Origin: an uncultured virus (IMG/VR IMGVR_UViG_3300008111_000027)
Lineage: Duplodnaviria > Heunggongvirae > Uroviricota > Caudoviricetes
Reading direction: 5' to 3' (one strand)
Length of the DNA: 63,300 nt
IMG/VR virus record: IMGVR_UViG_3300008111_000027
Coordinates: 62,001 to 125,300 of that record
Shown here: positions 1-63,300 of the stretch, piece by piece
How positions within the stretch are numbered: position 1 is the first letter of the stretch
How the letters are laid out: the number at the start of each line of letters is the position of its first letter
The notes under the pieces: generated by a model
The model's input: the letters and a program-made list of their open reading frames with translations, nothing else
Database searches by the model: none
What the model was told of the DNA's origin: nothing
Translations under genes and position numbers: made by a program

Positions 1-269
1 TGAAAAATCCATTCGTTTAATTTCTCAACAATTTTTATGTTGACAATATAGTTCGTATTAAACTGATTTACAGGAGACCACGACCCCCTTGGGGTTAAAA
101 CACCATATGTCCCATTTTTTTGACAAAAACCATATTGGTTTTTACTCAAGTAGCATTCCTTAAAAACCTCTCTCCATTCACTCAAAAAAAGGTCCTTGAT
201 AGGTCCCTTTATTGTGCAAATCTTTTTTACGTGGTTTTCTATGTTTCTTAAGTTTCCGGTGGAATACAT
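1..269 (-). CDS. hypothetical protein, partial (runs off window)
   Basis: ATG at 269 (MYSTGNLRNIENH...), reads open to the window edge; TATATTTG promoter-like element on the minus strand at about 290-297. Confidence 0.55.
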   Translation of the reverse strand, partial: MYSTGNLRNIENHVKKICTIKGPIKDLFLSEWREVFKECYLSKNQYGFCQKNGTYGVLTPRGSWSPVNQFNTNYIVNIKIVEKLNEWIF

Positions 270-324
270 TAATATTTGGAATATTAAAACAAATATACAG
301 ATATTTATTGATAAATCAAAGTTA

Positions 325-1443
325 ATGTCAACAACTGTCATTTCAAATACTGAAAAACAAAAATTGTACACCCAAGTGTTTCATTTATTGGGTTTACCCG
401 TTAGGGGAGTTGAACTCACAGAAGAACAAATGGACACCTTTTTAGAGTTGTCAGTATCTGAATATGAACAATATGTAAGTGATTGGTTGATTGAATCACA
501 GTGGTCAGCACTCGCTGGTCTTAATGTGGATACACAATCATTAACAAGAGCGTTTACCACAAGGAGTTTAGATTACGAGACACAATACACCCATTCTTAC
601 TCTAAGATTGTAGGTCTACAGACGGGTGGTAATAGTGAATTAAAAAAAGATTATATTTCATTATCTGCGAACACACAAACTTATGTGATTCCTGCTGGTA
701 GAGAGATTAATGAATTATTGTGGTTCTCAAGAGCGGAATTAACAGACTCAATTGTTGACCCATTTTTAGGCGGTTTTGGTGGTCTTGGGGGTGTTGCTTT
801 TGGTGGTGTCGGTGGATTTGCACAACAAGGAGCTTCGGGTTCTTATTTCTTATTACCAGCTTATGATTTATTATTAAGAATGGGCGATAGAAATATTAAA
901 AACCGATTAATTGGTGGTGACTTAACATATAGAATTACGGCAGGACCAAACGGAACAAAAATAGTTCACCTATACAATGTACCAGGTGGTAGATTTGATT
1001 TTGGTTCGATTCAAAACAATAGACAAAAAGTGTGGTATTGGTATTATGATACCACAGACCCCGATACTTGTTTAGACAAAAATAGTGGTATTGTAAAATT
1101 ACCTTCTGATGTTGAAACCGAAGAACTTACTTGGGACATGTTAAATAAACCAGCACAAAACTGGGTTAGGAAATATCTTATCGCATATTCAAAAGAAGGT
1201 TTAGGTAGAATATGGGGTAAATTCTCAGGTGATTTACAAGTACCTGATAGTTCTGTTAAGTTAGATTATTCAACATTGTTACAAGAAGGTAAAGATGAAA
1301 AATTAAAACTTATTGAGGAATTAATGAATCGTTTAGAAAGATTAAGACCCGATAAGTTAATGGAAAGAAAAGGAGCGGAAGCGGAAAACCTAAACAAAGC
1401 ACTTAAGTACAGACCTTTCCAATCACCATTTAACGTAATCTAA
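325..1443 (+). CDS. neck/head-completion protein (T4 gp13-like)
   Basis: LGxPVxxVEL N-terminus and W..KY....SKE.LGRIWGKF...Q.P C-terminus; ATG 325 follows a TATTTATT motif. Confidence 0.7.
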   Translation: MSTTVISNTEKQKLYTQVFHLLGLPVRGVELTEEQMDTFLELSVSEYEQYVSDWLIESQWSALAGLNVDTQSLTRAFTTRSLDYETQYTHSYSKIVGLQTGGNSELKKDYISLSANTQTYVIPAGREINELLWFSRAELTDSIVDPFLGGFGGLGGVAFGGVGGFAQQGASGSYFLLPAYDLLLRMGDRNIKNRLIGGDLTYRITAGPNGTKIVHLYNVPGGRFDFGSIQNNRQKVWYWYYDTTDPDTCLDKNSGIVKLPSDVETEELTWDMLNKPAQNWVRKYLIAYSKEGLGRIWGKFSGDLQVPDSSVKLDYSTLLQEGKDEKLKLIEELMNRLERLRPDKLMERKGAEAENLNKALKYRPFQSPFNVI

Positions 1444-4341
1444 TTAGATATTGGTTGCGTGATAAGCGTAATCATTACCGTTGGTCTGAATAATCTCATC
1501 CTCATTACTCTTGATACTTTCAGCTTGTAGAGATACCACTTTTCTATTCAAATCCACCCAATAAGGGTCTGCTAACTTCAAACTGTCCTCCACATACATA
1601 AAGAAAGGGTCTCTTTTTACTCTATTCCAAAATAGTACTTCACTATCAGATAGTGTCATTACCTCATCGTACTTATCTTGACCATCTTCCTTAAGAGGAA
1701 ACCCACTTACTAATTCACATTGAGCTCTTGTAAAATATTGTCTGTCTTCGGGTTTTTCAACCAAAATATCGTGACGTATTTCAGGGTTGAAAACAACTAA
1801 CAATGGTTCTATTCTCTTATTAAAATTAGTCAAGTATCTCGCCACGTTATAATCACCAGTCATGTCGGGATTGTTTGTTAACTCCTTTTCAGAAATCATG
1901 TAACAATTAATCTGTATGTAATTATCTGGCATTGGTTTACCGTGTAATTTAGTAAACTCCTCTTGTTGTTTTTTGGTTGGTTTTGTTATTTTCTGAACAT
2001 CACCGTCTGATTTTTTTTCACCATTATTAATATAGTAAATGGTCTCACCAAGACTGGCGGGATAGTTATTCTGAATAACCAACTCCATATGTGCTTGTCG
2101 AGACATCAAAGAACCAGCTTTCGTGGTTTTTTTAATATGTTTTTTGTAATCCTCGACCGATTGTTTTACACGAGACTTATTAGCCATTTTAGACAATGGG
2201 ATTTTCTTATCATAAATTTGTTGGACATATCTGTAATAAAGCTCAACAAAAGATAATCCATCGCCATTTAATAGGTGTTTTAATCCTTCATCTAAAAATT
2301 CTACAACATATTGTTGAAGTTTTTTTGATTTAATAGTATTCCCCGTAAGTTTGATTTTTTCTTTACCTTTTTTAAGAAGTTTAATGATGTAATTTTTTCT
2401 TGAAACGTTGATACACGCAGGTGCGGTGTAATCAATATCAAGACCCATTTCATTTCTCATAAAAGTGTCATTGAATTCCGCGGTATCTGCTTCGATACCA
2501 ACGTATTCTTTCCCTTCTTCTACTAATTCATTCAAACCTTTACCAATGTATATGTGGGTATCAATATCATCGGGAGTAGAAAAGTTAACACCGTCCGTAT
2601 CCATTACAAGAGGTTTATATCCTTTTTTCTCAAAGAACATAATCATCATACGAAGACACTGACGACCAGTACATGTGATGGTTTCACCCATGTTCATATC
2701 ACCCCATGGAAATACCTGTGGTGCGGACAAGGAACCAAAATAAGCGTTGATAAAAATCTTGATTGGTAATTGTTTACGGTCGTACATTTCTGCTTGTACG
2801 GGGTCACTATCTTTAAGTTCACCAGCAAGTCTTTTATATTTGATACGAATGTTTCTAAAGTACTTTAACATAGACTTCTGAACACCCATAACATCACATT
2901 CAGGAAATACATCATAAACCAATTGGATTGATGGGTAAAGAGATGCGTAGTCAAATTTTACAATATTCTTGGAGTATCCGACATTTAATAATCTTGAAAG
3001 ACCTCCTGTAATTGCTCTTTTTTCATCTTTGGTGGGTATTGCCAAACCGTTTTCATATGACCAAGCTAACATGATAATTTTCCAAAGTGTTGCAGTTCCC
3101 ATCGTTGCAATTCTTTCATAAGTTGTTGGTACCAATTTAGAAAGTAAGAACGTAGATTGAGAGAACGAATCATCCACAATCATTGTTTCGTACAAGTCAT
3201 CATCAAGATACTGTTCTACAATTCTTTGACCTGGCCATATTTCGTATTTATTAGGGTATTTGTCTAATAAATTTTCAGTACCGGGTTCACCAATCTTTTT
3301 GTATTTACCTGTTTTAGGGTTAACGTAATAACTATCATTTTCCAAATATATTTTTGAAATAAAAGCACCATCGACATATACCCGATTTGGTTTTTCTTTT
3401 TCCAAATATTGGGTAATGTATTTCAATCCCCAAGATTTAATTTCCGAATTAATTGCTTGTGCCCTTCTTACTGCGTGAGCGATATCAACAATATTATGAC
3501 CCCAAATGATATGTTGAGTGTAAGGTTCAATTTCATTTGCTAACTTTAATACACCTTCTTTTTGTTTAATCCCATCCGATGTGAGTATTGATGTACACTC
3601 AACAATATCAACACCTAAAATTTCGGCTCTTTTTAATATGAATGGAAAGTCAAATGACGCTGAATTATACCCACCAATAATTGTTGGTTTTAATTCTTTT
3701 ATTATTTCAAAAAATTCTTCGATACATTTTTTCTCACCATCAGGACCAAAAGCGGGTATGGTTTTTTGTAAACCACGGTTGTCCTTTACTCCAATAAGAA
3801 TTATCTCATTAGTCTCAGGTTCAAGGCCCGTGGTCTCGATATCGAATACAAATCGATGAACACCTGAATAATCATCAATACCTTTAAATAATCTTTTTTT
3901 CTTTTGAATAAGATATTGTTCTACAGGTGATAAAATAGTAAATAAGTGTTTAAAATTATCACCCCACGGGTCAATACCGCCTTGTTTGAAAAAACTAATT
4001 AATTCACGATAACCCTTTAGACTTTTTACTAAAAAATTTTGTCCATTTTCAAGTCTATCATTACCTTGGGTCTCAAGTTTATCAATAATAATACCGTATT
4101 CCCCCATTTTTTTCTTTTGTATGGATTTACTTCCTTGATAGAAATTACAAGAACTTAAATCACCAACCCATAGAAATGGAGTTAAAGTGTCGGGTTTTAC
4201 TACCTTACCCCTTACAGGGTCTTGAATAATTTTGTAAATTTTGTTGGTTTGGTAATCGTATTCAACCCCTACAATGTATTCTTCAGGGTCCCAACCATTT
4301 AAAAAACTTTCGATTACCTCTTGAGAAATAACTTCTGACAT
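1444..4341 (-). CDS. family B DNA polymerase
   Basis: ExoI FDIET, ExoII YNSASFD, polymerase motifs DYASLYPS, K..IN.YFG, DTDG. Confidence 0.95.
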   Translation of the reverse strand: MSEVISQEVIESFLNGWDPEEYIVGVEYDYQTNKIYKIIQDPVRGKVVKPDTLTPFLWVGDLSSCNFYQGSKSIQKKKMGEYGIIIDKLETQGNDRLENGQNFLVKSLKGYRELISFFKQGGIDPWGDNFKHLFTILSPVEQYLIQKKKRLFKGIDDYSGVHRFVFDIETTGLEPETNEIILIGVKDNRGLQKTIPAFGPDGEKKCIEEFFEIIKELKPTIIGGYNSASFDFPFILKRAEILGVDIVECTSILTSDGIKQKEGVLKLANEIEPYTQHIIWGHNIVDIAHAVRRAQAINSEIKSWGLKYITQYLEKEKPNRVYVDGAFISKIYLENDSYYVNPKTGKYKKIGEPGTENLLDKYPNKYEIWPGQRIVEQYLDDDLYETMIVDDSFSQSTFLLSKLVPTTYERIATMGTATLWKIIMLAWSYENGLAIPTKDEKRAITGGLSRLLNVGYSKNIVKFDYASLYPSIQLVYDVFPECDVMGVQKSMLKYFRNIRIKYKRLAGELKDSDPVQAEMYDRKQLPIKIFINAYFGSLSAPQVFPWGDMNMGETITCTGRQCLRMMIMFFEKKGYKPLVMDTDGVNFSTPDDIDTHIYIGKGLNELVEEGKEYVGIEADTAEFNDTFMRNEMGLDIDYTAPACINVSRKNYIIKLLKKGKEKIKLTGNTIKSKKLQQYVVEFLDEGLKHLLNGDGLSFVELYYRYVQQIYDKKIPLSKMANKSRVKQSVEDYKKHIKKTTKAGSLMSRQAHMELVIQNNYPASLGETIYYINNGEKKSDGDVQKITKPTKKQQEEFTKLHGKPMPDNYIQINCYMISEKELTNNPDMTGDYNVARYLTNFNKRIEPLLVVFNPEIRHDILVEKPEDRQYFTRAQCELVSGFPLKEDGQDKYDEVMTLSDSEVLFWNRVKRDPFFMYVEDSLKLADPYWVDLNRKVVSLQAESIKSNEDEIIQTNGNDYAYHATNI

Positions 4342-4428
4342 ATCGTATATTTTTGTTTTGACACATTTGCTTACAACACCGTGTTGTAGTTTGTCTTGCT
4401 AACAATTATACGAAATAATCATCACATA

Positions 4429-4797
4429 TCAAAATATGGTGATAAATAATTTTTCCTTTACAGGAAGAATCAGTTTTGTGGTTGGATTTAAGTTGGTATC
4501 TAAAAATTGAACTGTAACTTTACCTTCATACTTACCAATTCTTGCGGTTTGTGATTCTGTGAATTGGTGGGTAATATAATATTCGTCTGTGGTTTGATTG
4601 TACTTTTTGTCTCTTGTGGTGATTAAACAAGTTGAGTTTAGGATTTCAGGTTCACCTGTCTCAACATCAAACATATCAAAAGTAATATCACAACTTTCCA
4701 ACATATCGTTGAATCCGGATTTATCATTTTTTCCATCATCAATAAGTCTCATTTTTAATATCGGTTGTGAAGCACCTTGTCTTATAAAAAATTCCAT
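4429..4797 (-). CDS. BppU-N-like virion structural protein
   Basis: F.IRQG...P.L...L N-terminus, G.Y.G...V.F. Confidence 0.5.
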   Translation of the reverse strand: MEFFIRQGASQPILKMRLIDDGKNDKSGFNDMLESCDITFDMFDVETGEPEILNSTCLITTRDKKYNQTTDEYYITHQFTESQTARIGKYEGKVTVQFLDTNLNPTTKLILPVKEKLFITIF

Positions 4798-4802
4798 CTT
4801 AT

Positions 4803-5435
4803 TTAATATATTTTATTTAATACAAAAATGTCACTATATATTTTATTTGCGGGGTCACTTGAACTAAACTGAGCTGTTACTTCAATTGTATTTGAAACGG
4901 TGGTATCAAACGTAGTACTATTAACCGTATTGAACGCAAACCCACCTTGTGAACCATTAGATTGTTTTGTTGTATGAAATACACCAAGAGCAACTATACT
5001 GGCAACACCCGCAACACCGAGAGACCTAATTGTGAAATTTATAGAAAGTTGCCAAACGTCATCAACTGATGTTGTCATATTTTGAAGTCCAGAATCTGCT
5101 AAAATTACCGAACCAGTTTTAACTTTTATTCTTATATCATCACCATTTTTTGCGGATAAAAGACCACCAAAATCCGCTCTAAAGCTATCACCAACCCTAA
5201 ATCCATTAGCGGGAACACTTAAGGTTCCAACCCCACCGTCAATAACACTTAATTCTGATGTTGTACCACTTATAGTTACACTATTTCCTGTTTGAGAAAA
5301 CAAACCATAAACCGTTGGAAATGGAGCTAAAACACTATTTTTAACTCTATATGTGGTTCCACCTTGAGAAACAGCAAACTCCGCATTTGCGGTTAAACCT
5401 GTAAGTTCGGGTAATTGGGATATTGGTAAATTCAT
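4803..5435 (-). CDS. putative virion/tail fibre-associated protein
   Basis: ISQLPE N-terminal motif, beta-rich, late-promoter motif upstream. Confidence 0.5.
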   Translation of the reverse strand: MNLPISQLPELTGLTANAEFAVSQGGTTYRVKNSVLAPFPTVYGLFSQTGNSVTISGTTSELSVIDGGVGTLSVPANGFRVGDSFRADFGGLLSAKNGDDIRIKVKTGSVILADSGLQNMTTSVDDVWQLSINFTIRSLGVAGVASIVALGVFHTTKQSNGSQGGFAFNTVNSTTFDTTVSNTIEVTAQFSSSDPANKIYSDIFVLNKIY

Positions 5436-5464
5436 CTTATTTTATAAATATCTATTTTTATATT

Positions 5465-6391
5465 TTAATACGTTTGAGGTGTTTGATACGTATTTCTTGT
5501 GGTGGTAGAGTTAAATCCTGATACCGTATGTAACGTTGTCCAAGTTGTTCCATTATTACTACCGGCAATCGTCCATGATTTAGGGTCTCTACTTTCTTCA
5601 TCATTTGCGGTACCCCATCTATAACCCGTAAACGCCTTTGCACTACTAAATTGAAAAATAAAATTACTTACATTTCCATTTGTTACAAAATTCAAATCCA
5701 AAGCTTTAGTTGTTAAATTACCATCCGCTAACTTTGGAGGTTCCTCACCAACAGGGTTATTACCACTTGGGTTAGTTACCGTAACACCAGCCATACTTTG
5801 GTCTACACCACCTATTTGAAAAACGAATTCGGATGCTTGTATGCAATTCGCATTAGGTGGTGATGTTTTACTTTCAGTAATCTGCCACCTATAATATGTG
5901 TATGCGGGTCTTGATGGTGTTGGTGTTGGTGTTGGGGTAACCGACGGTGTTCTACTTGGTGTTATTGATGGTGTTACACTTGTTGAAGGTGTTCTACTTG
6001 GTGTAACAGACGGTGTAACAGATGGTGTTACACTTGGGGTTATAGACGGTGTAACAGATGGTGTTATCGATGGTGTTACACTTGTTGAAGGTGTCACTGT
6101 TGGGGTCGGAGATGGACCTGTTTCTATTTTTATTTTATAATAGTTTTCTTGGAAAATATAATCACCGTTTTCTTGTAGTAAAAAATTACCTGATAAATCT
6201 TCTACGTACAGTGTACAAGTACTACCAAACGCGGGAAAAAATAAAGAATATGTTCCATAAAAATAAGACGCAACATAATCATAGGGTAATACTTGGGTGC
6301 CAAGATTAATAGTACCACCAGTATCTGGATAATAAGTAATAACCGCACTTTGACCTGTATAATTTGTCGAAACTATTTTTAAAGTATCCAT
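5465..6391 (-). CDS. virion protein with Pro/Thr/Ser linker and discoidin (F5/8C)-like C-terminal domain
   Basis: (TPSV/TPSI)n linker; RDPKSW.I.GSN.G.TWT.L motif. Confidence 0.65.
5915..6110 (-). repeat. 12-nt-period coding repeat (TPSV/TPSI)
   Basis: tandem ggtgttacact/ggtgtaacaga units. Confidence 0.8.
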
Positions 6392-6423
6392 TTATTTAAA
6401 TTATATCAATTTGTATCATTTTT

Positions 6424-6630
6424 TTAAAGGCCAATCATACTATCCACACAATTTTCAACACATTCCGTTATGTCATAGTTGGGTTTAGTATCAACAAGAT
6501 AATGATGTCTTACTCTTACAAAATTTAATGGTTCTTCATAATATTGTACTCTTTTAAAATTAAAACAAGAAATACCCATATTATGTATGCCACCAGAATA
6601 TTGTGTACCACCAGCCCACGATTGAATCAT
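6424..6630 (-). CDS. short ORF, possibly the C-terminal part of the upstream LamG-like protein
   Basis: ATGA overlap with the stop of 6627-7628; ends like a LamG domain (YEEPL...V..HY). Confidence 0.45.
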   Translation of the reverse strand: MIQSWAGGTQYSGGIHNMGISCFNFKRVQYYEEPLNFVRVRHHYLVDTKPNYDITECVENCVDSMIGL

Positions 6631-7628
6631 TCTTCATATGTTGGAGTCGCTCCCGTTAACCAACTACTAATCGGGGTGGTCAATGTTCGACCTGTAATCA
6701 AATCATTCCAACCACCATCATTTTCTAATTCACAATCATTAAAATATTTATCTCTTTCAAAAGTTATTGTGATATTAAAATCTTTAGATGTTCCACTTGT
6801 ACATAAAACAGGTGTTTGACCTGAAGATGTATAAAAAGTTTCACTGTATCCACTGTTTGTTGTACAAATACCCGAATATCTTATTGCTCTCCATTGAATT
6901 CTACCGTCATTTGTAAAAGAAAAAGATAGGTTATTATCTGCGTAGTTTCTTAAATCAGATTCACCTCTCACACCTAAATAATAAATGGTTCTTCCGCTCG
7001 ACCAACCTGAATTATTTCTATTTAAAACCAAATCAATTGTCCATCCTTTTTCTGTTCTTCTTTTGACTTTGTAGGAACAATTATCAACCCCCGCACCATG
7101 ATTTATTTGATAAGCCCAAGGTTTTGCTTCAGATATTAAATCCTGAGGACAACAATCATCTCCTCCTAATTGTTCAGTACACGCATATGACGAAGAACCT
7201 AATCCCGATGTTTGTAAAGAAAATGGATTTGATAAAGCGTTGTTATAACCACTATTTATTAAATAATGAGTGTTATTATTCAGTGTATAAGAATAAACGT
7301 CGTTTTGTAATATAGTATCGGAATTACCTAATGTAGCCGTAAATGCAGAATATTGTAAAGTCCAAGAGAGTCCCAAATACACATAGGAAGCATCATTGAC
7401 TGTATTGTTATATTCAACCAAAGATATTGTATCTCTTGTACAATCGGTTCCCGATAAACCCGTTGTATTAATAGTCAATCCGGTATACACGATAGTGTTA
7501 TCTAAATCTAAAACCAAATCATCGTAATCTAATTCAGTTTTAGAGATTTCGTAATCGTAATATTCCGAAGAATCGAGTTGTAAATCTAATTTACTCCCCC
7601 AAAATTTAAGTATGTTTTGACTATTCAT
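6627..7628 (-). CDS. putative virion protein (LamG/concanavalin-like region)
   Basis: GWTIDLVLNR...IYYLG...NLSFSFT; late-promoter motif upstream. Confidence 0.5.
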   Translation of the reverse strand: MNSQNILKFWGSKLDLQLDSSEYYDYEISKTELDYDDLVLDLDNTIVYTGLTINTTGLSGTDCTRDTISLVEYNNTVNDASYVYLGLSWTLQYSAFTATLGNSDTILQNDVYSYTLNNNTHYLINSGYNNALSNPFSLQTSGLGSSSYACTEQLGGDDCCPQDLISEAKPWAYQINHGAGVDNCSYKVKRRTEKGWTIDLVLNRNNSGWSSGRTIYYLGVRGESDLRNYADNNLSFSFTNDGRIQWRAIRYSGICTTNSGYSETFYTSSGQTPVLCTSGTSKDFNITITFERDKYFNDCELENDGGWNDLITGRTLTTPISSWLTGATPTYEE

Positions 7629-7684
7629 GATATTCTATAAATATCTTTCCTTTCTTTTGATATTTATATTAAAAAGATAATTGC

Positions 7685-8446
7685 ATGGATAAATATGTTA
7701 AAAATATAATTGAAGAGACATTTGCGTCCAAAAAACAACAAAGATATTTCTACGCGAAAGCAAACGATAAGTCAATCCCAAAGAAAGAAAGAAAAAAATG
7801 GTCAAAGTGGGCCAAAGAATATTCTGATGATACCGACTTTGAGAAAATTCCAGAAAAGGTTGAAACTGAGGTAGATGAAATTGTTGATGAAAAAGGTAAC
7901 GTAGCAAGAAGAAAAATTCCAATTTCTAAAGCAAGTAAAGGTGGTTCTCACGCAATAACCGATAAAGTTGTCAAAACAGGTTTTGGTCAAATGGGTACAC
8001 ATGGTATTGCTCATGGGACAAATACAACCATAAAATATTGGACGGAGTCTGATTTAAGTAAAGCTTTAGGTTATGAAAAAACTTTAGGTCAGGACGAAGA
8101 CATTGAAGGTGCTTATGAATATTTTGAAGACGATTTAGGTATGAGTGATGATGAGAGCAAAGAAAGATTATCTTCCTATGGTTATGATGAAAAATTAAAA
8201 GGAGACAAGGTCAGACTTATTGAAAATCCTAAAAAATTTGTAAATGATTATGTTGAAAGTGTTCTTAATAAAAAATCTAACAGTAGTGATTTAGTAAAAA
8301 AAGACCAAACAGAAGATATTGAAACAGAATTAAGTCCAATTATTAAAAGACAGGTTATGTCTTTAAAAAATACTTTAGTAAAAAATAACGTATCTGTTGA
8401 AGATGTAATTAATATCCTTAAAAAGGAAGAAGATTCCGATGAATAA
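7685..8446 (+). CDS. hypothetical protein
   Basis: ORF; F.SKKQQRYFYAKA motif; late-promoter motif 7661-7668. Confidence 0.7.
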   Translation: MDKYVKNIIEETFASKKQQRYFYAKANDKSIPKKERKKWSKWAKEYSDDTDFEKIPEKVETEVDEIVDEKGNVARRKIPISKASKGGSHAITDKVVKTGFGQMGTHGIAHGTNTTIKYWTESDLSKALGYEKTLGQDEDIEGAYEYFEDDLGMSDDESKERLSSYGYDEKLKGDKVRLIENPKKFVNDYVESVLNKKSNSSDLVKKDQTEDIETELSPIIKRQVMSLKNTLVKNNVSVEDVINILKKEEDSDE

Positions 8447-8936
8447 AGAATTAAAAGGTAGAATTTTTGATATCCCGCAAGATATTTTAGACAAGATAAA
8501 CCACACTGTAGTTGGTTTAAACGGTGAAAATGTGCGAGGTATTGAAAGAGCTAAAAAACTTTTAATTGATAAAAAAGTAAAATACGGTCAACTTAAAAGA
8601 ATTATCCATGACATCCAAAATATGGATAAAATGCAAGAAAAAACTAAGTACGACTTATGTGGCGGAGACCTCATGGAAAAATGGGCTAAACAATTTTTAC
8701 AAGGAGAAAGAGATTTAGTAAGTAATAGAAAAGACTCCAAAAAAAGAGCCGATGAGATTACGTCAATGACAGGGGAAAGAAAAAACAGTCATTTAAAATC
8801 ACACAAAAAAAGATTTAGTTTTAAAATTCCAACAAATTTGATTAAGAGTAATTCTCATAAGACGAGTGTATCTCCACTTACATCAATGAAATTATTTGAA
8901 GAAATAGATAAAATAAAAAAATTAATTAGTTACTAA
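8439..8936 (+). CDS. hypothetical protein
   Basis: ORF coupled to the previous gene. Confidence 0.7.
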   Translation: MNKELKGRIFDIPQDILDKINHTVVGLNGENVRGIERAKKLLIDKKVKYGQLKRIIHDIQNMDKMQEKTKYDLCGGDLMEKWAKQFLQGERDLVSNRKDSKKRADEITSMTGERKNSHLKSHKKRFSFKIPTNLIKSNSHKTSVSPLTSMKLFEEIDKIKKLISY

Positions 8937-8937
8937 T

Positions 8938-9603
8938 ATGCCAACACAATTAGAAATAATCGGAGATAGAGAGAGAAACATTCTCATGTCAAGGAACGAA
9001 TACAATCTTGGAGATTTGTACAGTTCAAATAATACTGGTGCGTTATCAGACGGTGATGAAAGAGGAAAAGGTGAATTAAGCGGAAATATTGGTTCTAAAA
9101 CTGATATCATGGAAAGAACTTCTTTAGTCGCAAAAAATCCTTACGGTCCAACAAATCAGTATAACAGTGGTAATCCTAACGCACTGTCAGACGGTGATGA
9201 AAAAGGTAAAGGAGAACTGAATAATAGTATTGGTTCTAAAACCGACATCGCGGAAAGAAATAGTCTTTTAGCTAAAAATATTTACAATAACTCTTTTCAA
9301 TATTCTTCAGGTAATCCAAACGCTTTGTCAGATGGTGATGAAAGAGGTAGAGGAGAAAATAATACAGGTGGTGTAGGCACTGTTACCGACATAAATGAGA
9401 GGACAACTCTATTAGCTAAAAATATTTACAATAATAATTTTGGGTACTCAACCATTAACCCAAATGCAATATCAGATGGTGATGAAAGAGGTAGAGGAGA
9501 AAATAATACAGGTGGTGTAGGTACTGTTACCGACATAAATGAGAGGACAACTTTAGGCGCTAAAAACAAATACGGTAGTACAAAAACATATCCTGATTTT
9601 TAA
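8938..9603 (+). CDS. tandem-repeat protein (4 x 47-48 aa)
   Basis: A(L/I)SDGDE.G.GE....G..TDI.ER..L.AKN.Y repeated. Confidence 0.75.
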   Translation: MPTQLEIIGDRERNILMSRNEYNLGDLYSSNNTGALSDGDERGKGELSGNIGSKTDIMERTSLVAKNPYGPTNQYNSGNPNALSDGDEKGKGELNNSIGSKTDIAERNSLLAKNIYNNSFQYSSGNPNALSDGDERGRGENNTGGVGTVTDINERTTLLAKNIYNNNFGYSTINPNAISDGDERGRGENNTGGVGTVTDINERTTLGAKNKYGSTKTYPDF

Positions 9604-10457
9604 TGATAAACTTTGAATCAATATTAACAAACATTCTTACTGAGGCACCTTCAAGGGGTACCCAAAAAACTCTTGAATATGCTATTAAAAATAGGATGCC
9701 CGTTTCTTTTGATTATAGAGGACCAAAAGGTGAAGTTTTACCTGGTAGAAGAATTAAAGCCGAATTGGTTGCATCGGGATTAACTAAAAAAGGAAATTTA
9801 GCTGTCAGAGGGTGGGTACAACCACCGTCAGTTTCTAAAAAAGGATTTAGAGAGCATGGATGGAGAACATTTATTTTAGACAGAATATCATCTGGTTCAG
9901 TACAAGTTTACGAGGACGAACAATTCACACAAAAAAGACCCGGATATAAAGAAGGTGATGATAAAAGTTTTTCCACAACATATGTAACAAGTGATTGGGG
10001 AGCCGTGAAACAACCCCAACAAACAAAACCAACACCATCACCTGAACCAAAACGTAAAGAAGAACCAAGAAGACAGGAACTACCTCAACCAAAACCAAAA
10101 GAAAAACCAACGGTCACTCCGGTTGAAACACCAAAAAGAGAAGTCGAAGTTTTCAATGATTTAAAAACTAAAGTAAAAGTTGTTGACAATATAAAACAAA
10201 TTAATCCTGAAGATTTTAAAACCGCGATTGATGATTTATACAAAAAGAAAATGGATGATTGGAAAAAATCACAAACAGAAATTGGTGGAAATGTAAATGC
10301 GGGTGAGGGAACAAGAAGAAGAATGGAAAAAGATTCTGAGTCAGATTTAGATAGACTACTAAAACAAGATAATATTAAAGTTATTGAACCGTCATCGGAA
10401 GAACCCGTTGAACTGCAAGAACAATTAAAAAGAATCAAGACTTTAATTTTCTTTTAA
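9603..10457 (+). CDS. WYL-like domain protein
   Basis: L..AI.NR..V.F.Y...GRR...G....G...VRGW...GWRTF.LDRI. Confidence 0.6.
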   Translation: MINFESILTNILTEAPSRGTQKTLEYAIKNRMPVSFDYRGPKGEVLPGRRIKAELVASGLTKKGNLAVRGWVQPPSVSKKGFREHGWRTFILDRISSGSVQVYEDEQFTQKRPGYKEGDDKSFSTTYVTSDWGAVKQPQQTKPTPSPEPKRKEEPRRQELPQPKPKEKPTVTPVETPKREVEVFNDLKTKVKVVDNIKQINPEDFKTAIDDLYKKKMDDWKKSQTEIGGNVNAGEGTRRRMEKDSESDLDRLLKQDNIKVIEPSSEEPVELQEQLKRIKTLIFF

Positions 10458-10484
10458 AAATACTTATTTTATAAAAAAATCAAT

Positions 10485-11066
10485 ATGGAAAAAACAGGAC
10501 AAGGGGTGATATCACAAAATGACCTAATGCAAAGACTAGTACAAGCCAAAAAAATATTGAACAAAGTTGAAACTGGAGACTTTGAAACTGGCCATGTAAA
10601 CGAAGAAATATTAAGAAGTAACCCTGAAGATGTATTATCATCATCAAATCAAAATCCACAAATTAGACAACCACAACAACCTAATTTGCAAAAAATACAA
10701 GAATCCAAATTACCTGAAGCAATCAAAAGAGCGATGATTGAAAATCCGATACCTCAAATTAGTTTATCAGATTCTTTAGATTTAAACTTTGTTGAAAAAA
10801 CAAAAAAACTAATGGAATCTGAAGGTGTCGCCACAAAAAAATCTACACAACAAAGGAGTTCACAAGTGGATAGTTCAGATTTAGTTAAACAACTTACACC
10901 AATAATTGAAAACATTGTAAGAAAGACTGTAGTCGAAATTATGGATTCCAAACTCAATCAAATTTTAACGGCACAACAAACCATGAGTATCAATGAAAAT
11001 TTGGTATTAAAGGTTGGTGATTCTGTTTTTAAAGGTAAAATTACTGGCGTAAATAAATCTAAGTAA
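10485..11066 (+). CDS. hypothetical protein
   Basis: ORF in operon. Confidence 0.7.
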   Translation: MEKTGQGVISQNDLMQRLVQAKKILNKVETGDFETGHVNEEILRSNPEDVLSSSNQNPQIRQPQQPNLQKIQESKLPEAIKRAMIENPIPQISLSDSLDLNFVEKTKKLMESEGVATKKSTQQRSSQVDSSDLVKQLTPIIENIVRKTVVEIMDSKLNQILTAQQTMSINENLVLKVGDSVFKGKITGVNKSK

Positions 11067-11117
11067 GTTTGACTTTTCAATTTTTTTTCTTATAATTTAT
11101 AAAAAGGAAAAATTTGA

Positions 11118-12338
11118 ATGTCAAAAATTAGAATTTTAGCAATACCCCCCGATACACATGGTGTGGGTAAATATAGAATATTAGACCCATATAAATTTAT
11201 TGGAGACCATTATGCCGACGAATTTCATGTCGACATTGCATTATCTGTTGAAAACAGTGATAATTTTTTTAAGAACTACGATATTGTAGTATTCCATAGT
11301 TTTATCCATCAAACAAGTCACGAAGAAAATATTTCAAGAATTAAGTGGTTAAAATCCCAAGGTATTAAAATCGTAATGGATATTGATGACCATTGGTCTC
11401 CCGACCATAGACACCCAATGTATTTTCACATTAGAGAAAACGAGTTACCGAAGAAAAAAGCCGACATGATGAAAGAGTCGGACTACGTTACGTGTACGAC
11501 CGAATATTTTGCTGAAACTTTAAGAAAAAGATTAAATTTAAAAAATGTTTTAGTATTCCCCAATGCAATTGACCCGAATGAAAGTCAATTCCAACCTAAA
11601 CCCACAGAGTCAGATAGACTTAGATTTGGGTGGCTTGGAGGTTCAACTCACTTACATGATTTAGAACAAATTAGAGGTGGAATTTCAATGATTGCTAATC
11701 AATACGATAATATTCAATTTGTTTTGTGTGGTTACGATTTAAGGGGTTCAATCACGGAAGTAAATCCACAAACAGGCGAAAGAAAAACAAGACAAATTCA
11801 ACCCACCGAAACGGTTTGGTACAAATACGAACAAATATTTACGGACAATTACAAAACAGTTGACCCCGAGTATAAATCATATTTAATGAATTTTACACAA
11901 ACACCAGAAATTGACGTTAGTGATAAAAAATATAGAAGAGTTTGGACACAACCAATTGGTAGATATGGTTCTAATTATAACTTATTTGATGTATCTTTAG
12001 CACCAATCATACCATCAGAATTCAATTCCTGTAAATCACAATTAAAAATAATTGAGGCGGGCTTCCATAAAAAACCTATCATTGCAAGTGAAACAATGCC
12101 GTATACAATTGATTTAAAAACTGCATACAAAGAAGGTAAGTTATTAGATGACGGTAATGCTTTATTAGTACATGAAAACAAAAACCATAAACTGTGGTCA
12201 AAGTATATGAAATTATTAATAGACAATCCAAATATGGTTGAAGACTTGGGTAATAGATTATACGAAACAGTGAAAGACAAATACTCTTTAGTAACAGTTT
12301 CAAAAAACAGAACAGAATTTTTCAAATCAATAATTTAA
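11118..12338 (+). CDS. glycosyltransferase (GT-B, GT4-like)
   Basis: MDIDD, GWLGGSTH, DVSLAPI...FNSCKSQLKIIEAG. Confidence 0.85.
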   Translation: MSKIRILAIPPDTHGVGKYRILDPYKFIGDHYADEFHVDIALSVENSDNFFKNYDIVVFHSFIHQTSHEENISRIKWLKSQGIKIVMDIDDHWSPDHRHPMYFHIRENELPKKKADMMKESDYVTCTTEYFAETLRKRLNLKNVLVFPNAIDPNESQFQPKPTESDRLRFGWLGGSTHLHDLEQIRGGISMIANQYDNIQFVLCGYDLRGSITEVNPQTGERKTRQIQPTETVWYKYEQIFTDNYKTVDPEYKSYLMNFTQTPEIDVSDKKYRRVWTQPIGRYGSNYNLFDVSLAPIIPSEFNSCKSQLKIIEAGFHKKPIIASETMPYTIDLKTAYKEGKLLDDGNALLVHENKNHKLWSKYMKLLIDNPNMVEDLGNRLYETVKDKYSLVTVSKNRTEFFKSII

Positions 12339-12350
12339 AAACAAAAAACC

Positions 12351-12584
12351 ATGCATTATTTAGTAACAGTAGGTTATGAAACCGAAAATTTAGACAGAAA
12401 CGGTAATCCAAGATTACAAAAAGTTAAGTACATTGTAGAAGCTGAGTCGGTTGAAGAAGCGACTTTGGTTGTTTCAAAGTACAGAGCCGGAGACATGAGG
12501 TCTTCAGAAAGTTTGGCGATTGTAAAGATGCCAATCGAATGTATTATTGACCCACAAAATACTCCTGAGTACTTTAAAAAATAA
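12351..12584 (+). CDS. small protein, DUF4494-like
   Basis: V.YE...NG..QKVKYIVEAESVEEA. Confidence 0.5.
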   Translation: MHYLVTVGYETENLDRNGNPRLQKVKYIVEAESVEEATLVVSKYRAGDMRSSESLAIVKMPIECIIDPQNTPEYFKK

Positions 12585-12589
12585 TTAAA

Positions 12590-13156
12590 ATGTTAACCGC
12601 AGAACAAATAGAGTCAAACAAGAAAAAGTTTCTTGAAACGAACTCAAAATATAAAATTTTTACAGAAGAGTTGTTAGACTTTTTGGGTAATGACTTTTTT
12701 TTAGCACCAGCATCCACATCTTTAGACATGTATGGGTGTTTTCCGGGTGGTCTATTAAGTCATTGTTTTAAAGCTGCGAAGTATTCGGTTAAAACCAATG
12801 AACTACTCCCTGAAACAATGAGGGTAGAAACTTCTTCTATTTTGAAGTGTATATTTTTATCACAGATTGGTAAAACTTTTATGTTTAAACCAAACCCAAG
12901 TGAATGGCATAGAAAAAACCTTGGTAAAATGTACGAATTCAATGAACAAGAAGTTTCAATGAAATCAGGAGAACGAGCAGTATATTATGCGGTAAACAAT
13001 GGAGTAAAATTATCAGAAGATGAATTTCAATCAATTATGAATTCAGATAAAGAATCTGATGATAAAATGGCGAAATATCGTTCGGGTACTTTATCCAACG
13101 TAATAAGAATCGGTTTTGAACTATCAATCATAGAAGAAAAAAATGGACAAAAATGA
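12590..13156 (+). CDS. HD-fold (YhaM-like) protein with degenerate metal site
   Basis: APAS...GGLLSH, but LSQIGK in place of LHDIGK. Confidence 0.6.
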   Translation: MLTAEQIESNKKKFLETNSKYKIFTEELLDFLGNDFFLAPASTSLDMYGCFPGGLLSHCFKAAKYSVKTNELLPETMRVETSSILKCIFLSQIGKTFMFKPNPSEWHRKNLGKMYEFNEQEVSMKSGERAVYYAVNNGVKLSEDEFQSIMNSDKESDDKMAKYRSGTLSNVIRIGFELSIIEEKNGQK

Positions 13157-13748
13157 AATTGAGTCGTATATCAAACGACTACAAGAATTAGAAAAAGAAA
13201 TCCTTAGTGATAATTCTGACGACACATCAATTATGGGAGATTTAAATAATTTATTATTTAATCTCGGTGATGATATTAAAAATCAAGTTGAGGAACAGGT
13301 TAATCGTTTTGAAGTTAAAGTTAAAAGATTACATCCGAAAGCGGTAATTCCCAAATACGCAAAAGATGGGGACGCTGGTATGGATTTGGTTGCAACAGAA
13401 ATAATTTCAAATACCACATTTGATGTTACTTATGGTACAGGAATCGCCATGGAAATACCAAAAGGATACGTTGGTTTAGTTTTTCCTCGCTCTTCTATTA
13501 GAAAAACCGATTTATCACTTACAAATTGTGTTGGGGTTATTGACAGTGGATATAGAGGTGAAATCCAAGCAACATTTAAAAAAGTCTTTGGTAAAAACGA
13601 TGTCAGATTAGATGAATTAGATTATAAAGTGGGTGATAGAATTGCTCAAATAATGATAATACCTTATCCTTCTGTAACCTTTGTAGAGGTGGACGAATTG
13701 TCTCAAACAGATAGGGGTGAAGGTGGATTTGGTTCTACAGGTTCATAA
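13143..13748 (+). CDS. dut: dUTPase (trimeric) with N-terminal extension
   Basis: DAGMDL, PRSS, GVIDSGYRGE, RIAQ, RGEGGFGSTG. Confidence 0.95.
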   Translation: MDKNEIESYIKRLQELEKEILSDNSDDTSIMGDLNNLLFNLGDDIKNQVEEQVNRFEVKVKRLHPKAVIPKYAKDGDAGMDLVATEIISNTTFDVTYGTGIAMEIPKGYVGLVFPRSSIRKTDLSLTNCVGVIDSGYRGEIQATFKKVFGKNDVRLDELDYKVGDRIAQIMIIPYPSVTFVEVDELSQTDRGEGGFGSTGS

Positions 13749-13774
13749 TAATTATATTAATAAAAAACACTCAA

Positions 13775-14491
13775 TTGAGAAAATCAACAACAAAAACCGT
13801 AAATCTTGTAGAAGATAAAAAAACACCTAAAAAAGATAGAATTAGGCAAATAATAAAACAACCTAAAGAAAAATTTCTAACCAAGAATCAAGAAGACTAT
13901 TGGAGAACTTTAGGTGAAAACGAAATAACACTTTGTTTTGGTCCTGCTGGTGTTGGTAAATCATATATTGCAATGAAAAGGGCTGTTGATTTACTTTGGG
14001 ACGACAGTAATAAATACGAAAAAATTATCATTGTTAGACCAGCGGTTGAAGCTGAGGAAAAATTAGGTTCACTACCCGGTGGATTAGAAGAAAAACTTGA
14101 CCCATACATCTATCCTTCATATTATTTACTAAATAAAATAATTGGTAAAGATGCTAGAGAAAAATTAAAGGATGAAGGATTTATTGAAATTGCCGCATTG
14201 GCTTATATGAGAGGTTGGAATGTTGACAACACAATTTTAGTATTCGAAGAAGCTCAAAACACAACCCCGTCACAAATGAAACTTTTATTGACCCGTATTG
14301 GGTTCAATTCAAAGTTTTTTATTTCAGGAGATTTAGAACAATCAGACAAATTTAAAGACAAAACAAAAACCGGATTATACGACGCAAAAGTAAGACTTGG
14401 TGATTTAAAAAATGTCGGTGTATTTGAATTTGGTAATGAGGATATTGTTAGAAATCCAATCATCACTCAAATCTTAAAAAGGTACGATTAA
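13775..14491 (+). CDS. phoH: PhoH-family ATPase
   Basis: GPAGVGKS, RPAVE, LG.LPG, YMRG, EEAQN, GD..QSD, DIVRNP; TTG start. Confidence 0.92.
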   Translation: MRKSTTKTVNLVEDKKTPKKDRIRQIIKQPKEKFLTKNQEDYWRTLGENEITLCFGPAGVGKSYIAMKRAVDLLWDDSNKYEKIIIVRPAVEAEEKLGSLPGGLEEKLDPYIYPSYYLLNKIIGKDAREKLKDEGFIEIAALAYMRGWNVDNTILVFEEAQNTTPSQMKLLLTRIGFNSKFFISGDLEQSDKFKDKTKTGLYDAKVRLGDLKNVGVFEFGNEDIVRNPIITQILKRYD

Positions 14492-14528
14492 ACTTTACTT
14501 ATAATATTTTATCTATTATATTTCCTAT

Positions 14529-15209
14529 ATGGAAATATTTGTTAGTATTGATGGTGTTTTAAGAAACACGATACAGAAATTTGATTACCATTATAAAGAT
14601 TATTTCTTAAACACTGAAACAGACGAAGAAGAAAAGTTTGATTATGGTGTAAATGGTGTACCAATATCTATTGAAAATTTGTTAAGTACCTACAAGTTTC
14701 AATCAATCGATGAATTTAATAAATTTTTATATTTCGATTTCCCAATTGAAATATATGGACACGCCGGTTTAAGTTATAATCAAGCCGCCACTGAATTAAA
14801 CACATTCATTTTTGAAAACAAAAATGCTAAAATAACTTTAGTTGGTTTAAGTGAAAAAGGTAAAGCAAAACCTGCCACACTTTTCTTTCTTTCAAAAAAC
14901 GGTATTATGGCTGATAATATCGTTTTTTCAACGCCTGATGAGATAAAAAAATTATGGAAAAAATGTGATTTATGGATAACAGATGATATAAATGTTGTTT
15001 CACAATGTCCAATACACAAAAAGGTTATAAAATTTAATACCTTTTATAATAATAACTTTACAAATAAACTACAAATAAATAAATTATCAGAAATAAATAA
15101 AACATGGTTGAAATTTTCGGTAAAAACTATTATATCGATGTTGATGGAATCAGTAACAAATGTCAAACGGGTAATCAAATCCAAAATGAAGACGGAACCA
15201 CAACATTAG
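14529..15209 (+). CDS. HAD-like 5'(3')-deoxyribonucleotidase-like protein
   Basis: I.IDGVLRN motif I (first Asp replaced by Ser), ITDD. Confidence 0.55.
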   Translation: MEIFVSIDGVLRNTIQKFDYHYKDYFLNTETDEEEKFDYGVNGVPISIENLLSTYKFQSIDEFNKFLYFDFPIEIYGHAGLSYNQAATELNTFIFENKNAKITLVGLSEKGKAKPATLFFLSKNGIMADNIVFSTPDEIKKLWKKCDLWITDDINVVSQCPIHKKVIKFNTFYNNNFTNKLQINKLSEINKTWLKFSVKTIISMLMESVTNVKRVIKSKMKTEPQH

Positions 15210-15385
15210 AAATAAACCTATTCAAATATGAGATTATCAAAACTTGTATTGAAAGAATACTAAATGAGTTTGAAGAAGTGGATGAAGGATTAGGTGAATT
15301 CGGTGAAAACGGTTTATCAATATCTTTTAAAATTGCTTTTAACACACTAATAAAATATGACATATTAATATCAGAAGATGAATAA
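15104..15385 (+). CDS. hypothetical protein
   Basis: ORF, overlaps the previous gene, coupled to the next. Confidence 0.65.
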   Translation: MVEIFGKNYYIDVDGISNKCQTGNQIQNEDGTTTLEINLFKYEIIKTCIERILNEFEEVDEGLGEFGENGLSISFKIAFNTLIKYDILISEDE

Positions 15386-16451
15386 CAAAGAAAACATAGA
15401 AAAATTATCGGTGGCTTTAGAAAAACTAAACACCAAAACTAACACCATATATTTTTTGGTGTACGATACCAAAAACAACCCAAGAGCGTCAGTAAAACAC
15501 ATTTACGACATTGCTTTAACTTTAAAGCAAAATGGGTATAATTCAAAATTACTTGTTGAAGATAAAACATATTCAGGGGTTAACTCTTGGTTAGGGGATA
15601 CATACTCTGAATTGGAAATCGTAACAATTAAAGACGACCGAGTTGAAATTAAAATTGAAGACGTTATTATTGTTCCCGAGTACTATTCAAATGTTTTGGA
15701 GTCCATGACAAATATTAGATGTGTAAAAGTCATGTTAGTTCAACAAAAAGAATACATTTTTGAAACATTACCAATTGGTAGTAGATGGTCTGACTACGGA
15801 TTTGATAGAGTAATCACAACTACTGAATTTTCTAAAAAATACATTAGTGAGGTTTTCCCTGAGTCTTTAGTGCATATTATTCCTCCAATTATTAGTGATG
15901 AATTTAAGGTTAGTGATAAAAACACAAAACCAATCATTGCAATAATGTGTAAAGACAGGTCAACAAATAAGAGAATTATATCTGAATTTTATATTAGATA
16001 CCCACATTTGAGATGGTTGACTTTTAGAGACATGGTTAATATGTCTTACCAAGAATTCGCCGATAACCTAAGAGAATGTGTTGTTTCGGTATGGGTAGAT
16101 GAAGATTCCACATTTGGAACCTTCCCGTTAGAATCGATGAAGTCAGGAGTACCTGTAATCGGTAAAATACCAAAGAACGAACCAGATTGGTTAAGTGAGA
16201 ATGGAATGTGGACATATGACGATTCAAAAATTGTTGAAATCCTTGGAACATATATCAACGCTTGGTTAGAGGGAGTTGAAATTAATGATGATGTCAAAAA
16301 GAAAATGAAAGACACATTGTTACCATATGAATCAGATATTACAAAAAGTAACATATTAAATATTTTTGATTCATTCATAAATAAAAGAATTGACGCAATA
16401 GAAAAGGCGTTAAATAAAATAAAAGAAGAAAATAAAGAAGAAGTAGCATGA
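15378..16451 (+). CDS. glycosyltransferase (GT-B)
   Basis: IIVPE, STFGTFPLESMKSGVPVIG. Confidence 0.8.
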   Translation: MNNKENIEKLSVALEKLNTKTNTIYFLVYDTKNNPRASVKHIYDIALTLKQNGYNSKLLVEDKTYSGVNSWLGDTYSELEIVTIKDDRVEIKIEDVIIVPEYYSNVLESMTNIRCVKVMLVQQKEYIFETLPIGSRWSDYGFDRVITTTEFSKKYISEVFPESLVHIIPPIISDEFKVSDKNTKPIIAIMCKDRSTNKRIISEFYIRYPHLRWLTFRDMVNMSYQEFADNLRECVVSVWVDEDSTFGTFPLESMKSGVPVIGKIPKNEPDWLSENGMWTYDDSKIVEILGTYINAWLEGVEINDDVKKKMKDTLLPYESDITKSNILNIFDSFINKRIDAIEKALNKIKEENKEEVA

Positions 16452-17227
16452 AAGACATATCAATAATTTTACCCATTCATAAATGGGACGAGGAATATGA
16501 AACAATGTTTAAAAACGCATTCAGTTCAGTTGAACAATTTTATAACGATGTGAAATTGTTGATTGTTGGACCATCAAGTGTCGTTTCAAAAATAAACATT
16601 GAACAATCTAATTTAGAATATAAAATAATCGAAAACAGTGGAGAACATGATTTTTGTTCACAAATTAATCTTGGTATCACAAATTGTGACACAGAGTGGT
16701 TTTCAATTTTGGAAGTTGATGATGAGTACCACAAAAACTGGTTAACATTAGTAAACTCATACAGAAATGAAAACCCTGAAGTCGGTGCCTTTTTAAGTTT
16801 AGTAAAAGATATCAATGTTGAAGGTAAATTTTTAAGTTACACCAATGAATCGACTTGGGCTTACGGATTCACAGATAAACAGGGATTCTTAGATAATGAA
16901 GCCTTATTAGAATATCAAAACTTTCAAATTAATGGTGGTCTATACAAAACTTCTGTTATAACGGAGTATGGTAAATTAAAATCAAATATTAAACTAACGT
17001 TTGGTTATGAATTTTTATTAAGATTAACACATAACAATGTTATTGTGATGACGATTCCAAGATTAGGATACCAACACGTAAACTTTAGAGAGGATTCTTT
17101 ATTTTGGAATTATAAAAATTCAGAGAAAATGAGACTCTCACAAGAAGAGGTTAAATTTTGGTTAGACACTGCAAAAAAAGAGTTTTTCTTTAAAAATAAC
17201 AGAGACATAAACTATGTAGAAAATTAA
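16448..17227 (+). CDS. glycosyltransferase family 2
   Basis: ISIILPIH, N.GI, WFSILEVDD. Confidence 0.8.
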   Translation: MKDISIILPIHKWDEEYETMFKNAFSSVEQFYNDVKLLIVGPSSVVSKINIEQSNLEYKIIENSGEHDFCSQINLGITNCDTEWFSILEVDDEYHKNWLTLVNSYRNENPEVGAFLSLVKDINVEGKFLSYTNESTWAYGFTDKQGFLDNEALLEYQNFQINGGLYKTSVITEYGKLKSNIKLTFGYEFLLRLTHNNVIVMTIPRLGYQHVNFREDSLFWNYKNSEKMRLSQEEVKFWLDTAKKEFFFKNNRDINYVEN

Positions 17228-17230
17228 TAT

Positions 17231-17929
17231 ATGCCGCGTAAACGAACCCAAAAAATATATTTTGGGGAGGAGCAAGAACAAGCGGTTGTAAGATACCTAG
17301 AATCCGAATCCGATACAGAAAAGAATAAGATATTCAACGAATATTTAAGAGAACCTCTCACAATAATGGTCGAAAGTATAATTCGACGTTATAAATTGTA
17401 TAGAAAAGACTTTGAATTTGTGGACATACACGCAGATACAATGTCGTTTCTTATGACAAAAATTAACAAATTCGACCACACCAAAAACCATAAAGCTTAT
17501 TCTTATTTTGGGACCATCTGTAAAAATTATTTGATGGGTGCTATTCAAAAAGACACTAAGGAAATGAATCGAAGTGTCTCATATGATGACATATCATCTG
17601 ATTTAGAAGAAAGTGCGGAACACTCATACTCAATTGATGAATATCATATTGATTATAAAGATGTTATAATAAAATTTATAATTGAATTGGAAACTTTTAT
17701 GGAGGTCGAAGAGTTGAATGATAATGAACAAAAATTAGGATATGCATTGATTGAGATTTTTAGCAACTTTGAAAAAATATTTCAAGTGGGTGAGGGAAAT
17801 AAATTCAATAAAAATTTAATTCTTTTGTCACTAAGAGAAATGACTTCATTATCCACAAAAGAAATTAGACTTTCTTTAAAGAGATATAAAAAAGTTTACG
17901 AAGGAATCATGGTAGGATTCATAAATTAA
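17231..17929 (+). CDS. phage sigma factor, T4 gp55-like (late)
   Basis: IYF..E, KFD.....KAYSYFGTICKNYL resembles sigma region 2 of gp55. Confidence 0.65.
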   Translation: MPRKRTQKIYFGEEQEQAVVRYLESESDTEKNKIFNEYLREPLTIMVESIIRRYKLYRKDFEFVDIHADTMSFLMTKINKFDHTKNHKAYSYFGTICKNYLMGAIQKDTKEMNRSVSYDDISSDLEESAEHSYSIDEYHIDYKDVIIKFIIELETFMEVEELNDNEQKLGYALIEIFSNFEKIFQVGEGNKFNKNLILLSLREMTSLSTKEIRLSLKRYKKVYEGIMVGFIN

Positions 17930-17950
17930 CTATTTCTCTATTTATATATT

Positions 17951-18325
17951 ATGAGGGAAAAGAAAAACATAATATCATTAGACACCGACTCAGCATTGGC
18001 ATTAATGCAAGAAATCTACAATGATATTGTTGAACAGAAAAATACCGCGTCGATGATAACTAAAAAAATGTTAACATTTATGAAAGACGCTGAAGACATG
18101 AGTGTTATTGGTCCCGTCATTAAAGAACAACAAAAAATACTAAACGATTGTACTGAAAAGAAGATTTCGTTAGTTAAACTCCAAGGTGCTTTATTAAAAC
18201 AAACTCAAGGAAGTGGACCTAATTCAAGTGGAGGTAAATTACAACTTACTGATGAAGATAGGGTCATATTGGAAAAACTGATGAATGATACTGAGGGAGA
18301 GTCGTCAGGAACATATAGAGACTAA
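17951..18325 (+). CDS. hypothetical protein
   Basis: ORF after late-promoter motif 17939-17946. Confidence 0.7.
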   Translation: MREKKNIISLDTDSALALMQEIYNDIVEQKNTASMITKKMLTFMKDAEDMSVIGPVIKEQQKILNDCTEKKISLVKLQGALLKQTQGSGPNSSGGKLQLTDEDRVILEKLMNDTEGESSGTYRD

Positions 18326-20283
18326 TGGCTAATTCAAAAGAACCCAAAAAAAAACTTCAAGCTTCGATTGAGGCGATAAAAAAAATTAATGACGACCCAA
18401 AAGGTTCATTGGGTTCTGTTGCTGACTCTTATCAAAAAAACATACCGGACCCAAACGAGTTATTTTCTAAAAAAAGTGCGGACTTAAAAAACAAATTAAA
18501 ATCCAAGGTAGAAAATAATAAAGACATCTTTAAAGAATTGTTAGAAATTACAGAACAATTTATTACCAGTAACAAAAAAACAAAAACCGATACTACACCA
18601 ACAAAAAGTGACAGTGTACCTGTCAACGTTGATAAGAATCTTGTAAAAGGAAAAATAAAACGTTATGCGGTTTCTTCCGCAAAAACAACTTTACAATCTG
18701 CAAAACAAATAGCAATTAAACACTTTTCTGAAGCTCTTTTTATGGGTGATGGAATTTGTGGCAGTCAGTCTGTTTTTAACATAGATTCAATAGTTTTAAA
18801 ACCCGATGAATTTGACTTTTTAGATATTTTTACAATTGACCCCGATTCAGATTGTGGTCAATTAATTTATGAGAAAAAGTCACCGGATAAAAACAAACAA
18901 AAGGCGAATAGAAAATTTTATGATTTAATGTCTTCAGGAGGTTTATACACTTACTCATCAAACAATGGTAAAAACCTATTTAGTACTCAATGGAGTGCTT
19001 CAACACAACAATTTTTAATCACAGGATTAACTCAAGGTACAACGGGTACAACCAAAGTACAAGACTTCATCAAAGATTATTATGAGTCTTTGGAATTTCC
19101 TGATATTGAAGATATTATGAAGACCGCTATGATGTTAACTATACAAGGTGGTTCAAGTTGTAGTGACTCAAGTAAATTTACTGTATCATTAAATAAATCT
19201 CTAAGACTAATTGATAAATTATTCAAAGTGTGTGGTTCAAATACTCAAAAAGATGAGTTAAAGAATCAGACACCGGTTGATATGTTTAGTGAAAACGACC
19301 AAGATATTGAATTTTATTTTGATTTCGACGATGTAGAAGGTATTGACTTAGATGACGAACAAAATAGATTTAAAAGAGTATTAAGGTTTAAAGACTGTTA
19401 TAATTTTGAAATTCCTGTGGATGATATGCACGTGGAAGATTTCATTTACTTAACAAACAATCAGAGTGTAGATAAAGCGGTTGATAAAACTTTAGAAAAT
19501 TTATCCAAAGACGCTTTATCACAATCTGATTCTTCTTTTGATATTAGTGCATTTTTAAATAACCTATTAAACAATTTTATTATAAGTTTACCGAAGGCTT
19601 TGGTAATGTCAATTTTATCGGCTAAAATATTTTTACCAATTATAGTATTGTATAAAATATTTAAAACCGGATTGACTAATGTGTATTTAAATAGTAAAGA
19701 ACTAGCCAAGAAATTCTACAAAGCTATAGGTGCAATAATTAAAGATTTATTTTGGTTATTTATAAGAGAATTTTGGAGATTGATAAAAGTAGATTTATTG
19801 GCTTTTATTCAAAGTATTGTACAAAGAATTATTAAAAATAAGTATAAAAGATATCTACTAATTATTACATCATTAATTGCGTTATTGAGAAAAGCTTTAG
19901 AAACAGAAATTAATAATTGTTATGACTTGTTTCAAACAATTTTGTCAACAATTGAAGCTGCGTTATCACAAAAAGCACCAATAACAATACCGTCAATTCT
20001 TTTATTATTCTCAGATTCATTACCCGGATTTAGTCAAGACAGGGCGTTTATGAACATTATGAATAAACTAGAAGCTGCGGGAGTACCAACAGGGCCACTA
20101 TATGGTGAATCAAATGACATAGGTAATTTGGTAAAATCTGTTGTTGATGGGTACACCGAAGAAGAAGACGCTAATTCATTTGTAAAAATTGTATTAAAAG
20201 GTGGGACGTTACCCGGACCGCCACTTGCAGGGGGGGCGGTAATACCACCTGGTTTTATAACGGGCGTAGGTAAAAAACAATAA
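18325..20283 (+). CDS. hypothetical (likely virion) protein with hydrophobic helical C-half
   Basis: 652-aa ORF in late operon. Confidence 0.65.
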   Translation: MANSKEPKKKLQASIEAIKKINDDPKGSLGSVADSYQKNIPDPNELFSKKSADLKNKLKSKVENNKDIFKELLEITEQFITSNKKTKTDTTPTKSDSVPVNVDKNLVKGKIKRYAVSSAKTTLQSAKQIAIKHFSEALFMGDGICGSQSVFNIDSIVLKPDEFDFLDIFTIDPDSDCGQLIYEKKSPDKNKQKANRKFYDLMSSGGLYTYSSNNGKNLFSTQWSASTQQFLITGLTQGTTGTTKVQDFIKDYYESLEFPDIEDIMKTAMMLTIQGGSSCSDSSKFTVSLNKSLRLIDKLFKVCGSNTQKDELKNQTPVDMFSENDQDIEFYFDFDDVEGIDLDDEQNRFKRVLRFKDCYNFEIPVDDMHVEDFIYLTNNQSVDKAVDKTLENLSKDALSQSDSSFDISAFLNNLLNNFIISLPKALVMSILSAKIFLPIIVLYKIFKTGLTNVYLNSKELAKKFYKAIGAIIKDLFWLFIREFWRLIKVDLLAFIQSIVQRIIKNKYKRYLLIITSLIALLRKALETEINNCYDLFQTILSTIEAALSQKAPITIPSILLLFSDSLPGFSQDRAFMNIMNKLEAAGVPTGPLYGESNDIGNLVKSVVDGYTEEEDANSFVKIVLKGGTLPGPPLAGGAVIPPGFITGVGKKQ

Positions 20284-20284
20284 T

Positions 20285-20482
20285 ATGAATATTGAAAAAT
20301 TACAAAACATTGTAGAAAATGCTAAAGATAAATCAAATAAAGATTTATTTGATGCTGAGGAGTTTCTTTTTAAACAACACGAGGAATTAAAATTATACAT
20401 CGTTGAATTGACAAAAAAATTAGAGTTTATTGAGAATCTACATGAAACGATAACAACAGAGATTGAAAATAGAAAAATATAA
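20285..20482 (+). CDS. hypothetical coiled-coil protein
   Basis: ORF coupled on both sides. Confidence 0.6.
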   Translation: MNIEKLQNIVENAKDKSNKDLFDAEEFLFKQHEELKLYIVELTKKLEFIENLHETITTEIENRKI

Positions 20483-22041
20483 TGAAAATAGTTGACATTG
20501 GTGTTTGTTTAGATAATAACGACCCTAAAGGGTTAGGTAGAATTCGTGTAGTTGATTATGATGATTATATTGGTGGTAAATCAAACATTAAAGAGGGTAT
20601 ACAACATTGGAGTAAGGATGACCCTTTTGTTGCTGCACCATTTTTACCTAACAACATAAATTTTATACCTGAATTTAAACAAGCGGTAAAAATAATTCGT
20701 TATGATACGAATAAAACAACAGTAAACCAAGAATACATCGCTGGACCATTCTCAACAAGGTACGATTTTAATTCTCAAGAATTTAACACCCAAATATCTT
20801 TAACATCATATGGTGTATCTGTGGAGGATAAAGTGGATATTATAAAAAATGAAGAAGGTACACTACCCGAAAATTGTAAAAATGCATTATCAAAATATAA
20901 AGACTACTCTGTTGGTGGAAAATACGGCTCTGATGCTCTATTCACACAAGACGGATTAGTGTTAAGAGGTGGTAAATTAGTTCAAAAGGATGTTACCAGT
21001 GACCAAAACAGAGAACTCCTAACAAAAGGATTTCCGATTGTTTCCGATAAAGTTGCAAAACTTCATTTAAAAAAATTCGGACCAAAACAATTTGTAACAG
21101 AAGAGACAAAAAAAGAAAGTATCACTGAAAATTCAAATTTAAAATTCATAATAGAATACGATGTTGATAATCTTTCAAATCCAAACTATGTAAATTTTTA
21201 TTTGTACCAAATAAAACCAAATGTAACAAAAAAGTACAATTCAAGTAACTTTACTGAATCAACACAAATATTGGCTGGTGAATCCGTATTTTTATACGAG
21301 TCGGGTAACACATATACTTTTAGAAGTGAGTTAAACACAATAACAGATTATAGTGGGTCAACATTAACAAATAAAATAAAATTAATTTACCAAGAAATTA
21401 GAAACAAATTAACTCAAATTCAAAGTAATGGATTTAATGGTATTGTTTCATTTAAAATTTTGACTGATTTAATAGTTACACAATCAGATTCTAACATCTA
21501 TCCGTTTTTTTATAGACCAACAAGTGAATTTGAAAACCGAAGTGTTACTACAACAGAACAATCTGATAGATTAACGTTATTTAATAACATTAAATTACCG
21601 GGTTCAACATCTAAATCTAGTTTGGTTTATAGTAAAGACAAAGTAAATCCTAACACAAGAACAGTAGACAGAACGGTAAAAGTTTTAAAAACAGATACCA
21701 CGTCTTTTGAACAAACTTTTGGAAATATAACCGCGGATAAAATTTATTTACTTTCAACGGATACCAATTTTACTGATAAGAAAATTGATTTCCCTGTTTT
21801 AAACACTTATGAATATGAACAGTCTGATTATATTGAAAAGATAGAACCAAACACATATTCTTTAGTTAGAGGTGAAATACTATTAGATTTTATTGACGCT
21901 CTTTACAATGTTTTAACTGGTCATGTTCACAATATCAATAAAGAGTATGTTAAAAATGGATACTCTGACCACGCAAAATTGGAAATACTATATAATAAAT
22001 TAAGGGATGAGTTAACAAATAAATCTATTAAAATCAACTAA
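20482..22041 (+). CDS. baseplate hub/spike protein (gp5/VgrG OB-fold)
   Basis: DNNDPKGLGRIRV N-terminus; C-terminal HVH motif. Confidence 0.65.
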   Translation: MKIVDIGVCLDNNDPKGLGRIRVVDYDDYIGGKSNIKEGIQHWSKDDPFVAAPFLPNNINFIPEFKQAVKIIRYDTNKTTVNQEYIAGPFSTRYDFNSQEFNTQISLTSYGVSVEDKVDIIKNEEGTLPENCKNALSKYKDYSVGGKYGSDALFTQDGLVLRGGKLVQKDVTSDQNRELLTKGFPIVSDKVAKLHLKKFGPKQFVTEETKKESITENSNLKFIIEYDVDNLSNPNYVNFYLYQIKPNVTKKYNSSNFTESTQILAGESVFLYESGNTYTFRSELNTITDYSGSTLTNKIKLIYQEIRNKLTQIQSNGFNGIVSFKILTDLIVTQSDSNIYPFFYRPTSEFENRSVTTTEQSDRLTLFNNIKLPGSTSKSSLVYSKDKVNPNTRTVDRTVKVLKTDTTSFEQTFGNITADKIYLLSTDTNFTDKKIDFPVLNTYEYEQSDYIEKIEPNTYSLVRGEILLDFIDALYNVLTGHVHNINKEYVKNGYSDHAKLEILYNKLRDELTNKSIKIN

Positions 22042-22065
22042 AACGATATTTATACTATAAAAGGA

Positions 22066-23439
22066 ATGTCGTACTATCGCTCATATTTTTCAAAGAACAA
22101 TACTATCATAGAAAATAGTAGGGTCAACACCGCAAAAAATCCAACAACTGAGATTTATTATGGGGATGGGTTTTCCAGATTCATATTTAAAGTTGATTTT
22201 ACAGATTTACAAAGTAAAATATCTAATGGTGATTTAGTTATCACCACAGGAACTACTCATCATCTTAAAATGACTAACACGGTCGTTGGTGACCCTAAAT
22301 TAATAGGGGACAGTAAATCTAACGGAAAAGACCGTGCAACTTCTTTTGATTTAATATTATTTTCTATACCACAATCTTGGGATGAGGGTGTTGGATACGA
22401 TTACGAATTCACAACATATGACGATAGTTTAGGAAACAAATTGTACGATACAAGACCATCTAATTGGTACGACAGGACAACCACTTCAGGATGGACGTAT
22501 CCGGGTATTTATACAGGTGCAACCGTCTTAAGTACAATCCATTTTAATAATGGTAATGAAGACATTGACGTTGATATCACGAATTATGTAAATGGTATTA
22601 TTGTATCAGGAAACACCGACCACGGATTGGGTTTAGCATTTACATCAGCTTACGAAACAATCACGACTGGTGAAACACAACAATCTGTTGCATTCTTCTC
22701 AAAATATACACAAACTTTTTTTGAACCATTTGTTGAATCAACTTTTGATGATAGAATTGATGATAACCGACACAATTTTATAGAAGAGAGGTACAATAAC
22801 CTTTATTTGTATGTAACAAAAGGTTCTAATTATTACAATTTAACAAGCAACCCAACCGTTGACATTCTCAACTCAAGTAGTACCCCAATTTCAGGTCTCA
22901 CAGGTCTTACAACAACAAGAGTTAGAAAAGGGGTATACAAAGTTAGATTTGGATTGACAGGACAACTATGTGACGGTAAAAGATTTTTCTATGATAAATG
23001 GAAAGGACTATCAGTTGACGGTATATCCGTAAGTGACGTTACTCAAAAATTTGTACCAAAACCATACACATCAGGATATAGTATTGGTACGAACCCAACT
23101 GAAACTCAAAACTACAAAATTCAGTTCTCAGGCATAAAACAGAACGAAAAAATAATAAGAGGTGAATTAAAGAAAATTGTACTTTATCTCAAATCTATTG
23201 AACAGTCAAAAACAATATTGTTTGATGAAGTTTATTACCGAATCTTTATAAAAGAAGGTAAAACAAATGTAATTGTTTACGATTGGACAAAGGTTGATGT
23301 GACAAACGAAAACTCTTTCTATTTGGATACATCCTACATGATTCCAAGAGAATACTTTATGGAGTTTAAATCCAAGACATATACTGAGGAAATATTTTAC
23401 AATGACTACGTGAAGTTTGAAATATTATCAGAGATTTAA
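22066..23439 (+). CDS. virion structural protein
   Basis: late-promoter motif upstream; W.EG.GYD, DITNYV, GLGLAF, FFSKYT. Confidence 0.55.
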   Translation: MSYYRSYFSKNNTIIENSRVNTAKNPTTEIYYGDGFSRFIFKVDFTDLQSKISNGDLVITTGTTHHLKMTNTVVGDPKLIGDSKSNGKDRATSFDLILFSIPQSWDEGVGYDYEFTTYDDSLGNKLYDTRPSNWYDRTTTSGWTYPGIYTGATVLSTIHFNNGNEDIDVDITNYVNGIIVSGNTDHGLGLAFTSAYETITTGETQQSVAFFSKYTQTFFEPFVESTFDDRIDDNRHNFIEERYNNLYLYVTKGSNYYNLTSNPTVDILNSSSTPISGLTGLTTTRVRKGVYKVRFGLTGQLCDGKRFFYDKWKGLSVDGISVSDVTQKFVPKPYTSGYSIGTNPTETQNYKIQFSGIKQNEKIIRGELKKIVLYLKSIEQSKTILFDEVYYRIFIKEGKTNVIVYDWTKVDVTNENSFYLDTSYMIPREYFMEFKSKTYTEEIFYNDYVKFEILSEI

Positions 23440-23453
23440 AAATATTTATAACT

Positions 23454-23885
23454 ATGGATAATTTAGATAATTTAATCAAAAACCAACTTGATAGTTTCAA
23501 AGATGGTAATATCACTGAAAACTATATGTTTTTCAGTAACTTAAAACAATTACATAGACAGTGTCAAATGTTGTTGGAATTAGACCCATCTGTGGTTGAA
23601 TCTATTATACAAAATGGTCACGATTGGGCTGACGACCATGTCGCAGTTGCAAAAGAAAATATTGACCAAGTTTTTGATTTTATGATGAACACAACCAAAG
23701 AATCAATAAACGAGGCAAAATCAAACAAATTATGTGCAAGAGGTGTATCGGCCGCTAAATCAAAATTTAAAGTTTATCCAAGTGCATACGCAAATGGATA
23801 CGCTGTTCAAGTTTGTAAAGGTAAAATAAAAGGTCTCGACGGAAAGAAAAAATGTTCTGGCTCATATTGTTCAGGTAAAAAATAA
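23454..23885 (+). CDS. hypothetical protein
   Basis: ORF; AK.KF.VYPSAYANG motif. Confidence 0.7.
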   Translation: MDNLDNLIKNQLDSFKDGNITENYMFFSNLKQLHRQCQMLLELDPSVVESIIQNGHDWADDHVAVAKENIDQVFDFMMNTTKESINEAKSNKLCARGVSAAKSKFKVYPSAYANGYAVQVCKGKIKGLDGKKKCSGSYCSGKK

Positions 23886-24913
23886 TGGATAAAAAAATCG
23901 TTTGTGAATGTGGTTGGAATTGGTCTCTATCTGATGGTGGAGATGACCCATATACATGTCATAAATGTGGTCATGATAATACAGATAAGTACACAATGAA
24001 GATTTATATTAGTGAAGAAGATTTATCTTATGTAAATGAATCTATTGAATCTGGTGAGGTGATAAAAGAAGATTTATCCAGATGGTTCAAAGAAAAATGG
24101 GTCGATGTTTCCCGTAAGATTGATGGTAAACATCCACCTTGTGGTAGAAAATCTGCCAACGGTGAAGAAGGTAGAAAGGGTTACCCAAAATGTAGGCCAC
24201 AAAAAAAGGTTTCAAAAGAAACTCCAAAAATAGCTTCCTCATATAGTAAAAAAGAAAAAAAATCTATGACTTCTCAAAAGAGAAGGGCAGAAAAAAAAGA
24301 GCCCAAAATTGGTAAAGGTAATAAACCGACAATGACAAGATTTGATGAAAATATGGAAAACAATATTAAATTGGATTTATCTTTGATACGAGAATCAATT
24401 CAATATCCAAAATTGATTACTGAAAATGTGGAAATTTCAAACGCTTTGAAGTATCATGTTACTTCAAAAAAATCATTATTAGAAAATGTGTACAAATTAG
24501 GTACCGATAGTTTTTTTCAATTATTAGAAGAATGTAAAGAATTATATCTGAGTGGTTATATAGATTTATCAGATGAAGAAATTACATTCATTTACGAAAA
24601 CGAATATGGTCCAATTGAAGAAACTAATTATGAAGTCATTAACGTTTTAAACGAGGCGGAATACCAAGGAAGAAAGGTAGAACTTGGTAAAATTATGCAA
24701 GGTGATATAAAGAAATTTAAAGTTTACGTTAAAAACGATAAAGGAAAGGTTGTTAAAGTAAACTTTGGATTTGGTGGCAAATCCGCTAAGGGTAAAGTAA
24801 TGAGAATTAAAAAAAATAATCCCGAAAGAAGAAAATCATTTAGAGCCAGACACAATTGTAATAATCCTGGACCAAGATGGAAAGCGAGATATTGGGCTTG
24901 TAAAACTTGGTAA
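23885..24913 (+). CDS. multi-module hypothetical protein
   Basis: N-terminal CxC/CxxC, L.RWFKEKWVD module, AEYQGRKV...ARYWAC module. Confidence 0.7.
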   Translation: MDKKIVCECGWNWSLSDGGDDPYTCHKCGHDNTDKYTMKIYISEEDLSYVNESIESGEVIKEDLSRWFKEKWVDVSRKIDGKHPPCGRKSANGEEGRKGYPKCRPQKKVSKETPKIASSYSKKEKKSMTSQKRRAEKKEPKIGKGNKPTMTRFDENMENNIKLDLSLIRESIQYPKLITENVEISNALKYHVTSKKSLLENVYKLGTDSFFQLLEECKELYLSGYIDLSDEEITFIYENEYGPIEETNYEVINVLNEAEYQGRKVELGKIMQGDIKKFKVYVKNDKGKVVKVNFGFGGKSAKGKVMRIKKNNPERRKSFRARHNCNNPGPRWKARYWACKTW

Positions 24914-25354
24914 TTAATAATAATTAACAACAACCCCACATTCGAGGAGAAGTTGGAGTGATTTCTTTTGAGACTCTTCCCACTTTTCCTTATTTTTTGT
25001 GGTACACACCTCTTTACAGTAAACAGTTTTAATCCCACTATTTACTATACCTCTAGCACAGTCCATACAAGGTATTCCTGAAGTTAAATAAATTTTCGAA
25101 TTCTTCAAAGATACCCCTATTCTCGCTGCATTATAAATCGCGTTACGTTCAGCATGTTCAAACCAAAAGTACTTTTCAGGTCTTTCCTGACGTTCTTGTT
25201 TTGTGTCATCTAAACCTCTCGGAAAGGAATTATAACCCGTAGAAAGTACCTCATTATCCAATCCAACAACTACCGCACCTATTTGTGTGGATTCGTCTTT
25301 AGATTTTAATTTTACCTGTTCAGCAATGTTTAAGAAATAATCTGTCCAATTCAT
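24914..25354 (-). CDS. dCMP deaminase
   Basis: SKD, GYN, HAERNAI, PCMDC. Confidence 0.92.
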   Translation of the reverse strand: MNWTDYFLNIAEQVKLKSKDESTQIGAVVVGLDNEVLSTGYNSFPRGLDDTKQERQERPEKYFWFEHAERNAIYNAARIGVSLKNSKIYLTSGIPCMDCARGIVNSGIKTVYCKEVCTTKNKEKWEESQKKSLQLLLECGVVVNYY

Positions 25355-25704
25355 ATTAATTTTTGGTTTGAAATAAAATGTACTCTGTTATCGTAATATA
25401 ATCTAAGATTTTCAGCGAGACCCTTTTCTACTAATTTACCCATCTCTCTACAATTATCTGAATCACCAATATCAATACCAACAATAAATTTACCGTCAGG
25501 TGCCTTTTGATATGTGACAGGTCTAATGTACTTACCTTGGTCGTCCATGGTAAGATGTTTAACCATCTCATCTTTTGTTTGTTTACACTCAATATTCCTA
25601 CTTTCTATCAAACCTTTTAATACATCCAATCTTAATTTTTCATAATCAAACGGTTCGTTGGAATTGATGGTTTTTTGTATATCTTTTTTTGATATTTTTC
25701 CCAT
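25351..25704 (-). CDS. hypothetical protein
   Basis: ORF; probable start MGKISKK. Confidence 0.6.
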   Translation of the reverse strand: MGKISKKDIQKTINSNEPFDYEKLRLDVLKGLIESRNIECKQTKDEMVKHLTMDDQGKYIRPVTYQKAPDGKFIVGIDIGDSDNCREMGKLVEKGLAENLRLYYDNRVHFISNQKLI

Positions 25705-25734
25705 ATTACAAATATACGTAAAAAACACCGCAAT

Positions 25735-25761
25735 AAAAAAGGGGGACTAATGTCCCCCTTT
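25735..25761. terminator. intrinsic terminator downstream of the capsid gene
   Basis: AAAAAA-GGGGGAC TAAT GTCCCCC-TTT. Confidence 0.8.
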
Positions 25762-25782
25762 CTATTATGAGATTTTTTAAAA

Positions 25783-26214
25783 TTATCTCAAGGTGTCAAG
25801 ACTGAATGTAGACAAACCACTTACGTTTACCACACCAAAGTAACGGTTGTTAACCATTTTCTTAGCGTATCTGGTCATGATACCTTTGATTGGTGTAAAG
25901 TTGAATGGATTGTACATTGTAGGTGTCAATTGTAATGGAACGTATGGTGCGTAGATGTAACCAGCGTCCAACAATGATTTACCTTTGTGTCCAATGATGA
26001 TTTTACCTGCTGGTAAATACGGGTCTCTGAACACTTGGTAACGACCTGCTAATGAACCGATTTTCTCGATACCCATGTTGTATTGGTCTTGCTCAGGATT
26101 TGCGTTTGAAACGTGGAAGTATTCCAAGTCATCAAATACTGCAGATACCTCAGAAGATACAACAATCCAGTTAGCTCCACCTCTTAAGGTAGTTTTGTGG
26201 ATTTGAGCTGAGAT
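25783..26214 (-). CDS. major capsid protein, C-terminal part (frameshifted from the upstream part)
   Basis: ISAQIHKTTLRGGANWIVVS...DAGYIYAPYVPL...GIMTRYA, gp23-type C-terminus. Confidence 0.85.
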   Translation of the reverse strand: MSAQIHKTTLRGGANWIVVSSEVSAVFDDLEYFHVSNANPEQDQYNMGIEKIGSLAGRYQVFRDPYLPAGKIIIGHKGKSLLDAGYIYAPYVPLQLTPTMYNPFNFTPIKGIMTRYAKKMVNNRYFGVVNVSGLSTFSLDTLR

Positions 26215-28670
26215 TCGAATGATGAACCGTTGTTACCGTATCTCCATTCGTTGTAGTCCCACTTAGCTGTCCAAGCCGCACCTTTACGAAGGTCACGAAG
26301 GATTTCACGGTCGATTTCTGCTGCGATTTGCTCAGACAATAAAGCTGTCAATTCGGCTTCAGCATCGATGTTGTGGAATGCACTTACGTCTTGTGCCAAT
26401 TCAGGAGACCAGCTAGCTCTCAACTTTCTTTCAGTTACAGAAACTGTTACTGACTCAAGGTCGAAAGATACTTCACCGATTTCTTCTTCGAATTCTAATG
26501 AACTATATTCTCTCCAACTTACCTTAATGTCAGTTGATGCTAATGATGTATTAGCGGCAACTGTATAGTTTGTGAAACCTGTTGTTGTACCGTTATACTT
26601 TTGTAAGTCGATAGATAAGTAGATAACTCCTTCGGCGTCACAAATGTTAGCATATTTACCTGTTCTACCACTGTCTTTAGAACCGTACTCAACGATACCT
26701 TTACCGTATTTTTGAGTTACTACGTTAAAAGGAATGTTAGCAGCTACTGTAGCACCTAAGTGACTATACAATGAACTATCAAGACCTGATAGGGTATAAA
26801 CAGTTAATGATGCTAAGAACTCTTCAGTATCCATAACATGACCGTTAGGACCCGCAAGTTTACCAGCACCTTCGTAAGTTGTGAAACCTGTAATTTTAGC
26901 AATCACACTTGATACTGAGGTACCTGAAGCGATAGCTGATTGAGTTGAAGCAACACCGTTACTGAAAGTAACAAATTCAGATGTTACACCAGTAATTGTT
27001 GTGTAAGCACCTTTTGAGTAGTCAAACAAACCAGAATCAACTGAATCATCAGCTTCGTAGAAACGGTCATACAAGTTGTTACCAGTGTAACCGGCAGCTG
27101 GGTCAGTTTCAGAAGAAGGGAAACCGTATGGTTGACGGTGTGCACCTCCTGCAGTTCTGTCTTGGATTTTAGGTACGAAGTAGAACAATTTACCGATAGG
27201 TAAGTTCATTGCTTGTACAGATACGATGTCGTTCGCTAACAATTTAGAGAAAACACGACGGATGATAGGGAATACTACAGTTTCAAATGAACCTGAAGCA
27301 TCAGCCACAGCCGATTCGTTGATTAGGTATGAAGCTTGGTTTTCATACAATTGTGCGATGTTGTCTTTTTGGTGACCGTTAAGACCCTCAAGGAATCCTA
27401 AGTCGTCCCATTTTTTGATGGTATCTTCTGTCATTAAATCTTTCATTCTCTTGAATTGTGGATTCTCATATGCTTTTGATTCCGACAATACTTTTGAAGA
27501 AGAAGATGTTTGTGACGTTGTTATTTTATCAACCACTGATTCAGTTACAGGTTTTTTAGTATCTAATTCAGTTTTTATAGAACTATATAAGTTCTTAGAC
27601 TCTTTCAAGGTTGAAATTGAATCGAATCTTTTTAAGATGTTTAACTTCTCTTGTTTGGTGGTTGAGTGTTCAGTAAACAAACGAGTAGCGTAAGCTAAGT
27701 TGGCGTTAAATACAGCAACCTCATTTAACTTTTCTTTGAATAATACAAGAGCTTTCTTATACTCATCATTTTGTTTTCTAAGTTTGCTAACTTCTTCGTT
27801 GATTTCTTCTCTTTTATTACCGGCCTTAAATACATTTTTACTTTTAAGACCTCCATGGTAACCGTAACCTTTAGTACGAGCAGATTCTTCAACATCACCT
27901 TCTACAGGCTCATCACCTTCGTAAGTCTCGTCGACATATTCTTCAAGTGATTCATCTCCCATATTAGGGTCTTCATCACTCATCATGTCTTCATCAACAT
28001 CATCAAGTTCGATTTCGTAAACAGTTTCTTCAGTGTCATCCATCATTTCTTCCAATTCTTCATTTGAATATTCAGACTCATCACCCTCTTCTAAATCTTT
28101 ATCAGAGTGGTCTTCGTCGTGACCTTCATAGTAATCATCTTCAGACATCATGGTTTCATCCAAATCTTCCTCACCTAACTTAATGATATACTCATCATCA
28201 CCATCAGACAATTCAATGTGGTCATCATCTTTCTTAACGATTACACCATCCTCAGGACTCATTGCTTTGAAAACCTTTAAAATTTCGTCTTCATCGGCGT
28301 TGGTCATATCAACCACGTCATCACCCATATCGCCAAAGTCGTTCATGTTACCCATGTCGCCAAAGTCGTCATCAGATGAATCTTTTGAGTCGATGCCCTT
28401 AGATAGTTCGTCAGATGAATCATCATCTTCGTCCGATTTATCATCCCCTGTGTTATCGTCAGCATCAGCTGATACATCGTCTGCGGGGTCTTCTTCAGGA
28501 TTAGGTTGTTCTTTAACAACTTCTTCCTCATCTTCCATTGATTCTTTCAACAAATCGCCGATTTCTTGCTTCATAGTTGAAGCAAGTATACCTTTTGCGT
28601 TTGCCTTTACTGCCTCTTCAAGAGTCTGTACTTGAAGTAATGCTTGTTCTAGAATGGATTTTTCGCTCAT
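26184..28670 (-). CDS. prohead scaffold protein fused in frame to N-terminal/central major capsid protein (gp23-like)
   Basis: acidic coiled-coil first half, then KWD..GFL, LYENQ, IIRRVF, VSVQAM..P, RKLRASWSPELAQD...H.IDAEAEL. Confidence 0.85.
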   Translation of the reverse strand: MSEKSILEQALLQVQTLEEAVKANAKGILASTMKQEIGDLLKESMEDEEEVVKEQPNPEEDPADDVSADADDNTGDDKSDEDDDSSDELSKGIDSKDSSDDDFGDMGNMNDFGDMGDDVVDMTNADEDEILKVFKAMSPEDGVIVKKDDDHIELSDGDDEYIIKLGEEDLDETMMSEDDYYEGHDEDHSDKDLEEGDESEYSNEELEEMMDDTEETVYEIELDDVDEDMMSDEDPNMGDESLEEYVDETYEGDEPVEGDVEESARTKGYGYHGGLKSKNVFKAGNKREEINEEVSKLRKQNDEYKKALVLFKEKLNEVAVFNANLAYATRLFTEHSTTKQEKLNILKRFDSISTLKESKNLYSSIKTELDTKKPVTESVVDKITTSQTSSSSKVLSESKAYENPQFKRMKDLMTEDTIKKWDDLGFLEGLNGHQKDNIAQLYENQASYLINESAVADASGSFETVVFPIIRRVFSKLLANDIVSVQAMNLPIGKLFYFVPKIQDRTAGGAHRQPYGFPSSETDPAAGYTGNNLYDRFYEADDSVDSGLFDYSKGAYTTITGVTSEFVTFSNGVASTQSAIASGTSVSSVIAKITGFTTYEGAGKLAGPNGHVMDTEEFLASLTVYTLSGLDSSLYSHLGATVAANIPFNVVTQKYGKGIVEYGSKDSGRTGKYANICDAEGVIYLSIDLQKYNGTTTGFTNYTVAANTSLASTDIKVSWREYSSLEFEEEIGEVSFDLESVTVSVTERKLRASWSPELAQDVSAFHNIDAEAELTALLSEQIAAEIDREILRDLRKGAAWTAKWDYNEWRYGNNGSSFESQLKSTKLP

Positions 28671-28750
28671 TTTATTAAATATATTTACCTATAAATATGC
28701 TGATAATGTAAAAAAATACTGATTATAGTATGATAACCAATAATAAATTA

Positions 28751-29434
28751 TTATTTACCTAAATAACTATCCAACTTAGACATTAGATTTTTCATTCTAT
28801 TTGCGTCTGTTGGGTTTTCTTGAATTGATTCTTGGTATTGGTCCCTGTCTTTTAAATCGGAGAATACATAGGCACCTGGTGTACTTGGGGATGACACCAA
28901 ATCAAAACAAACTAATTCAAAATCTTCTTGAACAATGTTTTGACCTTTAATATTTTTTAAGGAACCAACACCTCTTGATGATATACCAAGTGTTGCACCA
29001 TTCATTAATAACATGGCGGCTTGGTCGCCTTTAGTACTAACAATACCCATTTTTTTCCAAGCGGGAGATGTGAACAATTTGATTTTACCCATTAGGATTT
29101 TACCATCCCACCAAGTTTCTAAAATTGAATGTGAAACTCTATCTAAATCTATTAGGGAAGAAGTTGGGTGATTTAATTCATTTAACGCACTACCCTTCTT
29201 TATAAGAGATTGATATTTTTCATTCTCTCTCTTAAGAATACTTTCAGGGTAGATTCTACCGTTTTTATTCGGTGTATCGTATTTTTGTAAAACAGCGTAA
29301 AGAACTACATCCTGAGAGTAGTCCACGTCTTTCATTTCAGAAATAATTTTCTGATTTTCTTTTGGTGATATATAACCAGCGTCGTATTCTATTAATATAC
29401 CTTTACCGGTTTCATTTGGGCCGAGTATTTTCAT
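28751..29434 (-). CDS. prohead maturation protease (gp21-like)
   Basis: NKNGRIYP, ELNHP, GISSRGVGS, FDLVSSPS. Confidence 0.92.
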   Translation of the reverse strand: MKILGPNETGKGILIEYDAGYISPKENQKIISEMKDVDYSQDVVLYAVLQKYDTPNKNGRIYPESILKRENEKYQSLIKKGSALNELNHPTSSLIDLDRVSHSILETWWDGKILMGKIKLFTSPAWKKMGIVSTKGDQAAMLLMNGATLGISSRGVGSLKNIKGQNIVQEDFELVCFDLVSSPSTPGAYVFSDLKDRDQYQESIQENPTDANRMKNLMSKLDSYLGK

Positions 29435-29469
29435 CCAACTTTTTTATAATAAATACCCCGAATACTGAA

Positions 29470-29895
29470 TTAATTCTTTTTTTCAAAGAAATTAAATAAA
29501 GTTTCGTCTGTCAGAACGGTATCTACTATAGATTCTGATAAGTTGGTGATAATACTTTTAACCTCTTTAGAACGCACATCAAAAAATTTATCAACGTACA
29601 AGGTAATTTCAAGGTCCATAAAAGACCTTTTGTTTGTCTTTATACCACTAGTTTTAATATCCAAGTCAACAATTGATTCTTTTTTGAATAAATCAGAATT
29701 TAAAGAATATACTTTTTCTTTTATCTGTCTTCTTGTTTTTGAAATCAATTTTTCAAAATCGTGGTCATTTATTAGTGGTTGAGTCCATGAGTTTAATTGG
29801 ACGTAGATTGTTTTTAAGTTCTTATAATCAACCGTACCGTATCCAATTTTTACATTATTGTGTACACCGATTGAAATAAACTTTCCTTTTTTCAT
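29470..29895 (-). CDS. hypothetical protein
   Basis: ORF in head module. Confidence 0.7.
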   Translation of the reverse strand: MKKGKFISIGVHNNVKIGYGTVDYKNLKTIYVQLNSWTQPLINDHDFEKLISKTRRQIKEKVYSLNSDLFKKESIVDLDIKTSGIKTNKRSFMDLEITLYVDKFFDVRSKEVKSIITNLSESIVDTVLTDETLFNFFEKKN

Positions 29896-29992
29896 TTAAT
29901 AATATCATACTTATATATTTTATGGTGTATTTAAAATATACAAAATAAACTTAACAAATCAAAACTTTTCATTTATATTTCAAAAAAAGATT

Positions 29993-30193
29993 ATGATAAT
30001 AGTAAACGTCAGTAAAGAAAAGAACCTTGAATCTGCATTAAAAAAATACAAATACAAGGTTCAGAAAACTAAACAAACCGAAAAACTTAGAGAAAAACAA
30101 GAATACACTAAACCATCGGTTGAAAGAAGGGGTAAAAAATTAAAGGCGATTTATAAGCAACAATTGTTTACCGACGAAGAAAAATCAAATTAA
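29993..30193 (+). CDS. rpsU: ribosomal protein bS21
   Basis: I.V....NLESALKKYK.KV......LRE...YTKPSVERR, 66 aa, basic. Confidence 0.88.
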   Translation: MIIVNVSKEKNLESALKKYKYKVQKTKQTEKLREKQEYTKPSVERRGKKLKAIYKQQLFTDEEKSN

Positions 30194-30925
30194 ACCGTTC
30201 TTTAATTCAATTAATTTATAGTAATTGAATTTTGAAATTTCCGATTTTTCCACTTCCGATTTTACATTCGTAAGTTTACTAACTACAGAATCTTCAGTAG
30301 ATTCTTTTAAGAGTGAATCTAATTTGTTATTGAGTTCTTTTTTAACAGAGTTCATTTCACTAATCAACTCCTCGTTAGTCATTGATACAATCTTATTAAA
30401 AGTTTCTTTTTGTTCCTCATTTAAAAAATCACCATACTTAATATTGAAATTATTTACCAATACCGTATTCAATAAAGAATGGTTTTCAATTTGAACTGAA
30501 GGTTTTTCAAAAACCTCTTTTTTCTTTTCTTTAATTAAATGAGACATTAAGTTTTCTCTAGCGTCAATCTTAGACGCGATATTGTGCATATTAGTCTCTT
30601 CTGAAAGAACATCCAAATCATTATAAAGTGAATTTGATTCCACCACAACGTCTTTGAGTGATTTACCAAACTCCTTCATTTCTTTTTTCAAAGATTTTGT
30701 TTTTTCAATCAAAATAGGTTCAATAGATTCCACATATAATTTGGCTTTATCTTTTGATGAAATGTTTAAGTTTTCAATATTTTCATAAAACATATACATT
30801 TCAGATAAAGATTTATTTGATTTTAGTTTATTTACTAAATCTTTAATTTCACCTTTATTATTTGAGGTGTAAGATTCGGTAAGTTTTGTTAACAGTTTTG
30901 TTTTTAATTCACCAAAGTTTGTCAT
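30185..30925 (-). CDS. hypothetical protein
   Basis: ORF downstream of portal. Confidence 0.7.
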   Translation of the reverse strand: MTNFGELKTKLLTKLTESYTSNNKGEIKDLVNKLKSNKSLSEMYMFYENIENLNISSKDKAKLYVESIEPILIEKTKSLKKEMKEFGKSLKDVVVESNSLYNDLDVLSEETNMHNIASKIDARENLMSHLIKEKKKEVFEKPSVQIENHSLLNTVLVNNFNIKYGDFLNEEQKETFNKIVSMTNEELISEMNSVKKELNNKLDSLLKESTEDSVVSKLTNVKSEVEKSEISKFNYYKLIELKNGLI

Positions 30926-30930
30926 TTTTA

Positions 30931-32739
30931 TTATTCGTTTAAGAAGTCTTTTAGTTTATTTTCTATTTCATAAATATTCTGTTGAGCTCTATTCATATCA
31001 AATAAATCTTCCAATTTATTGTTTTCACTCAACATACTTAAAATATTATGTTTTTTTGTTTCGTTTTCGCTTAATGGAGCTTCCCCTCCACCGGCTGGTG
31101 GCGGAGGTGGTGGTGCACCCGCACCCATATCCATTCCACCAGCTTCACCACCGGCAGTTTCACCACCCTCTTGTCTTTCTTCTTCAGGAACACCATATTT
31201 GGAATCAACATCATCAAATACACCACTTCGTTTAATAACGTTTTGTGTATTTGTCAATTCAAATCCAATTGCTCTTTCAATTCTTTGTTGTTGTAAATCA
31301 AGAATTACTTCACTATCACTCATACCAAGAATATTTTTCTTAGCCCAAGTATGTGAAACAGGAAGAATACCAATCTGAGATTGGTCTGAAGTTGCGTCTT
31401 TATATAGTGTAATTTTTTCTTTCCATTGTTCAATTCTTAATAAGTCAGACTGTGCCGACGGATTAGTTAAAGACAATGTAAAATTATCCAACTCATCTTC
31501 TAATCCAAGTAAATAAAGGTGTATTAGTGCAATTTTATTTAATTCTTGAATAATTGATTTTTGAATTCTATTAATTGTTCTCGCAAAACGTATATCCATT
31601 AACGCGAGAGTTTTACCATCACCTACAACCTCTTCAAACCCTAAGAAAGCTTTTGGTATACGAAGAGCCGCTAACATTTTCTTTTGGATATATTCAATAT
31701 CCGCAATCTCACCTAAGTTCTGTGCTCCCGCTAATGTTTCAATCGGGTTTGTTTGAGCAGGGTCACGAACAGGAATAAAATAATCTTGGTCAACCGCCAT
31801 TTGGTTATACCTCATATCAACCTGGCCGTTTCTTGAATCAACAATTTGGTCTCTTTTAAATTTATTTGCCACACGTTGAACATAAGCTTCGATATCTTTA
31901 TCGTCCATGTTTCCAACAAATATTTTAAAGACTCTTCTTTCAGGTGCTCTTGTTGTTCTGTAAATCAACATAGCGTCTTCAGCTAAAAGTAACTGTTTCC
32001 AAATCCTTCTGATTTTATCTAACATAGATGTACCATAAGGAAGTTTTCTATCATCACCTAATAACCTAAAATGTGCAATTTCCCAAGCTTGAAATTCTAA
32101 ATCTTTGTTCTTCCATTGGAATCTCAATTCCCTTGTAGGAAGTTGCATTGTGTTTTGTTGATTAGAAGTTTTACTCTCTTTTCCTTCGTGTCTTTCTATT
32201 TCAATATTTGGTAATTGTTGACACCCAATTATACCTCTTTCGGGGTCTATTTTAAGGTAAACAAAATTATCACCATATTTACAAACACCTCTTGTCCACA
32301 TCTGTAGATTGGTATTCAAATCCAATCTATTCATAAACAAATCTTCAAGAATGGATTTAATTCTTGTCGATTCTGAAAAAATAGTTAATATTTCACCCTT
32401 TTCTGATAGTGTTGTTGATTCTTCCGCATAAATGTCTAACGCTGCTGAAATTTCAGGAGTAAACTCCATTGATTCATAATCGTAGTAAGCTGATATCCTA
32501 TTTGGTTCATAGTATACAGATTGATTATAAAGAGATTGGTCAAGTTTTGTCCACTTATCCGCAACGTACTGGCTCTGTTGAGCTTGTAACATCGCCTTTT
32601 CGTATTCCTCTCTACTACTTGTTTTTAAAATTTGTTCTTTGTCAAAATTGAAAGACGGAGCTTCTTCAGGAGTTACCTTACCAGGAAACCCAAACATTTT
32701 TGTCAATCTCTGAAATACCGTCAAATTACTTTCCGCCAT
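30931..32739 (-). CDS. portal protein (gp20-like)
   Basis: PEISAALDI, EDAMLIYR..RAPERRVF, DYFIP.R, TL.GAQNL, L.IP. Confidence 0.93.
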   Translation of the reverse strand: MAESNLTVFQRLTKMFGFPGKVTPEEAPSFNFDKEQILKTSSREEYEKAMLQAQQSQYVADKWTKLDQSLYNQSVYYEPNRISAYYDYESMEFTPEISAALDIYAEESTTLSEKGEILTIFSESTRIKSILEDLFMNRLDLNTNLQMWTRGVCKYGDNFVYLKIDPERGIIGCQQLPNIEIERHEGKESKTSNQQNTMQLPTRELRFQWKNKDLEFQAWEIAHFRLLGDDRKLPYGTSMLDKIRRIWKQLLLAEDAMLIYRTTRAPERRVFKIFVGNMDDKDIEAYVQRVANKFKRDQIVDSRNGQVDMRYNQMAVDQDYFIPVRDPAQTNPIETLAGAQNLGEIADIEYIQKKMLAALRIPKAFLGFEEVVGDGKTLALMDIRFARTINRIQKSIIQELNKIALIHLYLLGLEDELDNFTLSLTNPSAQSDLLRIEQWKEKITLYKDATSDQSQIGILPVSHTWAKKNILGMSDSEVILDLQQQRIERAIGFELTNTQNVIKRSGVFDDVDSKYGVPEEERQEGGETAGGEAGGMDMGAGAPPPPPPAGGGEAPLSENETKKHNILSMLSENNKLEDLFDMNRAQQNIYEIENKLKDFLNE

Positions 32740-32791
32740 GTATATAAATAGTTTAAGAGAATATAATTAATTTTATTTTTATAATAAAGGA

Positions 32792-34567
32792 TTATCTTTT
32801 TTTACCAAATAACCAAGAATACTGTGCGTATTGTTCTTTTGTTGCATTGTTGTTGTGTCTTGGGACATTTGGGTCATTATCCATAGACATTGAACCTATT
32901 TGGTCAAATGCGGTACCATATGAATAAAAAGATTTATTTGGTTCATACGTCCTTTCAGATATTGTCCACGATTCTAACATCGCTTTATTTGCGTTTTCAT
33001 TTTTACTTAGTTGAGAGAAAGAAATGTCCCCAACATATAGAGCCATAGACATACTCATGATAGCATCATCGTGAGCTCCTTTCATGTGGTCTGGTCTACC
33101 ATTGATGTAAACAAATGTGTTTAATTCATTCATTAACCTTGCGGACCTAACCTGAAATCCTTTTCTTAATTGTTCTTCAAATGCCGCAACGATTTGAGTC
33201 CTCTTATTATTGAAATTAATACCGGGGATTTTCTCCATCGCTTTGGAATTATATTCCCAAATATTCTTTGTGTTGATACCATCAATATAGAGATTTTTGT
33301 AGTTCAATTCTTGTAGTTTTCTTGATGTTGCAACACCCATTCCACCAGTGATATCAACAACAATAAATGCTTCATAAAGAACACCCCATTTGTATGCGAC
33401 GGACGCCAAATCGTCAGGTGGTATTTTACCAATGTATTCAGCCACTTGTTCCCTCTCATCAAAGTCAATTATGTTTATTGATGAAAAGTCTTCACTATCC
33501 CCACGAGAAACATCAACACCCATTATGTATTTGTGTCCTTGAATTGGTTCTTTCCATTGCCAAAATGTTCCTTGCATGTATTTTTCCTTAGGGTCTCTCA
33601 ACATATTTTTTACAATATTGTCTTGAACATCTGAAGGAATTACACCATCACCTGAACCAAGAAAGTCACACTCTAATTCCTGTGCAATTTTTCTTCTATC
33701 AAATTTGAATTTTTTTGACATTGATTCAAACCAAGAAGATAAAGGTTTATAACCTTCTTCTTCGTATTGTTTATAGTTTTGAATTTCAAAGTCGGTCATT
33801 ACAACTTCGTCATCATCGTATTGCTCTCTATTCAACATGTAATGGACTATATCACTACACTTAACCCATCTTAAATCTTTTGTGTATCTCGGGTCTTTAA
33901 ACCATCTTAAATCGGTAATATGAAAATCGTTTACACCTCTAATCGCTTGGTCGTAAACACCGTAATAAATTGGGTCAAAACCGTTTGGTGTCGAAATAAG
34001 AATAATCTTACCACCCGTAGATAGAGACGCCATAGATGCAGCCCAAAAGTCTTCACCGGCTTCAATGTACGCAGCTTCGTCAAATACAAGTATAGTTGGT
34101 GTATAACCACGTAACGCATCCGCAGAAGTTGCTACAGCTTTTACCTCACATCCATTGTTTAATCTAAATCTACTTTCTGAGTTTTTATCGGGTGAAAACC
34201 CAACATTAATCCAATCAGGCCATTGGTCTAAGAAATTTCTAATCTTATTAGCCATTTCTACCGCAGTATCTTTTTTGTTCGCAATAACAAGAACCCTTTC
34301 AGGATTTTCAGGTTTTGCTAATTGTAACTTTTTAGAAATCCAAGCCGCGGTAACAGTTGTTACACCTGCCTGTCTATACTTTCTTGTGATATTTTCATTG
34401 TACGATTCGTAGTCTTTTAACAATTGAATTTGGTCAGGAAAAAGTTCTAACGGGACGTATCTTTTCTGAGTGTTATCGTAAGTCTGTAGATATGTTCTTA
34501 AAGCATATGGTGTATCTTTTAAAATACGGGCATACTCTTTTAATTGTTCTATTTTTTGATTACTCAT
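32792..34567 (-). CDS. terminase large subunit (gp17-like)
   Basis: RQAGVTT, LVFDEAA, ISTPNG, QELECDF, GVDVSRG, HDDAIM. Confidence 0.95.
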   Translation of the reverse strand: MSNQKIEQLKEYARILKDTPYALRTYLQTYDNTQKRYVPLELFPDQIQLLKDYESYNENITRKYRQAGVTTVTAAWISKKLQLAKPENPERVLVIANKKDTAVEMANKIRNFLDQWPDWINVGFSPDKNSESRFRLNNGCEVKAVATSADALRGYTPTILVFDEAAYIEAGEDFWAASMASLSTGGKIILISTPNGFDPIYYGVYDQAIRGVNDFHITDLRWFKDPRYTKDLRWVKCSDIVHYMLNREQYDDDEVVMTDFEIQNYKQYEEEGYKPLSSWFESMSKKFKFDRRKIAQELECDFLGSGDGVIPSDVQDNIVKNMLRDPKEKYMQGTFWQWKEPIQGHKYIMGVDVSRGDSEDFSSINIIDFDEREQVAEYIGKIPPDDLASVAYKWGVLYEAFIVVDITGGMGVATSRKLQELNYKNLYIDGINTKNIWEYNSKAMEKIPGINFNNKRTQIVAAFEEQLRKGFQVRSARLMNELNTFVYINGRPDHMKGAHDDAIMSMSMALYVGDISFSQLSKNENANKAMLESWTISERTYEPNKSFYSYGTAFDQIGSMSMDNDPNVPRHNNNATKEQYAQYSWLFGKKR

Positions 34568-34580
34568 ATATATAAATATG

Positions 34581-34606
34581 AAAAAGGGTGGTTAAAAACC
34601 ACCCTT
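34581..34606. terminator. intrinsic terminator
   Basis: AAAAAGGGTGGTT AA AACCACCCTT hairpin. Confidence 0.7.
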
Positions 34607-34613
34607 AAAACTT

Positions 34614-36053
34614 TTATACCGTAGGACCTTGTGGACCATCGTCATCCGATAATCGTATACCAATATCTCCTAAGAAATCTCTTAAATCATCATCATCTAT
34701 TTTATCGGTAACTTGTTCCAATTCTTGGTTAAATCTATTAATTGCTTCGTTATAATCTTTGTCTTGTAACATTTGACTAATTCCTTGAAGTAAAACACCC
34801 ATTAATCTTTTACCTTCACGAGAACCCGATACAACTTCTTTAGTGAAAACCAAGAACTCTTTTGCTGGTAATCTAAAAATACTTGTGATTAGGTAGTTTT
34901 GAAGATAATATGACTCTTCCTCATTAAAAATTTCATCGGGAAATTGTTGTCTGATTCTATCATAAATGGCGGGACCTAATCTTAAATCCCAAACCTCTTT
35001 TTCAAGAGTATCTTCCGATTGTTCAATTTCAGCGAATCTTGGGTCTTCTTTACCCTCATCATCTTTTGGTCTTCCTTGAATACCGAATAATTCATAAGTA
35101 CCCTTAATTAATTCATGTACTAAAATTGGAAAATTTACCGCTTCTACATAAACTGTTGGTGGTGTTGTACTACGTTTAACTTGTTCTTTTCCACCCATAC
35201 CAGCACCCCCCATCATACCTTTCATTTGATTATCACTTAATTGCCAATATAATGTGTCATTTATTGACATTAAAATACCATAGTTATTAACTATATTATT
35301 AGAACCAGTAATTTCTGCGAGTTTATCCGCGACGTATGAATACATGTAGTGACCTTTTTTTGATACACCTTGAATCATCGCGTTAATCATCCTTCTCTTA
35401 GCTTTTTCAAAATCCATTTTTTCCAAATCGGTTGCTAAATCCTTCTCAACATCAACAGGGTCGATGTTTGGTTGATTTTGCATTTCTCGGTTAAAACCTT
35501 CAGGATTTACTTGACCTTGACTAACAAGTTTGGCGTCGTATTGTATTTTATATTTTTTACTACCGTCGGGTAATCTATAAAAAACTTTATAAATTCCATT
35601 ATCAAATTCAATTCCTCCATTGTCACCCTCACTTAAGGTTGCAATTTCTTTTCTTGATAAAACAGGTATCTCATCAACAGCCAATTTAACACCTAATGCG
35701 ATTAATTCGGGTCTATGGTTTTGTTCTGTTTGAACAATTTCATTATGTGCCGTCATCATCATCTGAACCAACGGCATAATTCCGCCTTCATCATCTGTTA
35801 ATCTAACATTAGAACCTGTAAGTTCCCTTAATCTCGCAACAACTTGTCTATATCTTTCGGAGGCTAATAATTCCTGAAAGTTTTTATTAGGTTCTTGACC
35901 TGATTGAGGTAGTGGGACTTTCTTAAGAGGAGTATCACCTGTGGATAGTGCCCTTTGTATGTCTATATTCGGTCTATCTTCCGAATCAAAATCCATTGGC
36001 ATTTCGTTAATATCTTCCAGTAAAGATATTAAATCTTTCTTTTTGAATTTCAT
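34614..36053 (-). CDS. hypothetical protein with HExxK motif
   Basis: KRRMINAMIQG, FPILVHELIKG, WDLRLGP. Confidence 0.7.
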   Translation of the reverse strand: MKFKKKDLISLLEDINEMPMDFDSEDRPNIDIQRALSTGDTPLKKVPLPQSGQEPNKNFQELLASERYRQVVARLRELTGSNVRLTDDEGGIMPLVQMMMTAHNEIVQTEQNHRPELIALGVKLAVDEIPVLSRKEIATLSEGDNGGIEFDNGIYKVFYRLPDGSKKYKIQYDAKLVSQGQVNPEGFNREMQNQPNIDPVDVEKDLATDLEKMDFEKAKRRMINAMIQGVSKKGHYMYSYVADKLAEITGSNNIVNNYGILMSINDTLYWQLSDNQMKGMMGGAGMGGKEQVKRSTTPPTVYVEAVNFPILVHELIKGTYELFGIQGRPKDDEGKEDPRFAEIEQSEDTLEKEVWDLRLGPAIYDRIRQQFPDEIFNEEESYYLQNYLITSIFRLPAKEFLVFTKEVVSGSREGKRLMGVLLQGISQMLQDKDYNEAINRFNQELEQVTDKIDDDDLRDFLGDIGIRLSDDDGPQGPTV

Positions 36054-36655
36054 TTTTTGATTTTTTTCTTTTCGGCTAACGCCTTTGGTTTAGTATCGGG
36101 ACCTGGTTGTGGTTCAAACGGGTCAAATGGTTCGTCTTCTTGAGGTCTTGTTGGTGTTTTTGGTTTTGTTGGGGTTTCAACAGGTGTTTCAACAGGTGCG
36201 GGTTGCGCTGCGGCCATGATAGAATCATATGTCATAAACTCAGGTACACCATTGTGACCTTTTTTTGCTTTAGTTTTTGGCATAGGTTGGAACGTTGTTT
36301 CTATTTTCTCACTAATAATACTCATGATATCGTTTTTAGATGTGAATTGTGAATATTTTGATTCAGCTAAATCTAACACCCACTCTTCAATTTCATTAAC
36401 GTCTTGATGTTTCTTATCCTTACACTTACAGTTTTTCATACCACATTTTGGACAAACTTTTGATTCGTAAGTTTCAATAGTTTTACCAGCGGCTTTAGCT
36501 GCTGCAATATCTTTTAAATTATCTTTTTTAATCATAACAGCTTCTTTAAGAACTGTTTTTGATAGGGTAGATAATTCGTTATCATTTAAACGAGAAAGAG
36601 TTCTCTCTGAAAACCCTTCTATTATTAATTTTTCAATGATTAATTTTCTATTCAT
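36050..36655 (-). CDS. hypothetical protein
   Basis: ORF with CPKCGMKNCKC. Confidence 0.7.
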   Translation of the reverse strand: MNRKLIIEKLIIEGFSERTLSRLNDNELSTLSKTVLKEAVMIKKDNLKDIAAAKAAGKTIETYESKVCPKCGMKNCKCKDKKHQDVNEIEEWVLDLAESKYSQFTSKNDIMSIISEKIETTFQPMPKTKAKKGHNGVPEFMTYDSIMAAAQPAPVETPVETPTKPKTPTRPQEDEPFDPFEPQPGPDTKPKALAEKKKIKK

Positions 36656-37053
36656 GATTCTTTGAATTTTATTGATTTTTTTTCAAGGGATATTCCCCTT
36701 TCTTTTAATTTTTTTGAAACGTTTTCATATGATTCACCAAATCGAAAAAACAATCTGTCTTCTTCTAAATCAAAATTAGATTTTTCCCAAGCCATGGCTA
36801 TTATACCGTCCACAGCATCAATAACACCGAAATAGTCTGAATTTTGTATTAATTCAAAAACTATATCGGTGTCTTGAAGGAGACCTACTTGGTCTATATA
36901 TTCTATGTTTGGTGATTTAGATGTTGAGGTCGATGATGCGGGTACGTCAAACCATTCGTCCATGTCTATTTCAGTTGATTCACTAAAGATGAATTCATAC
37001 TGTTTTTGACCCTTATAATCGGTTCCGATTTCGTTGACATAGATAAGACGCAT
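36652..37053 (-). CDS. hypothetical protein
   Basis: ORF coupled to neighbours. Confidence 0.7.
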   Translation of the reverse strand: MRLIYVNEIGTDYKGQKQYEFIFSESTEIDMDEWFDVPASSTSTSKSPNIEYIDQVGLLQDTDIVFELIQNSDYFGVIDAVDGIIAMAWEKSNFDLEEDRLFFRFGESYENVSKKLKERGISLEKKSIKFKES

Positions 37054-37054
37054 T

Positions 37055-38092
37055 TTACTTAAAGTATTTACCTAAAGTATCAGATATAGTTTTGTTGATT
37101 TCTTTTTTTATTTCATCTAAATCAATTTCTTTAACATCATCACCACCCAAATCTGCGTATTTAGATAAATCAATTTCTTCATCGGTTGACATTGGTGTGT
37201 TTATAAAACTTTCCAATTTGTCCATTGCGTGCATTTCACCTAAATCATCATCTGCGGTTGGTTCAGCTGGTGTTGTTTCATCATCAGAAGGAACGTCAGA
37301 CATATCATCAGAAGGTTCGTCAGATAACGCAACATCATCTTCTATGTCTCTATCAAATTTTTTACCAATTTCTTCAATATCATCATCTTCTAATTTGTCT
37401 AAATCAACAGCCGAGATAATCATGTTAAGTACGTATTTAATATCGTCACTTTCCATTTTATCTTTTTGGTCTCTCAATTCTTGACCCAATTTTCCAGCAA
37501 ATTTTTGGATTTCGGCCATATAATCAGAAGGTTTACCTGATTCATCAGATGGTAAATCATCACCCATTTCATCTCCTTCAGGTGACATCGGAACATCCCC
37601 TTCAGGTGCCATCGGAACATCACCACCCATTTCGGGTGATGGTGGTACGTCACCCTCAGGAGCTACGGGAGCTGGCGGAACCTCACCCATTTCTGGTGAT
37701 GGAACAGGAGCTTCGTTAGCGGGTTCTGAAGTTGGTTTTTGTTTTAAAACGTACTTAGTCGCTTCATTTAATTCACCTCCCGATAATAACTCTAATCTTT
37801 TTAGTGCTTCAGCATATGAATTAAATCTGTTTTTATTTTTCATGAAAAGACCACCAATGTAGTCTAATGAATTTTCGTTTAAACCTTTTTTTACGTAGTA
37901 TCCATCTTTTTCTCTTACAATACCAAATCTGAAACCACTTACGGATTCAGAAAGATATTCAGTTTTAGATACTGGTGATTGGTTAGGGGTAGATGATTTT
38001 TTATCATTACCGTAATAGGTCAACTCGAGGATACGTCTTAGTTTGTCGTCTCCGTTAAGTTTTTCGCTTCCTAATGGTTTTAAATCTGCCAT
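37055..38092 (-). CDS. acidic hypothetical protein (possibly head-associated)
   Basis: ORF; Pro/Glu/Asp-rich; late-promoter motif 38130-38137. Confidence 0.7.
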   Translation of the reverse strand: MADLKPLGSEKLNGDDKLRRILELTYYGNDKKSSTPNQSPVSKTEYLSESVSGFRFGIVREKDGYYVKKGLNENSLDYIGGLFMKNKNRFNSYAEALKRLELLSGGELNEATKYVLKQKPTSEPANEAPVPSPEMGEVPPAPVAPEGDVPPSPEMGGDVPMAPEGDVPMSPEGDEMGDDLPSDESGKPSDYMAEIQKFAGKLGQELRDQKDKMESDDIKYVLNMIISAVDLDKLEDDDIEEIGKKFDRDIEDDVALSDEPSDDMSDVPSDDETTPAEPTADDDLGEMHAMDKLESFINTPMSTDEEIDLSKYADLGGDDVKEIDLDEIKKEINKTISDTLGKYFK

Positions 38093-38166
38093 TTCTTTAA
38101 ATGTTGATAATTATATTATTCTTGTATCCTATAAATACATGCATATAGATAAAAAATTTATTGTTT

Positions 38167-38955
38167 CTATTGCGGTAAGGACAATTTTTTATTTCGTATT
38201 GAACTTTTGATATTAAAAAGTTTTTCGATAAACCCATTTCTTCTTAATAATTTGAAGGTTAAATTTTCATAAGAATACTCACCTCCTTTTTCTAATCCCG
38301 ACTGTCTGAATTTTTTAAGTTTATCTTTTAGGGTTTTTATTTCTTTTGAAACGTCTTGACCTTTGTTGTTTAAGTCTTCTAAACGTTCTACCTCTTTCGC
38401 ATATTCTTCAGACTTTTCTAAAATTTTCTTCTCATCTATATCGAAAGCCGACTCAATTTTTTTAGGTTCAACAATCCATTCGTTATTTAAAATTGAATAA
38501 ACACCCGTAGCAACATATTTGTCATCTACGTCTTGAACGTACATTTCGACCTCGTATCCTTTTATTTTAATGTCTGTGGTTTCATTCCACAATCTTCTTT
38601 TGACATCAAAAAACTCTTGCACAATTTGATGATAAACGACCAAGTCTTTGTTTTCGGACTCATCAAATTCGTCATAATCGATTAATATGTGAATATCAAC
38701 GTCTGAATATTCAGACCAATTATAGTTTGCTAATGAACCAATAAAAATAATATCGTAAATGAAAAAATTAACTCCAACAAAGTCAATAAATTCTTCTGTT
38801 ATTTCTAACATTTTTTTTCTGACTTCAGAATTTAAAATAGATTTACCATTATTAATATCAAAGATATTTTTTGGTAATGTCTCTTTTGGAACAAAAGACT
38901 TTACAATCTCTTGGTCCTTTTCCATATCTTCAATTATTTCATCAATTACACTCAT
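38167..38955 (-). CDS. nucleotidyltransferase (Pol beta-like fold)
   Basis: GSLANYNWSEYSDVDIHI (GS...DxD) and VEMYVQD. Confidence 0.75.
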   Translation of the reverse strand: MSVIDEIIEDMEKDQEIVKSFVPKETLPKNIFDINNGKSILNSEVRKKMLEITEEFIDFVGVNFFIYDIIFIGSLANYNWSEYSDVDIHILIDYDEFDESENKDLVVYHQIVQEFFDVKRRLWNETTDIKIKGYEVEMYVQDVDDKYVATGVYSILNNEWIVEPKKIESAFDIDEKKILEKSEEYAKEVERLEDLNNKGQDVSKEIKTLKDKLKKFRQSGLEKGGEYSYENLTFKLLRRNGFIEKLFNIKSSIRNKKLSLPQ

Positions 38956-39197
38956 TTGATTTTTTTATATTTGTACGTTCTCGATATATTCGAATTAAAA
39001 AATTTACCTTGAGATTCCGATTTTTTAAAATTTTCAAAAATCTCTAGCGGCACATTTTCATACTCATAAATAGAGCCATTATTAAATTCAATCGATAAAT
39101 GGTTTTCAGAGGAATTATAAATCGCTCGATTCAGATTTGATGATGAAACCACAACCTCTGTAATGTTACCTTCTGTTTTTTCTAAAATAATTGACAT
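38952..39197 (-). CDS. KTSC domain protein
   Basis: SSNL....Y......L.IEF.NG..YEY.NVP.......S.GKFFN.NI. Confidence 0.85.
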   Translation of the reverse strand: MSIILEKTEGNITEVVVSSSNLNRAIYNSSENHLSIEFNNGSIYEYENVPLEIFENFKKSESQGKFFNSNISRTYKYKKIK

Positions 39198-39368
39198 AAT
39201 TTTTTTTTAGATATTAGTATACATAATAAATATCAAATAAAAAACCCCTTGTAGGGGTGTCATTTTTTATTTATGTTTGTAGAAACTGATATTCCTAAAA
39301 ACAACTTCTCGGAGTCAACATTTGTTTTTACGGGATTCTTTTTGTATACTTAAAGAAAATTATTTCGT

Positions 39369-41387
39369 ATGTCAGTAGATTTTTTCGAAGAAGGAAACAC
39401 AACCAACCCAAAGAAAACAAGGAAGGGTTCAACCACCCCTATCCTTGATAACTTTTCAAGAGATTTGAATAAAATGGTTGAAGAGGGTAAAGTAGACCCC
39501 GTTATAGGTCGAGATAGTGAGGTCAAGAGAATTGCACAGATATTATCTCGAAAAAAGAAAAACAACGTAGTAATAGTTGGTGATGCGGGTGTTGGTAAAT
39601 CAGCGTTGGTTGAAAAATTAGCACAAATGATTGTCAAGGGAGATTGTCCATCAAATCTTTTAGATAAGAGAATAGTCTCGTTAGATTTAACATCCTTAGT
39701 TGCTGGCACGAAATATAGAGGACAGTTTGAAGAAAGGATTAAAGCTATTCTAAATGAATTACAGAACGAACCAAACGTAATTGTATTCATAGATGAGATT
39801 CACACTATGGTTGGAGCGGGTAATGCTAGTGGTTCAATGGATGCTGCTAATATTATGAAACCCGCTTTAGCAAGGGGTGAAATTCAATGTATTGGTGCAA
39901 CAACATTTGACGAATTTAAAAAACATATCGAAAAAGATGGTGCGTTGGTTCGTAGATTCCAAAAGATAATCCTTAAAGAACCAACTAAAGAAGAAACCGT
40001 ACAAATTCTAAATAACCTAAGAGATTCTTATCAAAACTTCCATAAAGTTTTTTACGAACCGGAAGTTTTTGAAACTATTGTTAGTCTCTCATCTAGATTT
40101 ATCACGGACCGTCAGTTCCCCGATAAGGCGATTGACGTAATGGACGAATTAGGTTCTGATAAAAAAATCAACACAAAGATTCCCGAAATTATTGAAAAAC
40201 TTAAAAAGGAATCTGATGATTTGAAGGATAAAAAAATACAAGTCGTTAAAAGTCAAAACTACGAACAGGCAGCTAAGTTACGTGATGAAGAAAGAAAGTT
40301 ATTAAGTAAGTTAGATGAAGAGAAAAAGAAATGGTTAGATAAACAAAAAGACAATAAAACACCAGTAACAATTGCTGATGTTTACGAGATAATATCACAA
40401 ATAACTGGAGTACCTCTTTCTAAAATTGATGACAGAGAAACAACAAATCTATTAAATTTAGAAGAAAAATTAAAATCTAAAGTGATTGGACAGGACGAGG
40501 CAATATCAATCATCTCTAAAGCCATTAGAAGAAATAGAGTTGGTATCAAAGATACCAATAAACCAATCGGTTCTTTTATTTTCTTAGGTTCAACAGGTGT
40601 TGGTAAAACGTATCTCGCTAAAAGTATCGCCGAACTACTTTTTGGGGATGCTGAAAAAGTAATTCGTGTTGACATGAGTGAGTACATGGAAAAACACAAT
40701 GTTGCTAAATTAATCGGGTCACCTCCAGGATATGTTGGTTATGATGAAGGTGGACAACTCACTGAAAAAATCAAAAATAATCCATTCTCAGTAGTTCTAT
40801 TTGATGAGGTTGAAAAAGCACATAAAGATGTGTTCAACATTCTACTTCAAATATTGGATGAGGGGCACTTGACAGATTCTTTTGGAAGAAAAGTGAATTT
40901 TACCAACACTATTGTGATTATGACATCTAACATCGGTGCTAAAAAAGTATCCGAATTCGGTAAGGGTGTTGGGTTTAGTTCGTCGTCATCAACGTCTCAA
41001 AACTATGAAGTCAAAAAGTCAATTGTTCAAAAATCACTCAAACAACATTTTAATCCTGAGTTTTTAAATCGAGTAGATGATATAATCAGTTTTAATTCTT
41101 TAGATAAAGATGTGATTAAAAAGATTATTGAGATTGAATTGAATAAATTAGTAATCCGACTTAAAGAAAAGAATTTTAAAGTTTCTTTTGATAAAACAAT
41201 TGTAGAAAGGATATCTGAATTGAATACACAAGAAGATTTTGGTGCGAGACCTATTAAAAGAATTATCCAAAATATGTGTGAAGATTATTTAAGTGATTCA
41301 ATTTTAAGAGGTGAAATCAAAGAAAACGAAACAATTAATTTGAAAATTAAAGACGGAGAAATAAAAATTTTTAAAAAAAAGGGGTAA
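39369..41387 (+). CDS. clpC: ClpC-like Clp/Hsp100 ATPase lacking the N-terminal domain
   Basis: two AAA+ modules (GDAGVGKS, GSTGVGKT), UVR-like YEQAAKLRDEE, VGF loop, GARP. Confidence 0.88.
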   Translation: MSVDFFEEGNTTNPKKTRKGSTTPILDNFSRDLNKMVEEGKVDPVIGRDSEVKRIAQILSRKKKNNVVIVGDAGVGKSALVEKLAQMIVKGDCPSNLLDKRIVSLDLTSLVAGTKYRGQFEERIKAILNELQNEPNVIVFIDEIHTMVGAGNASGSMDAANIMKPALARGEIQCIGATTFDEFKKHIEKDGALVRRFQKIILKEPTKEETVQILNNLRDSYQNFHKVFYEPEVFETIVSLSSRFITDRQFPDKAIDVMDELGSDKKINTKIPEIIEKLKKESDDLKDKKIQVVKSQNYEQAAKLRDEERKLLSKLDEEKKKWLDKQKDNKTPVTIADVYEIISQITGVPLSKIDDRETTNLLNLEEKLKSKVIGQDEAISIISKAIRRNRVGIKDTNKPIGSFIFLGSTGVGKTYLAKSIAELLFGDAEKVIRVDMSEYMEKHNVAKLIGSPPGYVGYDEGGQLTEKIKNNPFSVVLFDEVEKAHKDVFNILLQILDEGHLTDSFGRKVNFTNTIVIMTSNIGAKKVSEFGKGVGFSSSSSTSQNYEVKKSIVQKSLKQHFNPEFLNRVDDIISFNSLDKDVIKKIIEIELNKLVIRLKEKNFKVSFDKTIVERISELNTQEDFGARPIKRIIQNMCEDYLSDSILRGEIKENETINLKIKDGEIKIFKKKG

Positions 41388-41427
41388 ATATTCAGACTTT
41401 TTAAAAAAACATATATATTTATATTCA

Positions 41428-41523
41428 CACAGGATATCTTTGCCGATTTCCTCTCGTTTTATAGTCCGTGGTGTTGAATCCACAAAATGACCGCAAACCC
41501 CCGACTCACCGTTGGGGGTTTTT
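41428..41523 (+). ncRNA. candidate standalone small RNA
   Basis: promoter motifs 41416-41423 and 41435-41442, no ORF, ends in AACCCCCGAC/GTTGGGGGTT-U terminator. Confidence 0.35.
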
Positions 41524-41579
41524 ATTTTTTTTGGTATTCTAAAAATTAATACGTATATTTGTGATAAATCTAATTTATC

Positions 41580-41993
41580 ATGGAATATACAAAAGATTTG
41601 ATTTTAGTGAGAGGGTTACCTGGTTCGGGTAAATCTACTTTAGGGGAGATAATTTTATACACTCCAAATAACCCGTTGAAACCATTGTCTGCGGACGATT
41701 ACTTTACAGATAAAGAGGGTAATTATAATTTCGACCCAACAAAATTAAGGGAAGCACATAATGATTGTCAACAAAGATGTGCCAATTTAATGATGAATAG
41801 TGTTGTTAGGGTTGTTGTTTCAAACACTTTTACACAAGAATGGGAAATGGAGCCATATTTTGAAATGGCTAAAAGATATGGTTACAGAGTTCACACTATT
41901 GTGGTTGAAAACAGACACGGTGGTGAGAACATACATGGAGTTCCTGAAGACAAATTAGAGATTATGAAAAATCGTTTTGAAATTAAGTTGTGA
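41580..41993 (+). CDS. P-loop kinase (AAA_33 / polynucleotide kinase-like)
   Basis: LVRGLPGSGKST, SADDYF, VVVSNTF, HGVP. Confidence 0.85.
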   Translation: MEYTKDLILVRGLPGSGKSTLGEIILYTPNNPLKPLSADDYFTDKEGNYNFDPTKLREAHNDCQQRCANLMMNSVVRVVVSNTFTQEWEMEPYFEMAKRYGYRVHTIVVENRHGGENIHGVPEDKLEIMKNRFEIKL

Positions 41994-43075
41994 TTGAAGT
42001 TTTAGAGAGATATCATAAGGATGGTTTGTTAATGAAACAAACTCACCCAACCAAAGATTTGTACATATGGAATTACACACCAAGAGTACAATATGAATCT
42101 TTGTGGGATGATATTACTATGCAATGTCGTGGTCTTATTACAACCCATTCAGGAGAAGTAATATCAAAACCATTTGGTAAATTTTTCAACTACGAAGAGG
42201 TTATTGATAAAAATTTAATTCCTTGGGATAGTGAGTATACTCACATCCAAGATAAAATGGATGGTTCTCTTGGAATCCTTTTCTTTTATGATGGTGAATG
42301 GATTATGTCAACAAGAGGTTCTTTTACCTCGGAACAATCCATTCGTGGTTTAGAAATTCTTAAATCAAAATATGATTTAAGTAAATTCATGAAGGAAGTT
42401 ACCTATTTATGTGAAATTATTTATCCCGAAAATAGGATAGTAGTGAACTATGGTTGTGATAAGATTACCTTTTTATCTGTAACAACACCCATAGGAGAAT
42501 TAAACTGGCACACCGCTCGAGCAATTTTTCATTCATCGGATATTGAAGAGAAAGATATTGTCGATAGCACTATGGTAACCTTCAACAAGGAAACATTTGA
42601 CAACTATAAAAAACTAAACACCCCAAATAGTGAAGGGTTTGTTATTCGTTTCTACCCATCGAACTTTAGAATGAAAATAAAATTCGAAGAGTATGTTCGT
42701 TTACATAGAATACTAACTAATGTGTCAAGTAGAGATATTTGGGAATATCTTAAAGAAGATAAACCATTTGATGAGTTACTTGAGAAGGTACCAGATGAAT
42801 TTAATAGTTGGGTGAAAGAAACGGTAAAGGACTTTGTGATTCGATTTGAAAATATCGAAAAGGAATATAAATGGATATTCAACAAAATTCGTAACGTTTA
42901 TTTTGAATCATACCAAAAAGAATTTACCCGAGCGGAGTTTGCTGAATTAGCTAAAAGATATTCCCACCCTTCAATACTGTTTAATATGTTGGATGGTAAA
43001 TCATATAAAAATATAATATGGAAAATATTATATCCACCATATTCAAAACCATTTAAAAAAGATGAAGAGAATTAG
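41990..43075 (+). CDS. RNA ligase, T4 Rnl1-like
   Basis: CRGLI, KFFN, KMDGSLG, TRGSF, EIIYP.NRIVV.Y, EGFV, KIKF..Y. Confidence 0.9.
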   Translation: MIEVLERYHKDGLLMKQTHPTKDLYIWNYTPRVQYESLWDDITMQCRGLITTHSGEVISKPFGKFFNYEEVIDKNLIPWDSEYTHIQDKMDGSLGILFFYDGEWIMSTRGSFTSEQSIRGLEILKSKYDLSKFMKEVTYLCEIIYPENRIVVNYGCDKITFLSVTTPIGELNWHTARAIFHSSDIEEKDIVDSTMVTFNKETFDNYKKLNTPNSEGFVIRFYPSNFRMKIKFEEYVRLHRILTNVSSRDIWEYLKEDKPFDELLEKVPDEFNSWVKETVKDFVIRFENIEKEYKWIFNKIRNVYFESYQKEFTRAEFAELAKRYSHPSILFNMLDGKSYKNIIWKILYPPYSKPFKKDEEN

Positions 43076-43502
43076 TAAGAAAAATCATACAATGAAAAAA
43101 AGAATTTATTTAGATGACGTTAGAACACCAGTACTAAAGGACGAATGGGTCATTGTTCGAACATATGAGGAGTTTGTTGAGAAAGTATCAGAAATTGGAT
43201 TGGAGAATATTAGTTTAATTTCTCTTGACCATGATTTAGGTGATACCGCAATGGCTGAATGGCATCGTAATGTTTATCATAATTACGAATTAGACTACAA
43301 CAACATCAAAGAAAAAACAGGTATGGATTGTACCAAGTGGTTAGTGGAACAATGGTTGGATGGTAAACCAGTTGTTGATGTTGTTATACATTCAGCTAAC
43401 GCGATTGGTAGTGCCAATATGATGGGTTACATCAACAATTACAGACACATCCATAGATTACCACAAAATTGTGTACGGGTTCAGATTGAACATACTGTAT
43501 AA
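43062..43502 (+). CDS. receiver-like domain (cyclic-phosphate-processing type, RNA-repair associated)
   Basis: IYLDDVR, SLDHDLG, TGMD, IHSAN; true start may be MKKRIYLDD. Confidence 0.75.
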   Translation: MKRISKKNHTMKKRIYLDDVRTPVLKDEWVIVRTYEEFVEKVSEIGLENISLISLDHDLGDTAMAEWHRNVYHNYELDYNNIKEKTGMDCTKWLVEQWLDGKPVVDVVIHSANAIGSANMMGYINNYRHIHRLPQNCVRVQIEHTV

Positions 43503-43585
43503 AATACTTTAAACAATTTGGGGTAAAGTTTGTTTATGTCGACTTTATTGTTCATATTTGTGATGAACCAATAATTAAATCGACA

Positions 43586-43930
43586 ATGTCAACAAAACTA
43601 CCTAAAAAACCAAATGACACCGTAATCAAGAAGTTAATACTAAAACAAGACTATAAAAGTTTTGGTGATTTTTACAACGTCAATAAAGAACTTATTTATC
43701 GCACCTTAGCGAATCTATTTAAAAGTCTCAAAAGAAAAGATAAAAACAATGTAACTTTAGTCTTGGGCGCTAAGATAAATGGTTTACAGTGGGAGACCGA
43801 ATTAAAATTTAAGAGACAAGAATCAATAGTATTAGTTAGAGATATCTTACCTTTCTTTGAAACCAATGAAGATTATGAAACATGTGGTGAGATTACCGAC
43901 ACTTACAATAAAATAATTCAAATTCAATAA
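43586..43930 (+). CDS. hypothetical protein
   Basis: ORF; FF...EDYE.C. Confidence 0.65.
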   Translation: MSTKLPKKPNDTVIKKLILKQDYKSFGDFYNVNKELIYRTLANLFKSLKRKDKNNVTLVLGAKINGLQWETELKFKRQESIVLVRDILPFFETNEDYETCGEITDTYNKIIQIQ

Positions 43931-46209
43931 GACGAAGAAGATAAGTTAGCATCTCCTTTTACAATATACTTGATGTTAAAAGTAACTGATGTATTTGTAA
44001 AATTTATTGAGAAATTATTTGATGGAGTGACTGTATTGAAGTTTGATATTGTTAACGAATTAAAATCATTCGCGGTGTACCAATAAACCTCATCAAATGT
44101 TATCATACTTGTTAAATTAGCACCTAATAAGTACGCATCCGATATTGTTACCTTACCATCTTTATTAATATCGCCAGCTTTCATTTTCGGGCCATTATTC
44201 AATACTACACCGGGTTGTAATAAACTCGGTGTATTTTCGTTTTGTGACTCATTAAAAACATTATCAAAATCTGCGGACGTTAATGATGATGAAAACGAAG
44301 GAACTATTTTATAAGTTGAGTTATATTTTGTTGGGTTTAAAGTGTAAGTACCTGTTGTACCAACCGTGACAGTTTGTAACAGTGTCTCAACACCATTTTC
44401 AACCAAATATAATTTTACTTGTGGTCTTACCGATAAACCTGTAGGTATCGTAATTGTACCGATTATTGTTTCAGTTATAATCGTTACAGAACCTGATGAA
44501 CTATAAGCGAAACCACAAGTACCACTTTGTAATTGAGCTCTGAACAATGTTTTGACGGTTATATTTGTGTATGAATAAGTTGTCGATGTGTTTACAATGT
44601 CAGTCCATGTTACACCATCATTTGTTGAACGTTGCCATTTAACAATTGTACCCGTGTAACTACTTAGTGTAAGTGTTCCTGAGTTTGTTGTAGAAGTATG
44701 TGTTGATGAAGATATAGAACCACCAACAGGAGGTGTTCCCGATGTAACTGTGATTATTTTAGAATCAGAAAAGACCGCACTACCACAATTTGGAGTTTGA
44801 ACTTCTACCCTATAATAATAAGTTCCGGCGCTACTAATTGTTTCGGTAAGACTTGTGGTTGTATTTGATATATCGGTCCATGTTGTTCCATTAGTTGAGC
44901 GTTGCCATTTATTTACATTACCTTGTTGACCAGATAATGTTAATTCGGATTGCCCTCCCGCACATATACTATTATTTACCGCAAATACTGAACCTGATTT
45001 TGTTGGTTTTACAGACAGATAAACACTTGATGTTACTAAACCTGTACAACTCACAGGACTTGTTGAATTTATTACCGCTCTGTAGTATGTGGTTTTAGTT
45101 AAGTTGGTTACTGTTATACTTGAAGATGTACTCGATATTGTGGTTGCTGCGGTAAAAAAGTTATCAAAAGAAGATTCCCATCTAACAATACTACCTGTAT
45201 ACCCATTTAACGTTAAAGTTGTGCTGTTACTACCCGAACAAACATTTATGTTACCACCACTTATGTAACCACTTGAAGCGTTACTGATTTCAACATTCCT
45301 TGTTAATATTGTGATACTTGATGTTTGGTCGTTTGGCATGTCTCCATATTCACAAATATAACCGGGTAAGTTAGTGTTAGGTAAATCATTCCATTGTCCA
45401 CTGTTCGCGGAATAAAATTGTGCATAATGTTCACCACCCGCATTATTTGGTTCACCACCAGCCCATTTTGAGTATTGACCCGTTACCGCGGTACTACCGT
45501 TAGAAAACTGTGTCCCCTTCTCAGGACCTGACACCCAATGCCATTTTTGTTCTACCGCCGCTTGTGAAGTATAAACGGTAGAACCCTTAGCGGTATTAAC
45601 CTGACTCATCTCATCCGACGCCCCAAACCAACCATCTGATGACATTAATTTCCAAATAAAATTATTTTCAGCTTCAGAAGACATGGTCGCTAAATAACCG
45701 GCTCTACCAAAATAAGACCTTAACTCAGAATTAGTTTTTGCGGTTGTCCATGAACCTGATGATGAAACATATTCATAAAAATGTTCAGTTAATGGGTTGT
45801 AAAAAACTAAACCAGCAACAAATGTGACTCTCCTTTGTAGTGGGTAACAAGTTGATGTTGTTGATTTAAATTCAACACCTCTCAATACTGTTTGCCAATC
45901 ACTTGCACTTGCTGTGCCCGAAAATACTAATATACCTGTGGTAGTATTAAAAGAAGCACTCACACCTGTTGGTAAAGTTGATGTTGACCTCAATTGGTCG
46001 CCACTTGTGTACGTTTGAGATATTTGAACTCTAAATCCATTTATTGTCCCATTTGCTGTAATTGTTAAATTAGGGTCAACCTTGGTCCATGTATTGTAAG
46101 TAGATGATACCACACCCGTACTACTTGTACCCAATGACATTGTTGTTGCTTGTGAAAAAGCTAAGACAGGTAACAACAAAAACAATATAAAAAATAGTAC
46201 ATTTCTCAT
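43924..46209 (-). CDS. secreted protein: C-type-lectin-like domain, Ig-like repeats, dockerin-like C-terminus
   Basis: signal peptide; GYLAT..S.AEN, W.GGEPNN, WNDL, YICEY; GDINKDGKVTISDA. Confidence 0.75.
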   Translation of the reverse strand: MRNVLFFILFLLLPVLAFSQATTMSLGTSSTGVVSSTYNTWTKVDPNLTITANGTINGFRVQISQTYTSGDQLRSTSTLPTGVSASFNTTTGILVFSGTASASDWQTVLRGVEFKSTTSTCYPLQRRVTFVAGLVFYNPLTEHFYEYVSSSGSWTTAKTNSELRSYFGRAGYLATMSSEAENNFIWKLMSSDGWFGASDEMSQVNTAKGSTVYTSQAAVEQKWHWVSGPEKGTQFSNGSTAVTGQYSKWAGGEPNNAGGEHYAQFYSANSGQWNDLPNTNLPGYICEYGDMPNDQTSSITILTRNVEISNASSGYISGGNINVCSGSNSTTLTLNGYTGSIVRWESSFDNFFTAATTISSTSSSITVTNLTKTTYYRAVINSTSPVSCTGLVTSSVYLSVKPTKSGSVFAVNNSICAGGQSELTLSGQQGNVNKWQRSTNGTTWTDISNTTTSLTETISSAGTYYYRVEVQTPNCGSAVFSDSKIITVTSGTPPVGGSISSSTHTSTTNSGTLTLSSYTGTIVKWQRSTNDGVTWTDIVNTSTTYSYTNITVKTLFRAQLQSGTCGFAYSSSGSVTIITETIIGTITIPTGLSVRPQVKLYLVENGVETLLQTVTVGTTGTYTLNPTKYNSTYKIVPSFSSSLTSADFDNVFNESQNENTPSLLQPGVVLNNGPKMKAGDINKDGKVTISDAYLLGANLTSMITFDEVYWYTANDFNSLTISNFNTVTPSNNFSINFTNTSVTFNIKYIVKGDANLSSSSY

Positions 46210-48002
46210 AAATTTATCTTACTACCAATTAAAAAGAATGACAAAATCGGAAATTCCGGATTTGTACTCATATTTGCTTTATAGTTGACATTTAACTTAA
46301 ATCTTTTTGATATTTGATAATCAATACCCGTCCCAATAAACCCACTCACGTATCTATCACTTATTGATACTTTGTCTTTGGTTGAATAAACCAATGGTGT
46401 AGAAATAACATATAATTCAGGACTAACTATCATTTTTTTACTAACCTTAATTGGTCTTGTATAAAAAGCGGTAATTGATGGTGAATAATAACCACTTTTT
46501 TCTTCTGATATTATCGTGGCTGCACCACTTATATTAAAACCTGTTACACCGTATTTTCCACCATTTAAAATCCCACTATAACCAACAAAACCCAAGTAGT
46601 TTCCGTAAGTATATACACCCGTTAAATTTAAATTATGTATGAATTTTAATTTTTTTGATTTACTGTAATGTATTTTAGTGTATTTAGCCGAAACAGCAAA
46701 CTGTTTAAAGTTTAACCATACCATACCAGTAACACCATAACTTGATAAACCCGTCATTGACGATTTACTTGTACCTATATTAACAATAGGTGTAAATGTT
46801 CTATTCAAGTTTTGTGCTGAGGTAATATCAGAAGAAACTATTATAGGGTTTGACCTCGCACTACCACTACCCCCTGATTTACCTTTACCACCACTATTAG
46901 AACCTCCACCCGCATTATTATCATTGTGTGCATCATTATTCATTTGTGTTGTGGCACCAACTTCCTCACCCTTTTGATTATTTGTGTTGGTGTTATTAGT
47001 ATTACTTGAACCGCTTCCACCTGTTGTATTTGTACCACTAGTGGTACCACCATTAGAACCCCCACTATTACCATTTGTAGAACCACCTGTGGTATTACCA
47101 TTAGAACCGTTTGTATTAGAACCTCCACTATTTGAATTGTTGGTATTACTACCACCACTACCACTTGTGGTTGCCGAACCGTTTGTATTAGTTGTTGAAC
47201 CACCCGAAGTATTTGTAGATGTTCCATTGTTACCGGTTGTTGTGTTCGTATTATTAGACGAACTATTGTTAGTACCACCAGAACCACCACTATTGGTTGA
47301 ACCTGAATTGTTGTTAGTAGACGTGTTTGTTCCTACAGACGGTTGAGTCGTTGAATTTCCACCTTGAGTTGTGTTACCTGAACCTGATGTCCCTCCACCA
47401 TTCGTTGTATTCCCATTTCCTGATGTTGAACCACTTCCTCCATTTGAGTTATTAGTTCCTGAATTCGTTTGGGATTGTCCTCCAGTTTGAGTTGAAGTAG
47501 TACTCGTTGTATTTGATTGAGATGAATTATTTCCATTTGTTTGGGATGAATTATTATTTTTCTTTTTTTCAGAATTTTTATTGTCTTTTCCACCAGCATC
47601 ACTACTTGACGAACCACTTTCTAAACTTGTTGATTGTGATTGACTGCTTGACAAAATAGAACTAACAACTGACTGAATCGTACCTCCAATTATTTGTGCG
47701 GTTATCTGATTTTGAATTACCTGACCTTGTTGTTGTGAACAGGGATTGGTCTGTCTGTATTTTGTGTAAACCTGATTTACCCAATTTGAAAAATTACCAT
47801 TTGACAAATCATTAGCATCAAAGTAACCAACATTATCTAAAAAAATAATCATTGTTTTACCACCCTGTATTGGTACACTAAACATAGTTACCTCTTTTGT
47901 ACAAGGGTCGATAAAGGTATATGTTGATACCTGTGCTTTCGATATGTTACATACGAAAATAAGAAAAAAACTTAATATTAACGTTTTAAAATTCATAACC
48001 AT
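46206..48002 (-). CDS. secreted protein with G/S/T/N low-complexity stalk and beta-barrel-like C-terminus
   Basis: signal peptide, about 250-aa GSTN region, alternating-hydrophobic strands at the C-terminus. Confidence 0.65.
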   Translation of the reverse strand: MVMNFKTLILSFFLIFVCNISKAQVSTYTFIDPCTKEVTMFSVPIQGGKTMIIFLDNVGYFDANDLSNGNFSNWVNQVYTKYRQTNPCSQQQGQVIQNQITAQIIGGTIQSVVSSILSSSQSQSTSLESGSSSSDAGGKDNKNSEKKKNNNSSQTNGNNSSQSNTTSTTSTQTGGQSQTNSGTNNSNGGSGSTSGNGNTTNGGGTSGSGNTTQGGNSTTQPSVGTNTSTNNNSGSTNSGGSGGTNNSSSNNTNTTTGNNGTSTNTSGGSTTNTNGSATTSGSGGSNTNNSNSGGSNTNGSNGNTTGGSTNGNSGGSNGGTTSGTNTTGGSGSSNTNNTNTNNQKGEEVGATTQMNNDAHNDNNAGGGSNSGGKGKSGGSGSARSNPIIVSSDITSAQNLNRTFTPIVNIGTSKSSMTGLSSYGVTGMVWLNFKQFAVSAKYTKIHYSKSKKLKFIHNLNLTGVYTYGNYLGFVGYSGILNGGKYGVTGFNISGAATIISEEKSGYYSPSITAFYTRPIKVSKKMIVSPELYVISTPLVYSTKDKVSISDRYVSGFIGTGIDYQISKRFKLNVNYKANMSTNPEFPILSFFLIGSKINL

Positions 48003-48006
48003 ATTA

Positions 48007-48030
48007 AAAAGGGGGTTTAACCCCCCTTTT
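48007..48030. terminator. bidirectional intrinsic terminator
   Basis: AAAAGGGGG TTTAAC CCCCCTTTT. Confidence 0.7.
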
Positions 48031-48053
48031 ATTAACTTTTAAACATTATGAAG

Positions 48054-48812
48054 TTATTTTGGGAATACACCCTTTTTTATCATTCTTAATAGAATTCTTG
48101 AACAAGCAATATCTAATGCTTTTTTTGTACTAATACCTATTGTTGATTGATTAAACTTCACTTCACTTAAATTATCATCATTCAAAAGACTGAGTTCTCT
48201 TACTGTTACCGCTTCACCTAAACCACTTGCGGCGATTATTTGACCGGTTTCTGCGTCTGTAAATCTAACCTGTAAACCTAATCTAGTTACAACGGTATTT
48301 TTAACACCATTACTAAGATTTACGGTTTCATCCTCACTCACTGAAAATTCATAAACTTCAATTGTCACAAAATAATGTGCCAATCTTATCTTACCTCTAC
48401 CATTTAATGTGTCATAACTAATACCGGCTTGAGATGCTTGGTATTGTTTCACCATACGATTTTTGATTTCAGTTTTGTCTTCGGTAAATGTGAATCTATT
48501 TAAATTCTCCAAATATTCAAGTGTAATATTGGCAACACCCAAACCAACTTTTTTTTCTTTTAGTTCGGGATATTGTTCATACACCTCATCACTAATACCA
48601 ATTTTCAAAATTTGTATTGGGATTTGAGGGCCATCATAATCCATAAGAGAATCTATAGACACATTTGTTTCAAAAGACGCTTTATATTGTTCTGTTTGTG
48701 TCTTACCCACAACTTGAGCACTTACCGTATTAGCAAATAGTAACATCGCCAAAAACCATAGTATTACTAAAACAATTGGAGATAAAATTTTCTTAAATAA
48801 GAAATTTTTCAT
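48054..48812 (-). CDS. CsgG/FlgT-like (curli-secretion-channel-like) protein
   Basis: GLGVANI..EYL....RF...E, V.EFSV, LQVRFTDAETGQII.ASG.GE. Confidence 0.6.
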   Translation of the reverse strand: MKNFLFKKILSPIVLVILWFLAMLLFANTVSAQVVGKTQTEQYKASFETNVSIDSLMDYDGPQIPIQILKIGISDEVYEQYPELKEKKVGLGVANITLEYLENLNRFTFTEDKTEIKNRMVKQYQASQAGISYDTLNGRGKIRLAHYFVTIEVYEFSVSEDETVNLSNGVKNTVVTRLGLQVRFTDAETGQIIAASGLGEAVTVRELSLLNDDNLSEVKFNQSTIGISTKKALDIACSRILLRMIKKGVFPK

Positions 48813-48813
48813 A

Positions 48814-49362
48814 TTACTCAGGGTCTTTAATCTTACCACATTTCAAACATTCTAAATCACCGTCATTATCTTGGTCGCCCCAAACGTGCTCACATTGACG
48901 ATGTTCAAAATATTCATCTATGATACCATCATTATCAAAATCTAAACCATCCATTACACCATCACCATCTTCGTCTATTTCCACACCAACTTGGGGGGTG
49001 ACTTGAGGAGTGACTTGAGGGGTAGATTCATCTAAACTTTGATTGATTGGTGTTTTCATATCGGCGGTGTTTGACAAAGATGTACCATCTTCCTCATCCA
49101 TTTTTTGTACTAACATTTTATCTTTATCGGTATCACTGAACCAATAGTCAATGATTTTACCATAAGAACCAATGAAAGCACCAAGAAGTAAAAGAAGAAG
49201 TTCTTTCCATTCTCCACCTATTTCATTTTTACCAATTATGGCGGCAAATATTCCAGCCATAATAAACATAAATCCACCTAAAACAATCGCGGTAATAAAC
49301 CACCTTCTTTTCATCATTGAATTAAGAAGGTCTTTAAATCCGGTTGGTTGATTATTTACCAT
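48814..49362 (-). CDS. two-TM membrane protein with Ca-binding DxDxDG repeats
   Basis: hydrophobic helices, IIDYWFS; DEDGDG, DFDNDG, DQDNDG. Confidence 0.65.
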   Translation of the reverse strand: MVNNQPTGFKDLLNSMMKRRWFITAIVLGGFMFIMAGIFAAIIGKNEIGGEWKELLLLLLGAFIGSYGKIIDYWFSDTDKDKMLVQKMDEEDGTSLSNTADMKTPINQSLDESTPQVTPQVTPQVGVEIDEDGDGVMDGLDFDNDGIIDEYFEHRQCEHVWGDQDNDGDLECLKCGKIKDPE

Positions 49363-49694
49363 TGTGGTTCTTTTTCTTTAAATTCATCACCTTCTTTTTT
49401 AGGTTTAGAAGGTTCTGATTTGGATGGTTTTTCAACCACTCTTTCTTTTATAATTGTAGTATTTCCCCCACCACTTGATGATGTGTTCTTAGAAGAATTA
49501 TCTACATTTAAATTAATAACAGGTGCCGATTGTTGAGTTGGTGTGGGTTCATTTTTTTCTTCACCACCACCCATAAGAGTAGTAGTAAACCATGTACCAC
49601 CAGCTAAAATTGCGGTTGAAATAGTTCCGATTAATGTTTTCTTAAGGCCTGACCATGTTCCGTCAGATTCTGGTACGTTTGTTTCGTCGCTCAT
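49356..49694 (-). CDS. single-TM hypothetical protein
   Basis: one hydrophobic segment. Confidence 0.6.
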   Translation of the reverse strand: MSDETNVPESDGTWSGLKKTLIGTISTAILAGGTWFTTTLMGGGEEKNEPTPTQQSAPVINLNVDNSSKNTSSSGGGNTTIIKERVVEKPSKSEPSKPKKEGDEFKEKEPQW

Positions 49695-49698
49695 AGTT

Positions 49699-51615
49699 TT
49701 AAACTTTTATAAATTGTCTTGTTAATTGTTTATTATAATTATTCAAAATCAGATAATAATTACCTGATGATGCAGAACTCATATCAATTTGTTTGTAGGC
49801 AGTTGTTTCCATATAGTTAGTGGTAACAGAACCAACTTGTTTAATTAGTTGACCTCTATTATCATAGATGGAAACATTCATTGACATGTTTGGGTTGGGA
49901 AATTTTACTTCTAATTCAAACCAACCACCAGTTGGGTTTGGACGAATTGATGCTGTAATTTCATCAATGTCTTGATTCATAGGTGGTGCCATTTTGTACA
50001 TAATAACAGCAACACTACTAACTAAGTCAATATTCAAGTGGTCACCTCTTTCATCGGATGCGTCCATTAATTGTCTAACGTAAATATTACTCACAATATC
50101 ATTATTTCCAATAGGTGAAAATTTTAATTTAAATGGTGTTGCTTGACCAATTAAACCATCTTTAAATTGGTTATTCATACCACCAAATCTAATTGTACCA
50201 GCAGTTGCGTCATGTGTAACGTACTGTAACCATGGACCTCCGTTAAAATTAGATATGATTTCTTCAAATTTAACCTTGTTTTTATCATATTTCATTTCAA
50301 ACTGTAGACCATAATTATTATCACCATTAGTGTTTACATTAAATGGTACGTATATTGGTTGATTACCTGATGATGCGGTATTAGGTATCTCAACATCTAA
50401 TTTACCTTTAAACACCGCCTTAGCTACTAATACACCTGATGAGTTCCATACTCTCGATGAGTAAGTTCTGTCAACATCACCTTGAATAAAGTACTTAATG
50501 TTTACTGTCTTATTAGTTAATCCAACACTATCAGTAATAAAATTGGTGGCGGTTAAATGATTTGGCCAATCATTCCATTGTGTTGAACCTAACACTAATG
50601 AATCATAAACATCAGCGTGGAATGTTCTAATCATGGTTGTGGTGTCAATTTTTTTCATACCACTAACGTTTGCATAAATCAAGTATGGGTCACCACCATC
50701 TAACTTTCCGTTTTGGTTCATATCACCTATTAGATAAGCCAAGCCATTTTTCAAATATTGTTGACCAAATCCTTGGTTTACATCAGTTACTGTATATTCA
50801 TCATATGTTTTTACCGCGTCTGATATTGTCACTGCGTAATCTCTGAAAACTTCCATACTATCCGCGGGGAATCTTACAAGTAATTTATACTTAGTATTTT
50901 TATCTACGTTGTTAAGTGAGTAGAAACCCGCAGTGTCACAAAGTGCTGATGATACAAATGTACCTGTGTTGTATTTTGTACATATAACTGTTGGTCTTCT
51001 ACCATTTAGTTTCATTGTTGGCGGTAATTCAACAACACCACTGATAACCAAGTTACCCAAAAGTTCAAGATGCATGTCTTGAACATCTAAGATTGCAATG
51101 TTATCACCTATTGTAGTACCGTCATATTTGAACATTCGAGCCCAGTTTATTTCAACACTGTCCGCGTCGAAGTTCGATTCAACATCGTTGATGATAAATT
51201 TGTTGTGAATCAAAAAGGTGTCTTGGGTGATTTGAGAACCACTTGACAAAACCAAAAAGTTTCTTGCCACAGTGTAATTTGTATCCGTTGAATATGAGTA
51301 CAAACCAGTTCCCGAACTGTAGCTTGAGTATTTGTAGTTGTTAAAGAACTTAATCGAAAGTGCTGGTGTCATAGTACTCACAGTTGGGTCGACAGTTGTT
51401 GATACGTGAGTGAAAAGTTGTTTTCTATATTGAAAATCAACTTGGAAAGTTCTAACATCAACAGAAGATGCTGGTGTGTATTTAAACACAACATCAAGGG
51501 TGTCACCCCTTTTGATTGTTTTATACGCAACAGGATTACCAATCTGTGGCGTAGTTTGAGAAAACGCGGTCGTCGTAAAAATTAACGCGGTTAGGATAAA
51601 TAATAATTTTTTCAT
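49699..51615 (-). CDS. secreted cohesin/dockerin-like protein with T9SS type A C-terminal sorting domain
   Basis: signal peptide; FQVDFQY and GLQFEMKYD cohesin-like strands; GDMNQNGKLDGGD; PNPT...IYD.RGQLI...SGNYYL...RQFIKV. Confidence 0.72.
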   Translation of the reverse strand: MKKLLFILTALIFTTTAFSQTTPQIGNPVAYKTIKRGDTLDVVFKYTPASSVDVRTFQVDFQYRKQLFTHVSTTVDPTVSTMTPALSIKFFNNYKYSSYSSGTGLYSYSTDTNYTVARNFLVLSSGSQITQDTFLIHNKFIINDVESNFDADSVEINWARMFKYDGTTIGDNIAILDVQDMHLELLGNLVISGVVELPPTMKLNGRRPTVICTKYNTGTFVSSALCDTAGFYSLNNVDKNTKYKLLVRFPADSMEVFRDYAVTISDAVKTYDEYTVTDVNQGFGQQYLKNGLAYLIGDMNQNGKLDGGDPYLIYANVSGMKKIDTTTMIRTFHADVYDSLVLGSTQWNDWPNHLTATNFITDSVGLTNKTVNIKYFIQGDVDRTYSSRVWNSSGVLVAKAVFKGKLDVEIPNTASSGNQPIYVPFNVNTNGDNNYGLQFEMKYDKNKVKFEEIISNFNGGPWLQYVTHDATAGTIRFGGMNNQFKDGLIGQATPFKLKFSPIGNNDIVSNIYVRQLMDASDERGDHLNIDLVSSVAVIMYKMAPPMNQDIDEITASIRPNPTGGWFELEVKFPNPNMSMNVSIYDNRGQLIKQVGSVTTNYMETTAYKQIDMSSASSGNYYLILNNYNKQLTRQFIKV

Positions 51616-52109
51616 AGTATTAGTTTGTTTATTAGGTTTTGAGTTGTTTTCTTTAATGCCGAACTAGCAGATTGTTGATTGAATTTACCACCCTCATCAA
51701 TCATTATGGTTGAGGTTGAAATTTCGGTTGATTTACCTTCCGAAAATTCCTGTTTAATTTTTTTATCACCTTTGTACAATACACCTTTCATTCTTATGAC
51801 GGTGGTTGTTTTGTCTTCGTGAAAAATACTAACCCCCGAGTTAGTCGTTACAATGTCAAAAAATATGAGTTCAACTTTAATTTTGTAGTCTGCTTTATTT
51901 TTATCTGTAATCAGAATTAAACTATCCTGTTCATTGATGATTTCTTCAATTATATTTTTAACACCGAAAGCCAAATTCTTATTTTCGGTGAACGGACCAA
52001 TTTTAATGTTATTGATTACCGTATCAACAACAATAGTTTGGGCATTCAGATTCGAAAATCCAAATGATATTAGAAATAATAATAATATGATGGGCAGTCT
52101 CTTCATCAC
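51612..52109 (-). CDS. secreted protein, possibly CsgG/LptE-like
   Basis: signal peptide; FGVKNIIEE and FNQ..S.A.KK shared with 48054-48812. Confidence 0.55.
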   Translation of the reverse strand: MMKRLPIILLLFLISFGFSNLNAQTIVVDTVINNIKIGPFTENKNLAFGVKNIIEEIINEQDSLILITDKNKADYKIKVELIFFDIVTTNSGVSIFHEDKTTTVIRMKGVLYKGDKKIKQEFSEGKSTEISTSTIMIDEGGKFNQQSASSALKKTTQNLINKLIL

Positions 52110-52146
52110 AAAAAAGAAAAAATGGGGTTATCTAACCCCATAATTT

Positions 52147-52401
52147 TTACTCAGAAACTTCGTCGTCTGATTTCTTTTTATGTGAGAACTTATCTAAAGT
52201 ATCTGCACCCATTCCAATAGCGGTAATGACCATCACCGCGTTTACCAATTCTTCTGATGGTTTAATGTCACCATGTGTAAAAGAATTTGCCATCATGGTT
52301 CCGCAAAGGAATAATGCACCTAAAAGGGCGATTACCGGTTTGATTGAAGTTGACCCTCTTTCATCTTTGAAAAGGTCAATAATCCATTTTTTGAAGTTCA
52401 T
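52147..52401 (-). CDS. small two-TM protein (holin-like)
   Basis: D.RG..S.K, two hydrophobic helices, charged tail. Confidence 0.55.
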   Translation of the reverse strand: MNFKKWIIDLFKDERGSTSIKPVIALLGALFLCGTMMANSFTHGDIKPSEELVNAVMVITAIGMGADTLDKFSHKKKSDDEVSE

Positions 52402-52522
52402 AGTTGTAATTTAGTTTAGTTTATTTATTTGGTTTACTATAAATACCTCGGCAATCGAGATTGTTATATATATTTTTTTAAAAAAATTTCAAACTTTTCT
52501 TGTTTTTCAGCATACTTATTAT

Positions 52523-52530
52523 TATCTTTG
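52523..52530 (+). promoter_or_regulatory. Bacteroidota-type -7 promoter element of tRNA operon 1
   Basis: TATCTTTG matches TAnnTTTG. Confidence 0.7.
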
Positions 52531-52560
52531 TAAAAGATTTTAAAATTAAATAAAACTTCA

Positions 52561-52650
52561 ATGAGACGCTTTACACATACAATGTCATTTACAATCTGTT
52601 CAAAATGGGCGGAGGTGGCTGATATTTGCATGTCCCGAGGTGTCTTGTAA
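52561..52650 (+). CDS. leader peptide 1 (29 aa, MRRFTHTMSFTICSKWAEVADICMSRGVL)
   Basis: ATG..TAA between promoter and terminator; codons match operon 1 anticodons; contains antiterminator TCCCGAGGT. Confidence 0.8.
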   Translation: MRRFTHTMSFTICSKWAEVADICMSRGVL

Positions 52651-52677
52651 GTTGTTTAGTTTAAAACGATATAAAGG

Positions 52678-52706
52678 AACCTCGGGAGAAATCTCGAGGT
52701 TTTTTT
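52678..52706 (+). terminator. attenuator terminator of tRNA operon 1
   Basis: AACCTCGGGA GAAA TCTCGAGGTT + U tract. Confidence 0.88.
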
Positions 52707-52713
52707 GTTTTAT

Positions 52714-52783
52714 GGGCCTGATGTCAACGGCAGACCGTCTGATTTGCAATCAGAACGATTGGGTTCGATTCCCACAGTGTCCA
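52714..52783 (+). tRNA. tRNA-Ala(TGC), acceptor stem imperfect
   Basis: TCTGA TTTGCAA TCAGA arm; G3:U70; GTTCGATTC. Confidence 0.75.
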
Positions 52784-52784
52784 C

Positions 52785-52822
52785 AAATCTGGGTGTCACA
52801 GGTTCAATTCCTGTCGGTACCA
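52785..52822 (+). pseudogene. 3' half of a tRNA, probably tRNA-Phe(GAA)
   Basis: AAA TCTGG GTGTC ACAGG TTCAATT CCTGT CGGTACC A; no 5' half. Confidence 0.65.
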
Positions 52823-52827
52823 CATTT

Positions 52828-52901
52828 GTCTTCGTAGCTCAATTGGTTAGAGCACCACACTTTTAATGTGGGGGTTATGCGTTCGAGTCGCATCGGGGAC
52901 A
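52828..52901 (+). tRNA. tRNA-Lys(TTT)
   Basis: CCACA CTTTTAA TGTGG. Confidence 0.93.
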
Positions 52902-52902
52902 C

Positions 52903-53039
52903 AAAGGTTGATTGGGGAATGATACATCAATATCTCGAGAGTGAATATTGGATGATGTATTCGGAGTTTGCAGATATTCACCTGAAGTAACGCCAATCGT
53001 AAAAGAGGATGTCCACTGAACCATCTTCCTCTTTCCTTT
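52903..53039 (+). ncRNA. unknown structured RNA A
   Basis: AAAGG/CCTTT closing stem, GATTGG/CCAATC, ATACATCA/TGATGTAT, AAGAGGA/TCCTCTT. Confidence 0.5.
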
Positions 53040-53042
53040 CAT

Positions 53043-53115
53043 AGTTCCTTAGCTCAGTTGGGAGAGCGTCTGCCTTACATGCAGAGGGTCGTCGGTTCGA
53101 ATCCGACAGGGACTA
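53043..53115 (+). tRNA. tRNA-Val(TAC)
   Basis: TCTGC CTTACAT GCAGA. Confidence 0.93.
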
Positions 53116-53123
53116 CACAATAC

Positions 53124-53194
53124 ACAGGTGTAGTGAAAGGGTATCATACCGGTCTCCAAAACCGTTGTTGGGAGTTCGAATCTCTCCACCTGTG
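53124..53194 (+). tRNA. tRNA-Trp(CCA)
   Basis: CGGT CTCCAAA ACCG. Confidence 0.9.
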
Positions 53195-53216
53195 CAAACT
53201 TTTAAAAATAAACGAC

Positions 53217-53645
53217 ATGGAAAGAAATGATAACATCAACGCCGTCAAAATGAAATTTGAAGCGGAGAAAATGAAACTAAAAGAAGAGAGGGAAAGAATG
53301 ATTAGGAATCATTGGGAGAATTTACCAAAGATTAATAATCCCGAAGATGTCCCAACTCTTCCAAGAGTGGATGAAAAAGAATGGAGAGAGTTCTATGTTC
53401 CGAAACTAATTGACGCAGGTGCGATTCCTAAAAAAGATTTAGTAAATGGTCAAATTTATATTGGTGAACATAGAAATACCACAATCGCAAGATGGAATCA
53501 AGAGACAAACAAATTTATACACATGAGATATAAGTTTGGTTGGAGAGAGGATGATTGTAACCATTTTGAAGATGATGATGGATTTGCATTGTTCGTTCCA
53601 ATTAGATTGGGGACCCAAGAAGAATGGGATGAACGAATTAAGTAA
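53217..53645 (+). CDS. hypothetical protein within tRNA operon
   Basis: ATG 53217; the ORF-track extension overlaps tRNAs. Confidence 0.7.
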   Translation: MERNDNINAVKMKFEAEKMKLKEERERMIRNHWENLPKINNPEDVPTLPRVDEKEWREFYVPKLIDAGAIPKKDLVNGQIYIGEHRNTTIARWNQETNKFIHMRYKFGWREDDCNHFEDDDGFALFVPIRLGTQEEWDERIK

Positions 53646-53646
53646 T

Positions 53647-53721
53647 GGTTCTTTGGTGTAATGGATAGCACGCAACGCTACGGACGTTGAAGTAAGGGTT
53701 CGAGTCCTTTAGGAATCACCA
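53647..53721 (+). tRNA. tRNA-Arg(ACG)
   Basis: CAACG CTACGGA CGTTG; encoded CCA. Confidence 0.92.
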
Positions 53722-53722
53722 C

Positions 53723-53796
53723 GGTCCTGTACCCAAGTGGCTTAAGGGGGGAGTCTGCAAAACTCTTATTCGGTGGTTCGAATCCACTCGGGACCT
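53723..53796 (+). tRNA. tRNA-Cys(GCA)
   Basis: GGAGT CTGCAAA ACTCT; U73. Confidence 0.92.
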
Positions 53797-53858
53797 CAAT
53801 ATAAGGTGTGAGACTTATAATGGTTCATTATAAGGTTTGAACCTTATAATTTATAAAT

Positions 53859-53936
53859 GGTAGATATAGTTCAGTTGGTTAGAACGTCTGATTGTGGTCC
53901 AGAAGGTCGTCGGTTCGAATCCGATTATTTACCCCA
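53859..53936 (+). tRNA. tRNA-His(GTG)
   Basis: loop TTGTGGT; G-1 and C73; CCA. Confidence 0.9.
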
Positions 53937-53939
53937 AAT

Positions 53940-54016
53940 TGGAATATAGCTCAATTGGTTAGAGCATTCGTCTGATACGCGAAAGGTTATAGGTTCGATT
54001 CCTATTATTCCAACCA
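53940..54016 (+). tRNA. tRNA-Ile(GAT)
   Basis: TTCGT CTGATAC GCGAA; CCA. Confidence 0.92.
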
Positions 54017-54021
54017 AACAT

Positions 54022-54099
54022 TGCGGGATGCGTAGAAAGTGGTCATCTCGTCAGTCTCATAAGCTGAAGTTCCCGGTTCGAGTCCGGGTCCCGCAACCA
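54022..54099 (+). tRNA. tRNA-Met(CAT), probably elongator
   Basis: TCAGT CTCATAA GCTGA; CCA. Confidence 0.85.
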
Positions 54100-54139
54100 A
54101 ACATTTTGAAATATGGAATTTACTTCTTATATTTTATTT

Positions 54140-54150
54140 GTTCTTTGAAA
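54140..54150 (+). promoter_or_regulatory. boxA-like antitermination element
   Basis: GTTCTTTGAAA; same motif at 55385, 61092, 62841. Confidence 0.6.
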
Positions 54151-54155
54151 TATAT

Positions 54156-54227
54156 CGTGGGGTAGAGCAGTGGTAGCTCGTTAGGCTCATAACCTAAAGG
54201 TCGTCGGTTCGAATCCGACCCCCGCAA
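54156..54227 (+). tRNA. tRNA-fMet(CAT), initiator-like
   Basis: C1:A72 mismatch; TTAGG CTCATAA CCTAA. Confidence 0.85.
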
Positions 54228-54233
54228 CAAATG

Positions 54234-54316
54234 GTCATAATTAGGGTCGAGCCACATCTTGCCACGGTTATGACAAGGGTCAGAAGGAACAGAGGTGGCC
54301 GTGACTACTCTGACCC
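54234..54316 (+). ncRNA. unknown two-hairpin RNA B
   Basis: GTCATAA/TTATGAC and GGGTCAGA/TCTGACCC stems with complementary loops. Confidence 0.5.
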
Positions 54317-54322
54317 ACTATT

Positions 54323-54396
54323 GCCTCCTTAGCTCAGTTGGCCAGAGCAGCTGATTTGTAATCAGCGGGTCGTTGGTTCGAATCCGACAGGAGGCT
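54323..54396 (+). tRNA. tRNA-Thr(TGT)
   Basis: GCTGA TTTGTAA TCAGC. Confidence 0.93.
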
Positions 54397-54402
54397 CCGA
54401 TT

Positions 54403-54474
54403 GGTCTCATAGTTAATCGGCTATAATATCGCCCTGTCACGGCGAAGTGCCGGGTTCGATTCCCGGTGGGACCG
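54403..54474 (+). tRNA. tRNA-Asp(GTC)
   Basis: TCGCC CTGTCAC GGCGA. Confidence 0.93.
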
Positions 54475-54477
54475 CAA

Positions 54478-54683
54478 TGAGTAAGAGATACTCAGAGTCT
54501 TCGAATCAAGACTTTAAGAATGATTCCGCAGAAAGTCTACGGCGCGAGTGGGACTTCATGGGAACAAAGGAGAGCGACACACCTCCTCCCAGTAGTGTTG
54601 ACTTTTTTTAACGGGGACGCCCTTCAGGTTGTTTGAAAGAAAATAAACCGAAATGACTACTCACCGTAATCTCAGGTGGGGTA
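54478..54683 (+). ncRNA. unknown multi-hairpin RNA C
   Basis: series of hairpins (TGAGTA/TACTCA, AGTCTT/AAGACT, TACTCACC/GGTGGGGTA), GC-richer than the genome, no ORF. Confidence 0.5.
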
Positions 54684-54686
54684 ATT

Positions 54687-54774
54687 GGAGAGTTGGTAGA
54701 GTTGGTTTATTGCACCTGACTTGAAATCAGGAGAACTCGTGAGGGTTCCGGGGGTTCGAATCCCTCACTCTCCT
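54687..54774 (+). tRNA. tRNA-Ser(TGA)
   Basis: CCTGA CTTGAAA TCAGG; long variable arm. Confidence 0.92.
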
Positions 54775-54780
54775 CAAATT

Positions 54781-54852
54781 GGCCCGGTCGTCTATCGGTT
54801 AGGACACGTCCCTTTCACGGATGAAAGCGGGGTTCGATTCCCCGTCGGGCTA
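54781..54852 (+). tRNA. tRNA-Glu(TTC)
   Basis: CGTCC CTTTCAC GGATG. Confidence 0.92.
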
Positions 54853-54880
54853 CACTGAAATTAAATTAAAAAAAACCAAT

Positions 54881-55123
54881 ATGTTAGAAAAAATTTTAGA
54901 ACAATACGAAGATGAACAAATCTTAATTGCTGATGGATTTGATGATGCGGTAATAGGAATTGAAACATCTTCAATGAGATTAATCTATTCTGTTGAGAAG
55001 TGTATCACTATACTTATGAATCAAGGAATGGATATGACAGAAGCGGTAGAATATTTTGAATTTAATGTTTCCGGTTCTTACGTTGGTGAAAAGACTCCAA
55101 TATGGTGTGAAGATTTATTTTAA
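54881..55123 (+). CDS. conserved phage hypothetical protein
   Basis: ADGFDDAVIG...EAVEYFEFNV.G.YVGE.TP. Confidence 0.75.
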   Translation: MLEKILEQYEDEQILIADGFDDAVIGIETSSMRLIYSVEKCITILMNQGMDMTEAVEYFEFNVSGSYVGEKTPIWCEDLF

Positions 55124-55162
55124 TTTTTTTTTAAAAAAACTTGGAAATTAAAAAACTTTTTG

Positions 55163-55170
55163 TATCTTTG
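55163..55170 (+). promoter_or_regulatory. Bacteroidota-type -7 promoter element of tRNA operon 2
   Basis: TATCTTTG; TTG about 20 nt upstream. Confidence 0.7.
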
Positions 55171-55187
55171 TGATAGTTATAAACAAA

Positions 55188-55292
55188 ATGATGAAAATGG
55201 TTTACATACAACAACCCTTGAACAACCCACTAAGTGGTAATGGGAGAGGTATATATTTATGTGACCCATGTTCGGAGTTTTTAAAAGTGTAA
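55188..55292 (+). CDS. leader peptide 2 (34 aa, MMKMVYIQQPLNNPLSGNGRGIYLCDPCSEFLKV)
   Basis: ATG..TAA between promoter and terminator; codons match operon 2 anticodons; contains antiterminator GTTCGGAGTTTT. Confidence 0.8.
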   Translation: MMKMVYIQQPLNNPLSGNGRGIYLCDPCSEFLKV

Positions 55293-55313
55293 GGAACTTA
55301 ACCTACTAATAAG

Positions 55314-55346
55314 AAGACCCGAACTCAAAAAAAGTTCGGGTTTTTT
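55314..55346 (+). terminator. attenuator terminator of tRNA operon 2
   Basis: AAGACCCGAACT CAAAAAA AGTTCGGGTTTT + U tract. Confidence 0.88.
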
Positions 55347-55412
55347 GTTTTTAAGATTTTGTTGTTTATATTTTGATTAGATTTGTTCTTTGACATATTG
55401 GAATTGGTAAAT

Positions 55413-55497
55413 GCCGAGGTGATGGAATGGTAGACATGAGGGACTTAAAATCCCTTGGACAGTAATGTTCGTGTGGGTTCGACTCCCATCCTCGGTA
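55413..55497 (+). tRNA. tRNA-Leu(TAA)
   Basis: AGGGA CTTAAAA TCCCT; long variable arm. Confidence 0.93.
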
Positions 55498-55499
55498 CA

Positions 55500-55700
55500 A
55501 AAATGAAAAACTCCTTACAGAGGACGGATTAGCACCGTTGAAAGAAACTTTGGCTCTTGGGATTAGCTACCCAAATGAGTTACATGACCCAAAGTGAACT
55601 GTGATGGACCCTGCTCTGATGTGCACGTCAACAGGTGGACAGTAAACTATGTCCAATCAAATCTACAACTACGGTGAGCGTAGAAGGAGGTTTTCATTTT
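55500..55700 (+). ncRNA. unknown ~200-nt structured RNA D
   Basis: AAAATGAAAAACTCCTT / AAGGAGGTTTTCATTTT closing stem enclosing several hairpins. Confidence 0.6.
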
Positions 55701-55703
55701 AAT

Positions 55704-55775
55704 GGGCCCATAGTTAAAGGGATATAACTTCTCACTTCTAATGAGATGTTCCAAGTTCGAGTCTTGGTGGGCCTA
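55704..55775 (+). tRNA. tRNA-Arg(TCT)
   Basis: TCTCA CTTCTAA TGAGA. Confidence 0.92.
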
Positions 55776-55777
55776 CT

Positions 55778-55917
55778 AAGATAGTGGTCACTCTTACAAT
55801 GAAAGTCGACAAAGTAGTTGTAAGGTTCATAGTGTTCATCACCCTCGGCCGGTGCACTGATAAAACTCAGAAGAAGCCGTTAAGATTGGAGCGAGACGGG
55901 TACTCCATCACTATCTT
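55778..55917 (+). ncRNA. unknown ~140-nt structured RNA E
   Basis: AAGATAGTG/CACTATCTT closing stem; CTTACAA/TTGTAAG; TGGAG/CTCCA. Confidence 0.55.
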
Positions 55918-55924
55918 TTTTAAT

Positions 55925-55998
55925 AGGGAAGTAGCGCAGTTGGTTAGCGCACCTGGTTTGGGACCAGGGGGTCGCAGGTTCGAGTCCTGTTTTCCCTA
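55925..55998 (+). tRNA. tRNA-Pro(TGG)
   Basis: CCTGG TTTGGGA CCAGG. Confidence 0.93.
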
Positions 55999-56003
55999 CA
56001 AAT

Positions 56004-56075
56004 TCCTTGATAGCTCAGTGGTAGAGCAAACGGCTGTTAACCGTTGGGTCCCAAGTTCGAATCTTGGTCGGGGAG
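56004..56075 (+). tRNA. tRNA-Asn(GTT)
   Basis: AACGG CTGTTAA CCGTT. Confidence 0.93.
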
Positions 56076-56082
56076 CAAAAAA

Positions 56083-56146
56083 ATCGCTGATGGAAACATC
56101 GAAGGTGTGTAATGCTAGCAACACCGTAGGTTAAGCGATGTCCTAC
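56083..56146 (+). ncRNA. unknown small junction/pseudoknot RNA F
   Basis: ATCGCT/AGCGAT, GATG-GAAA-CATC, GGTGT/ACACC, GTAGG/CCTAC. Confidence 0.45.
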
Positions 56147-56151
56147 ACTTT

Positions 56152-56232
56152 GCCGAAGTGGTGGAATGGTAGACACACGACACTTAGGATGTCGCGCGTA
56201 ATTGCGTGGGGGTTCGAGTCCCTTCTTCGGTA
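56152..56232 (+). tRNA. tRNA-Leu(TAG)
   Basis: CGACA CTTAGGA TGTCG. Confidence 0.92.
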
Positions 56233-56238
56233 CAACAA

Positions 56239-56321
56239 TGAAAGGTGGGTGAGTGGTTAAAACCGGCAGACTGTAAATTTGCTCTCTTCGGGGTACGGGG
56301 GTTCGAATCCCTCCCTTTCAA
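56239..56321 (+). tRNA. tRNA-Tyr(GTA)
   Basis: GCAGA CTGTAAA TTTGC; long variable arm. Confidence 0.9.
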
Positions 56322-56335
56322 CAAAAAGTAATAGT

Positions 56336-56887
56336 ATGGAAAGAAATAACATTATTAAAAGTATGATGGATTCAATCACTCCTGAAATGGAGGAAAGGTT
56401 CAAACAAGAAAGAATCGAGTGGAAAAATAGTTTAACCGCAGAATATCAACTTGGTCATTATGTTGGTTTGGAAATCGTTCACAATTATCTCCCAACCCTA
56501 TCAACTGATATGTTACAAACTCGTAATGTCATTGAGGTATCTGAAGAAGATTCATTAGAGAATGAAAGATTGGACACCGAATGGTATGTAACAACACAAC
56601 ATGGTGGGGAATGGAATGGTAAGGATGAAAGTGGCAATAAAGAAAAATGGGACTTATACCACCAACACAATAAAATGTTGGAAAGGAAATACCTACCCAA
56701 TCCTCTTTATTGTCACATGGGTGTTTTGAACATTCGAGATATGGATGATTTCAAAAAAGGTTTAAGATTTGCATTATGGGATTGTGATATGTGTTCTTAT
56801 AACATCGAACTTGAGAACATAAAAATCTATGACGAAGAACATTTAATGAGTACGATTATAGAGTTTTCGTTGGATTTGGTGGTGTAG
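56336..56887 (+). CDS. hypothetical protein within tRNA operon
   Basis: ATG 56336; stop lies inside the next tRNA. Confidence 0.7.
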   Translation: MERNNIIKSMMDSITPEMEERFKQERIEWKNSLTAEYQLGHYVGLEIVHNYLPTLSTDMLQTRNVIEVSEEDSLENERLDTEWYVTTQHGGEWNGKDESGNKEKWDLYHQHNKMLERKYLPNPLYCHMGVLNIRDMDDFKKGLRFALWDCDMCSYNIELENIKIYDEEHLMSTIIEFSLDLVV

Positions 56888-56954
56888 CTCAATTGGTGAG
56901 AGCAGGACGCTTATACCGTCAAGGTTATGGGTTCAAATCCCGTCACCACTACCA
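56878..56954 (+). tRNA. tRNA-Ile(TAT)
   Basis: GACG CTTATAC CGTC; CCA. Confidence 0.88.
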
Positions 56955-56956
56955 TT

Positions 56957-57030
56957 GGTCCCTTAGCTCAGTTGGTTAGAGCACCCGACTCATAATCGGT
57001 AGGTCCACGGTTCAAGCCCGTGAGGGACCA
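56957..57030 (+). tRNA. tRNA-Ile2(CAT), lysidine type (inferred)
   Basis: CCGA CTCATAA TCGG; GGTCCCTTAGCTCAG body typical of Ile2. Confidence 0.8.
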
Positions 57031-57055
57031 CGAGATATTTATATATAAAAAAATC

Positions 57056-57508
57056 ATGGGAATTGAATTAAAAAAGAAAAAACAACTTATCGAAAGATTA
57101 AACAAAAGATTATTATCTGAAGCCGAAATGGAGTGTCCTAAAGCAACTCAAGATTTAGAGTTGAACACTAATAATAGAGACAAATCAATAAAAGCGGATT
57201 ATATAAAATATGGTCCACTTAATATTGATGAACCCGGTGATTATTGGGAAATGGTTGCATCCGATTGGAATACGACTGTTGAAGCCGCTAAAAAATCACT
57301 ATGTGGTAATTGTGTTGCATTTGATATATCACCAAGAATGGATGAATGTATGCCAGGTTCGGTTTCTGATGATAGTGGTAGATTAGGATACTGTTGGATG
57401 CATCACTTTAAATGTCACTCCGCAAGAACATGTAAAACATGGGCAAAAGGTGGTCCGATTACCGAAAATACGGTGTCATATGAGTGGCAACAAAAAAATC
57501 AAAAATAA
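57056..57508 (+). CDS. Cys/His-rich hypothetical protein
   Basis: CGNCVAFD, GYCWMHHFKCHSARTC; late-promoter motif 57036-57043. Confidence 0.72.
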   Translation: MGIELKKKKQLIERLNKRLLSEAEMECPKATQDLELNTNNRDKSIKADYIKYGPLNIDEPGDYWEMVASDWNTTVEAAKKSLCGNCVAFDISPRMDECMPGSVSDDSGRLGYCWMHHFKCHSARTCKTWAKGGPITENTVSYEWQQKNQK

Positions 57509-57577
57509 TATCATCATGTGGTCGCACCCTTAACTCCAAAACCTGTTAAGGAAATCGTTATGGGAAGACCACTCCAC

Positions 57578-57649
57578 GCGATAGTCGTATAACGGTTATT
57601 ATACCACCTTGCCAAGGTGGGGACGATGGTTCAATTCCATTCTGTCGCT
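57578..57649 (+). tRNA. tRNA-Gly(GCC)
   Basis: CCACC TTGCCAA GGTGG. Confidence 0.92.
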
Positions 57650-57696
57650 CACTTTTATCGGACAACCAATATTTATTATTACATAATGGTTGTCCA

Positions 57697-58101
57697 ATGA
57701 GAAATAGAGAAAAAAAAGAAAAACAATGTTTGAATTGTGGTTGTGAAATTCCTAATAGGAATCTTTACTGTAATAATAAGTGTCAATTCGAATATCAAAG
57801 AAAAAATATTTTCAAATCTTTAGAGGAAAATAATTTTGAAAGATATACAAGATGTGACACAATCCACGAGATAACAAAAAAATATTTGATAGAAAAATTT
57901 GGTGAAAAATGTATGGTTTGTGAATGGGATAAAGTGAATGAACATACAGGGATAGTCCCAATCCAAATTAATCATATAGATGGTAACCCACATAATCATG
58001 ATTTATCAAATGTTGAGTTACTCTGTCCTAACTGTCATTCTTTAACAGAATTTTTTGGTCGAAGAGGTAAGGGTAGGAAATGGAGATATCAAAGTAAGTA
58101 G
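57697..58101 (+). CDS. HNH homing endonuclease
   Basis: CLNC..YC..KC; C..C; HIDGN..N....N..LLCPNCH. Confidence 0.88.
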   Translation: MRNREKKEKQCLNCGCEIPNRNLYCNNKCQFEYQRKNIFKSLEENNFERYTRCDTIHEITKKYLIEKFGEKCMVCEWDKVNEHTGIVPIQINHIDGNPHNHDLSNVELLCPNCHSLTEFFGRRGKGRKWRYQSK

Positions 58102-58165
58102 ACCTTAAAAAGGGCCCTTCCGTTGCGTACGAAAACGGCTTGTTGGGCCCGGGTCTACCTTTTAA

Positions 58166-58237
58166 GCGAATATCGTATAACGGTCATTACTTCAGACTTC
58201 CAATCTGAAGATGCCAGTTCGATTCTGGCTATTCGCT
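58166..58237 (+). tRNA. tRNA-Gly(TCC)
   Basis: TCAGA CTTCCAA TCTGA. Confidence 0.92.
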
Positions 58238-58242
58238 CATAT

Positions 58243-58313
58243 TGCCCTTTCGTCTAATGGCAGGACATGTGGTTTTGGTCCACAGTGTGGAGGTTCGAAT
58301 CCTTCAGGGGCAA
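58243..58313 (+). tRNA. tRNA-Gln(TTG)
   Basis: TGTGG TTTTGGT CCACA; U1:A72. Confidence 0.9.
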
Positions 58314-58334
58314 CTAATCAATTCCAATATAACA

Positions 58335-58420
58335 GGAAGGTTACCCAAGTTGGTGAAGGGGTCAGTTTGCTAAACTGATAGGGTGTCACAGCCGCGAGGG
58401 TTCGAGCCCCTCACCTTCCG
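58335..58420 (+). tRNA. tRNA-Ser(GCT)
   Basis: TCAGT TTGCTAA ACTGA; long variable arm. Confidence 0.92.
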
Positions 58421-58447
58421 CAGAGTACTTATAGAATATAGAATGGT

Positions 58448-58909
58448 ATGCAAAAATTTAGAACATTGTACGGAACACCTATAACCGACGTTATAGATTA
58501 CATCAAAGATTATTTGGTGGATAAATCTGATGTGGAGATACTGATTGGTTCAGATTCACAATCGTTTAGTAATTCCAAAACGGTTTACGGGGTGGTTATT
58601 GCACTTTACACAAAAGGTAAGGGTGCACACGTATTGTGCACTAAAGACACAACACCATTTGAAAAAGATACATCAAGTAGACTAATGACTGAAGTGTGGA
58701 AGGCGGTTGAAGTTGCTGAACACTTGAGAAACAATGGTTTACCAAAAGCCACTTGGATTGATATTGACCTTAATCCTGACCCCAAATACAAATCAAATAA
58801 GGTTTTGAGACAAGCCGTTGGTTTGGTTGAGGGCATGGGGTACAAGGTTAGATACAAACATGCGGGCGCTATGGTTACTTACAGTGCCAACCATTTAGTA
58901 AGGATTTAA
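58448..58909 (+). CDS. RNase H-like YkuK (DUF458) family protein
   Basis: IGSDSQ, GKGAHV, RL..EV, IDIDLNPD...SN. Confidence 0.8.
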   Translation: MQKFRTLYGTPITDVIDYIKDYLVDKSDVEILIGSDSQSFSNSKTVYGVVIALYTKGKGAHVLCTKDTTPFEKDTSSRLMTEVWKAVEVAEHLRNNGLPKATWIDIDLNPDPKYKSNKVLRQAVGLVEGMGYKVRYKHAGAMVTYSANHLVRI

Positions 58910-59006
58910 AAATTTTTTTTGATTTTTTTTAAAAAAAACTTTGTTTTTAGAAAAAGTGTGCATATCTTTGTACCACTACAATAAATTACAACATTAATAC
59001 GACATT

Positions 59007-61079
59007 ATGACAACAAGGAATTTAGCAGCATTTCAAAAAGGTTTGGTATGTTCACCAAACGACGGTCAAGATAATAGAATCGCTGTAGCGACCGTACAAT
59101 CCCACTTAATGCAATGGGGTTACATGTTAGACGAAGATGCTTTCTTCGCGTTATCCAAATCAGATTTATCGTTTATTCAAAACTTCAATGACGAGGTATT
59201 GAATCATTTGAAAAATGTAATGGGGGGTAATCGTAATTACCAACCACTATATAAGAATTTCCCACAAGAAGTGATGGTTATGTCCGACTTCGAATTGTAT
59301 ATGAACGCAATTATACACTATTGGAGTAACGGTCAATGGGAACCATCAACTCATACTTATGAAAAAGAAATCAAGTTTGAGAAAATCAAATACAACTTGA
59401 TTAAGTATGGTACTTCTGAAAGATTCTCAAAAATCTTCACTGACTTGGTATCAATCAACACATCATTAACACCTCAAGACCTTGAGATTGTTAAATGGTT
59501 TGTATCAAGTGGTGAAACATTGATTTTTCCTGACACAATTCCTTTCAAAGAGAATTTGTGTACACTCGCGGGAATGGGAATCGAGGGATTACCAGTAAAG
59601 ACTTCAACCGACGTTTTAAGAATAGCCGTTCATCTTTCAGGTGGAGACATCAGTTTACCTAAAGTTCCTGAAAAGGAAATTAGACTAAACAGATGGTCTT
59701 CTACCAAAGGAGTAAATCCTGAAAGAGAAAAGTTCAAATTCAAGAAATTCACTCGTAAAGAGAGAAAATACATCTTGGGTTTACTTGAGAACACAAACTG
59801 TGACCCAAGAGAAATGGTTTTAAGAGACCAACGATGGGTTCGTTTAGGTGAAATCTTACACCCGGGTGAGTATAAAAACCAATTCCCTAAATCTTTTGAC
59901 GCGTTCAATAAGATTAGAAACGAGAAAGTTAAATCTTGGTTCTCTCTTGTAAATGAAGGTTTCAATAAAGGTATAGAGAATGGTTTGAGAGTATTGTCTC
60001 AAAGACCCGGTGAATTCTCTCGTCGATTAGATTGGTTGGTTCGTACATATCCACAAGATATTGAAACAATCATGAAATTCTTCGGAGAAGCGGTAAAAGG
60101 TACATCGAACAAAGTATTGTTTGAAGTTTACACTCACTTTGAAGGTCGTACTGAACCTAAAACAAATAGGTCGGTTATGATTAAAGGAGCGAGAAAACGT
60201 ACCGAATTACCATCACTACCAGCAATCCCTAAAGAGATTGTGGAAACCATCCACTCTAAATTATTTGAAACACTTAGAGATAAGTTTTCATTAATGGAAT
60301 CTTTGGGTAACTGTTGGATTGATGAGGAATTAAAAAAGATTCCTCTCCCAACCAACATGAGAAGTATGAACTTCTCAACCAAACCCATCATTAGAGGTCA
60401 GCGAGTTCCACTCGATAACCCTGATGCAAAAGTTATTAGACCATTTGTTCATTGGATGGACAAGCGTGGTTCTGAAGACTTGGATTTGAGTGTTACATTT
60501 GTTGGTGAGAAAGTGTCAGAAGTACTATCTTTCAGTAATTTGAGAGTCGGTAATTCTTGTCACTCGGGGGATGTGAGACACAGACAGGGTCCTTGTGCGG
60601 AGTACATCGACATCGACATTAAAGATGCGTTAAGTCGTGGATTCAAGTACGGAGTCATTGATGTGAGAAACTACAATGGAGGTACATTAAGTTCACTTGA
60701 AACATCCTTTGGTATCATGGAGAGAGAACACCCTGAATCAAATAAAACGTGGTTACCTGAGACAATTTCAAATTGTCAATCATTAGAATCTGAGTCATCA
60801 AACACTTTGATTGCGATTATTGACTTTGAAACCAAAGAGTACATCATGTTGGACATTGATTCAAGTGGTTTTGTAACCGCCAGGAGCGACTTCAAAAACA
60901 CCCTTAAAGTAATTCAACAATACGCTGAGTTACCAAAAGTAAGTGTTTATGACCTTATTCTTCTACACGTAGAAGGTCGAGGAAAACAAGTTACTCTTGA
61001 CGAGAATGTGGATACACATTTCAAGTACGAGGACTTCTGTTACTCTTATGAAGAGACAGGTAAATTGATGGGTGTCTAA
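59007..61079 (+). CDS. large protein with C-terminal TerD-like domain
   Basis: PLYKNFP..V, IPFKENL, TDVLR, LHPGEY, RPGEFSRRLD, DLDLS, HSGDV, AEYIDID; promoter TATCTTTG 58963-58970. Confidence 0.75.
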   Translation: MTTRNLAAFQKGLVCSPNDGQDNRIAVATVQSHLMQWGYMLDEDAFFALSKSDLSFIQNFNDEVLNHLKNVMGGNRNYQPLYKNFPQEVMVMSDFELYMNAIIHYWSNGQWEPSTHTYEKEIKFEKIKYNLIKYGTSERFSKIFTDLVSINTSLTPQDLEIVKWFVSSGETLIFPDTIPFKENLCTLAGMGIEGLPVKTSTDVLRIAVHLSGGDISLPKVPEKEIRLNRWSSTKGVNPEREKFKFKKFTRKERKYILGLLENTNCDPREMVLRDQRWVRLGEILHPGEYKNQFPKSFDAFNKIRNEKVKSWFSLVNEGFNKGIENGLRVLSQRPGEFSRRLDWLVRTYPQDIETIMKFFGEAVKGTSNKVLFEVYTHFEGRTEPKTNRSVMIKGARKRTELPSLPAIPKEIVETIHSKLFETLRDKFSLMESLGNCWIDEELKKIPLPTNMRSMNFSTKPIIRGQRVPLDNPDAKVIRPFVHWMDKRGSEDLDLSVTFVGEKVSEVLSFSNLRVGNSCHSGDVRHRQGPCAEYIDIDIKDALSRGFKYGVIDVRNYNGGTLSSLETSFGIMEREHPESNKTWLPETISNCQSLESESSNTLIAIIDFETKEYIMLDIDSSGFVTARSDFKNTLKVIQQYAELPKVSVYDLILLHVEGRGKQVTLDENVDTHFKYEDFCYSYEETGKLMGV

Positions 61080-61107
61080 ACCCACCCATCAGTTCTTTGA
61101 AATATTA

Positions 61108-61502
61108 TATGTGGCTATGTGAGCCATTGAGAGGATAGTCAACTGTCCATTACATCAAACCACGGAGTGGTTCTGTTTTGGACCTTAGCGGTGACAAAAG
61201 TATCAATGCAAACGTCTTACTTCTAACACACAACTATCAGATACATCGTTAGACACACAATCTCCACATAACTTCTTAGACGGCTATGTATTGGGTTACT
61301 TCTATCAAACAATTGGATGTTAAACCACCCGCACTCTTTCCGTTAATCATCTTAAGTGGCTATCTATCAACTTACTTCTAAAATTTAAGCTAAAAATCAA
61401 AAATCAGTTGTAGTCTTTCCACTTTTAAAATACACATGGCTATGTGTTCAGTTACTTCTACTTTGACTATTAATCAAAACCAATTACTGACACAGTTTCC
61501 AT
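61108..61502 (+). ncRNA. array of four related structured RNAs (GGCTAT...TTACTTCTA...T(T/C)TCC)
   Basis: units 61108-61270, 61279-61344, 61354-61424, 61436-61502 with covarying stems; boxA-like motif at 61092. Confidence 0.75.
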
Positions 61503-61544
61503 TTTTTAAAAACAACAAAATAAACAACATTTAAAACAACAATT

Positions 61545-61991
61545 ATGTCAACAAAGACCACCGATGAAAAAGTAAAAGAACTATTTGATTTAGTTCAAAG
61601 TAAAAAATTAGCAATTGAAAAAGCCGAAAGGCCTTGTTGGAAAACCAGTGGTAACTTCGGTTACTCAGCAAATTCCGCACATGACAGAACATCGATTCCA
61701 ACTATTACAGATGTACGTAAAATCGTAGAGATGTACGCATTTCTTATGGAAAGAAAAGATAAATCCGAATCTGCAGCCAAAGAACTTGGTGTGAATTATA
61801 AATTCACTTGGTTAGGATTTACTGTCGATGAGTGGAAAGACGATTTTCAAACAAGAGTTAATCAAATTTCAATTCAAGAAAAACGTAAAGAACTTTCTGA
61901 AATCGAATCTCGTTTGAACTCATTAATTTCACCAGAATTAAAAGCTCAAATGGAATTGGAAGCAATTACAGAGTTACTTAACGAAAAGTAA
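61545..61991 (+). CDS. hypothetical coiled-coil protein
   Basis: ORF directly after the RNA array; F.WLGFTV.EW..D. Confidence 0.75.
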   Translation: MSTKTTDEKVKELFDLVQSKKLAIEKAERPCWKTSGNFGYSANSAHDRTSIPTITDVRKIVEMYAFLMERKDKSESAAKELGVNYKFTWLGFTVDEWKDDFQTRVNQISIQEKRKELSEIESRLNSLISPELKAQMELEAITELLNEK

Positions 61992-62050
61992 TTTCTTGGT
62001 TTTTTGAAACCAAGTGGTGGAGTCGAACCGTAAAACCGGTCGTCCCGAGG

Positions 62051-62081
62051 AAGGGTTGGGTAACCGACCCTTTCTTTTTTT
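62051..62081 (+). terminator. intrinsic terminator
   Basis: AAGGGTTGG GTAA CCGACCCTT + U tract. Confidence 0.75.
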
Positions 62082-62107
62082 GAATATTTTTTAGTATATT
62101 TACATAT

Positions 62108-62827
62108 ATGAGAATTGTTTGTATATCCGACACCCATTCCTTACATGAAGGAATGTTATATAACATCCCAAATGGGGATATATTAATCCATGCTGGTGAT
62201 TGTACAAACGTCGGTCGACAAAACGAGGTGAGAGAGTTTATTGAATGGTTTCAAAACATTGAAGGTTTTACCTATAAAATTTTCATTGCGGGTAATCATG
62301 ATTTTGCGTTTGAAAGGGAACCAACATGGTTAAATTTATATTTGGACCCAAACATATTGGCGGAACATAATGTTACATATTTGGAAGACGGTGAATTAGA
62401 AATAGTTAGTTCGGAATTTTCAAGACCTATAAAAATATATGGTTCACCATGGCAACCTGAATTTTTTGATTGGGCATTCAACTTACCAAGAAATGGGGAT
62501 GTCTTGAAATCGAGATGGGATGACATACCTAACAATACTGACATATTAATTACTCACGGTCCACCACATGGAATTAGAGATTTTACACCTAATAACTTAC
62601 AGGTTGGATGTGAATTATTAAGAGAACGTGTTGAAGTTTTAAAACCACTTTTACATGTTTTTGGTCATATACATGGTGCTTATGGTATTGTGGAAATGAA
62701 TGATACTGTATTTGTAAATGCATCAACGTGTACTGAAAGGTATCAACCAATAAATAAACCATGGGTTTTTGATTTAACAGAAATTGATGGTATATTTACA
62801 ATAAATTTTATAGACGAAGAAAATTAA
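62108..62827 (+). CDS. metallophosphoesterase (calcineurin-like)
   Basis: SDTH, HAGD, GNHD, THGPP, GHIH. Confidence 0.92.
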   Translation: MRIVCISDTHSLHEGMLYNIPNGDILIHAGDCTNVGRQNEVREFIEWFQNIEGFTYKIFIAGNHDFAFEREPTWLNLYLDPNILAEHNVTYLEDGELEIVSSEFSRPIKIYGSPWQPEFFDWAFNLPRNGDVLKSRWDDIPNNTDILITHGPPHGIRDFTPNNLQVGCELLRERVEVLKPLLHVFGHIHGAYGIVEMNDTVFVNASTCTERYQPINKPWVFDLTEIDGIFTINFIDEEN

Positions 62828-62854
62828 CTATCTTTGTCCTGTTCTTTGACTTAT

Positions 62855-63253
62855 GGGGGTGTATGGAATCGATTGGCGTACATATGGTAAATGGGCACGT
62901 AGTCAGACTTCATCTATGACTTTAATCCATGGTGGAAATTTTTAAGCGGCAACGTTTACAACAACATGGAAGTAGCAGGTCTTCTTGCAACTTCTAAAGT
63001 TGCGGCCTAATTGGTCGTAACTGACGGGTCGATGGACACATAACCTTGGAACAGAAGTCCTTACGGTGTGATACCACCTTAGAGTGTCAAAGGTCTCGTT
63101 CAGAGTGCTACCTATTAAAGTGAACTCGACACAGTTGATGGTAACGATGTCAAAATAGGAACCACCTATTTGTCGGTTATGAATAATCGAATAAACGTGT
63201 AGTCCATTTATGGTATTGCGAGCAAGACGCGGGTTCGAAACCCGCCACCTCCA
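62855..63253 (+). ncRNA. ssrA: tmRNA
   Basis: GGGGGTG/CACCTCC-A acceptor with G3:U, T-arm GCGGG TTCGAAA CCCGC, tag ORF 62948-63010 GNVYNNMEVAGLLATSKVAA*. Confidence 0.92.
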
Positions 63254-63261
63254 CAAAAAAG

Positions 63262-63287
63262 AAACCCACCAATTGGTGGGTTTTTTT
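63262..63287 (+). terminator. intrinsic terminator after tmRNA
   Basis: AAACCCACC AATT GGTGGGTTT + U tract. Confidence 0.85.
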
Positions 63288-63300
63288 GTTTATTCTTTAG

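Follow-up and report, generated by a model that had tools for sequence, protein, structure and literature searches.

The stretch of DNA analysed here (the window: 63,300 nt, positions 62,001 to 125,300 of IMG/VR record IMGVR_UViG_3300008111_000027, an uncultured virus of the Caudoviricetes) contains four RNA units in one array on the + strand (61108-61502), read directly from the sequence. A preliminary description had reported four units with a conserved scaffold at this place, and re-reading the sequence finds them as described. The array lies between the genes of a large protein, P0001, and a small one, P0002, and a strong terminator-like hairpin closes the set (R1 is the covariance model used for the locus scans).

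59007-61079, + strand: open reading frame of P0001 (690 aa); solenoid at residues ~1-440, TerD-fold β-sandwich at ~473-636
61092-61102, + strand: GTTCTTTGAAA motif, 5 nt upstream of unit 1; exact at three places in the window
61108-61270, + strand: unit 1, TATGTGG...CCACATA; 163 nt; seen by folding and a partial R1 match at 61214-61254
61279-61344, + strand: unit 2, GACGG...CCGTT; R1 65.7 bits, E 9e-15; loop contains ACAAUUGGAUGUU
61354-61424, + strand: unit 3, AAGTGG...CCACTT; A-rich loop; R1 74 bits, E 6e-17; also seen by folding
61436-61502, + strand: unit 4, ATGG...CCAT; R1 67.9 bits; hairpin UUUGA-CUAUUAA-UCAAA at 61462-61478
61545-61991, + strand: P0002 gene (148 aa, function unknown; phrog_2574, likewise of unknown function), downstream of the array
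62047-62076, + strand: strong terminator-like hairpin (13 stem pairs, then a T run), closing protein gene, array and 148-aa gene

Common to the units are a terminal stem ending in GG/CC, an internal loop (CUAU/NYUUU), a stem of 8 bp from which a U bulges, the invariant UUACUUCUA and a variable module; in DNA letters, each reads GG, CTAT, inner stem and TTACTTCTA, followed by 22-25 variable nt. The scaffold is thus shared, as had been claimed, but the units are not all alike: unit 1 is set apart by a structured, multi-helix insertion of ~90 nt (61122-61212) that splits the two parts of its inner stem. In an alignment of 14 orthologues of unit 1, pairing is kept through double changes in 12 of the 28 predicted pairs. 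A T run (61503-61507) follows directly on the 3' side of unit 4. Chance origin of the array is excluded because the pattern GGCTAT-N(7-11)-TACTTCTA, which occurs three times, is absent from each of 100 shuffles, because four of the five exact copies of TTACTTCTA in the window fall within 61217-61460, and because a repeat search finds a 31-nt unit in three copies (spacing 76 and 80 nt, identity 71-74%). Comparison of 59000-62900 with GenBank phages by blastn gave no match.

A second exact copy of GTTCTTTGAAA lies at 54140-54150, 5 nt upstream of tRNA-Met (54156), and copies with one mismatch precede tRNA-Ser and tRNA-Leu; the motif is possibly a promoter or processing signal common to tRNA genes. 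(What had been described beforehand was a boxA-like motif preceding the array as it does the tRNAs and the tmRNA; this is borne out upstream of tRNA-Met, but no exact copy lies directly before the tmRNA.) Besides 25 tRNAs and a tmRNA, the phage has a cassette for RNA repair (kinase/Rnl1-ligase), which lies in the window as kinase/Rnl1/cREC. P0002 matches no Pfam, PADLOC or NCBIfam family and falls into no informative Atlas cluster. Its candidacy as a partner of the RNAs holds within the close relatives but not beyond them, 29 of 76 viral loci containing a homologue. A weak lead, Nmad5 at a score of 0.76, was also noted for P0002.

Covariation of the RNA fold

Minimum free energy (MFE) folds reproduce the expected stems in units 2-4, that of unit 4 containing the TTTGA-CTATTAA-TCAAA hairpin. 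The thermodynamic support for single units is weak and hardly above that of shuffles (folding-energy z of -1.48, -0.47, -1.95 and -2.57 for units 1 to 4, and -0.74 for the whole region). Covariation is strong. In a MAFFT seed alignment of 10 units (A2), 96.9% of cells are paired (slid controls reach 31-49%), double-sided changes occur in 11 of the 14 pairs, and the covariation score is reached in none of 500 shuffles. Two larger alignments give 95.8% paired cells and both-sided changes in 12 of 13 pairs (A4, 59 matches), and 93.7% and 13 of 13 pairs (A7, 77 matches from distant loci), these pair counts being biased toward the model because both alignments were fitted to it. The conserved part of the units, called the handle below (consensus GG-CUAY...UU(A/C)CUUCUA...YUUUCC), is conserved with full covariation over a range that extends from the chromosomes of Bacillota to jumbo phages. 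The predicted 5' and 3' ends of the RNAs are paired in a stem made of the covariation-backed terminal and inner helices, and the modules in the loop measure 15-70 nt.

A tandem layout with inverted repeats would also suit an element acting as DNA, such as a recombination site, an iteron or a hairpin of single-stranded DNA. Such an element is extremely improbable, since the helices contain many G-U and U-G pairs (e.g. UG:8 and GU:9 at individual pairs of A4 and A7) that would be A-C mismatches on the opposite strand, since all 193 R1 matches in loci oriented by the protein gene lie on the coding strand, and since the modules are tRNA-like. The earlier reading of the array as RNA structure rather than DNA repeat is upheld by the covariation, the G-U pairs and this strictly strand-specific orientation.

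A known RNA family was tried as a candidate and rejected. No Rfam family covers the units in the whole window at the gathering score, nothing credible lies over them in 60900-62200 at E<=10, and nothing lies over the bacterial units of 8 related loci at E<=1; the Rfam 15 scan foreseen in the preliminary description yields no full match of the four units to a described family. A CRISPR array was rejected as well. Tandem units of ~76-80 nt, each with a conserved and a variable part, next to one large protein gene, are what the locus has in common with CRISPR and other repeat-plus-variable arrays; unlike these, it keeps structure rather than sequence (the repeats are only 71-74% identical over 31 nt, and the stems covary), its variable parts fold and stay much the same among relatives, there are no cas genes, and no targets were found in the phage's own record. 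The loops had been called variable; alignment A4 contradicts this as far as related phages are concerned, the unit 2 element ACAAUUGGAUGUU being conserved among them.

Linkage to one protein gene

R1 was trained on units from three contigs (L263, L260 and L276) that recur among the loci scanned later. Among 24 loci with close relatives of the protein it finds matches in 23, and among 52 further viral loci, with protein identity down to 25%, in 49; all 110 matches in the latter lie on the strand of the protein gene, directly up- or downstream of it. (Distant viral relatives of the protein were found with an 11-row protein alignment, A5, as query; P0185 and P0232 as queries found no relatives in viral contigs.) The viral loci taken together (25-96% protein identity) have a match in 72 of 76 and none in four, and the loci from bacterial genomes have one in 63 of 80, with 83 of 83 matches on the protein's strand, and none in 17; these counts are non-independent, several loci being near-identical. 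Each of the three cultured phages examined has a match (XacN1, Weasels2 and, weakly, RcXuper), located in an unannotated gap beside the homologue. In the control, 77 viral loci (397 kb) chosen only for a 15-base pattern, there are four matches in three loci. In phages and bacteria of many kinds, the RNA family is almost always next to the gene of a single large, uncharacterized protein, and the linkage to homologues of the 690-aa protein that had been proposed for this array is confirmed, on the same strand, by the covariance-model search.

The position of the RNA relative to this gene differs between bacteria and phages. Bacterial loci, which have no conserved neighbours besides the protein itself, mostly place the unit 50-250 nt upstream of the start codon and in 1-2 copies. 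Such a placement on the same strand, in 63 of 80 loci, is favorable to a cis element of the protein's own mRNA (an autoregulatory operator, or a stabilizing or attenuating structure) rather than a free small RNA, as is the lack of a terminator in the window across protein gene, array and 148-aa gene until 62047. RNA-library contigs also run across the borders between array and genes (X15, X16 and X18 overlap parts of the array; X17 has no cover there). (Metatranscriptome contigs, which are uninformative on transcription, ends, strand and level, have a depth of 2.6-6.4 on the array versus 14-56 on the protein gene.) A cis element is nevertheless rather unlikely. Many phages carry the array downstream of the protein gene; arrays reach seven units with different conserved modules; in one phage locus (G001) the protein gene is 5 kb distant from the units, which lie inside a tRNA array, and in Brevibacillus a unit lies 2 kb from the gene, behind an ORF on the opposite strand. 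Moreover, some units have what look like transcription signals of their own: in Brevibacillus (L384) and Laceyella (L339) a unit of ~65 nt has a promoter-like site before it and a U7 run after it. Among regex-defined units, 18 of 101 bacterial and 22 of 136 viral ones have a U run behind them, as compared with 1.1-1.6% of random 9-mers. A simple operator also gives no role to the tRNA-like domains that many of the RNAs display.

The vicinity of tRNA genes raises another question, namely whether the units are degenerate tRNA remnants, or punctuation hairpins marking processing sites, with no partner protein at all. Of 53 loci, 27 have tRNA genes no more than 2.5 kb away, and in L004 tRNAs are interspersed with the units; chimeric tRNAs bear the handle; and UUACUUCUA resembles positions 29-37 of tRNA-Arg(UCU), TCACTTCTA, at 55732-55740 in the window. 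Set against this are the conservation of the handle, with full covariation over its entire range, and the behavior of ARAGORN and the Rfam tRNA model (RF00005), which call no tRNA inside 61092-61502 and find no cloverleaf over the array, so that the units were rejected as tRNAs. In addition, the handle tracks the protein gene and not tRNA genes, because 26 of the 53 loci have no tRNA nearby. A tRNA-remnant origin is accordingly judged highly unlikely.

The protein P0001

P0001 belongs to phrog_33734 (function unknown; E 5.4e-54) and to a protein family of 2425 clusters at 50% identity (E<=0.001). Its AF2 model (pLDDT 91) consists of an N-terminal α-solenoid and a TerD-fold domain. The assignment of TerD, made beforehand from the sequence, stands at the level of the fold: Foldseek gives a probability of 1.0 with TM (target) of 0.58-0.67, and VIA-align gives Z 12.8 for 2qz7_B (147 aligned, rmsd 2.5) and Z 11.7 for 2kxt. 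It does not stand by Pfam, the TerD model PF02342 matching neither P0001 (E<=0.01) nor 40 family members (E<=0.1); no other Pfam family matches them at these thresholds either. As a lead only, PF02342 is present in 22% of the members of one Atlas cluster of relatives. D493, S520-G521-D522 and E532 are invariant in the TerD-fold region of the family alignment, and the stretches around them are reminiscent of the calcium-binding motifs of TerD. Residues 473-636 of P0001 take the same fold as the TerD proteins compared (2qz7, 2kxt and 3ibz); classical TerD proteins differ in being single-domain proteins of ~190 aa encoded in ter operons, whereas in P0001 TerD forms the tail of a 690-aa protein, and no ter genes lie near it.

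The sole curated family that matches P0001 is NCBIfam NF041916 (MXAN_6230/SCO0854 family RING domain-containing protein; 231.5 bits, E 1.8e-68). Bacterial homologues score 460-492 bits, and all of these are below the equivalog cut-off of 600; judged by sequence profile, P0001 and its bacterial homologues are related to NF041916 and, by the curated threshold, are not members of it. The RING part is unsupported in P0001 because the best-matching stretch spans profile positions 386-766 only. No paper was found in the literature under the locus tags SCO0854 or MXAN_6230. PADLOC matches neither P0001, P0002 nor two bacterial homologues; Pfam shows no convincing domain in eight representatives of 785-845 aa; and no fused form was found among homologues of 1209-3450 aa (weak evidence).

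Ro60 comes into consideration through structural alignment. The Ro60 structures compared are 1yvp (Xenopus), 2nvo (Deinococcus) and 9l5y (Thermus phage phiLo; PMC12135203). Ro60 and P0001 are alike in being large proteins in which a body of α-helical repeats is followed by a domain of metal-binding type, and only Ro60 chains give long structural alignments (238-310 residues) with the P0001 model in VIA-align: Z 5.9 for 1yvp_A (310 aligned, rmsd 4.4), 5.7-6.7 for 9l5y_B (238-291 aligned) and 5.2 for 2nvo_A. These values (Z 5.2-6.7, rmsd 4.4-6.4 Å), which bear on the HEAT-repeat ring fold of Ro60, are, by the tool's own warning, such as helical repeats can score by chance. The two differ in that no sequence or profile similarity connects them (no TROVE or Ro60 match by Pfam for P0001 and 40 members, or in PDB sequence and profile searches) and in that the C-terminal domain of P0001 is a TerD-type β-sandwich, not vWA. 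P0001 is not a demonstrable Ro60 homologue, there being no TROVE match and a structural Z of only 5-7. TROVE itself (PF05731) occurs neither in the record of this phage nor in 5 related RNA-bearing phage records, the control genomes being positive.

tRNA-like modules and a candidate particle

The modules carried in the loop often mimic part of a tRNA. Anticodon-arm-like hairpins (at least 4 bp closing a 7-nt YU-NNN-R-N loop) are present in 29 of 125 distinct loops, whereas 200 shuffles average 2.5 and never exceed 6, so that the anticodon-arm mimic pointed out in unit 4 turns out to be recurrent and enriched family-wide. The central triplet varies among the loops orthologous to that of unit 4 (alignment A4). 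T-arm-like hairpins occur in 8 of the 125 loops, 7 of which also contain GGUUA. A tRNA-like domain of YrlA type is present in units of three related arrays (L326, L325 and L291), where Rfam YrlA matches partially, within handle-bearing units, at 26.4, 39.6 and 40.7 bits (model positions ~23-86 of 114), all below the gathering score of 69. None of these matches falls in the four units of the window, whose sole tRNA-like element is the hairpin of unit 4. Relatives also have chimeric tRNAs with the handle placed in the position of the anticodon arm; these occupy the last place in related arrays and are the only members to score as tRNA (41-56 bits).

Loops of 7 nt with a U-turn speed RNA-RNA pairing. 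Their presence in the loop survey, the alternation of conserved and variable parts with a period of 76-80 nt, and the tight link to one large protein are compatible with an array of guide RNAs, the handle loading into the protein and the variable loop pairing with a nucleic-acid target. The search for targets does not favor this idea, which the preliminary description had entertained: within the phage's own 125-kb record, from which 59% of the phage is missing and to which the search was confined, the longest complementarity of a loop to the rest of the record is 11-13 nt, which 28-61 of 100 shuffled loops equal, so that no target stands above chance. Guides are decidedly unlikely for other reasons too: the loops are conserved and not diversified between related phages, many modules are folded tRNA-like domains and not open guides, and the stems of the "repeat" covary rather than stay identical.

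A close comparison is with Y RNAs of YrlA type and Ro60/Rsr (RF02553), which, as outlined in Chen et al. 2014 (PMC4201824), have paired 5' and 3' ends and a modular large loop and, in known cases, are processed from a common precursor. Both kinds of RNA have their ends in a long stem and a modular large loop; in both, one to several copies adjoin the gene of one large helical-repeat protein; some members of the present family display a tRNA-like domain in the same order (T-arm, AS stem, D-arm), three related arrays giving the partial YrlA matches; and both are found in phages and in RNA-repair neighborhoods (here the RNA-repair nucleotidyltransferase RlaP, a neighbor in XacN1 and RcXuper). The differences are a new handle, arrays of up to 7 units, the lack of any unit at the YrlA gathering score (nor does YrlA match the window at that score or 60900-62200 at E<=10), and a partner in whose sequence neither TROVE nor vWA is seen and whose C-terminal part has a TerD fold, the RNAs not lying beside a TROVE gene. 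The analogy to Y RNAs drawn at the outset consequently gains from the YrlA-type domain in the three arrays and loses by P0001 not being a demonstrable Ro60 homologue. Literature searches on TerD proteins, on phage and structured RNAs and on YrlA/Rsr/RlaP found no description of the RNA or of the RNA-protein pair in the articles proper, supplements aside; motif strings as queries gave only unrelated siRNA/miRNA papers among the matches listed; and the body of a 2026 preprint on noncoding families, again apart from its supplements, makes no mention of Y RNA, Ro60 or TerD.

The explanation preferred here, to which we assign as a whole a probability of about 0.55, is that the units encode small structured RNAs, one 163 nt long and the other three ~65-70 nt, which belong to a family absent from Rfam 15, and that these RNAs would form with P0001 a particle like that of Ro60 and Y RNAs, with a part in tRNA conflict or repair. 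Each RNA can be thought of as two parts, a conserved handle and a variable display module set in its loop. The handle, comprising the G-G/C-C-ended terminal helix, the pyrimidine-rich CUAY/NYUUU loop, the 8-bp helix with its bulged U and the invariant single-stranded UU(A/C)CUUCUA, would be the docking site of the neighboring 690-aa protein, and the predicted binding would depend on UACUUCUA and on the CUAY/YUUU loop. The protein would hold the handle, much as Ro60 does with Y RNAs, while the display module, which may be an anticodon arm, a D-loop/T-arm elbow, a whole T-AS-D domain of YrlA type or, in relatives, a chimeric tRNA, would engage factors that recognize tRNA. Such a particle may bring in enzymes for repair or processing, or it may titrate host nucleases directed at tRNA. 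The phage has 25 tRNAs, a tmRNA and a kinase/Rnl1-ligase cassette, and the likely task of the particle is therefore tRNA-centered conflict, or RNA repair and quality control. A bolder and tentative proposal, possible but not probable, is that this is a widespread, hitherto unrecognized ribonucleoprotein of large phages and of bacteria, in which a solenoid/TerD-fold protein (an analogue or very distant relative of Ro60) would carry exchangeable small RNAs mimicking parts of tRNA (anticodon arms whose triplets vary, elbows and entire tRNA-like bodies), and that phages would deploy these as decoys or adaptors to counter host enzymes for cutting or sensing tRNA.

A very large protein family with no Pfam entry, one NCBIfam label and no paper found now has a conserved RNA as candidate partner. 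If the pair does form a particle, it would be a second, independent Ro/Y-like system in bacteria and phages, and it would provide a function for unannotated gaps in the genomes of the jumbo phages XacN1, Weasels2 and RcXuper. The design of handle plus module would suit use as a scaffold for displaying RNA modules, and the family offers a way into the question of why phages keep tRNA-like RNAs beside tRNA arrays and repair enzymes.

Array of handle RNAs

Four structured units lie head to tail between the stop codon of the 690-residue ORF (59007-61079, +; protein P0001) and the 148-residue ORF (61545-61991), in a window that forms the final 63.3 kb of an IMG/VR phage record 125.3 kb long and carries 25 tRNA genes and one tmRNA.

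Units of the array, from sequence reading
61108-61270, +, unit 1
61279-61344, +, unit 2
61354-61424, +, unit 3
61436-61502, +, unit 4

Each unit runs from a terminal stem ending in GG through CTAT, a 9-nt stem strand, TTACTTCTA and 22-25 variable bases to the complementary stem strand, a short pyrimidine-rich bulge, and CC with the terminal stem. Unit 1 has a ~90-nt extra domain between the halves of the inner stem; 14 related arrays keep this domain, and its helices covary (double changes at 12 of the 28 predicted pairs). The pattern GGCTAT-N(7-11)-TACTTCTA occurs three times as compared with zero in 100 shuffles, four of the five exact copies of TTACTTCTA in the window belong to the array, and a search of the remainder of the 125-kb record found no similar units. 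Folding energy by itself is unconvincing (region z -0.74, unit z -0.47 to -2.57), so that the case for RNA is built on the comparison with relatives.

A pattern scan of IMG/VR located a homologous seven-unit array between homologues of both ORFs (locus L070), and further arrays on other contigs. Four records supplied ten simple units for a MAFFT alignment in which 96.9% of the pairs are standard and 11 of 14 are changed on both sides; its covariation score was reached by none of 500 shuffles, and slid controls are 31-49% paired. R1, a covariance model of the conserved scaffold (the handle), scores units 2-4 at 65.7-74 bits and matches unit 1 in part. Alignments of 59 and 77 hits, fitted to the model and hence biased towards it by construction, are 95.8% and 93.7% paired, with double changes at 12 of 13 and 13 of 13 pairs. 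The handle has the consensus N3-GG / CYAY / 3 bp, bulged U, 5 bp / UU(A/C)CUUCUA ... / NYUUU / CC-N3. G-U pairs are common and orientation is always that of the neighbouring gene; both features argue for RNA rather than a DNA element, as the preliminary description had proposed from covarying stems. In Rfam 15, no family matches the handle RNA.

Just beyond the 148-residue gene, hairpins and a strong terminator (61989-62085, +) weakly match Rfam CsrC (20.1 bits). A 34-nt piece of this segment (61989-62022) recurs at 163-205x in RNA-library contigs; it is common to something else, since these high-depth contigs diverge on both sides.

Linkage to the 690-residue protein

R1 matches directly adjoin the gene of the 690-residue protein homologue, upstream or downstream of it and on its strand, in 23 of 24 loci of close relatives (all + in protein-oriented loci; the exception lacks flank), 49 of 52 further viral loci down to 25% identity (110 of 110 hits on +) and 63 of 80 bacterial genome loci (83 of 83 hits on +), counts that include several near-identical loci, R1 having been built from units on contigs that recur among the loci searched. 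The match is absent from 4 of 76 viral and 17 of 80 bacterial loci. The 80 bacterial loci come from Paenibacillus, Brevibacillus, Priestia, Bacillus, Planctomycetota, Acidobacteriota and others, and no common neighbour besides the homologue was found in them. Background loci chosen solely for holding a 15-base pattern gave four R1 hits in 3 of 77 loci (397 kb); two of the hits, at the end of a contig, probably make up a true array. Of the two partners originally suggested, the 690-residue protein is supported as a candidate by this gene linkage; the 148-residue protein is not a general one, its homologue being present in just 29 of 76 viral loci.

In three cultured phages the units occupy unannotated gaps and the homologue is annotated 'hypothetical protein': Xanthomonas phage XacN1 (3 R1 hits, best 44.5 bits), Rhodococcus phage Weasels2 (3 R1 hits) and Rhodobacter phage RcXuper (a weak match, best E 0.027). 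The 'nucleotidyltransferase' adjoining the protein gene in XacN1 and RcXuper is RlaP, which a jumbo-phage comparison presents as an RNA-repair enzyme acting alongside RNA ligases (PMC7824862). Of 53 loci, 27 have tRNA genes no more than 2.5 kb away. The array locus is flanked by a metallophosphoesterase and an RNase H-like protein, and the window has an RNA-repair cassette of its own.

Other features of the window and related loci
41580-43502, +, three adjacent RNA-repair genes: AAA_33 kinase (E 2.9e-13), Rnl1-type RNA ligase PF09511 (E 8.5e-15), cyclic-phosphate processing receiver domain PF20274 (E 1.4e-22)
39369-41387, +, ClpB-like double AAA+ protein (AAA_2, E 1.6e-70; ClpB_D2-small)
49699-51615, -, 638-residue protein with Por_Secre_tail, type IX secretion sorting (E 3.2e-8), a domain that hints at a Bacteroidota host
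52714-52783, +, weak extra Rfam tRNA match (31.8 bits), no ARAGORN call
54023-54095, +, weak extra Rfam tRNA match (35.1 bits)
55600-55661, +, freshwater-1 RNA RF02979 inside the tRNA array (84.7 bits, gathering score 72)
L258 6772-7064, +, GOLLD RNA RF02032 (210 bits), cut by the locus end, 1.5 kb downstream of the array
RcXuper (L325) 1716-2132, +, permuted alpha-type tmRNA directly upstream of the units, in an unannotated stretch
L251 2313-2385, L256 2334-2408, L265 2072-2143, anticodon-CUA (amber-reading) tRNAs, printed tRNA-Pyl by ARAGORN, just upstream of the protein gene

The main rival explanation is that the units are cis-regulatory elements of the mRNA, especially in bacteria. Against this, a promoter-like site, one ~65-nt unit and a U7 run follow one another in Brevibacillus and Laceyella (the Brevibacillus unit is 2 kb away from the protein gene), and one complete phage has its units within a tRNA array, at a distance of 5 kb from the protein gene. 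U runs come after 16-18% of regex-defined units, versus 1-2% of random positions; unit 4 of the window is one such case. A gap of 5 nt separates GTTCTTTGAAA from unit 1, and likewise an exact copy of it from a tRNA-Met. Taken together, these observations favour separate small RNAs. (Contigs from three metatranscriptome studies partly cover the array at low depth, which is no proof of transcription.)

Display modules resembling parts of tRNA

An anticodon-arm-like hairpin (at least 4 bp, 7-nt loop YU-NNN-R-N) is present in 29 of 125 distinct variable loops (from 131 parsed of 136 units); 200 shuffles average 2.5 such loops and never exceed 6. The loop of unit 4, previously read as an anticodon-arm mimic, belongs to this enriched class; its orthologues keep the hairpin and vary the central triplet (AUU, GAU, UCA, CGA, ACA, UUU). 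Eight of the 125 loops have a T-arm-like hairpin, seven of them together with GGUUA, as in the D-loop. Four related arrays end with a tRNA that has the handle where its anticodon arm should be.

Chimeric tRNAs, 123-137 nt (Rfam tRNA, 41-56 bits; no ARAGORN call for any of the four)
L070 2954-3079, -
L258 5151-5277
L261 6049-6185
L256 5205-5327

In three arrays a handle-bearing unit has a T-arm, a closed stem and a D-arm inside it, arranged in the permuted order that characterises YrlA, a bacterial Y RNA; the Rfam YrlA matches (26.4, 39.6 and 40.7 bits) are below the gathering score of 69 because they span only positions about 23-86 of 114. The invariant UUACUUCUA is similar to positions 29-37 of the window's own tRNA-Arg(UCU), and in the chimeric tRNAs it occupies the place of the anticodon loop; the likeness counts as a lead only. 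The guide role that had also been considered for the loops is disfavoured: their complementarity to the remainder of the phage record, the one comparison made, is not above chance.

The 690-residue protein and the Ro60 comparison

The protein family is very large and has no established name, with at least 1497 matches in a 5.8-billion-sequence collection and 2425 clusters at 50% identity (E<=0.001). P0001 is phrog_33734, of unknown function, with a sub-threshold match to NCBIfam NF041916 and no match in PADLOC; Pfam finds no family in it or in 40 diverse members. The AlphaFold2 model (40 sequences) is confident (pLDDT 91, pTM 0.85). The TerD assignment made at first reading is borne out at the level of fold for residues 473-636 (Foldseek probability 1.0 to 3ibz, 2kxt and 2qz7; VIA-align Z 12.8 and 11.7). 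In the model the first ~440 residues form a helical solenoid, whose structural matches are mostly HEAT-type pieces of ~90 residues. Ro60 provides the sole chains aligning with the model over 238-310 residues (Xenopus 1yvp, Z 5.9 and 5.4; Thermus phage phiLo 9l5y, Z 5.7 and 6.7; Deinococcus 2nvo, Z 5.2), with Z values of 5.2-6.7 that helical repeats reach by chance. No sequence method detects TROVE, the Ro60 domain, in P0001 and its relatives, and no TROVE protein was found in five related phage records, whereas control genomes were positive. Given these chance-range scores and the lack of TROVE by sequence, P0001 is at most a possible homologue of Ro60.

PMC4201824 characterises Y RNAs as 80-130 nt long: the two ends pair into a stem where the protein site lies, the loop is modular, tRNA-like domains occur, and more than one copy is found beside the protein gene. 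The present system differs in its handle and its protein. In the main texts of openly accessible papers, no description of the handle RNA or of its protein link was found. By analogy with Y RNAs, the best-supported reading is that handle RNA and 690-residue protein would form a two-part particle built like Ro60 with its Y RNAs, which may act on, or compete for, tRNA-recognising factors during infection.
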